Assembly (NCBI GenBank): GCA_009695535.1 | Contig: SHZQ01000001.1 | Coordinates: 1 to 42,782, forward strand | Origin: Methyloglobulus sp. | GTDB lineage: Bacteria; Pseudomonadota; Gammaproteobacteria; Methylococcales; Methylomonadaceae | Length of the DNA: 42,782 bases | Direction: 5' to 3' | In this document: one piece after another, positions 1 through 42,782 of the stretch | How positions within the stretch are numbered: the stretch's first letter is position 1 | How the letters are laid out: each line of letters opens with the position of its first letter | Notes under the pieces: generated by a model | The model's input: the letters and a program-made list of their open reading frames with translations, nothing else | Told to the model about the DNA's origin: nothing | Database searches by the model: none | Position numbers and translations under genes: made by a program

Positions 1-80
1 AGGCAAAGTTTTGATAAAGTCTAAACTTTCCGATAGAAAAATAAAAAAGCAAAAATAATAAAGAAATAAAAGAAAAATAC

Positions 81-1094
81 ATGAACAAAGCAATCATATT
101 AACAGGCATTACCACCACTGGAGCTCCGCATTTGGGCAATTATGTCGGGGCAATAAGACCCGCCATCGCCGCCAGTAAAGACCAAAATGCACAGCCTTTT
201 TACTTTTTGGCAGATTACCACGCCTTGATTAAATGCCAAGAACCAGAGCGGGTGCGGCGATCTAGCTTAGAAATTGCTGCAACTTGGCTGGCACTGGGTT
301 TGGATACCAATAATGCTGTTTTTTATCGGCAGTCAGATGTTCCTGAAATTCTGGAATTAACTTGGATGCTGACTTGCGTAACCGCCAAAGGCTTGATGAA
401 CAGGGCTCATGCCTATAAAGCCGCCGTTGCTGACAACGAACAAGGTGGCGAGAGCGATCCCGACAAAGGTATTGCGATGGGCTTGTTCAGCTATCCCGTG
501 TTGATGGCGGCGGATATATTAATGTTTAATGCCAATAAAGTCCCCGTCGGCAGGGATCAAGTGCAACATATTGAAATGGCAAGGGATATTGCAGGGCGAT
601 TCAACCATATTTATGGCGAACATTTCACGCTCCCAGAAGCTGTGCTAGATGAGAAAGGTGCGACTTTATCAGGGCTTGATGGTCGCAAAATGAGCAAAAG
701 TTATAACAACACCATCCCCTTATTCGAGCCCGAAAAGAAGTTGAGGAAGTTGATTAACAAGATCAAAACCAATTCGTTAGAGCCAGGTGAACCGAAAGAA
801 ACGGACGGTTGTACCTTATTCAGCATTTATCAATCCTTTGCTACGGAAGAAGAAGTCGAGCAAATCCGCCAACGCTATGCAGAAGGTATAGGTTGGGGTG
901 AAATGAAGCAGGTGCTGTTTGAGCATGTTAATGAGCAGATTACACCAGCACGGGAGCGTTATGATGCCTTAATGGAAAGACCCGACCATATTGAAGAACA
1001 ATTGCTTGAGGGCGCGAAAAAAGCACGAGCAATCAGTAGTCCTTTTATCCAGGAATTACGTAAAGCCGTAGGAATTAGCAGGATTACATTGTGA
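81..1094 (+). CDS. trpS: Tryptophanyl-tRNA synthetase
   Basis: HIGH-like HLGNY motif, YPVLMAADIL, VPVGRDQVQHIE and KMSKS. Confidence 0.97.
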   Translation: MNKAIILTGITTTGAPHLGNYVGAIRPAIAASKDQNAQPFYFLADYHALIKCQEPERVRRSSLEIAATWLALGLDTNNAVFYRQSDVPEILELTWMLTCVTAKGLMNRAHAYKAAVADNEQGGESDPDKGIAMGLFSYPVLMAADILMFNANKVPVGRDQVQHIEMARDIAGRFNHIYGEHFTLPEAVLDEKGATLSGLDGRKMSKSYNNTIPLFEPEKKLRKLINKIKTNSLEPGEPKETDGCTLFSIYQSFATEEEVEQIRQRYAEGIGWGEMKQVLFEHVNEQITPARERYDALMERPDHIEEQLLEGAKKARAISSPFIQELRKAVGISRITL

Positions 1095-1810
1095 GCATAT
1101 ATAACAAAACAAAATTTAGCGATTGGTTACGGAAATGCTTATTGTTTATTCGCCGTGACCCTTGGGCTTGGGTGGTTTATAGCCTGTTTGTGGCGGTAAT
1201 TTTATGTGTCGGTAGGGTTTCTTATGCGTTGGGGATTTTTTCTGCCGTCGTTTCTTTGTTCGTGGGTGTCGGCGTAGCAAAATATATCGATATGAAACAT
1301 TCGGATACCGGTTCAGTCGGTTTTTTTTGGGCCATTAAGAAAAGCCTGCCCTTGGCTATTATTATGGGCTTAATGATTATGCTGTGCTGGTTTATATTTG
1401 CAGCTCTAGCCAATATTCTAAATGGTCAAGCTGAGATGATTAGCTACTTTTTCTTCGATTGGCAGTACACATCCCAAAACCTAAGAGGCAGAGACGGCCG
1501 TGAACTGGCTATTTGGCTGTTTGGCTACGCCAATATCTCCTTGATCTTTACCTTATTGATGCTTGCTACCTTTGCCAGTTGGTACAGTTATCCTTTGATG
1601 TTGTTCAAAGATTATAGCTGGAGCCAAGCTAAGGAAATAGGCAGACAAGAGTCTGCAAAACAAAAGCAAGCGTACTACAAAACCCTGGCATTCCTCGTGT
1701 TTGAAGCCCTTTTGTGTACCGAAATAACACCCTGGTTGACACCGGTTTTATATGTGTTGACTTCGGCGTTTATGTTTGTGTCGTACAAGAATATTTTTGA
1801 AAGGACATAA
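1091..1810 (+). CDS. Multi-pass inner-membrane protein (BPSS1780-like)
   Basis: 239 aa with several hydrophobic segments; GTG start overlaps the trpS stop (GTGA), suggesting translational coupling. Family call is tentative. Confidence 0.7.
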   Translation: MSIYNKTKFSDWLRKCLLFIRRDPWAWVVYSLFVAVILCVGRVSYALGIFSAVVSLFVGVGVAKYIDMKHSDTGSVGFFWAIKKSLPLAIIMGLMIMLCWFIFAALANILNGQAEMISYFFFDWQYTSQNLRGRDGRELAIWLFGYANISLIFTLLMLATFASWYSYPLMLFKDYSWSQAKEIGRQESAKQKQAYYKTLAFLVFEALLCTEITPWLTPVLYVLTSAFMFVSYKNIFERT

Positions 1811-1813
1811 AGG

Positions 1814-2389
1814 TTATAGCAAAAGCAATCCGTTAAACTGTTCTGATAAAGCGATTAGATTGTCTTTCGGCAACTGAATGGTGAGGTGAATTTGTTCAGC
1901 GAAATTTTGATTGATAATGTCGCCATCCAGTTTTTTTAAGTGATACTCGAACGTGGGTAATTGTTTGTAATCCAGCGTCAACCGCCGTTCCACCAATTCG
2001 ATAAAGGGATGTAACTCAGCGCTTTCGATGACCCGTTTAGCGGTATTGCCATAGGCGCGAGTTAATCCGCCGGCGCCTAGCTTGATGCCGCCAAAGTAGC
2101 GGATCACAACCAGTAAGATATTAATCAAATTATTACCTTCCAAATGCTGGAAAATCGGTTTTCCGGCTGTCCCGCTCGGTTCGCCAGCATCGTTATATCG
2201 ACTAATAAAGCCGTTAGCGGTTTTGATGCGATAAGCAAAAACAATATGACTGGCATTAGGATGGTCGAGATGGCATTGCTTGAGATAATTACCCGTTTCA
2301 ACTTCATTCAGGCAAGGTGTTATCGCGCCGATAAAGCGCGATTTTTTTATCGAGTCTTCTATGGAATACTTTGATTTGATGCACTGCAT
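1814..2389 (-). CDS. yigZ: YigZ / IMPACT family protein
   Basis: IKKSRFI, DAGEPSGTAGKP and RYFGGIKLGAGGLTRAY signatures. Confidence 0.93.
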   Translation of the reverse strand: MQCIKSKYSIEDSIKKSRFIGAITPCLNEVETGNYLKQCHLDHPNASHIVFAYRIKTANGFISRYNDAGEPSGTAGKPIFQHLEGNNLINILLVVIRYFGGIKLGAGGLTRAYGNTAKRVIESAELHPFIELVERRLTLDYKQLPTFEYHLKKLDGDIINQNFAEQIHLTIQLPKDNLIALSEQFNGLLLL

Positions 2390-2484
2390 AGAAAAATGCT
2401 AACCCGTGATGGGTATTGATAGCTAGGGAAAGACTCTATAAATTGTAGCTAAATGGTGATTTCCTCTTAGCATCCCCGCCTACA

Positions 2485-2646
2485 TCACACTATGTTGGGG
2501 TGGCGAATGCACCTCAACAGTTGACAATTATCCTTGAAAGCCGGGGTTTTCGTATTTACCCAAGCTGGAGCGGCTGGGGCTTCTGTTTCAGCAGCTTCTG
2601 CGCTGCAGATACCTAATTTTGATAGAATGGAACTAAAGAAAATCAT
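2485..2646 (-). CDS. Small 53-aa ORF, possibly a truncated DUF3597-like N-terminus
   Basis: Not in the ORF track. Read by hand as MIFFSSILSKLGICSAEAAETEAPAAPAW..., with SD GAGGA 6 nt upstream of the ATG. Confidence 0.3.
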   Translation of the reverse strand: MIFFSSILSKLGICSAEAAETEAPAAPAWVNTKTPAFKDNCQLLRCIRHPNIV

Positions 2647-2798
2647 GGTTAATCCTCACTGTTTGGGTTATGGTATTTCACGTATTCATTCAGTAAATCA
2701 ATTAGTTAACCAATTCTAATGGATGGGTAATCCATACTTTACCTGTCTATACAGGTTTAGTCACTATTTACCCTACAAATTAACTGAGTTGCAGTTTG

Positions 2799-3155
2799 CT
2801 AACCGGTTAAAACTAGATCGAATTGTTTGAAAAAGTCACCGATTTTAGCTCTTGGAATTGCTATTACAGATTCTTCTAAACTGGCTACGTTTAACCCACG
2901 TTCTTGCAAAGATTCGGTTTCAGTGTATAAATCGTTGATGCCGAAGAGCGGCAGGGCTTTATAGATTGCCGCAGTCGCCTTTAAATTTGCGAGCTCTGGT
3001 TGTTGCTGCTTTTTTAGCTGAAATACGGCGTTATCGAGCAATATGATACTGACTTCTTGGTCGAATGCTGCCACAGTCATGATGATGTCCAGCATCTCCT
3101 GTACGTATGCGCCGCTGTGTGGTGGTTTTCTGAGGGCAAATAAGATTTTTTTCAC
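2799..3155 (-). CDS. tusC: Sulfur relay protein TusC/DsrF
   Basis: KKILFALRKPPHSG...AAFDQEVSIILLDNAVFQL; probable GTG start at 3155; directly downstream of tusD. Confidence 0.85.
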   Translation of the reverse strand: MKKILFALRKPPHSGAYVQEMLDIIMTVAAFDQEVSIILLDNAVFQLKKQQQPELANLKATAAIYKALPLFGINDLYTETESLQERGLNVASLEESVIAIPRAKIGDFFKQFDLVLTG

Positions 3156-3186
3156 GGGTTTGATTTGTCCGATTTTGCTCAATAAG

Positions 3187-3576
3187 CTAGCCAAATACAA
3201 GCACGCGGTCTGCTTCTATTAGTGCCTCTATCCATTGCCCTAAGCCACCAATGCGAAATTCCGTCGCTAGATCATCGCCTTGCTTACCTTGCCGCTGTGC
3301 TTCATCACCGCATAATAAGCCACGTCTTTGAGCGGCTGAAATGCACACCACGAGGTCAATATTATGTTGCTTGGCTAATTCACTCCAGCACGGGGTTAGA
3401 TTAAGCTCGTCGTCAGGTGGCGTTGTGTGTTTGAAGGCGTGGTAAATGCCTTCATGGTAAAAAAACACCCTGAAAACTTCATGTCCTTGTGCCACAGCTG
3501 CTTTGATGAATCGATAAGCGCTGTGTCCGGTATTGGACTGGTAAGGGCTGGCGTTAACTTGGATGGCAAAGCGCAT
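3187..3576 (-). CDS. tusD: Sulfur relay protein TusD/DsrE
   Basis: VFFYHEG, catalytic Cys in VCISAAQRRG, and GLGQW...ADR. Confidence 0.92.
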   Translation of the reverse strand: MRFAIQVNASPYQSNTGHSAYRFIKAAVAQGHEVFRVFFYHEGIYHAFKHTTPPDDELNLTPCWSELAKQHNIDLVVCISAAQRRGLLCGDEAQRQGKQGDDLATEFRIGGLGQWIEALIEADRVLVFG

Positions 3577-3637
3577 TATCTAGTTACTGACTGATTTTTT
3601 TACTGAACACACAAGCAGCTATCAATGTAATCAAGTG

Positions 3638-4477
3638 TTACAACAGCGGAATGTTATAGCTTGCGATAATAGCCTTTATTTCTTTAGCTTTTTTTACAAT
3701 CAACTGATCCAACACGGCTTTTCTTGGTTTATCTGATTTTCTAACACCCATCGACATCGGGAAATCAAACTGCATTCCTGGTGTTGATTTCATGGGAATC
3801 ACGGTGTAGCTGTTTTTGGGGTTTTGCGAAATAATATATCCCGCCATTGGTCCCCAAATAATCACCATATCGATTTTTTTAGCTTTCAAATCTTTGGCAA
3901 TTTGCATGGCGACGTTGTTTTCATCATCACCAGACATGCTTTGATAAGGTATGCCGTAGTCCAGCAGGCCGCTTTTTTGCAACCAAGTCGTACCGGGGCC
4001 TTGGTCAAACATGGCAATCTTGAGTTTTTCCTGCCTTTCTAAAGGCACATTGGTAAGTTGGGCGGCATCTTTAGTAATGTCATCCCAACCACGACCTTTG
4101 GCGATAAGCAACACGTAGGTGGACTGATAGTAAGGAATAGTGGTTTCTGTCAGGTCGTAGCCAGCAGGTAAGCCCATCACGACATCGCATTTGAATTCGG
4201 TGCTGTCAACCGCATCTTCCTTTACCGGAGCCATCAAGGTGTTGCGGATAAAACCAATGCGCTGTGGAAACCAAGTATATTCAACCGTTTGCTTTAGTTC
4301 TTTTGCCAGTAGCTCGGCAATTTTGTTTTCAAAACCATCTTTCTTCTTACTGGAATAGGGCGGATTAAGCGGGTCAGCGCAGACTTTGAATTTTTCTTCC
4401 GCAGATACTATAGCTGTTGCGGTTAGCAGAATTAGTCCGGCGGACAGGTGGCAAAGTAAGGGTAGGGGACGCATCAA
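3638..4477 (-). CDS. MxaJ/XoxJ-type quinoprotein (methanol) dehydrogenase-associated periplasmic binding protein
   Basis: Signal peptide, then VCADPLNPPYS, GFENKIAELLA, WFPQRIGFIRNTL, CDVVMG, PYYQSTY, WGPMAGY and MSMGVRK. Confidence 0.88.
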   Translation of the reverse strand: MMRPLPLLCHLSAGLILLTATAIVSAEEKFKVCADPLNPPYSSKKKDGFENKIAELLAKELKQTVEYTWFPQRIGFIRNTLMAPVKEDAVDSTEFKCDVVMGLPAGYDLTETTIPYYQSTYVLLIAKGRGWDDITKDAAQLTNVPLERQEKLKIAMFDQGPGTTWLQKSGLLDYGIPYQSMSGDDENNVAMQIAKDLKAKKIDMVIIWGPMAGYIISQNPKNSYTVIPMKSTPGMQFDFPMSMGVRKSDKPRKAVLDQLIVKKAKEIKAIIASYNIPLL

Positions 4478-4599
4478 ACACTCCGTTATGGTCTACTCGG
4501 TAAACATAAGACAGTTTACTTCATAAGACTTTATGGCAGAAATATAAAATGTGGCAAGTTTTTGTGCGTTTGTTAAGGCACAATGTTCGGTCAGGTAAG

Positions 4600-5342
4600 C
4601 TAAAACCCGACAGAAAGTGAGAAAATGAATGTGGCATGAACAACTTCAGGGTCATACTTCTAGTTTGCTGGGTTTTTTGCTTGCTTTAATGAGGTCGCCT
4701 CAAACGCGTGCATATAGCGTAAATCGGCTGCGATAAATTTGTATCACGCTGTAATTCCGGTATTCCAGTACAGATAATCGTATTCCAGTACTTTTTCGAC
4801 CTGGCTGTAACCGACACCGGATGAGATTTCCAGATAATCAGTCAGGGGATACCTAGCGGTGATTTCATAATCGCCGGTCACCTTGTTTTGACCGTAAAAG
4901 CTATCGGAAATAGACGCTCTCAAGGTAAGTAAGTCGCGGTAATTTAGGAACGCGTGGAACTCGTTGTAATCGGCGAGTCGCCCGAAAATTTTGCCGTCAT
5001 AAAGATAGCGTGACCATTGCATATCAATACGCCAGTCATCGGCTAATTTGTGGGTGTAGCCCAAATACGGTGCAAATTAGACACTGGAGGAATCGTTAAA
5101 CTTGCGGTCACCGAAGTCTACATTGGAAGCAGATGCCCCTAAATAGATGCCGGATGAATGCTTATAATCGAGATTTCCCTGAATGGCATAACCATTTTGG
5201 TTTTGGTGTAACCACGCCCTACGTAATTGGTTGCGCCTGTTAAAGTGCCGTGAAGATCGGCGAAACTTACGCGGGGGACTAATAATATCGGAAGCCAAGC
5301 ACACAAGCGAACAATAAAAAATATCCTTTTCGACAATTCCAT
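4600..5342 (-). pseudogene. Outer-membrane beta-barrel, TorF/TIGR02001-type putative porin, disrupted
   Basis: Signal peptide, TNYVGRG and AIQGNLDYKHSSGIYLGASASNVDF. One frameshift near 5200 and in-frame stops at 5077-5079, 4744-4746 and 4660-4662. Read-through ends FIFSLSVGF* with a C-terminal Phe. Confidence 0.82.
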
Positions 5343-5438
5343 AACGCTTTCGTGACGCGCATATTAAAAAGGCAATGGTCAATTAATTGTGATGGTTTGT
5401 CAAACTTAGTTAAATTATTCCCTATACAGTAGCCAATT

Positions 5439-8252
5439 TTAGAAAAACCGTTGCAAATAAACCCCAGTAAAGGAAGCCGGATTTTGCGAAACCTGCTTGG
5501 GCGTGCCTTCTGCAACCAACAGTCCGCCACCATCACCACCTTCAGGCCCCATATCGATCACCCAATCGGCGGTTTTGATGACATCCAGATTATGCTCGAT
5601 GACGACCACGGTATTGCCATGATCCCTTAGCTTATGTAGCACCGTAAGTAATTGTTTAATATCGTGGAAATGCAAGCCTGTGGTGGGTTCGTCGAGAATG
5701 TATAAGGTTGTTCCGGTATCGCGTTTGGATAGTTCTTTGGCGAGTTTAACCCGTTGCGCTTCGCCGCCGGACAGCGTGGTGGCGTTTTGCCCCAAGGTGA
5801 TATAGCTTAAGCCGACTTCCATCAAGGTTTGCAGTTTTCGGGACAGGGAAGGTACTGCGCTGAAAAATTCAGCGGCATCTTCAACCGTCAACTCCAGGAT
5901 TTGGGTAATGGTTTTGCCCTTATAGCGGATTTCCAGGGTTTCGCGGTTGTAACGTTTGCCTTTACAGCTGTCGCATTGCACGTAAATGTCGGGCAAAAAG
6001 TGCATTTCCACCTTAATCACGCCATCGCCTTTACAGGCTTCACAGCGTCCGCCTTTGACGTTAAAGCTAAATCGTCCTGGCGTGTAGCCACGCGAACGTG
6101 ATTCATGCGTGGCGGCATACAGTTCACGGATGGGCGTGAACAAGCCCGTGTAAGTGGCAGGGTTAGAGCGTGGCGTACGACCAATCGGACTTTGGTCAAT
6201 ATCGACGACCTTATCGAAATGCTCCAGCCCGTCAATTCCATCGCAAGGTGCAGGAATAACACCAGCACGGTTTATCAATCGTGCGGCGTGACTGTAGAGG
6301 GTGTCATTGACCAAGGTGGATTTTCCCGATCCCGACACGCCCGTCACGCAAGTCAACAAGCCGACGGGAATTGAAATAGTGACATTTTTCAGGTTGTTAC
6401 CGTGGGCATTGCGTAGCGTGATTTGTTTTTTCGTATCAATAGGCGTAGTAGTTTCTGGTACGACTATGCTGATTTTCCCCGATAAATATTGTGCGGTTAA
6501 GGATTCGTTATTATTAAGAATGTCATCAAACGTCCCTTGCGCGACGATACAACCGCCATGTACACCCGCACCTGGGCCTATATCGACAATATGATCGGCG
6601 GAACGGATGGCATCTTCATCATGTTCGACGACGATGACCGTATTGCCCAAGTCACGTAATCTGAATAAGGTGTTCAGTAGACGCTGGTTATCGCGCTGGT
6701 GCAGGCCTATGGACGGCTCATCCAGCACATACATCACGCCCACTAAGCCCGCGCCGATTTGGCTGGCAAGACGGATGCGTTGTGCTTCGCCGCCGGATAA
6801 GGTGTCGGCGCTGCGGTCTAGGGTTAGGTAATCCAAGCCCACATTCACCAAAAATTCTAGCCTTTCTCTGATTTCCTTGATGATCTTTGCGGATATTTCG
6901 CCGCGTTTTCCAGGCAGATTCAGCTCGTTGAAGAAGGCCAGTGATTGCCGGATAGGGTAGCGAGTCACCCTATGTATCGGTTTGTCGTCGATAAACACAT
7001 TCCTGGCCGAAATGTTCAACCTCGCCCCATTGCACACTGTGCAGGGCTTTTGGGATAAATATTTTGCTAGCTCTTCACGTATCATTGGTGAATCGGTTTC
7101 GTGATAGCGCCGTTCCATATTGGCGATAATTCCCTCGAAAGCGTAGCGTCTTTTAGTTGCAGTACCGCTAGTATTCAGATAGGTAAATTCGATGATTTCC
7201 TTGTCACTGCCGTAAAGGATGATCGCCTGGATGTCCTTAGTCAGCTTGGAAAATGCCATTTCAGGATCAAAATCGTAGTGTTTTGCTAGTGAGTTGATAA
7301 TCTGATAATAGTACGCATTGCGTTTGTCCCAGCCACGAATTGCACCACCCGCAAGACTTATATCGGGATTGTGGATAATCAGCTCAGGGTCAAAATGTTG
7401 CCTTACTCCCAAGCCATCACAACTACTACATGCCCCTTTGGGATTATTGAAGGAGAAAATCCGAGGTTCCAGCTCAGTAAGGCTGTAGCCGCACAGCTTA
7501 CAGGCGTAGCGTTCGGAAAATATATGCTCACTGTTATCGTCTAAGCAAACCGCAATCGCTATGCCGTCAGCTATTCGCAAGGCAGTTTCAAAGGATTCCG
7601 CTAAGCGTAAGGCAATATCGTTACGTATTTTGAAGCGATCAACAATCACTTCAATCGTATGTTTCTTTTTTAAGTCCAGCGTCGGCGCATCATCCAGATC
7701 ATAAACCACGCCATCTATACGCGCCCTGATAAAGCCTTGTGATTTCAAATCATCCAGTAATTGCAGATGTTCGCCTTTGCGGTCATTGACTATCGGCGCA
7801 AGTAGCATCCAACGCTGATCCTGCGGCTGCGCCAAGACCGAATCGACCATTTGGCTGATGGTTTGGGCTTCTAATGATGATTGATGCTCTGGGCAGCGCG
7901 GCGTACCGGCACGGGCATACAACAAGCGCAGATAGTCATAAATTTCGGTGATGGTGCCGACGGTGGAGCGTGGATTGTGGGAAGTGGATTTTTGCTCGAT
8001 GGAAATAGCAGGCGATAAGCCTTCGATATGATCGACATCGGGCTTTTCCAAGCGCGACAAAAATTGCCGCGCATAAGCAGAAAGCGATTCGACATAACGC
8101 CGTTGCCCTTCGGCATAAATGGTATCGAAAGCCAGCGACGATTTTCCTGAACCGGACAAGCCCGTGATAACAATGAGCTTATCCCTGGGTAGGTCGAGGT
8201 CGATATTTTTCAGGTTATGCGTTCTGGCACCACGGATGCTAATCGTATCCAT
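5439..8252 (-). CDS. uvrA: Excinuclease ABC subunit A
   Basis: Two ABC cassettes ([24 protein letters not shown] twice) and zinc-finger CxxC pairs; 937 aa. Confidence 0.99.
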
Positions 8253-8397
8253 TCGTTGATATGGGTTATTTAAACAGCCGAGTAATATACGATTAATCGT
8301 GATTCAAGACAAATAGCAAGGTTTGAATACGGATGCGAGCCGTCTTTTTACGGTAAATACGGAGATGTCAGTAGCGTTAACCCAATAAAGCGAGATC

Positions 8398-8427
8398 GTT
8401 TGGTTGCCTGCTGTTTGGCAACCAAAC
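8398..8427. terminator. Hairpin downstream of the MOSC gene
   Basis: Perfect 11-bp inverted repeat GTTTGGTTGCC-N8-GGCAACCAAAC; weak U-tract. Confidence 0.5.
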
Positions 8428-8441
8428 TGACATCACTAAAT

Positions 8442-9293
8442 TCAGGCTTCAATGGTAATAACATCGCCTCGCTTAACCCAGCCAGGTGTTAGCACCCGCG
8501 CATACACACCCACGCTGGGTAATTCTTTATCTGCAAATGGCACCATAGGCTTATTTTTGGCGATGCCGTTTTTGAAGATGCCATTGTCTTGCGGTAAGTC
8601 GCCTTGCGCCAGTGTAGGCATGACGCAGCGCGGACAGGGGTCAGTGACTTGCAGACGTAAGCTGTCGCCGAGTTTGATGACTTTACCTACCCAGTCATTT
8701 TCCACGAAACCTTCTTGTCCTGAGGTATCGACCATAATATTAGGGCGAAAGCGTCGGACTTCAAACCGACCTTCTGGATAGTGATGTTGCATGGCAGCTA
8801 TGGAACTGGTCGTTAACAAATGCAATGCCGCATAATCGAAGAAACTGCCTTGCGGAGCATCACCTGCGACGGCTTCATTGGAAACTTCATTGGCCTCGCC
8901 TTCGTATTCCGGCCAAAATTGTTCCAGTTTGGCATCTTTTGGGGATTGGGTTTGCAGCACGACTTTATGCCCTAATGCTTGGGTTAATTTTTCGTTGATG
9001 TCGCGTTGGTCGCTGTGTAAAACAGTGCCATCGGGAAGTGTAATCCAAAGTGCTTGCAAACTATCTTGCGACGGTGGCGTAGCGAAAGTAGCACGGTATG
9101 TGAAGAAATCAGGCCATTTTTTGGGGTTTTTTGCACTAACAACCTTGCCCGTTTCAACATCAATTAGCGCATATGCGCGGTCGCCTAAAAGCCCGTCGGT
9201 GCTGACTTCTGAGCCATTCAATTCTTCGCCCATCATGGATTTAACCGGATAACGCCAAAGCGTTGCGACAGTTGCGGATGTGTTGTTGGTCAT
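8442..9293 (-). CDS. MOSC domain protein (YcbX/mARC-like)
   Basis: LWRYPVKSMMGE, GDRAYA, RRFRPNI, PCPRCVM and GVYARV. Confidence 0.92.
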   Translation of the reverse strand: MTNNTSATVATLWRYPVKSMMGEELNGSEVSTDGLLGDRAYALIDVETGKVVSAKNPKKWPDFFTYRATFATPPSQDSLQALWITLPDGTVLHSDQRDINEKLTQALGHKVVLQTQSPKDAKLEQFWPEYEGEANEVSNEAVAGDAPQGSFFDYAALHLLTTSSIAAMQHHYPEGRFEVRRFRPNIMVDTSGQEGFVENDWVGKVIKLGDSLRLQVTDPCPRCVMPTLAQGDLPQDNGIFKNGIAKNKPMVPFADKELPSVGVYARVLTPGWVKRGDVITIEA

Positions 9294-9461
9294 GTACCTT
9301 CCTTATTCTTATGTTATTGACGGACTTAGCATAAAACTATTATCGAATCGATGCAATAATGCAAGCATCGAAATCAGCTTAATTTGGCAGACCCGATTTT
9401 ATCAACTAATCCCTGTCGATAGTGATAAAATTCAACCAAAAATAAGAGGAGGGCGCGTACA

Positions 9462-10766
9462 TTGTCAGAAAATAATAACAAACATAAGATAGTGATAGTA
9501 GGCGGCGGTGCGGCTGGCTTAGAGCTTGCCACCAGTTTGGGGCAAAAGCTAGGCAAAAAAGGCTTGGCGGAAGTTATGCTACTTGACGGCACTTCCACGC
9601 ATATATGGAAGCCGCTACTACATGAAGTTGCCGCAGGAACACTGGACGAGTCTGAGCAGGTCGAATATCTCGCGCAAGCGTATCGCAATAAATTCCGCTT
9701 TCGCTTAGGTAAAATGGAAGGGCTAAATCGCAAGAAGAAAGAAATTTACGTCAGCCCGACCTTAAGTGAAGGCGGTGAAGAGCTGATTCCAAAGCGCACA
9801 TTCAGCTACGACACCTTGGTGATGGCAATTGGTAGTGTCAGTAATTCATTTAGTATCAAAGGGGTAGAGGAGCATTGTCTGTTTTTGGATACCACCTCGC
9901 AAGCGTTCAAATTCCAAAAGCAACTGGTTGAATCCTACATTAAGAACCATGCTGGAGCAGATGCTACAAAAAATAAGCAGCTTTCAATTGCTATTGTGGG
10001 CGGCGGTGCAACAGGCGTTGAATTGTCCGCAGAGCTGCATGAAGTGACTGATTTACTTGCTGTTTATGGCTTGAATGAATCCAGTAATGTCAAGCTGACA
10101 ATTATTGAAGCTGCACCGCAATTGTTGCCAGCCTTACCAAGCAAGCTCGCTATAGCAACACAAAACCAGTTAGCAAAGCTTGAGATTGACCTGAAACTGG
10201 GTTGTCGTGTAATCGAAGTGACCAAAAAAGGCATTAAAACCCTGGATGGCGAAACTATACCAGCAGACCTTAAAGTATGGGCGGCAGGCATCAAAGCGCC
10301 GGACTGGGTGAAACGTCTGGATGGGCTGGAAACCAATCAAATCAACCAATTAGTTGTTGATGAAACCCTAAAGACCAACGACGATAATATCTTTGCTATC
10401 GGCGATTGCGCCGCTTGTCCCTGGCCTGGACATAAGGGCAATGTACCACCCAGAGCGCAAGCTGCCCACCAGCAAGCGACAACCTTGTGCCAGTCCATCG
10501 TCAACCGTTTGTCGGGCGCTGCACTGGTAAAATATAAGTATCACGATTACGGTTCGCTGGTGGCATTGGGCAAATATTCCACAGTCGGTAATTTGATGGG
10601 CAACCTGATGGGAACAGTTACTATCGGCGGATTTATTGCCCGAATTGTCTATCTGTCACTCTATAAAATGCACCAAGTAGCGATACACGGCTATTACCGC
10701 ACCGCATTGTTAACGCTGTCGAATTTGTTCCGGCGTAGCGCCCATGCAAAAATTAAGATGCACTAA
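9462..10766 (+). CDS. ndh: Type II NADH dehydrogenase
   Basis: Two Rossmann motifs (IVGGGAAG, IVGGGATGVE), WKPLLHEVAAG, WAAG and PPRAQAAHQQA; TTG start with SD GAGGAGG. Confidence 0.93.
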   Translation: MSENNNKHKIVIVGGGAAGLELATSLGQKLGKKGLAEVMLLDGTSTHIWKPLLHEVAAGTLDESEQVEYLAQAYRNKFRFRLGKMEGLNRKKKEIYVSPTLSEGGEELIPKRTFSYDTLVMAIGSVSNSFSIKGVEEHCLFLDTTSQAFKFQKQLVESYIKNHAGADATKNKQLSIAIVGGGATGVELSAELHEVTDLLAVYGLNESSNVKLTIIEAAPQLLPALPSKLAIATQNQLAKLEIDLKLGCRVIEVTKKGIKTLDGETIPADLKVWAAGIKAPDWVKRLDGLETNQINQLVVDETLKTNDDNIFAIGDCAACPWPGHKGNVPPRAQAAHQQATTLCQSIVNRLSGAALVKYKYHDYGSLVALGKYSTVGNLMGNLMGTVTIGGFIARIVYLSLYKMHQVAIHGYYRTALLTLSNLFRRSAHAKIKMH

Positions 10767-10817
10767 TTTATAGGTTCGCATTGCCACATTCCTTAACCTT
10801 TCACCCACATAAATACC

Positions 10818-11348
10818 ATGCTTGAAATAGAATACGAGTTCAGAGAAGACGATTTAAACCATTTTAACGAAATGCGTTTTAAGCAAACCGAGGAATACCG
10901 CAACCAGATCAAAAAAAACCGCTGGATAGTGCCTGGCATCATGATGCTGATAGGCACGTTCTACTATTACTACTACGGCGATTTAAAAGCAGCCTTATAT
11001 ATCATGCTAGTAGCCGTACTTTGGGCGCTGTTTTCCCCCAGAATCATCTTGCTGAATGTGGGTCGGCAGGTACTTAAATCCTACACCCACAAAGAAAAAA
11101 AGAGCATGTTCGGTACGTATACGCTGACTATCGACCCTGCAAACCCTAATTTTCTGTATGAAAAATCGCCCAGTGGCAAAAACAAAATGGCATGGTCTGA
11201 GTTAGTCAGGGTGGATCACGCAAAAGGGCATGTATACATCTACCTCGACTTAAGCACCGCCTTGGTTATCCCTGAAGAAACCTTGAAAAAAGGCGATTTG
11301 AAAGCTTTTGCCAAGCAGGTTGAGAAGATGATTGAGATGCACGGGTAG
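10818..11348 (+). CDS. YcxB family membrane protein
   Basis: Two N-terminal TM helices and a C-terminal beta domain with W.EL..V and ALVIP. Confidence 0.7.
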   Translation: MLEIEYEFREDDLNHFNEMRFKQTEEYRNQIKKNRWIVPGIMMLIGTFYYYYYGDLKAALYIMLVAVLWALFSPRIILLNVGRQVLKSYTHKEKKSMFGTYTLTIDPANPNFLYEKSPSGKNKMAWSELVRVDHAKGHVYIYLDLSTALVIPEETLKKGDLKAFAKQVEKMIEMHG

Positions 11349-11377
11349 AGTCAAAAGCAAAGAATACTTCATTCCCC

Positions 11378-11405
11378 TTATAGCGCTATAATAATTTTAT
11401 TATAG
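11378..11405 (+). promoter_or_regulatory. Probable TA promoter/operator with two overlapping palindromes
   Basis: TTATAGCGCTATAA (11378-11391) and CTATAATAA-TT-TTATTATAG (11386-11405) contain a perfect TATAAT; the toxin ATG follows at 11407. Confidence 0.6.
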
Positions 11406-11406
11406 T

Positions 11407-11787
11407 ATGTTTATCCTATTTGATTACACTGATGCAAATGGCAAAAACGACATTAAAGAGTGGGCATTAGGACTAGAAAAGCGTGAACGTGCAAAGCTCA
11501 ATGCGAAACTCGATATGCTTGCGAAACCAGGTTCTGATTTATTTCCACAAGTGCTTACTGGGACTCCCGCGCCAGGCATTCTAAAACTTAGGGTTAAAGG
11601 CAAAGTTCAGCTCAGACCAATGTTGTGTAAAGGGTCTATTGATGAAAAAGAATTTACGTTACTAATCGGTGCAAAAGAGCGGGGCTCTCAATTTGTCCCT
11701 GAAAAAGCAGATGAAAAAGCTAACATCAGAAAGCAAATAATCATTGAAAATCCTAGCAGGAGGTGTAGCCATGAAAGAATTAGTTAA
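11407..11787 (+). CDS. RelE/HigB-like (Gp49-like) type II toxin of a TAC system
   Basis: Y.D.NGK..I.EW...L....RAKL...LDML N-terminus and GILKLRVKGKVQLRPM beta-hairpin; toxin-first order upstream of an HTH gene. Confidence 0.78.
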   Translation: MFILFDYTDANGKNDIKEWALGLEKRERAKLNAKLDMLAKPGSDLFPQVLTGTPAPGILKLRVKGKVQLRPMLCKGSIDEKEFTLLIGAKERGSQFVPEKADEKANIRKQIIIENPSRRCSHERIS

Positions 11788-12240
11788 AACATTGGTCACA
11801 GAATTCGACGATAAGGGCTATGCGCATGCTTATATGGAAGAATTTTCCAATATGGCTATTGCAGCTCAAATAAAAGTGTTGCGGGAACAGCGCGTTTGGA
11901 CACAAAAACAACTTGCTGAGGCTGCAGGCATGGAGCAAGAGCGTGTTTGTGCGCTGGAAGATGTAGATTAGATGCTTGAACTGTCAAGACCTTACGTAAA
12001 CTCGCTAAGGCTTTTGATTTGACAGTAAAAGTTTCTTTTGAAAAATTCAGCAGCGGTATTTTAGATGTTTCAAAAATCGGCTCTGAAACATTAAAAAGGA
12101 CGCCACGCCAAGAGGATATGAAAGAGTTTTCAAGCAATGGATATGGACATGTAGAAACATTGTGGGGCAATGCGGTAACAACCACAAACCCCACATTTCT
12201 GCCTATAAATAAGCCTATCAATGATATAGAGTGTCGTTAA
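11771..12240 (+). pseudogene. XRE-family HigA-like antitoxin with C-terminal extension, disrupted
   Basis: SD AGGAGG and ATG at 11771; HTH QIKVLREQRVWTQKQLAEAAGMEQERVCALED. A 1-nt shift near 11970 gives TAG, a TGA follows at 11977-11979, and the shifted frame continues TVKTLRKLAKAFDLTVKVSF. Confidence 0.82.
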
Positions 12241-12257
12241 CCTAATAAAAAAGCGGC

Positions 12258-12773
12258 ATGAATAGGGAGGCTTTAAAAAAGGCTATAGATAATCTTTCTA
12301 TGCAGATGATCTATCTGCATTCAACGAACGCATATTTTCATAACGGTTTTGATCCCTTAATTCCTAGCCAACCCCTTGAAGGGCAATTCAATATTGCCAC
12401 CAACTCTTATTATTTCAAAGAAATTCAAAATGTTAGCGGGGATAAGCATAGAATTTTAGTTTATCGAACTGAAGCCCACATGCGTTATTTAAAAGGCCCA
12501 ATTCCTGATGAATTAAAAAGTGACCAGGGAAATGAAGAGGAATTAAACAAGCTATTAGCATCTGAAATAGTGGCGGAATTCATTTCAGAGTATGTTATTA
12601 AATGTGACGAGGAATTACCACAAGATGCAATTTTAGAGTTCGGTAGGATCAATGTGTCTCATCAGGTATGGCCTTACTGGAGAGAATATTGCCAGTCCAC
12701 TTGTGCACGCATGCCCCTACCAGTGTCTATGCTTCCAATGTATGCTATAAACGAAAAAACAGAAAACCTCTAA
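12258..12773 (+). CDS. SecB-like chaperone of a TAC system
   Basis: C-terminal IVAEFISEY...EFGRINVSHQVWPYWREYCQSTCARMPLPVSMLP matches the SecB 'N....FPYxRE...R...P...LP' signature; third gene of a TA operon. Confidence 0.82.
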   Translation: MNREALKKAIDNLSMQMIYLHSTNAYFHNGFDPLIPSQPLEGQFNIATNSYYFKEIQNVSGDKHRILVYRTEAHMRYLKGPIPDELKSDQGNEEELNKLLASEIVAEFISEYVIKCDEELPQDAILEFGRINVSHQVWPYWREYCQSTCARMPLPVSMLPMYAINEKTENL

Positions 12774-12794
12774 CTCACAACTTCGATTCAGCGA

Positions 12795-12878
12795 GCAGCC
12801 CCTGGATGGAGCGTAGCGGAATCTGGTATTTTGTGCCTCCGATATAGCCCGTATTTCGCTCCACTTCATACGGACTAC
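12795..12878. repeat. Inverted pair of degenerate GTAG-type REP sequences
   Basis: GCAGCCCCTGGATGGAGCGTAGCGGAATCTGG (12795-12826) faces GTAGTCCGTATGAAGTGGAGCGAAATACGGG (reverse complement of 12848-12878). Confidence 0.65.
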
Positions 12879-12947
12879 TTTGCTGATTTAAAAACCCTAT
12901 CCAGCTTGTATTGGTTTTTCGCCTTGAATCTTTTACCTTAAACTTAA

Positions 12948-14843
12948 ATGCTAAATTTTAAAAACATCGCCCTGCGCCGTGGTGCGCGGGTGTTATTTGC
13001 TAATGCTTCATTTACCATCCATAAAGGGCAGAAAGTTGGTTTTACCGGGGCGAATGGCGCGGGTAAATCCAGTTTGTTTGCGTTGATTAAAAACGAATTG
13101 CATCTCGACGAAGGCGATTTTTCCCTGCCCCCAGGACTTGAAATTGCCCATGTCGCTCAGGAAACACCCGCCGTATCGAGTTCCGCCATTGATTACATCA
13201 TGGATGGCGACCGAGAATTAAGACGTTTGCAACAACAATTAGCGGTTGCAGAAACCAGCCATGACGGCTTAAAACAGGCAGAACTCCATGTCGCACTCGA
13301 AAACATCGGTGGTTATACCGCGCAAGCGAAAGCGGCGCGATTGATGAATGGCTTGGGTTTCAAATCCGAGCAGGAAATCAATCCCGTGAGTTCATTTTCC
13401 GGCGGTTGGCGGATGCGGCTTAATCTCGCACAGGCGTTGATGTGCCGTTCCGATATACTGTTGTTAGATGAGCCAACTAACCATCTTGATTTGGATGCCG
13501 TGATCTGGCTGCAAGACTGGCTGTGTAAGTACGACGGCACGCTATTGTTAATCTCGCATGACCGCGATTTTCTGGATACCATCGCTACTCATATCGTCCA
13601 CATCGAGCAAAATAAAATAGACATCTACACCGGCAATTATTCCGCATTTGAAAAAATGCGCGCAGAAAAATTGGCGCAGCAACAATCCGCCTACCTAAAG
13701 CAGCAACGGGAAATTGCCCACATCCAAAGCTTTGTTGACCGCTTTAAAGCCCAGGCAACCAAAGCAAGGCAAGCGCAAAGCCGTATCAAAGCACTGGAAC
13801 GCATGGAAGTCATCGCGATGGCGCATGTCGATTCGCCGTTTGATTTTAGCTTTCCTAAGCCTGGACGAATGCAAAATCCGTTGTTGCAACTGGATAAAGT
13901 TGACATAGGCTATGGGCAAACAAAAGTCATCCAGGGCGCAAGTTTATCCATATCTCCAGGTGATCGGATCGGCTTATTAGGCCCCAATGGCGCGGGTAAA
14001 TCCAGCCTGATTAAAGTGCTGGCTGGTGATATGCAGCCAATATCGGGAACTCGGCTTGAAGCTGAGGCATTGAATATCGGCTATTTTGCCCAGCATCAAC
14101 TGGAACAATTGCGCTTAGATGAAAGCCCGTTACGGCATTTGCAACGACTCGATCAAAAAGCCACCGAAAAAGACCTACGTAACTTCTTAGGCGGGTTTGA
14201 TTTTCGAGGAGATAAGGTAACAGAAGCCGTTAAGCCGTTTTCCGGTGGTGAAAAAGCCCGTTTGGTGCTGGCGATGCTGGTTTATAAAAATCCAAATTTG
14301 TTGTTACTTGATGAGCCAACCAATCACTTAGATTTGGAAATGCGCCATGCCTTAAGTGTGGCATTGCAGGATTATCAAGGCGCGATCATTCTAGTTTCAC
14401 ATGATCGGCACTTGCTGCGGACAGTCACCGACCAGTTTTTACTGGTTGGCGAGGGCAAGGTGCAATCGTTTGATGGTGATCTTGACGATTACCGTCTTTG
14501 GCTGGCAGAACGCAAAAAAGCGGAATATAATTCTGCTGATGACATTACGAATCCAGTAGTTTCCCGCAAAGACCAACGAAAACAAGACGCAGAATTCAGG
14601 CAAAAACAGAAACCTCTACTGGATGCCCTGAAAAAAGCCGAGCAAGCAGTTGAAAAGTACCATAACGAACAGCGGCGTTTGGAAGCTGAATTGGCTGATC
14701 CAGAAATTTATACAGATTCTGAAAAAGATAAGCTAAAAAAATTACTGGCGCGTAAGGTGGAAGTGGATAAAGCACTGGATGTCGCCGAAACAGACTGGAT
14801 GGAAGCAGAAGAGCGTTTGGAAGAAGCCAAAGTTGAAATGTAA
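12948..14843 (+). CDS. yheS: ABC-F family ATPase (YheS-like)
   Basis: Two ABC domains (GANGAGKS, FSGGWRMRLNLA, LLDEPTNHLD twice), no TM segments, C-terminal coiled coil. Confidence 0.88.
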   Translation: MLNFKNIALRRGARVLFANASFTIHKGQKVGFTGANGAGKSSLFALIKNELHLDEGDFSLPPGLEIAHVAQETPAVSSSAIDYIMDGDRELRRLQQQLAVAETSHDGLKQAELHVALENIGGYTAQAKAARLMNGLGFKSEQEINPVSSFSGGWRMRLNLAQALMCRSDILLLDEPTNHLDLDAVIWLQDWLCKYDGTLLLISHDRDFLDTIATHIVHIEQNKIDIYTGNYSAFEKMRAEKLAQQQSAYLKQQREIAHIQSFVDRFKAQATKARQAQSRIKALERMEVIAMAHVDSPFDFSFPKPGRMQNPLLQLDKVDIGYGQTKVIQGASLSISPGDRIGLLGPNGAGKSSLIKVLAGDMQPISGTRLEAEALNIGYFAQHQLEQLRLDESPLRHLQRLDQKATEKDLRNFLGGFDFRGDKVTEAVKPFSGGEKARLVLAMLVYKNPNLLLLDEPTNHLDLEMRHALSVALQDYQGAIILVSHDRHLLRTVTDQFLLVGEGKVQSFDGDLDDYRLWLAERKKAEYNSADDITNPVVSRKDQRKQDAEFRQKQKPLLDALKKAEQAVEKYHNEQRRLEAELADPEIYTDSEKDKLKKLLARKVEVDKALDVAETDWMEAEERLEEAKVEM

Positions 14844-14919
14844 AGAAACTCTAAGCCTTTTGACAAGACCACTATGAGCAGGTCGCGTTGATTTTGTTCG
14901 CGGCAATCCATAGCTATTC

Positions 14920-14967
14920 AGGAGAGTCTTGTCATGCTATAAACGCAAGAAACTAAAAGACTCTCCT
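14920..14967. repeat. 11-bp perfect inverted repeat (hairpin or mini-element)
   Basis: AGGAGAGTCTT ... AAGACTCTCCT between the convergent ABC-F and cysN genes. Confidence 0.5.
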
Positions 14968-15008
14968 AATATTAGACTATAACATATTGAAATAGTTAGT
15001 CTTTTGTG

Positions 15009-15125
15009 CTATAGATTCGGTTCTATGAAGTTTTAACTACCATTCGCCTTGAGCCTGTCAAAAGGTTTATGTGCTTCGACAAGCTCAGCACGAACGGTTC
15101 AAACATTAAAAGACCGAATCAATAA
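15009..15125. mobile_element. MITE-like element enclosing a REP-like dyad
   Basis: Imperfect 25-bp outer inverted repeats (18/25 by hand alignment) around ACCATTCGCCTTGAGCCTGTCAAAAG ... GCTTCGACAAGCTCAGCACGAACGGT. Confidence 0.5.
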
Positions 15126-15135
15126 CTAGGATATT

Positions 15136-16758
15136 TTAATGAATAACTGCTTTAGCTTTCAGAACAGCATAAATATCATCAATTGACTGCTTATTGGTAT
15201 CAAAACTCATCTCTGTCAGCGCGCTATTTTCCAAACAAAGGCAGAGCAAGCCAGCGTTTTTGATGGCTGCAATTAAAGCTGCGTCAGGTGTTTCCAATAC
15301 AGTCGCAGCGTGGCCGTTATCAAACAATTTTCTTTCTAGTTGATAAGCTAACGCTTTAGAATTTGTGCCAGTTAAGGCAATTGCAGATGCGGTTTGACTG
15401 AAACGAGCGGCGCGGTCGGCTGCGCTGACAGGTTTTAAGTTCTCATCGTCGGTGATGCCGGTAATCATGCCTGCGCCGACCGTGCCATTAGTCAGGCGGT
15501 CGATAATGATGAAAGATCCTGTCCATTTGCTGTTTTTGTAGGGGTCAAAAACCACGGGGGCAGTGACGGAAACGGTGCAGGAGCCGATTTCATTGAGCTT
15601 AAGTTCATTAGCATCATGATGTTCCAGTGTGTTGACATCAATTCGGTGATGAATCAGGGAGATGGAGCCGTACACGCTACGCGTTGCTAGCTTGATAGCG
15701 TACTGACGGCCTGGGGTGAGCGGTTTTTCGGTCATCCAGACGATACTGGCTTTGAATTTATCAGAAACAATCGGCTCTTTCTGGTATTTGCCTACCAGCA
15801 TGTCACCACGGCTGACATCAATTTCATCTTCGAGCGTAAAAGTGACCGCCATAGGTGGAAACGCTTCTGGAAGATCGCCGTCGTAGGTGACTATTGACTT
15901 TATTTTGCTACTTTTACCTGAGGGCAGTGCGGTAACGACATCGCCTTTATGGAACACGCCTGATGCTACCGTGCCGCAGAAGCCACGGAAATCAAGGTTA
16001 GGGCGGTTGACGTATTGCACAGGGAATCGCGCATCAGCAAAGTTATGGTCGTTGGCGATTTTTACGCTGTTCAATGCCTCCATTAAAGGTAAGCCGGTAA
16101 ACCAAGGCATGTTTTCGCTAGGATTGACGACGTTATCGCCATCCAATGCGGACATCGGGATAAAGTTAATATCGTGCAAATCCAGCGTGCTGGTGAAGCT
16201 GAGATAATCCTGTTTTATTTTGTTGAATACTGATTCGCTGTAATCCATCAAATCCATTTTGTTGACGGCGACGATAACATGCTGGATACCAAGTAGGGAC
16301 ACAATAAAGCTATGACGTTTGGTCTGCGTTTGCACACCGTAACGGGCATCAATCAAGATGATGGCGAGGTCGCAAGTGGATGCGCCAGTTGCCATATTGC
16401 GCGTGTATTGTTCGTGGCCTGGGGTGTCAGCGATGATGAACTTGCGGGTGGAGGTTGAAAAATAACGGTAGGCGACATCAATGGTTATGCCTTGCTCCCG
16501 TTCTGCTTGCAAGCCGTCAACCAGCAGAGCCAAGTCGATTTTACCTGCGCCGGTCGTGCCGGACTTGACGCTGTCAGCTTGTACCGCCGCTAACTGGTCT
16601 TCATAAATCATCTTGGAATCGTGCAGTAAACGGCCTATTAACGTGCTTTTGCCGTCATCAACATTGCCGCAAGTCAAAAAGCGCAGCATTTCCTTGCATT
16701 CGTGTTGGGCTAAATAAGCGTCAATGTCGGTGGCGATTAACTCTGACTGATGTGACAT
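15136..16758 (-). CDS. cysN: Sulfate adenylyltransferase subunit 1 with degenerate C-terminal APS-kinase-like tail
   Basis: [36 protein letters not shown] and NKMD. Confidence 0.96.
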
Positions 16759-17666
16759 TAGAAGTATCCCTCACGTTTTTTCTGCTCCATCGAACCCGCT
16801 TGGTCGTGGTCAATTAATCTACCCTGCCTTTCTGACGTGGTGGTCAACAACATTTCCTGGATAATTTCAGGTAAGGTGGTTGCTGTAGATTCCACTGCGC
16901 CAGTCAATGGATAACAGCCCAAGGTGCGAAAACGCACCATTTTCATTTCGACTTTATCATCAGGACCAATGGGCATACGCTCATCATCAACCATAATCAA
17001 CATACCGTCTTTTTCAACTACTGGACGTTCTTTGGCGAAATATAAGGGTACGATGGGAATATTTTCCAGATGAATGTATTGCCAGACGTCCAGCTCAGTC
17101 CAATTGGAAATAGGAAATACCCTGATACTTTCGCCTTTATCAACTGTACCGTTGTAGATATTCCACAATTCAGGTCGCTGGTTTTTGGGGTCCCAGGTAT
17201 GGTTTTTGTCACGGAACGAATACACGCGCTCTTTGGCGCGGGATTTTTCCTCGTCGCGCCTTGCTCCGCCGAAAGCCGCATCAAACTGGTATTTGTTGAG
17301 GGCTTGCCTGAGGGCCTGTGTTTTCATGACATCAGTGTGTTTTTTACTGCCATGCGTAAATGGCCCCATGCCTTGATCGACACCGTTCTGATTGATATAA
17401 ACCAGTAAATCCAAGTCTAAGGTTTTAGCCATGTTGTTACGGAATTCAATCATTTCCTTGAATTTCCAAGTGGTATCAATGTGCATCATTGGAAATGGCG
17501 GCACACCGGGGTGGAATGCTTTCATGGTCAGGTGCAACATGACGGCAGAATCTTTGCCTATCGAATACAGCATCACAGGCTTTTCAAATTCGGCGGCGAC
17601 TTCGCGGATGATGTGGATGCTTTCGGCTTCTAGCTGTTTGAGGTGGGTGAGTGTGTAATCGGTCAT
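16758..17666 (-). CDS. cysD: Sulfate adenylyltransferase subunit 2
   Basis: [31 protein letters not shown] and KKREGYF; stop overlaps the cysN start. Confidence 0.98.
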
Positions 17667-17787
17667 TGAATGTTTGTCGTGGAATCTAGGGAGTGATTAG
17701 CCAGAAATACTTAGAAAATGTTTAGGTTGCCCATTTTAGTTGGAAAGGGTGTTTATTACCAGAATTGAAACTTTCCGATTAAGTAAG

Positions 17788-19392
17788 CTACTTATTTTCA
17801 ACCATATTAAGTGCTAAAGCCTCGGCTACTTTGATGCCATCTGCCGCAGCCGATAAAATCCCCCCTGCATAACCCGCGCCTTCTCCCGCCGGATAAAGTC
17901 CTTTTGTGTTGATGCTTTGGTAATGTTCATTACGTTTGATGCGGATAGGTGATGAGGTGCGGGTTTCCACGCCCGTCAACACGGCATCAGGCATGGCAAA
18001 GCCTGGTATTTTTTTGTCGAATGCAGGGATAGCTTCACGAATGGCATCGATAGCATAATCAGGTAGAGCTGAATCCAGATTGCATAGATGCACATCAGGC
18101 AAATACGAAGGCAGCACTTTACCAAATGATGTTGAGGGAGTATTCGCCAGAAAATCACCGACTAATTGCCCTGGAGCCGAGTAAGTTTTGCCTCCCAAAA
18201 CGTAAGCATGGGCTTCTAGGCGGCGTTGGTAGTCGATACCTGCTAGTGGATGTTCAGGATAATCCTCCGGCGTTATGCCCACAACAATGCCGCTATTGGC
18301 ATTGCGTTCATTGCGGGAATACTGGCTCATGCCGTTAGTGACCACATGTTCTGCCTCGGATGTTGCAGCCACCACCGTGCCGCCTGGACACATACAAAAA
18401 CTGTACACAGAACGACCATTCTTGCAGTGATGCACCAGTTTATATTCGGCTGCGCCTAATATTGGATTACCTGTATTATTGCCGTAACGGCATGTATTTA
18501 TTAATGATTGTGGGTGTTCAATGCGAAAACCTACCGAAAATGGCTTGGCTTCAATGTACACGCCCGATTCATAAAGCATTTTGAAGGTATCTCGTGCGCT
18601 ATGGCCGACCGCAAGCACGACATGAGCGCTAACAATTGTTTCCCCATTAGTAAGCGTAACGCCACGGACTTGATTGTTTTCAATCTCGATATTATCTACA
18701 CGGCTTTGAAAGCGAATTTCTCCGCCCAGAGATTCAATCGTCGCCCGCATTTGTTCGACCACTGTAACCAGCTTATAAGTACCGATATGGGGTTTGCTGA
18801 CATACAGGATTTCAGCAGGCGCACCCGCTTTGACGAATTCGGTCAATACCTTACGTCCATAATGGTTGGGGTCTTTGATTTGCGTGTAAAGTTTGCCGTC
18901 GGAAAACGTACCTGCACCGCCTTCACCAAATTGCACATTGGATTCGGGGTTGAATTGCCGTTTTCGCCACAGACCGAAGGTATCTCTAGTACGTTCCCGT
19001 ACTTCTGTGCCGCGCTCCAGGATGATCGGGCGAAACCCCATTTGTGCCAGGATTAACCCCGCAAATAAACCGCATGGCCCAGTACCGATGACGATAGGGC
19101 GTAGCTTAAGATTTTTGGGGGCTTGGGTTACAAAGCGATAAGACGTATTGGGTGTTAAGGATATTTTTAGGTCGTCTTTTAAACACAATAATATGCTGTC
19201 CTCATTAGTTGCTTCTATATCAATGGTATAGATAAGGTGGATGTCATTCTTTTTACGGGCATCATGAGAGCGGCGGAATATTTTATAGCTGATGAGATCT
19301 GCTTCGGTTATACCCAGACGTGCCAGAATTGCGGATTTGATCGCATCATCTGGATGGTTTAGAGGGAGTTTGAGCTCGGTGATTCGCAACAT
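17788..19392 (-). CDS. NAD(P)/FAD-dependent oxidoreductase (COG2509-type)
   Basis: IGTGPCG, QFGEGGAGTFSDGKL, SFCMCPGG, GVETRTSSP and GEGAGYAGGI. Confidence 0.88.
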   Translation of the reverse strand: MLRITELKLPLNHPDDAIKSAILARLGITEADLISYKIFRRSHDARKKNDIHLIYTIDIEATNEDSILLCLKDDLKISLTPNTSYRFVTQAPKNLKLRPIVIGTGPCGLFAGLILAQMGFRPIILERGTEVRERTRDTFGLWRKRQFNPESNVQFGEGGAGTFSDGKLYTQIKDPNHYGRKVLTEFVKAGAPAEILYVSKPHIGTYKLVTVVEQMRATIESLGGEIRFQSRVDNIEIENNQVRGVTLTNGETIVSAHVVLAVGHSARDTFKMLYESGVYIEAKPFSVGFRIEHPQSLINTCRYGNNTGNPILGAAEYKLVHHCKNGRSVYSFCMCPGGTVVAATSEAEHVVTNGMSQYSRNERNANSGIVVGITPEDYPEHPLAGIDYQRRLEAHAYVLGGKTYSAPGQLVGDFLANTPSTSFGKVLPSYLPDVHLCNLDSALPDYAIDAIREAIPAFDKKIPGFAMPDAVLTGVETRTSSPIRIKRNEHYQSINTKGLYPAGEGAGYAGGILSAAADGIKVAEALALNMVENK

Positions 19393-19464
19393 TTAGATAA
19401 TTAGTGGCTTAATATTGACCATTTATGATGGTTAAATGCACAAAAAAGGACAGCTTATGTAAAG

Positions 19465-19860
19465 TTAATCCTGTTTAAAACGATGTATCAAGCGGCGTTC
19501 TTTTTTGTTGGGTTTGTGGTCGATTCCGGTAAAGTTGAACAGTGTTTTATTATCTCGTTCTAACTGGATTTTTTGTTGTCGCAGGGCGAGGCTTTCTGGG
19601 GTTTCTTGATAGAGCAGAGCGGCGTCCTTGGCAGAACGCCGTTGTCCTGTGGTGGCGGCAGTGGTTATATGCCAGCTATAACCACTTTTGTTGATAGTGA
19701 CTTCGACACCGACTTTGATTTCTTTACCCGGTTTCGCTCGCTGCCCATTAACATGGACTTTACCCCCATTTATGGCATCTGTTGCCAGTTTTCGGGTTTT
19801 ATAAAATCGGGCAGCCCATAGCCATTTATCGAGACGGACTGCATCAACTTCTGCTGACAT
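19465..19860 (-). CDS. hslR: Ribosome-associated heat shock protein Hsp15 (S4 domain)
   Basis: VRLDKWLWAARFYKTR ... KPNKKERR. Confidence 0.93.
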   Translation of the reverse strand: MSAEVDAVRLDKWLWAARFYKTRKLATDAINGGKVHVNGQRAKPGKEIKVGVEVTINKSGYSWHITTAATTGQRRSAKDAALLYQETPESLALRQQKIQLERDNKTLFNFTGIDHKPNKKERRLIHRFKQD

Positions 19861-19864
19861 CCAA

Positions 19865-20809
19865 TCAAGCCGTTTTTTTCAATCCTCTGGGTAGGGAGAA
19901 TACGACTTTTTCCTCAATGCCTTTGAGTTCGACGGTAGTTTGTCCGCCCCATTCTTTCAATTGATCAATCACTTCTTGCACCAATACTTCGGGTGCAGAT
20001 GCACCCGCTGTCACGCCGACCACTTTGCTGCTGGCAAACCAGTCTTTTTGCATATCTTTGGCGGTGTCGATCAGGTAAGCGGGTTTGCCGAGTTGTTCGG
20101 CTATTTCCCGCAAACGGTTGGAATTAGAGCTATTGGGTGAGCCGACAACCAGGATGGTATCTGCCGTTTTGGAGAGATCATAAACTGCATCTTGGCGGTT
20201 TTGAGTGGCATAGCAAATGTCATCCTTTTTTTGATCTTGGATAGAGGTAAAGCGCTTTCTCAGTGCGTCAACCATCGCTTTGGTGTCAGTCATTGATAAC
20301 GTGGTTTGGGTGACATAAGCCAGATTATCGGGGTTATTGACCTGCAAACTGGCGACATCAGCCGGTGTTTCAACGAGATAAATACCACCACTTGTTGAGC
20401 ATTTGTCGTATTGCCCCATCGTACCTTCGACTTCTGGATGCCCTGCATGACCGATCAAGATTACTTCTCGGTTAGATTTGGCATGTTTAGCGACTTGTAT
20501 ATGTACTTTGGTAACGAGAGGGCAGGTGGCATCAAAAACAGTCAGTTTGCGTTCCACAGCTTCTTTTTGCACTTGCTTGGATACGCCGTGAGCGCTGAAT
20601 ATTAGGTAAGAACCCACCGGCACATCGGAAATATCTTCAATAAAAATAGCCCCTTTTTCTTTCAAGCCGTCAACTACGGTACGGTTATGCACCACTTCAT
20701 GCCGGACATAAATGGGTGCGCCAAAGGTTTCCAGCGCCTGATCGACAATATCAATGGCGCGGTCAACACCGGCACAGAATCCACGAGGGTTAGCGAGTAT
20801 GATTTGCAT
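19865..20809 (-). CDS. ispH: 4-hydroxy-3-methylbut-2-enyl diphosphate reductase
   Basis: [33 protein letters not shown] and TAGASAP. Confidence 0.98.
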
Positions 20810-20983
20810 GGCTATATTTCTTAGGTTGAGTTAGTTGTGGCTATTTTAACTCAACATCGTGTTAGATACGATGATTCCGTTAGGAATGTCGCCATTCGTG
20901 TGCCGTACGCGGTGAAGATTTTGGGCAGGTATTGCCCAGCGTCTGTAAGAGTTAGGTGATTTGTCAAAATAACTAGCAAGCGA

Positions 20984-21970
20984 TTACCAGTTAGATAGCT
21001 GTTTAATTTTTTCAAGTATATGTTTTAAATAAGTATATAGGTCTCTGGTTAATTCTCCATTTATTTTTACCCAAGCATGACCTGTCGCTGAAATTTGAAC
21101 AGTTTCTTTACCAATAGAAAATACTGTCAGTTTCAATGCGGTACTTTTTTCTACTTTTGGACAAGCTCCTTTCCCAAAACTTCTGCTACCCAACCAGAGT
21201 ATCTTTTCGCTTTTTGGGGTGGCGCACAGTAGATCCTCAATTGACTGTTGCTTATCAACAGTTGCAATCGTACCAACAGCTTGAGCGGTGATTACGCCGC
21301 TGTTCTCGTTGTTGATATAAAAAGGTTCGAACGGTTTTTCGGGATTCCATTCTGTCAGAGAAAATCGGAAAACTATGTTGGTATTGTTCTCTGGAATTAT
21401 CGTAACTGGAATTCCTGCCAGCTTATAATGCCAATTTCCGATCACTAAGCTATTTTTATCGTCTGAGTCATTGTTTTCTGTGGTTTTTACTTGGGCGATT
21501 TCAATTGCAATAGCCAAGCCGGCAGCCATTAATTTGAAGTCTGGCTGGGTTTTATTGGGGATTAAGTCAGGAGATAAGTAAAGCGCATTTGGCATAACCG
21601 TTGGTTTTCTAAGAGTAATCTTGATAAATGTTTTGCTGTCTTTGTTTTGTATCGTATTAAAGTTGATAGGTTGGGTACTGGTTGGTGTATCTGGAAGAAA
21701 GTGCTTCAGCAGGTTGGCCGTATTATCATCCAGCCTAGCCTTATCGAAATGGACTTGTATGGATTGGTTGGGGTTGCCAATATACTCAAAAAGTGTTTCG
21801 TTATCCCTGCCACTAATAATGCTGCCAAGCCATAATTTTTGGTTGATTGCTGTTTTAAGGGGGGCATGTTGGGCAATTCTCCAGCCTCTGGGATACAGGT
21901 ACAAGCATTAGGAGATAGTAAGTCCAAGCTAGCAGTAAGGGCAGTACGAATTTTTTTAGCCACGGGTTAT
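20984..21970 (-). pseudogene. Hypothetical secreted protein with disrupted 5' end
   Basis: About 290 open codons of unknown function. A signal-peptide-like stretch (WLKKFVLPLLLAWTYYLLMLVPVSQ...ENCPTCPP) lies in another frame and would join at the G6 run at 21859-21864; no intact start found. Confidence 0.5.
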
Positions 21971-22058
21971 TTTTAGCTGATTAATTATTTCAGTTGCTGA
22001 CCATTTGGGTTGATTCTTTTTGCTAGGGGGTATGGCAATCCTATAAAAAATACAGCGA

Positions 22059-23022
22059 TTATTCCTTGACCTCTACCTGTCCAGGTGAGAAAGCCACCAC
22101 CCAGTCTTTGTCGTTGTTGGTATACCAGGCGCGAACCTGTAATTGATGAATCCCTATCGAAGGTCGTTTTTGTGCTGTTTTGTCATCCCAAGTGAAGGCG
22201 GGGTCATCTTTGCCTATCCATTGCCCTGAAGTTTCATCAATCGAACGAAATGGGTCGTACACGTTTTTGTAAGCAATGCCCCGATCGAAATTGTGCCATT
22301 ACGGTTTTCTATGTTACGGAATTCTTCCTGCACTTTGTTAAATGATTTGTGGGAAAAATAGAAATGGTGCGCCAATTCACCTAGTTTTACGTTGATGCTG
22401 TCGGGGCCGAAATTAATTTGGTCAATTCCTATTGAGCCGACTGCTTTAGTGCCGCAGACAAACCCAAAAATTTTGGTAGGTATTAGTGTTGTAATGCCGC
22501 CGCTGTTACTGGTCGCATGTATTTCGATTATTGCCCGGACAGGTTTGTCGCCAAGTGTCTCGGGGAGTTTAAAAATCTTTAGTTGACGGCTAGTGGTCGT
22601 GATGTCTAGCTGATAATTACAAGACTTTCTATTATTAATTTGCACCCTAACCATTGCGAAACCTGGGCGACTTAGCTGGTAATCAATTGCTACAGGCCAT
22701 CCGCCTTGTATATAGCCCGCTATTTTCAGGTCACTGAAGTTGAAATGTTCTGGGACGATAGGGTCGTTGGCATCCCATTGTGCGTCTTTAGGGTTATTTG
22801 CATCTTCGGAGAAGGCTTCGTGAACAGGTAACCGATGAGAGCTGCTCCAACGGCTGCGCCAATGCCGATGCCAACTTGTTCCGGTGTGCTTAGACCGCCA
22901 CCTGGACAATTACCGTCACAAACTCGCGGTCTATTGCTTGCACACCCGGCCAGCATGGAGATGATTAGCCCTAAGGCGATAAGCTTTGAAACCCTAGGGT
23001 AATTACTACTTAAGTTATTCAC
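22059..23022 (-). pseudogene. Hypothetical lipoprotein with glycine-zipper-like helix, two frameshifts
   Basis: SD GAGGAG, GTG start, lipobox LAGC and GIGIGAAVGAALIG. Three overlapping ORFs join near 22810 and near 22265 (T5 run). Confidence 0.65.
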
Positions 23023-23220
23023 TTGCTACTCCTCAAATGTTGGATTAAGCAACTGCTACCACACTAGAGTAAAGCTATCAGAATAGGATTAGAAAAGCTG
23101 TTTAATAGTACTCTTGACAAATAAGATTTATCAAGAATTTAATAAGATGACGGATTGAATGTGATGGAGTTTTCGCAACGAGTAGTTGACCTATTTAGTC
23201 AGCCCTGAAAATTTATACGC

Positions 23221-23658
23221 TCATGCTCTCAAGGTAAACGTAACCGGACCATTATTAACCAGCGAAACCTGCATATCAGCACCAAACTCCCCAAATTCAA
23301 CATGAGGGTAGGCTGCATGGGCTAGTATTTGCAAATGGCTAAATAACTGTAAGCCCTGTTCAGGGGTGGCAGCAGAAGCAAAGCTAGGACGATTGCCTTT
23401 TTCTGTGTTGGCAGCCAAGGTAAATTGCGGAACTAACAGTAAATCGCCTTGAATATCCCTCAAACTCAAATTCATGCGGTCATTCTCATCGGAAAAAATG
23501 CGGTAATTGAGAATTCGTTCCAGCAAGCGTTCCGCAGTTTTGTTGGTATCATCCTTTTCAACAGCAACTAAGGCCAGTATTCCAGTATTAATTTCACCTA
23601 TAATGCGGTGATTGACGGTAACTTTAGCGCAAGTAACGCGTTGGATGATTGAGATCAT
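23221..23658 (-). CDS. dtd: D-aminoacyl-tRNA deacylase
   Basis: IQRV, RIFSD, PQFTL, GNRPSF and FGADMQVSLVNNGPVT. Confidence 0.96.
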   Translation of the reverse strand: MISIIQRVTCAKVTVNHRIIGEINTGILALVAVEKDDTNKTAERLLERILNYRIFSDENDRMNLSLRDIQGDLLLVPQFTLAANTEKGNRPSFASAATPEQGLQLFSHLQILAHAAYPHVEFGEFGADMQVSLVNNGPVTFTLRA

Positions 23659-24196
23659 GGTTTTAGTTGATTATGGATTGCAAAAAAAATACGGCTAAAA
23701 TCAAGATTATAAAAAATCGCAAACAATTCAAATAGCTCCTATTCTAAAGCAATGTTACTGATGCAAAGTGACCAAGCAACATTTGGAACGGCTATCAAAA
23801 TAAAGCCAATAGATTTACAAATACCCACTAAAATCAAACAGTAATAATCATAATTCTAGTCATCTTCCTGAGAGAAATGGGCTTCTAGCTTCTTTGGATA
23901 TAGTAAAAAACAATGAATTTAAGTCACTATAAACGACGTTTGATGAAGTTATTGTTAATGTTGTTGCTGGGTTGCTCCGCTTCAGCTCCAGTAGCCGCAT
24001 AAAGAACAACATTTATCAATCTAATCTCTATCCCGGTCATTAAAGAAGACATCTCATAAATTATTCCAAAGCTAAGAGGTTTACGCTAAATCTGAAAGCA
24101 CCGGATTTTTCATCAAAAAATAAGACTTTTTATCCGAAATATTGAGAACTAAGCTGCTTCACCTTTACCTGATTTATGCTCGCAGCAATCAGTATA

Positions 24197-24225
24197 TTTA
24201 ACTCCAGGATAATATCTGCTATATT
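24197..24225 (+). promoter_or_regulatory. Probable sigma70 promoter for the DUF1097-like gene
   Basis: TTTAAC-17 bp-TATATT with an extended -10 TG. Confidence 0.45.
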
Positions 24226-24246
24226 CCCCCATGCTACGGGTTAAAC

Positions 24247-24336
24247 GGTGCTCGTGATCTAATCGTCAGGTAACATGGAAGCACCTCAGTGTGTACCTGG
24301 CTCAACAATTATAATGAGGTGAGTTTCGGAGAATTC
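24247..24336 (+). ncRNA. Candidate cis-regulatory RNA (riboswitch-like leader, class unrecognised)
   Basis: Stem GGTGCT-CGTG/CATG-GA-AGCACC; loop GTCAGGTA complementary to TACCTGGC (pseudoknot); alternative pairing CACCTCA/TGAGGTG; hairpin over the SD. Confidence 0.45.
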
Positions 24337-24338
24337 GC

Positions 24339-24860
24339 GTGGATAAACTAACAGCACTTTCTTTAAGCATTGGCGGTATCGCTGGTGTGGCAACATTTTT
24401 AGCCGTAGGTCCTGCCGCTGGCATCTTCTTTATTTGGGCGGCAACTATCGCTTGGGCGGCTTATTTCTTGCTGGGCGCTAACCAGGAAGCGGTTGTCAAT
24501 AACATTACCTGCGGTATTTTTGGTGTGTTCATGGCGTGGGCAACAGCGATTATGTTGACTGAAATTTCACCAACAACCATGTTAGGCTTCCCGTTTATGG
24601 CGGCATTTACCGTGTGTGCTGTTGTCGTGGTGATGTGTTTGGCTGCTAATATTCCCCAGCTTGCGACGATTCCTTGCAGTGTTTTGGGTTATTCTTCAAC
24701 CTTCGCCTATTTGTTACAAACTCCTGATAAATTAAATAAAGATGTGTTGCTGGGCTTTTCTATGAGCAATCCTTTATTGGTGATTTCCATTTCTATTGTT
24801 GTGGGTACTTTTTGCGGTGTTTGGTCAGCACAACTTAGCGGTAAATTGACGACCAAGTAA
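24339..24860 (+). CDS. DUF1097-like integral membrane protein
   Basis: Very hydrophobic 173 aa with WAATIAWAAYF, GIFG and IPCSVLGYSSTFA; GTG start. Confidence 0.75.
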   Translation: MDKLTALSLSIGGIAGVATFLAVGPAAGIFFIWAATIAWAAYFLLGANQEAVVNNITCGIFGVFMAWATAIMLTEISPTTMLGFPFMAAFTVCAVVVVMCLAANIPQLATIPCSVLGYSSTFAYLLQTPDKLNKDVLLGFSMSNPLLVISISIVVGTFCGVWSAQLSGKLTTK

Positions 24861-24882
24861 TGCTTTAGCGCTAACAGCTTAC

Positions 24883-24918
24883 AAAGACGGTTTTCGGTAA
24901 CACGAAGCCGTCTTTTTT
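24883..24918 (+). terminator. Rho-independent terminator
   Basis: AAAGACGGTTTTCG-N6-CGAAGCCGTCTTT followed by a T-tract, 23 nt after the stop. Confidence 0.8.
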
Positions 24919-24954
24919 GTTTACCTTACCCATCAATGCACAAGGTTACGTAAG

Positions 24955-25218
24955 TTAGCGTTGCTGCATCCAACGAAAATACGTCTTACCATCATCACAC
25001 ACCCAGCTTGAGCGTTGTACGCCGTATTCCGTTTTACGTAACACGCAATGATTTTGCTCTTTGAACTCATTCCAATTGCTGTCATCTGGATTAACGCTGA
25101 AATACAAGTTGCTTAATATAATAATAGCCAAGGCGAACCCGCCGTAAAGTACAAAATCCAACGGCTTTTTGGGCATATAACGCCGGATTAATGGTGTTAT
25201 CTGGTCTGTGTTCATCAC
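24955..25218 (-). CDS. Small single-pass membrane protein, hypothetical
   Basis: SD AGGAGG; one TM helix; C-terminal WNEFKEQNHC...WVCDDGKTY with a Cys pair. Confidence 0.7.
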   Translation of the reverse strand: MMNTDQITPLIRRYMPKKPLDFVLYGGFALAIIILSNLYFSVNPDDSNWNEFKEQNHCVLRKTEYGVQRSSWVCDDGKTYFRWMQQR

Positions 25219-25355
25219 ATCCTCCTACAGAAATCTGGCTTAACTATACGCTTAATAACAGCTCAAACAAGGGTTATCGCTGGCTATATGATCTATTGTT
25301 AGATGGTTTTTCTGGCGCACACACCCCGTGTTTTGCAGTGCCACTACCGTAGACA

Positions 25356-25384
25356 TTGACAAGCTAAGACGGTACTGTTAATTT
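25356..25384 (+). promoter_or_regulatory. sigma70 promoter of hrcA
   Basis: TTGACA-17 bp-TAATTT immediately upstream of CIRCE. Confidence 0.75.
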
Positions 25385-25390
25385 CTATAT

Positions 25391-25417
25391 TTAGCACTCG
25401 CAAAGGAAGAGTGCTAG
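25391..25417 (+). promoter_or_regulatory. CIRCE operator (HrcA binding site)
   Basis: TTAGCACTC-N9-GAGTGCTAG versus consensus TTAGCACTC-N9-GAGTGCTAA. Confidence 0.95.
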
Positions 25418-25434
25418 TTATTTTGGCGTAGTAG

Positions 25435-26493
25435 ATGGCACACACTCATATTTTAAACGAACGATCCCTGCAATTATTGAAAACACTGGTGGAACGCTAC
25501 ATCAGCGATGGTCAGCCCGTGGGTTCGCGGGTGTTATCCAAAGGTTCAGAATTAAATCTGAGTCCTGCAACCATCCGCAATGTCATGGCTGACTTAGAAG
25601 ACATGGGGCTGGTGCATTCTCCGCACACATCGGCTGGACGGATTCCTACCGTCAGCGGTTATCGCATTTTTGTAGACACCTTATTAACTTTCAAGCCGTT
25701 GGAATCAAAAGACTTATTTCGCTTGCACGAAGGTTTGTCTGCCAAGGAAGATAACAGTGACATAATTGGGGCGGCCTCTAGGTTGCTCGCCGAATTAACC
25801 CAAATGGCAGGTATCGTCACCTTACCCAGGCGGGAGACCGTCTATCTACGCCATATCGAGTTTTTGCCTTTATCCAATACTCGTGTGCTGGTCATTTTTG
25901 TTACGAACGAGCAAGAAGTCCATAATAAAATCATCCAGACCGATAAGAAATTTTCTGCTTCTGAGTTGCAACAGGCCGCAAATTTTATCAACTCAATCTA
26001 TGCGGGCCGCAGCTTGCAAGCGGTGCGCGAAGCGGTGTTAAAAGAACTAAAGGAAGACCAACAACGCATGAACAAAGGCATGATGGATGCCATAAAAATT
26101 GCCCAGTTAGCTTTGGAAACAACTGATAAAAAAGAAGATTATGTCCTCGCTGGCGAGACTAACCTAATGGGTTTTTCAGAGTTGGCTGGCAGGGATAACC
26201 TGAAAAAACTGTTTGAAGCATTCAGCCAAAAGCAATCCGTGCTGCATTTGCTAGATCACTGTATGAAAGCCGAAGGTGTGCAGATATTTATCGGTGAAGA
26301 GTCTGGTTATCAAGCATTTGATCAGTGCAGCTTGGTGACATCTTCTTATTCCATTAGCGACGAAGTGGTTGGTGTATTAGGTGTCATCGGCCCTACCCGC
26401 ATGGCGTACGAAAAAATCATCCCATTTGTCGATATTACCGCAAAATTGTTGGGTGCAGCCTTGAATCCAAAAACTGCGACCCCATCATCATAG
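25435..26493 (+). CDS. hrcA: Heat-inducible transcription repressor
   Basis: PVGSR, SPATIRNVMADLE, PHTSAGRIPT and GVIGPTRMAY. Confidence 0.98.
   Translation: MAHTHILNERSLQLLKTLVERYISDGQPVGSRVLSKGSELNLSPATIRNVMADLEDMGLVHSPHTSAGRIPTVSGYRIFVDTLLTFKPLESKDLFRLHEGLSAKEDNSDIIGAASRLLAELTQMAGIVTLPRRETVYLRHIEFLPLSNTRVLVIFVTNEQEVHNKIIQTDKKFSASELQQAANFINSIYAGRSLQAVREAVLKELKEDQQRMNKGMMDAIKIAQLALETTDKKEDYVLAGETNLMGFSELAGRDNLKKLFEAFSQKQSVLHLLDHCMKAEGVQIFIGEESGYQAFDQCSLVTSSYSISDEVVGVLGVIGPTRMAYEKIIPFVDITAKLLGAALNPKTATPSS
26460..26485 (+). promoter_or_regulatory. sigma32 promoter of grpE, inside the hrcA 3' end
   Basis: CTTGAA-14 bp-CCCCAT. Confidence 0.8.
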
Positions 26494-26525
26494 GACTATT
26501 ATTTTTCATTTAAGGCATCAAAAAA

Positions 26526-27176
26526 ATGAGTACCGACCAGGAGCAAGCAGAAACACCACTTGAAACTAAAGAAAACGAGGAAATCTTAGCTGAAGTCTTA
26601 TCCGATGAAGGTTTGGCAGAAGAAGAACTCTTACTGAATGAGCCGCCATCGCAAGAAACACTCATCGCAGAATTGCAGCAAGAACTGGCTGAGGCCGAGC
26701 AAAAAGCCCAGGAAAATTGGGATAAAGCCGTCAGGACGATGGCGGAAATGGAAAATCTGAGAAAACGCACCCAAAAAGACCTGGAAGATACCCACAAATA
26801 CGCGCTCAATAGCTTTGCCAAAGAATTATTGTCAGTATTAGATAGCCTTGAGTTAGGTTTACAGGCGGCAATCGGCGAAAGTAAAGAGGTCAAAAAATTC
26901 CGTGAAGGCAGTGAATTGACTATCAAGCAATTTGAAACCGTTTTTGCAAAATTCAACGTCATGACGGTAAATCCAGTGGGTGAATCTTTCAATGCCGAGC
27001 AGCACCAGGCAGTTTTAATGCAAGAAGTGGAAGGTGCAACACCGAATACAGTAGTAAATGTATTCCAAAAAGGCTACACACTAAATGGACGCTTATTACG
27101 TCCTGCAATGGTAGTCGTGGCAAAAGCACCAGAAAAATCGGCAAATAAAACGTTAGAAGATAACGAACAGGCTTGA
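26526..27176 (+). CDS. grpE: Nucleotide exchange factor GrpE
   Basis: AEMENLRKR and QKGYTLNGRLLRPAMVVV. Confidence 0.97.
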   Translation: MSTDQEQAETPLETKENEEILAEVLSDEGLAEEELLLNEPPSQETLIAELQQELAEAEQKAQENWDKAVRTMAEMENLRKRTQKDLEDTHKYALNSFAKELLSVLDSLELGLQAAIGESKEVKKFREGSELTIKQFETVFAKFNVMTVNPVGESFNAEQHQAVLMQEVEGATPNTVVNVFQKGYTLNGRLLRPAMVVVAKAPEKSANKTLEDNEQA

Positions 27177-27199
27177 ATAAGCTAAAACAGCCCTCATAT
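27172..27199 (+). promoter_or_regulatory. sigma32 promoter of dnaK
   Basis: CTTGAA-14 bp-CCTCATAT. Confidence 0.7.
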
Positions 27200-27247
27200 C
27201 GGTTTTAACATTTACTTTACTTAACAAATTCAAGTCTGGAGCATTCA

Positions 27248-29170
27248 ATGGCTAAAATTATTGGCATAGATTTAGGTACCACCAACTCGTGTGTTGCGGT
27301 GTTGGAAAATGGCGTGGCGAAAGTCATCGAAAACAGCGAAGGTGCGCGTACCACGCCTTCCATCGTCGCTTTTAGTAGTGATGATGAAGTGTTGGTTGGG
27401 CAATCAGCCAAACGACAATCCGTCACTAACCCCAAGAACACTTTATTTGCAATCAAACGATTGATCGGTCGCCGCTTTAAAGATGATGCCGTGCAAAAAG
27501 ACATCAAAATGGTGCCTTACAACATCGTAGAAGCAGGCAACGGCGATGCCTGGGTCGAAGTTAACGGCAAAAAAATGGCAGCACCGGAAATTTCAGCCAG
27601 AATTCTGATGAAATTAAAGAAGGATGCCGAAGCGTATTTGGGTGAAGAAGTTACCGAGGCGGTCATTACCGTCCCTGCTTACTTTAACGACTCCCAACGC
27701 CAAGCAACCAAAGATGCAGGTCGTATTGCTGGCTTAGAAGTCAAACGGATTATCAACGAGCCTACTGCTTCTGCTTTGGCGTTCGGTATGGATAAGCCCA
27801 AAGGCGACACCAAAATTGCAGTTTATGACTTAGGTGGTGGTACGTTCGACGTTTCCATCATCGAAATTGCCGAGATTGATGGCGAACATCAGTTTGAAGT
27901 GTTATCAACCAATGGCGATACCTTTTTGGGCGGAGAAGATTTTGACTCGCGTGTCATCGAATATCTTGCCAACGAATTCAAAAAAGATACTGGCGTTGAC
28001 TTGCACAACGATCCATTAGCTTTGCAGCGCTTAAAAGAAGCAGCGGAAAAAGCCAAAATTGAGTTGTCGTCCAGCCAGCAAACCGATGTCAATTTGCCTT
28101 ATATTACCGCTGATGCCTCAGGCCCTAAGCATCTTAATGTTAAATTGACCCGTGCCAAACTGGAATCGTTGGTCGAGGAGCTAATCCTCCGCACTAAAGG
28201 CCCTTGCGAGATGGCTATTAAGGATTCGGGCTTGTCCATATCGGATATTCATGACGTGATTTTGGTCGGCGGTCAAACCCGTATGCCGAAAGTGCAGGAA
28301 ATGGTCAAAAACATTTTCGGCAAAGAGCCACGTAAGGATGTCAATCCAGACGAAGCGGTTGCCTTGGGCGCAGCCATTCAGGCAGGTGTATTGGCGGGTG
28401 ACGTGAAAGATGTGTTGTTACTGGATGTTATCCCCTTGTCGCTCGGTATTGAGACGATGGGCGGCGTGATGACCAAACTCATCGAGAAAAACACCACGAT
28501 TCCAACCAATGCATCGCAAGTGTTTTCTACCGCAGAAAACAACCAAACGGCAGTGACTATCCACGTTTTGCAGGGTGAGCGCGAAATTTCCTCAGCCAAT
28601 AAATCGTTGGGACGTTTTGATTTGGCTGACATACCACCAGCGCCACGCGGGATTCCGCAAGTCGAAGTCTCTTTTGATATTGACGCGAATGGTATATTGA
28701 ACGTATCGGCAAAAGACAAGGCGACGGGCAAGAAGCAATCTATCATAATCAAGGCATCCAGCGGATTGTCAGATGATGAAGTTCAGCGCATGATTAAGGA
28801 TGCGGAAATACATGCTGATGAAGACCGCAAGTTAAAAGATCTGATTTCTGCGCGCAATCAAGCAGATGGCATGATACATGCCACCGAAAAATCTTTGAAA
28901 GATTTGAGTGACCAAATTGCGGCGGATGAAAAATCAGCAATTGAATCAGCAATTGAAGCCTTAAAAGAAGCAGTCAAAGGTGATGATAAAGACGCGATTG
29001 AAGCGAAGACCAATAGCTTGGCTGAGGTTTCCGGCAAACTGGCAGAGCGGGTGTATGCCCAAAAATCGGCTGGTGAAGGCGATGATTCTGGCAGTTCATC
29101 TTCAAAAAAAGCGGATGATGGCGTAGTCGATGCCGAGTTTGAGGAAGTCAAAGAAGACGATAAAAAATAA
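27248..29170 (+). CDS. dnaK: Chaperone DnaK (Hsp70)
   Basis: [25 protein letters not shown] and DAEFEEV. Confidence 0.99.
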
Positions 29171-29178
29171 GCTGAAAG

Positions 29179-29216
29179 TTATCGCTCCCACGCAAAGCAG
29201 AGCGTGGGAGCGATAA
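29179..29216. terminator. Strong hairpin after dnaK (terminator or REP-like)
   Basis: Perfect 15-bp inverted repeat TTATCGCTCCCACGC-N8-GCGTGGGAGCGATAA. Confidence 0.65.
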
Positions 29217-29532
29217 ATAAATTAGGAAGGTATTTAGGAGTGAGCGACACGGCGAAACTAATCAATTTGTGTTTAACAATGTAACAAACATAGTTGTAAA
29301 TCAAAGTGCAGTTGGTTCTATTTCAACCAATGAGATGAAAAAAGAAAGATGGGTGTTGAGAAAGGTGGCCTATGCTTATTAGCTGCATATGTTTTTGAAA
29401 GTATTCAACGGCTACAATATGCAAATTGATAAAATGGCCTAAATCGGCAGCACTTACCCAATCAGTGTCGCACTTGTTTTAGGAAACCGTCAAGGAAACC
29501 AGGAACCGTCCACGTTGGCGGTTATTTACGTT

Positions 29533-30669
29533 ATGGCAAAAGAAGATTATTACAAACTACTGGGTGTTGAGCGCAACGCCAGCGATGCGGAGATCAAAAA
29601 AAGCTACCGCAGCATGGCGATGAAGTTCCATCCCGATAGAAATAAAGACAATCCGGAAGCAGCGGAAGTCAAATTCAAGCAAATAAAAGAAGCCTACGAA
29701 GTGCTATCTGATGCTCAAAAACGCTCGGCTTATGACCAATTCGGTCATGCCGGTGTCGATGGCTCGATGGGTGGCGGCGGACGCGGGGGCTTTACCGGCG
29801 AAAGTTTTAGCGACGTGTTTGGGGATGTCTTTGGCGATATTTTCGGCGGTGGCGGAAGGCAACGTAGCGGCCCGCAACGGGGTTCTGACGTCCGTTATAA
29901 CCTGGAGCTGAGCCTTGAAGAAGCCGTCGGCGGAACGGAATCCAAACTTCGCGTACCCGTCCTGGTAGCCTGTAAGGAATGCGATAGCACGGGCGCTAAA
30001 AAAGGCTCAAGACCCGTTATCTGCTCAACCTGTCATGGGCATGGTCAAGTGCGGATGCAGCAAGGCTTTTTTTCCGTTCAGCAAACCTGCCCAACTTGTC
30101 GTGGTTCTGGAAAACAGATTAAAGATCCCTGTGGCGTATGTCGTGGTGAAGGTCGTGCGCAAGAAACCAAAACACTGTCGGCAAAAATCCCCGCAGGTGT
30201 CGATACCGGAGACCGTATCCGTCTGGCTGGTGAAGGTGAAGCAGGTGAGCGTGGTGCTCCGGCTGGCGACTTATATGTACAGATTCACGTCAAAGACCAT
30301 GCAATTTTCACGCGTGATGGCGCAAACTTGTATTGTGAAGTCCCGATCAGTTTTGGCGCTGCCTGTTTGGGCGATGAAATCTCCGTACCGACTTTGCAAG
30401 GCAAAGTGATGTTAAAAGTGCCATCAGAAACCCAAACAGGCAAGTTGTTTCGCTTACGCGGCAAAGGTGTTAAGCCTGTGCGGGGCGGTGCAGTTGGCGA
30501 TTTGATCTGCAAAGTCAACATAGAAGTACCCGTGCATTTGACCAAGGAACAAAAAGCCTTGATTGAACAACTTAATACCTCATTGACTGGAGGCGGCAAA
30601 CAACACAGCCCACAGGAACATTCCTGGACAGACGGCGTAAAAAGTTTTTTCGATAAATTAACAGGATAA
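29533..30669 (+). CDS. dnaJ: Chaperone DnaJ
   Basis: J domain with HPD, G/F region and four CxxCxxxG repeats; ATG 29533 (MAKEDYY) preferred over the TTG at 29515. Confidence 0.98.
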
Positions 30670-31476
<807 letters not shown>

Positions 31477-31740
31477 GCTTTTCCTCCTTTCAATAACCGA
31501 GTAGATTACATTTAATAAACCATAAAACGACAATTTGCGTATCGGTCAGATTTGGTAATGTTGCTTCAAACTCCGATGATTTTGGTGCGTAAATCGCACT
31601 CTACTGGGCTGTATCGAAGCTGTTAAGTCGCGGAATACTTGTTTCACTTCATCAACACAGCTACGGTACAGCTTTGTGTAGGTAAATTGGCTGGTATAAT
31701 GCTGGGCTTTGCTATTCATTACGGCTAATACACCGAACAC

Positions 31741-32649
31741 ATGCACACCTTAATATCCAATCAAGACAATCGAGTTCTCCCAGTTGATGCTGAAATATCC
31801 AGCGCAGCATTACGTAAAGACACCGCGCATTATTATGACCAATGTTACTGGGATTATCTGCTCACATGGTGCAATAGGGATAATTTGGCGTTTCATTACG
31901 GTTATTGGGACAAAGAAACGCCGTATCAACACCACGAAGCACTGCTAAACAAAAACCAAGTGCTTTATCAGGCTGCTGGCATTAAGCCAGATGATAGGGT
32001 GCTAGATGCAGGTTGTGGTGTGGGTGGTAGCTCTATCTGGATGGCGAAAAACTACGGTAATCGGGCTACTGGTCTTACTGTGAGCAACCAACAGGCTATC
32101 TATGGCGGGCAACATGCCAAACGCCAAGGTGTTGGAGAATTGGTGGATTTTGAAGTTGCGGATTTTTGCCAAATGCCATTTGAAGACGAATCATTTGATG
32201 TTGTTTGGGCCTTGGAAAGCTCCTGCTACGCGGTTAACAAAGGCGATTTCTTGAAAGAAGCTTACCGAGTTTTACGTAAAGGCGGTCGTATCGTGGTGTG
32301 TGATGGCTTTTTTACGCGACGCGAATTCAATAAAGCAGAATGGAAAGAAATAATCACTTGTCTGAACGGTTGGGCAGTTCCCAATTTGTGTATTAAGGAT
32401 GAATTCAGCGGCATGTTGGAACAAAATGGCTTTCATGACGTTTCGATGCGTGATCTCACCCCGCAAACCATGGATTCTATCAATTACATGCTCAAGGTAG
32501 CAAAACGCTTGCATCCGATTCAAAAGCTCAGTGAGTGGTTAGGTCTTCGTACCGAAGGGCAAACAGCAAACTATTGGGTGGGTGTCGCACAACACTATTT
32601 ATTCACCCAGAATTTGACGGCGTACTGTATTTTTACGGCACAAAAGTAA
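31741..32649 (+). CDS. Class I SAM-dependent methyltransferase (tocopherol/sterol methyltransferase-like)
   Basis: FHYGYW, VLDAGCGVGG, FDVVWALES and RVLRKGG. Confidence 0.85.
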   Translation: MHTLISNQDNRVLPVDAEISSAALRKDTAHYYDQCYWDYLLTWCNRDNLAFHYGYWDKETPYQHHEALLNKNQVLYQAAGIKPDDRVLDAGCGVGGSSIWMAKNYGNRATGLTVSNQQAIYGGQHAKRQGVGELVDFEVADFCQMPFEDESFDVVWALESSCYAVNKGDFLKEAYRVLRKGGRIVVCDGFFTRREFNKAEWKEIITCLNGWAVPNLCIKDEFSGMLEQNGFHDVSMRDLTPQTMDSINYMLKVAKRLHPIQKLSEWLGLRTEGQTANYWVGVAQHYLFTQNLTAYCIFTAQK

Positions 32650-32728
32650 GGCCCGTATGACGCAATGCGAAAAGCTTATTTACTGGACGACGATAAAAAC
32701 CCTTGCAGAAGTGGTCGTATTTAGCTTT

Positions 32729-32838
32729 GGAAACTCTGAATAAGTCCTTCGACAAGCTCAGGACGAACGGTAAGATGCTGATTCCGTTCGTGGTGAGCTT
32801 GTCGAACCATGAATGGAATCAACTTATTCAGATTTTCC
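32729..32838. mobile_element. 110-bp MITE with IS5-like terminal inverted repeats enclosing a REP-like dyad
   Basis: TIRs GGAAACTCTGAATAAGT / ACTTATTCAGATTTTCC (16/17 match), CTAG on the right flank; internal CTTCGACAAGCTCAGGACGAACGG ... CCGTTCGTGGTGAGCTTGTCGAA. Confidence 0.7.
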
Positions 32839-32890
32839 CTAGATATGCTGTACATCAGCACATAATAACCTTACTTTTTATGTTTTTGTT

Positions 32891-33175
32891 TTACCCATTG
32901 AGGTTGCACTTTACTGAGCTATAGATTTTAAGTAGGTCAGAATGCTGACGCATGATTGAATTTCGTTGCAGGTACTCTAACTGACTTTGCTGATCCTGTA
33001 ACAGCAGTTGCCTGCGATATTGATCTTGTGATTGAAGTTGTTGCTGGGTTAGTACGTGCTGATTCTGAACCTGCTGCCAAAAATTGTCTTGAAACCCACC
33101 TGGCGGATAAGTTAATCGAGGTGCGGCAAATGCGGAAAAGCTTATAAAAACCAACAGTAGTCTTAATATAATCAA
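32891..33175 (-). CDS. Small glutamine-rich secreted protein, hypothetical
   Basis: Signal peptide ending AFA-A followed by a Q-rich segment. Confidence 0.5.
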   Translation of the reverse strand: MIILRLLLVFISFSAFAAPRLTYPPGGFQDNFWQQVQNQHVLTQQQLQSQDQYRRQLLLQDQQSQLEYLQRNSIMRQHSDLLKIYSSVKCNLNG

Positions 33176-33327
33176 TCCAGATAGTTGTTGCTAAAGAATA
33201 TCACTTTTGGAAATGCTACAGCGATAGACCTCAAGAAAGTTTAGTATAAAAGCGGTATCATTTAGTGCCGTATAGAATCAGAAAGTTTCATTTGATGTTA
33301 TGGAAATTCTGAGCTTATCGCGGGATT

Positions 33328-34062
33328 ATGCAGAGATTTCTTAAGTTACCGTTCATGCTACCTATGCGAGTTAAAAAACAAACACTATTCAACATTTTGT
33401 GTTTATTGTTACTGCTGACAATAACACCCAAGCTCTACGCTCATGGCGTTGATGCCAACACACAGAATTTTCTATCAGTTAATCAAGGTGTTGCGATTGG
33501 TCCATTCCTTTACATCGGTGCGAAGCATATGCTGACCGGGTACGATCACCTGTTGTTTATGGTTGGCGTTATCTTCTTTTTGTTTAGGGTACGCGATGTA
33601 CTTATTTATGTCAGCCTGTTTACCTTGGGACACAGTTTGACCTTATTGTTTGGCGTGCTACAAGGAGTTCATGTCAATTCTTATCTTGTTGATGCCATTA
33701 TTGGCTTGTCTATTGTCTACAAAGCGTTTGATAATCTGGGTGGTTTCAGGAAAATTCTGGGTTTTCAGCCGAATAATAAGATTGCGGTTGCTATTTTTGG
33801 ATTATTTCACGGTTTTGGTTTGGCAACCAAGCTACAGGATTTTGCCTTACCTAAAGCCAGCTTATGGAAAAACCTGCTGGCTTTTAATGTCGGCGTGGAA
33901 GTCGGGCAGTTTGTCGCCCTGTTTTTCATTTTGATTGCTCTGGGATATTGGCGCAGACAGCTCAGTTTTTACAGTTTTGCTACCATCACCAATACCTTGT
34001 TGATGACGGGTGGATTGATTTTATTTGGTTACCAGCTAACCGGTTATATTGTGTACAGTTAA
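33328..34062 (+). CDS. HupE/UreJ family membrane protein (putative Ni/Co transporter)
   Basis: YAHG after the signal, KHMLTGYDHLLF, FTLGHSLTL, FGLFHGFGLA and FNVGVEVGQ. The true start may be a downstream Met. Confidence 0.88.
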   Translation: MQRFLKLPFMLPMRVKKQTLFNILCLLLLLTITPKLYAHGVDANTQNFLSVNQGVAIGPFLYIGAKHMLTGYDHLLFMVGVIFFLFRVRDVLIYVSLFTLGHSLTLLFGVLQGVHVNSYLVDAIIGLSIVYKAFDNLGGFRKILGFQPNNKIAVAIFGLFHGFGLATKLQDFALPKASLWKNLLAFNVGVEVGQFVALFFILIALGYWRRQLSFYSFATITNTLLMTGGLILFGYQLTGYIVYS

Positions 34063-34066
34063 CGCC

Positions 34067-34678
34067 ATGAATCCAGAAAATATCCCCGTACAATCAACAA
34101 AATCGCTGATTAACGCCAGCTTATTGGCGGTATTGTTAGCGTTGCTTATTCTGTTTACAGCCGTACTTCCCGCTGAATATGGCATCGATCCAACTGGATT
34201 AGGCAAGAAGTTTGGGCTTAACGTGCTTGCAGAGCAATCATCTCAGACAGCCAGAAACTGTCCAGAAGTAACGCTAGCAAAGGCTGGAGATAAGGCGATA
34301 GAAAGTAACGCCAACCAAGCATCAGCTACTGACTCCCTACAAACTGATGTAGCAGTAGAGCGCAATGATACTGTGTCGATTGTCATTCCACCCCAAAAAG
34401 GGCTTGAGTATAAGTTTTACATGGAGCGGGATTACGCGCTGGATTATTCATGGAAAACCGATGGTAAGCCGGTTTATTTCGATTTTCACGGCGAACCTAA
34501 AGGTGCCAAGAATGGCTATTTCAAAAGCTATGTTACTGCCACAGATAGCAAGTCCAGTGGCTCGTTAATGACCCCGTTTGAAGGCATACACGGTTGGTTC
34601 TGGGAAAACACCAGCGATAAATCCATTACCATTCAGTTAAATACCAAGGGTGTTTATAAGATTATGGGCGTGATGTAG
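34067..34678 (+). CDS. Membrane-anchored periplasmic protein partnered with HupE/UreJ
   Basis: TM anchor plus VLPAEYGIDPTGLG, FDFHGE and GIHGWFWEN; ATG 4 nt after the HupE/UreJ stop. Confidence 0.78.
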   Translation: MNPENIPVQSTKSLINASLLAVLLALLILFTAVLPAEYGIDPTGLGKKFGLNVLAEQSSQTARNCPEVTLAKAGDKAIESNANQASATDSLQTDVAVERNDTVSIVIPPQKGLEYKFYMERDYALDYSWKTDGKPVYFDFHGEPKGAKNGYFKSYVTATDSKSSGSLMTPFEGIHGWFWENTSDKSITIQLNTKGVYKIMGVM

Positions 34679-34711
34679 TGTTATCTTGATAAGCGATTCC
34701 TTAAATTGTTA

Positions 34712-34796
34712 ATGACCAAAATACCAAAATCCCGTAAAATCGCATCGATTTAAGTTTTTTATAACGGGATGCAGTCGTCAGGTTTCATCCCGTTTT
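34712..34796 (+). promoter_or_regulatory. carA promoter and leader hairpin (possible attenuator)
   Basis: ATGACC-17 bp-TAAAAT, then a T-rich start region and AACGGGATG...CATCCCGTT-TT hairpin ahead of the SD. Confidence 0.5.
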
Positions 34797-34816
34797 GCAC
34801 ATTTAAGGTGACGTGT

Positions 34817-35950
34817 TTGGCTAAGTCCGCAGTTTTGGTTTTGGAGGATGGAACGGTATTTAATGGCGTTGGCATCGGTGCTGACGGCTATTCCGTCGGC
34901 GAAGTCGTGTTTAATACGGCGATGACGGGTTATCAGGAAATTCTCAGTGATTCTTCCTACGCCCAGCAAATTGTAACGTTAACGTATCCACATATCGGCA
35001 ATGTTGGCACGACCAGCGAAGATGACGAGTCGGCAAAAGTGTTCGCCAGCGGCTTGGTCATCAGGGACTTGCCTTTGCTGGCGAGTAACTGGCGCAATGA
35101 AAAGACCCTGCAACAGTATTTGCTAGATAATCAAGTAGTTGCTATTGCCGACATTGATACCCGCAAACTGACTCGTTTGTTGCGCGATAAAGGCGCACAA
35201 CGCGGATGTATTGCGGCAGGTGAAACGGTTGATGTTGAAAAAGCCAAGCTTATGATTGAGGGTTTTCCTGGCTTGAAGGGAATGGATTTGGCAAAAGTGG
35301 TCACTACCGATAAGCCCTACGAATGGACAGAGAATATCTGGGATTTGCACTTAGGCCATACTCAAGGTGAAAATTTATCAAAGCATGTGGTTGCTTACGA
35401 TTTCGGTATCAAACGTAATATATTAAGGTTATTGGTCAATCGAGGTTGCCGAGTGACGGTTGTACCTGCAACGACCACTGCAGATGCAGTATTGGCAATG
35501 AATCCCGATGGCGTGTTTTTGTCCAATGGGCCTGGTGATCCTGAGCCTTGCACGTATGCGGTAGAGGCTATCAAGTCGATATTGAAAACAAATATTCCGG
35601 TGTTTGGTATTTGCTTAGGCCATCAATTGCTGGCATTGGCAAGTGGTGCAAAAACCGAGAAGATGAAGTTCGGTCATCATGGCGCGAATCATCCAGTGCA
35701 ACATAAGGCAACAGGACGCGTGTTGATTAGTAGTCAAAACCACGGTTTTGCCGTCAATGCAGCCAGTCTTCCCGATAATGTAGAAGCCACGCATCATTCG
35801 CTATTCGATGGTAGCTTACAAGGCATTCGCCGTACTGACTGTAAAGCATTCAGTTTTCAAGGTCATCCCGAAGCCAGTCCGGGGCCACACGATGTGGGGG
35901 GTTTGTTCGATAAGTTCATCGACATGATCAATCAAGTCAGCAAACACTAA
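34817..35950 (+). CDS. carA: Carbamoyl-phosphate synthase small subunit
   Basis: [29 protein letters not shown] and [13 protein letters not shown]; TTG start at 34817 with SD AAGGTG. Confidence 0.98.
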
Positions 35951-35970
35951 TCAGTTTAGCAGTAGATAAA

Positions 35971-38900
35971 ATGCCAAAAAGAACCGACATAAAATCGATA
36001 TTGTTATTGGGCGCAGGGCCGATTGTGATTGGTCAAGCCTGCGAGTTTGACTATTCCGGCACTCAGGCTTGCAAAGCGTTACGGGAAGAAGGCTATCGCG
36101 TCATCCTGGTGAATTCCAACCCTGCCACGATCATGACCGATCCAGATATGGCGGACAGGATTTACATCGAGCCTATCGACTGGCAAACCGTAGAAAAAAT
36201 TATCGAGAAAGAGCGTCCCGATGCCATATTGCCTACGATGGGCGGACAAACGGCGTTGAATTGTGCGCTAGACCTTGATGCTCACGGGGTGTTGGCGAAA
36301 TATAACGTGGAAATGATCGGCGCGACCAAAGAGGCAATCAACAAGGCTGAAGACCGTGATCTGTTCAATCAAGCCATGCGGAAAATCGGTTTTGAAGTCG
36401 CCAAGTCCAAGACCGCCCATACCATTGAAGAAGCACTTGCCGCACAGCTAGAAGTCGGTTACCCGACCGTTATACGCCCCTCGTTTACGATGGGCGGCAG
36501 TGGCGGCGGTATTGCTTATAACAAGGAAGAGTTTCTTGAAATCTGCGAGCGCGGCTTGTATCTGTCGCCGACTAACGAATTGTTGATTGAAGAATCCGTG
36601 TTGGGATGGAAAGAATTCGAAATGGAAGTGGTGCGTGATTCCAAAGATAATTGCATCATCGTTTGTTCGATTGAAAATTTTGACCCGATGGGTGTACACA
36701 CTGGAGATTCGATTACAGTCGCCCCCGCGCAAACCTTGACTGATAAGGAATACCAAATCCTCCGTAATGTCTCTGTTGCCGTGTTGCGCGAGATTGGTGT
36801 GGATACTGGTGGTTCTAACGTCCAAGTGGCTATCAATCCAGTCGATGGACGCATGATAGTTATCGAAATGAATCCGAGAGTATCGCGCTCGTCCGCATTG
36901 GCATCAAAAGCGACAGGCTTTCCTATTGCTAAAGTGGCAGCAAAGCTGGCGGTTGGTTATACGCTAGATGAGTTGAAAAATGAGATTACTGGCGGCGTAA
37001 CACCGGCCTCGTTTGAGCCATCAATTGATTACGTGGTGACCAAAATACCGCGCTTTACCTTCGAGAAATTCCCGCAAGCCGATGACCGCTTGACGACGCA
37101 AATGAAGTCGGTTGGCGAGGTGATGGCGATTGGCCGTACTTTTCAGGAGTCTTTGCAAAAAGCCTTGCGCGGATTGGAGATCGGTATTAGCGGTCTGGAT
37201 GAGATTGTTGACTTACAAGCTGAGGATGCCCACGACAAAATCCAACGCGAACTACGTCATCCTGGGCCAGATCGATTACGCTATGTGGCAGATGGTTTTC
37301 GTGGCGGCATGACTTTGGATGAAGTCCATAATGCCAGCAAAATCGATCCCTGGTTTCTGGCGCAAGTGCAGGATTTGGTTATTACCGAGCAATCACTGGC
37401 GACCAAAACCTTATCGACCCTGAAAAAAGGTGAGCTGTACAATCTTAAGCGCAAAGGCTTTTCCGATATACGTTTGGCAAAATTGCTGGATACGTCTGAA
37501 TCTGAAGTCCGCAATGTGCGGCATAAGCAAAATATCCGGCCAGTTTATAAGCGGATTGATTCCTGTGCGGCAGAATTTTCTTCCGACACGGCTTACCTGT
37601 ATTCCACTTACGAAGAAGAATGCGAAGCGCGGGTTACTGATAAGGAAAAAATTATTATTCTCGGTGGTGGGCCAAACCGCATAGGGCAAGGCATAGAATT
37701 TGATTATTGCTGCGTCCATGCCGCATTAGCATTGCGCGAAGATGGCTATGAAACCATCATGATTAATTGCAATCCAGAAACCGTATCGACTGATTTTGAT
37801 ACCTCAGACCGCTTGTATTTTGAATCTTTAACCTTGGAAGATGTGCTGGAAATCGTGCATCTGGAAAAACCAAAAGGCGTGATCGTGCAATACGGCGGTC
37901 AAACGCCTTTAAAACTGGCTAGGGCATTAGAAGCGGCGGGTGTACCGATTATCGGCACGTCACCAGATTCAATCGACTTAGCGGAAGACCGTGAACGCTT
38001 TCAGAAATTGCTGGAAAGATTGGGCTTGAAACAACCACCCAATGCCACGGCGCGTTCGGTTGAGCAAGCGATAAATGCGGCGAAAGAGCTGGGTTATCCT
38101 CTGGTTGTGCGCCCATCTTATGTTTTAGGCGGTCGGGCGATGGAAATTGTCGTCAATGAAGAAGGCTTACAACGCTACATGAAAGAAGCGGTGAGCGTGT
38201 CGAACGATTCGCCCGTGTTGCTGGATCGCTTTCTTGATGATGCCGTCGAGATGGATGTCGATGCGATTTATGACGGTGAACGGGTGCTGATTGGCGGTGT
38301 GATGGAACATATCGAGCAAGCAGGTGTGCATTCGGGCGATTCTGCTTGTTCATTGCCGCCCTACGAACTAGCGCAGGATCTTCAAGATCAAGTGCGTGAG
38401 CAAGTCGGCAGAATGGCGGAGGCATTGGGTGTACGAGGATTGATGAATGTCCAGTTTGCCATTCAAGGACAGGATATATATGTGCTGGAAGTGAATCCTA
38501 GAGCTTCACGTACCACGCCGTTTGTGTCGAAAGCGACGGGTTATCCGCTTGCGAAAATAGCCGCTCGGTGCATGGTCGGCAAGACCTTGATGCAACAAGG
38601 TATCACTAAAGAGCGCATCCCTGATTACTATTCCGTCAAAGAAGCTGTATTCCCGTTTGTTAAATTTCCTGGCGTTGATCCGTTATTAGGCCCAGAAATG
38701 AAATCAACTGGCGAAGTCATGGGCATAGGGAAAACCTTTGGTGAGGCGTTTGCGAAATCACAACGGGCGGCGGGTATTAATTTGAATGCCAGCGGTAAGG
38801 TATTGATAAGCATAAGAGATAAAGATAAAGCCAAAGCCCCAGAGATTGCCAAAATGCTGGTCGGCAAGAATTACCAAATCGTTGCAACAGGCGGCACGGC

Positions 38901-39189
38901 GAAATTTCTCCAGCAGGCGGGATTTCCCTGTGAAGTCGTTTATAAAGTCAATGAAGGTCGTCCTAATACCGTTGACATGATTAAAAACGACCAAATACAG
39001 CTCATCATCAATACCACCGAAGGCAAAAAAGCCATATCGGATTCATTCACCATGCGGCGAGAAGCATTACAACATCGCGTAACCTATTACACTACGATGG
39101 CAGGTGCGAAAGCGGCCTGTTATGCCTTGGGTGAGCTGGATGCCGGCGATGTCAATTGTTTGCAGGATTTGCATAACAGTTTGACTTAA
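35971..39189 (+). CDS. carB: Carbamoyl-phosphate synthase large subunit
   Basis: [21 protein letters not shown], duplicated ATP-grasp domains and C-terminal MGS domain; 1072 aa. Confidence 0.99.
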
Positions 39190-39223
39190 ATAAAGAAATT
39201 CCACAATTGGAGTAGTATTTGTA

Positions 39224-39700
39224 ATGAATAAAGCACCCTTGACAGTAAAAGGCGCGGAAAAGCTACGGGCAGAATTAGAAGAATTAAAATCCGTTGTTCG
39301 TCCACGCATTATTGCGTCTATCGCTACCGCGCGCGCGCATGGCGATTTAAAAGAAAATGCCGAATACCACGCCGCCAAAGAGCAACAAAGTTTTGCCGAA
39401 GGGCGTATTGGTGAAATTGAAGGCAAACTGTCTAACGCGCAAATTATTGACATTACCAAAGTTGATGCCAATGGCAAAGTTGTGTTCGGTGCGACGGTCG
39501 AAATAGAAGGTGTTGAGTCTGAAAAACGGGTTATCTATAAAATTGTTGGTGAAGATGAAGCCAGTATTAAAGAAGGTCGTATTTCGATTGGATCACCCAT
39601 TGCCAGGGCATTAATCGGGAAACAAGTTGAAGATGTTGTTACCGTGAAAGCGCCAGGTGGCAATGTGGATTATGAGATTATTTCGATAGAGTATGTTTAA
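39224..39700 (+). CDS. greA: Transcription elongation factor GreA
   Basis: [18 protein letters not shown] and [10 protein letters not shown]. Confidence 0.98.
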
Positions 39701-39729
39701 AACAGACTCAAGGCGCAGGGCGAAAAAAG

Positions 39730-39996
39730 CTACTTCTTTGGGTTTAGTCGGTATATGACGGTTACTTGACCGATACTTTGGATCAACTCAGCACCTGTTG
39801 AAACACATATTTTTTCGCTAATTTGCTTGCGGTCATCCCGTTCAGCACGGATTTTTACTTTAATCAGTTCGTGAGTATTGAGTGCGATTTCCGTTTCTGC
39901 CAACACAGCATCGGTCAATCCAGCCTGGCCTACAATAATCACGGGTTTTAAGCCGTGCGCTTGTGCCTTTAGTTTTTTCTTGCTTGCCGCATCCAT
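39730..39996 (-). CDS. yhbY: RNA-binding CRM-domain protein YhbY
   Basis: AHGLKPVIIVG, HELIKVK and QSIG...IYR; divergent from rlmE. Confidence 0.93.
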   Translation of the reverse strand: MDAASKKKLKAQAHGLKPVIIVGQAGLTDAVLAETEIALNTHELIKVKIRAERDDRKQISEKICVSTGAELIQSIGQVTVIYRLNPKK

Positions 39997-40040
39997 GATG
40001 TTAACCTTAAATAAACCGCCGATTTTACACTAAAAGACAA

Positions 40041-40658
40041 ATGAGCCGAAGTAAAAGCAGCAGTCGCTGGATGCAGGAACATTTCGATGACGAATATGTC
40101 AAAATGGCTCAGGTGCAGGGCTATCGGTCACGGGCAGTTTTTAAGCTCAAGGAAATCCAGGAAAAAGACAAATTCATTAAACCTGGCATGAATGTCATTG
40201 ATTTAGGCGCGGCTCCTGGCGGATGGTCGCAGTTTGCTCGTCCTCTGCTGGGCAAAAAGAGCAAACTTATCGCTTTGGACATATTGCCTATGGAAGCTAT
40301 TGAAGGCGTGGTTTTCATTCAGGGTGATTTCCGTGAAGCGGCTGTTTTAGATGAATTAACGACAGTTCTTGCTGCTGCTCCCGTTGATATCGTGCTGTCT
40401 GATATGGCTCCCAATATGAGCGGCAGTAAAGGCATAGACCAGCCAAATGCCATGTATCTTGCTGAATTAGCACTGGATACGGCAAAAACCGTGCTAGTGA
40501 AAGGCGGCGACTTTTTGGTTAAAGTGTTTCAAGGTGAGGGTTTTGAAGTTTTTCATCGCGATGTGCAACAGCATTTTGAAAAAGTCGTCATCAGAAAACC
40601 TAAAGCGTCACGACCAAGAAGCAACGAAGTTTATCTTTTGGGAAAAGGCTTTAAATAA
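40041..40658 (+). CDS. rlmE: 23S rRNA Um2552 methyltransferase
   Basis: [26 protein letters not shown] and KPKASR..S.EVY. Confidence 0.97.
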
Positions 40659-40793
40659 AGCTTCATCGTCCCCATAACATCAAAAAAACCTTATGGGGAA
40701 TATGAAAGTAAGTAATGCAGGACAGTCAGGATGCTCGCGCCCTGATATAATTAAAGCTGTTTTTAACCGAGCCGTTCAGGTCTGGGGCGTATA

Positions 40794-42728
40794 GTGAATG
40801 ACATGATGAAAAATATTACCCTTTGGGTTGTTATAGCCGTTGTTTTGATGTCCGTTTTTAACAATTTCGGCGTTCAAGGCGATAAGGGCGATTTAACCGG
40901 ACTCACCTACTCCCAATTTATAACAGCGGTAAAGGCTGGGCAAGTACAGGAAGTGACGATAGATGAACATATCGTCAAAGGAAAATTATTGGCTGGGCAA
41001 ACATTTAGGACTTATGCGCCAACAGATGCCCATTTGGTTGATGATTTATTGGCTAACGGTGTCGATATTAAAGCCGTTCCGCCCGAACAGCCATCTTTGC
41101 TGATGCAGTTGCTGGTATCTTTCGGCCCCATGCTATTGTTGATAGCGGTCTGGGTGTTCTTTATGCGGCAAATGCAAGGCGGCGGCGCTGGTGGTCGTGG
41201 CGCGATGAGCTTTGGCAAAAGCAAAGCAAGAATGTTGGAAGAGGATCAGATTAAAGTCACTTTTGCCGATGTCGCTGGCTGTGATGAAGCCAAAGAAGAA
41301 GTCGTCGAAATGGTCGATTTCCTTAGAGAGCCCTCTAAATATCAAAAATTGGGTGGAAAAATTCCTCGCGGCGCATTGATGATAGGACCTCCAGGTACCG
41401 GTAAAACCTTGCTTGCCAGAGCCATTGCAGGCGAAGCAAAAGTGCCATTCTTCACCATTTCAGGCTCAGATTTTGTGGAAATGTTCGTCGGTGTCGGTGC
41501 TTCCCGCGTCAGAGATATGTTCGAGCAAGCCAAAAAACACGCACCGTGTATCATCTTCATTGATGAAATCGACGCAGTAGGTCGTCAACGCGGCGCTGGC
41601 TTAGGCGGCGGCAATGACGAGCGCGAACAAACCTTAAACCAGTTGCTGGTCGAAATGGACGGCTTTGAAGGCAATGAAGGCATTATTGTTATCGCGGCGA
41701 CTAACCGTCCTGATGTTCTTGATAAGGCTTTACTGCGTCCTGGTCGTTTTGACCGTCAGGTGACGGTCGGTTTGCCCGATGTCAAAGGCAGAGAGCAGAT
41801 TCTCAATGTCCACATGAAGAAAGTGCCGACCGCGCCAGATGTTGAGGTTAAGTATATTGCCCAAGGTACACCTGGATTTTCTGGTGCTGATCTGGCAAAT
41901 TTGATTAACGAAGCCGCTTTATTTGCCGCACGATTCAACAAGCGCGTGGTCAGTATGTCCGACCTTGAAAAAGCCAAAGATAAGCTAATCATGGGAACTG
42001 AAAGACATTCTATGGTCATGGACGAAAAAGAAAAAAAGATGACTGCCTACCATGAGGCGGGTCATGCCATAGTCGGTAAGCTGGTACCTGAGCATGATCC
42101 TGTATATAAGGTCAGCATAATGCCCAGAGGACGTGCTTTGGGTGTGACTATGTTTTTGCCTGAGCGCGATCAGTACAGTGCCAGCAAGCAAAAATTGGAT
42201 AGCATGATTTCAAGCCTTTACGGAGGACGTATCGCCGAAGAATTGATATTCGGTTGGGAGCAAGTCAGCACTGGTGCGTCCAACGATATAGAGCGTGCGA
42301 CCGAATTAGCCAGAAATATGGTGACCAAATGGGGTTTATCGCAACGTTTAGGTCCGTTAGCTTATAGTGAAGAAGAAGGCGAAGTGTTTCTGGGTCGTTC
42401 GGTAACGCAACATAAAACGGTTGCGGAAGAAACTTCTCATACCATTGATGAGGAAATCCGCTGCATAATCGATAAAAACTATGAGAGGTCGGTAAAAATC
42501 CTAAAAGAAAACACCGATATTCTTCATACAATGGCTGCTGCTTTGATGAAATATGAGACTATCGACAAGTTTCAAATAGAAGACTTGATGCAGCGGAAAC
42601 CAGTAAAAGCGCCTGCAGGATGGGAGGATTTGCCGCCTCGTGGTGGGGTAGAAGTTGAAGTCGCCCCTGAAAAAAAGGACGACGTTAAACCTGAAAAACC
42701 CATCGGTGGGGCTGCCGAACAAAGCTAA
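40794..42728 (+). CDS. ftsH: ATP-dependent zinc metalloprotease FtsH
   Basis: Two TM segments, [22 protein letters not shown] and HEAGH. Confidence 0.99.
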
Positions 42729-42754
42729 ACAGTAAACATTTCGAGATAATTAAG

Positions 42755-42782
42755 AAGGAGAGGCTAAGGGTCTCTCCTTTTT
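42755..42782 (+). terminator. Rho-independent terminator after ftsH
   Basis: AAGGAGAGGC-TAAGG-GTCTCTCCTT followed by Ts. Confidence 0.8.

Follow-up and report, generated by a model that had tools for sequence, protein, structure and literature searches.

Comparative evidence for a pseudoknot in the leader of DUF1097 genes of methanotrophic Methylococcales

INTRODUCTION

In the window (the whole 42,782-nt stretch of Methyloglobulus sp. contig SHZQ01000001.1 that was analysed), a gene for a DUF1097 (YcdZ-like) membrane protein is preceded by a leader for which the original prediction, made from the sequence alone, proposed an unrecognised, riboswitch-like pseudoknot. The question raised by this locus is whether such an RNA exists and, if so, how it folds, how widely it occurs and what it does to the gene downstream. 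The identity of that gene is confirmed: its product scores 94.2 bits against PF06496, for which the cut-off is 24.6 (Pfam, E = 1e-26), and its closest protein relatives, at 94–97% identity, come from Methylococcaceae, Methyloglobulus and Methylomagnum. Moreover, every sequence string on which the prediction drew is correctly located, and the RNA is indeed unmatched in Rfam 15, which gives no gathering-level match in the window and, at E up to 10, nothing over the leader. Here, we argue that the leader RNA is, with high confidence, a real and apparently uncatalogued cis-acting pseudoknot, albeit with a fold and a presumed mode of action that differ from those first proposed.

RESULTS

The leader adopts an H-type fold next to the ribosome-binding site

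The proposed fold is an H-type pseudoknot of 57 nt, lying 17 nt 5' of the DUF1097 start codon in the window (Table 1). Its first helix, P1, is a hairpin of 12 pairs with one bulge (−12.4 kcal/mol in the window), and its second, P2, pairs the P1 loop sequence CACCUCA with UGAGGUG; across homologues, P1 has 12–13 pairs and P2 has 6–7, with an L2 of 0–1 nt. Elements of both helices had been noticed in the original prediction: GTCAGGTA/TACCTGGC, assigned there to the pseudoknot helix, is real and forms the outer part of hairpin P1, whereas CACCTCA/TGAGGTG, assigned to a mutually exclusive helix, is itself the true pseudoknot pairing and is compatible with P1. Taken by itself, the 126-nt region folds no better than its shuffles (z −1.09); the support for the RNA is comparative.

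Table 1. Features of the DUF1097 locus in window coordinates
Feature	Position	Strand	Remarks
Predicted sigma70 promoter	24198..24225	+	TTAACT-16-TG.TATATT; −35, 24198-24203; extended −10, 24217-24225
P0, optional 5' hairpin	24235..24256 (24235-41/24250-56)	+	Sequence-variable; in the minimum free energy fold of the window
P1 5' arm	24265..24277	+	A24273 bulged in the window's clade
L1, GAAG	24278..24281	+	3-6 nt in homologues; first base G in 67/79
P2 5' strand, CACCUCA	24282..24288	+	Inside the P1 loop; P2 about 95% paired in homologues
L2, 1 nt	G24289	+	A in 48/79 homologues
P1 3' arm	24290..24301	+	
L3	24302..24314	+	A/U-rich; length and sequence vary
P2 3' strand, UGAGGUG	24315..24321	+	Strong Shine-Dalgarno-like; ends 17 nt from the start codon (13-21 nt in homologues)
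Clade-specific RBS hairpin, loop CGGA	24319..24338 (24319-26/24331-38)	+	Has 3 nt in common with P2
Proximal Shine-Dalgarno, GGAG	24328-31	+	Within the RBS hairpin
DUF1097 (YcdZ-like) membrane protein gene	24339..24860	+	173 aa; GTG start; Pfam PF06496
Hairpin followed by T run, likely terminator	24883..24918	+	Read from the sequence; not listed by the terminator scan

Both helices are supported by compensatory change

Of 151 homologous loci, the best 80 were compared over the 170 nt 5' of the gene, and a CCUC...GRGG anchor was found at the right spacing in 73; the remaining seven comprise L060 (with a changed P2), L080 (degenerate), L075 (with an insert in L3) and four without the fold. In L060 and L113, the strands of P2 have been fully replaced, yet pairing is retained. 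The first covariation count, for which 69 sequences were aligned plainly with MAFFT, gave 86.4% of cells paired, compared with 31–41% in slid registers, and two-sided changes at 16 of 20 pairs. A further alignment placed 86 rows (one of them a false match and one partial) on a covariance model of P1 only, P2 being left out; in it, P2 was 95.4% paired, with two-sided changes at four of its seven pairs; P1, across the alignments, has 81.5–83.7% of cells paired and two-sided changes at 11–12 of 13 pairs. G-U pairs are frequent in the alignments and are retained.

Changes were also placed on a protein tree of 79 sequences, from which the false row, the partial row and five rows without a protein had been dropped. 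P1 shows 18 two-sided and 140 one-sided pair-keeping changes against 105 breaks, and slid registers give only 4–6 two-sided changes; for P2, there are five two-sided and 28 one-sided pair-keeping changes against 14 breaks, with 0–2 two-sided changes in slid registers. Four of the five two-sided events in P2 sit on one pair; the central four pairs hardly vary and, consequently, contribute little covariation. Among the same 79 sequences, the CCUC/GAGG core of P2 is 95–100% conserved, while the sequence of P1 varies freely, and conservation above 95% is confined to paired P2 positions; all unpaired columns stay below 90%, the best being the G of L1 (Table 1), a loop whose composition otherwise ranges from purine-rich to all-U. 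The fixed core pairs could reflect tertiary or ligand contacts. Upstream of homologous genes, conservation and covariation are thus seen in both P1 and P2, in favour of a structured RNA.

A metagenome pattern that required P2 and the Shine-Dalgarno (SD) sequence, and not P1, found at least 120 loci (about 250 estimated), of which 118 were scored. Among the matches listed, 30 of the 118 are at DUF1097 genes, and every one of these has a P1 score of 9–13 out of 13; at 87 of the 88 loci that are not at DUF1097 genes the P1 score is 6 or less, and at the lone exception, L174, the next gene is cut by the contig end. A 158-nt MITE-like insert, which has inverted termini and a duplicated TAA, lies in L3 of one species (L075 and L097:1540–1700, G130:C102). 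The insert is predicted to fold up by itself with P1 intact, so that the pseudoknot may survive. Separately, L117 (G003) keeps the P2 loop word and has lost its partner strand, as a decaying copy.

The element accompanies DUF1097 throughout Methylococcales

DUF1097 is encoded in 45 of 151 Methylococcales genomes. The first covariance model matched 21 genomes of this order, with a single copy in each and all 21 located 5' of DUF1097, and the shape descriptor found the fold in 30 of the 45 DUF1097 leaders (0–4 in shuffles), one of the others having the L3 insert and 14 being without such a fold. The hosts include the cultured genera Methylomonas, Methylobacter, Methylovulum and Methyloglobulus. 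Neighbouring genes vary widely over 109 loci (ZIP and GDT1 transporters, transaldolase, HslV, HU, RimO-like and others), suggesting that leader and gene move as one unit. Where the DUF1097 gene lies directly behind HU or ZIP, the pseudoknot is kept without a promoter or P0, which points to a post-transcriptional role.

In the window's own genome (G000), the DUF1097 leader is the best pseudoknot among 658 gene starts (scoring 42; the next scores 36 and shuffles score below 38). A general genome-wide element was rejected, as the bulge-tolerant descriptor found no second copy among these starts; a bulge-free first descriptor had given 11 matches against 4–8 in shuffles and missed the window's own copy. 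In other Proteobacteria, 28 DUF1097 leaders were examined and the pseudoknot was not found: five of these leaders scored 30 or more with the shape descriptor, and an alphaproteobacterial extension was rejected because none of the 17 leaders tested beat its shuffles (p 0.05 or more). In the alphaproteobacterial family f58, the leaders at L147, L443, L447 and L448 share a 5' hairpin rich in GC and an A/C-rich linker leading to the SD, but no pseudoknot. One strict pattern gave no match in viral contigs. A peroxiredoxin leader, L381:1504–1575 (−) (G148), has the same shape; it was set aside as it is confined to one genome and the shape is absent from 21 other peroxiredoxin leaders. This leader precedes a PRK13189-type peroxiredoxin and adjoins transposase-like ORFs, and two peroxiredoxin leaders of one other genus present a candidate of different shape.

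With respect to transcription, the predicted sigma70 promoter would place the start near 24231–24233. The site that had been proposed is present and, although it scores no better than chance in a consensus scan (four such sites versus 5.4 in shuffles), conservation speaks for it: of 71 distinct leaders, 22 have a narrow extended −10 pattern 5' of P1, compared with 2.65 in shuffles, and the window's own variant of it is present in close kin. Of the 21 usable homologues with an extended −10, 19 have a sequence between promoter and P1 that folds more stably than when shuffled, and P0 is missing where the DUF1097 gene comes straight after another gene. In one Methylomonas strain, contigs from the RNA runs of a single study span leader and gene unbroken, are continuous with the upstream gene and show no start site. 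Given the putative terminator, the DUF1097 gene in the window would be monocistronic.

The same shape precedes secreted DsrE genes in a second family

The model was also run class-wide over 150 genomes, where it matched G621, a member of another gammaproteobacterial family, f170, with E = 8.6e-4; the match precedes a secreted DsrE-family gene, at the same distance as in the DUF1097 leaders. Other class-wide matches, namely, L277 and L278 (E 0.04–0.05) and 18 weak R3 matches in 17 of the 150 genomes (G621 aside), were rejected for want of a convincing pseudoknot. Within f170, the model matches four of 12 genomes and five of 27 DsrE loci, one of which, L291, precedes a frameshifted DsrE gene. 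The 3' arm before these genes is near-identical to that of the DUF1097 leaders, and L286 has a P1 of 11 pairs and a compensatory U-A in P2. By descriptor, eight of 26 DsrE leaders in f170 have the shape, and in four of these eight the P2 sequence is a different one; among 28 DsrE leaders from other families, none has it. Loci at which the shape was noted in f170 are L283–L286, L291, L292, L301, L302 and L305. It is common to two groups of secreted DsrE paralogues, one with a different P2. Other DsrE paralogue leaders of f170 (L298 and L300; L287, L290, L296 and L297) have different conserved words and hairpins near the ribosome-binding site (RBS), possibly representing further motifs.

DUF1097 is absent from five f170 genomes, and G000 has no match to the f170 DsrE. 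The f170 DsrE genes are flanked by NrfD-, CobB- and Fe-S-family genes, an arrangement that we take to resemble the end of a reverse dsr operon; f170 members are, therefore, likely to be sulfur oxidisers.

The predicted DUF1097 structure weakly resembles an anion channel

A PDB sequence search found no solved relative of DUF1097. An AlphaFold model (pLDDT 96, with 97 sequences as input) gave no significant match in Foldseek (E 3.1, TM 0.54), whereas a wide structural search with VIA-align placed the membrane domain of ALMT1 first (Z 9.4, rmsd 3.8, 155 aligned residues) and had ALMT9 and ALMT12 in the top five, with RnfA tied second (Z 8.3). AtALMT1 (7voj), AtALMT9 (8hiw) and GmALMT12 (7w6k) are the best whole-length structural matches, with Z values of 9.4, 8.3 and 7.3 over 151–155 of the 173 DUF1097 residues; identity is, however, 8–11% at an rmsd of 3.8–4.7, Z is under the level that is safe for helical bundles, and the cytosolic domain of ALMT is missing in DUF1097. 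The weak resemblance of the model to ALMT anion channels, which part of PMC8644676 places in the aromatic-acid-exporter family, is, for a helical bundle, to be read as a lead only. Elsewhere, the order cobW-DUF1097-nitrile hydratase occurs at three loci, and DUF1097 also lies behind amidase, aquaporin-family or amidohydrolase genes (contexts at L141, L142, L143, L153, L152 and L148), surroundings that hint at amide or acid transport.

The sections of PMC3454398 and PMC11036815 that concern E. coli YcdZ/NupT, of the same Pfam family, describe a predicted inner-membrane transporter, with hints of nucleoside or pyrimidine transport, and a gene whose control is predicted to be exerted at the DNA level via CRP-CytR; in the methanotrophs, by contrast, the gene has a leader RNA. 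Our best guess is that DUF1097 is a small-solute or anion channel.

DISCUSSION

The element among known RNAs

Beyond the window, Rfam gave nothing at the leaders of 10 DUF1097 homologues and eight further loci at E up to 1, and no RNA family except tRNA near 20 other DUF1097 loci. The preQ1-I/II, SAM-II, SAM-V and guanidine-III riboswitches are H-type pseudoknots that hide the SD in P2. The DUF1097 leader is like them in its compact H-type fold, its A-rich L3, the purine-rich P2 strand by the start codon and the transporter-like gene; it differs in its long P1 (12–13 pairs), its unconserved loop bases and the lack of an Rfam match, and in that the hidden SD-like strand lies 13–21 nt upstream, a second and correctly spaced SD being found outside the fold. 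The pocket bases of preQ1-I/II and queuosine genes are both missing here: the loops vary, and the genes are DUF1097 or DsrE-family. Nor is there support for the kinship to ZTP (pfl) or SAM-II that had been read from echoes of their consensus words, which are not conserved in homologues: CGTGA, CAGGT and CCTGG lie in the freely varying arms of P0 and P1, GATCTAATCGT lies in the unconserved linker between P0 and P1, the L1 pocket word of SAM-II/SAM-V is absent, and none of these classes matches in Rfam.

Those portions of the literature on DUF1097, ycdZ, DsrE RNA motifs and methanotroph riboswitches that were available to us contain no such motif; the main texts of PMC11109978, PMC8632094 and PMC5737381 hold no passage on DUF1097 or Methylo- names, and lower-ranked motifs in their supplements could include this RNA. 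The element is a well-supported and apparently uncatalogued cis-acting RNA in environmentally important methanotrophs, and at 57 nt it is small enough to be probed directly. What survives of the original prediction is a conserved, covarying, pseudoknotted leader; its stated fold and its two-state model do not.

A proposed decoy Shine-Dalgarno sequence

Our preferred reading, to which we would give somewhat less than an even chance, is that the pseudoknot controls translation by masking a strong but misplaced SD, the folded state being ON. The 5' strand of P2 reproduces six of the seven bases of the G000 16S anti-SD (taken from the 16S 3' end on contig C65). In computed duplexes with the anti-SD, the 3' strand of P2 reaches −11.5 kcal/mol in the window, compared with −6.6 kcal/mol for the proximal site; among 54 distinct leaders, it is the stronger of the two in 44, with means of −10.2 kcal/mol for the strand and −6.5 kcal/mol for the site. 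Because this strand ends 13–21 nt from the start codon, it is too far away to serve it. The word GAGGYG is not enriched at a P2-like distance in G000, where it occurs at three of 658 starts, equal to a control window. With P2 formed, the decoy would be hidden and the 30S subunit would load at the correctly spaced GGAG (ON); with P2 open, the 30S would be captured by the decoy at a point too far 5' (OFF), and, in the window's clade, release of GUG would let the RBS hairpin grow from five pairs to eight (likewise OFF). That hairpin is computed at −6.7 kcal/mol with eight pairs and at +1.0 kcal/mol with the five that are left when P2 forms. It is the RBS-burying hairpin of the original prediction, real in the Methyloglobulus-like clade (−7.2 kcal/mol) and strong in leaders of that kind only: an SD-burying hairpin across the whole family was rejected, being no better than shuffles. 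Such wiring, in which a pseudoknot hides an SD-like word upstream of the real RBS, is unusual and would be a little-described way to set translation.

Several computed values count against the decoy. SD accessibility rises only from 0.67 to 0.74 with P2 over 54 leaders, and a shuffled P2 strand also gives 0.67; in the window itself, the SD tetramer is computed to be less accessible with P2 formed (0.79 falling to 0.54), because GGA sits in the hairpin loop. In divergent copies, the P2 strand has weak or no computed affinity for the anti-SD (L060, +1.7; L111, −2.7; L286, −4.2; L292, −6.1; and L302, −6.5 kcal/mol), showing that the decoy is not universal. A uORF begun from the P2 strand was also considered and rejected: a start codon follows 3–9 nt behind in 38 of the 54 leaders, mostly the TTG of TTGGAG, and is absent in 16 and in the window. 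As for what would open or close the decoy pseudoknot, the variable loop bases make a protein (S1 or a dedicated binder), or ions or temperature, a more likely trigger than a small-molecule pocket. Whichever it is, the switching signal would point to the job of DUF1097/YcdZ.

Possible ligand binding or a possible static element

Two further readings are, in our estimation, equally likely, and each is distinctly less probable than the decoy. The first is a translational riboswitch, as originally claimed, in which a small molecule or ion would bind where L1, L2 and the CCUC/GAGG core meet, stabilising the pseudoknot and changing translation, the regulated product being a probable anion channel in the case of DUF1097 and a secreted DsrE-type protein in the second family. 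A compact H-type fold adjoining the RBS of a transporter-like gene, a covarying leader structure tied to a consistent gene, the single copy per genome before that same gene in Methylococcales, the P2 core held constant over a freely varying P1 and the near-identical 3' arm in f170 are all consistent with a ligand. The loops, however, are not what would be expected of a binding pocket: the unpaired columns, including the G of L1, which is the best, and the A of L2 (Table 1), all fall short of 90%, in an L1 that may be all-U, whereas complex RNAs, as part of PMC5737381 has it, usually show several 97%-conserved nucleotides. Furthermore, the shape is retained in paralogous DsrE leaders whose P2 sequences differ, standing there before an unrelated gene family; a family-wide alternative fold or expression platform was not found over shuffles, and the phylogenetic range is narrow.

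The second is a static element: a standby site or enhancer that binds S1 and raises translation, or a barrier that shields the mRNA 5' end. In plasmid repZ/repA, with their activating pseudoknots, and in stabilising upstream SD elements, a pseudoknot or SD-like word 5' of the RBS aids translation or mRNA life. The DUF1097 leader has its pseudoknot and SD-like word in the same place, just 5' of the true RBS; no leader peptide, antisense RNA or long-range pairing is seen in it. S1 binds H-type pseudoknots in tisB, rpsO, tmRNA and SELEX ligands, according to part of PMC7708055, and the leader is like the S1-dependent tisB standby site and rpsO in placing an H-type pseudoknot beside A/U-rich single strands (here, L3 and the spacer), where it may affect 30S loading. 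The same source, in that part, sets the tisB element about 100 nt upstream of a sequestered RBS, whereas the methanotroph fold abuts one that is mostly open; moreover, the methanotroph loop copies the 16S anti-SD, and a role for S1 is putative here. Preservation of shape through changes of sequence and the fixed distance to the start codon speak for a static element. It leaves unexplained, however, the anti-SD/SD sequence of P2 in most copies; the fold is tied to two gene families rather than being general in G000; and the RBS is already open in most homologues, with the mean accessibilities given above (0.67–0.74, 54 leaders).

A combination of the decoy with ligand binding is less probable still, and we regard it as rather unlikely: a ligand-locked decoy-SD class of riboswitch in methane oxidisers and likely sulfur oxidisers, in which a loop mimicking the anti-SD would turn on DUF1097, as a minimal bacterial channel of the ALMT-like kind, or a secreted DsrE. 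If true, its ligand, perhaps a small anion, an acid or a sulfur species, would reveal which substrate the orphan YcdZ proteins handle.

Very little can be said for a DNA-level feature, in which P1 would be a palindromic operator and P2 would reflect an SD-like word conserved upstream. P1 does form an inverted repeat, 40 nt 3' of a conserved promoter, but G-U pairs are common and kept, a pattern that largely refutes this reading; in addition, the one-sided changes counted on the tree retain pairing while the sequence of P1 shifts, P2 covaries across 25–30 nt and the element persists without the promoter. Finally, the fold first proposed, a ZTP- or SAM-II-like aptamer whose stem GGTGCT-CGTG/CATG-GA-AGCACC (24247–24256/24274–24285) would compete with the CACCUCA/UGAGGUG helix, is scarcely credible, as that stem makes all 10 pairs in the window (at −10.1 kcal/mol, P1 being 2.3 kcal/mol more stable) but only 1–6 of the 10 in the 12 closest homologues examined, has an ensemble probability of about zero and is a coincidence of one genome, with no Rfam match near the leader.

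Other features of the window

Three ORFs of 306, 231 and 98 aa at 20984–23022 (−) have no Pfam match; the 231- and 98-aa ORFs lie in different frames and overlap, and the shorter one starts like a lipoprotein, so that the pair is perhaps a frameshifted gene. An 87-aa ORF at 24955–25218 (−), likewise with no Pfam match, is conserved 3' of DUF1097 in 12 Methyloglobulus-like loci. At 25391–25417 (+), there is an ordinary CIRCE-like inverted repeat (0.02 expected), which we take to have one mismatch to the consensus and to precede hrcA-grpE-dnaK-dnaJ-like genes.
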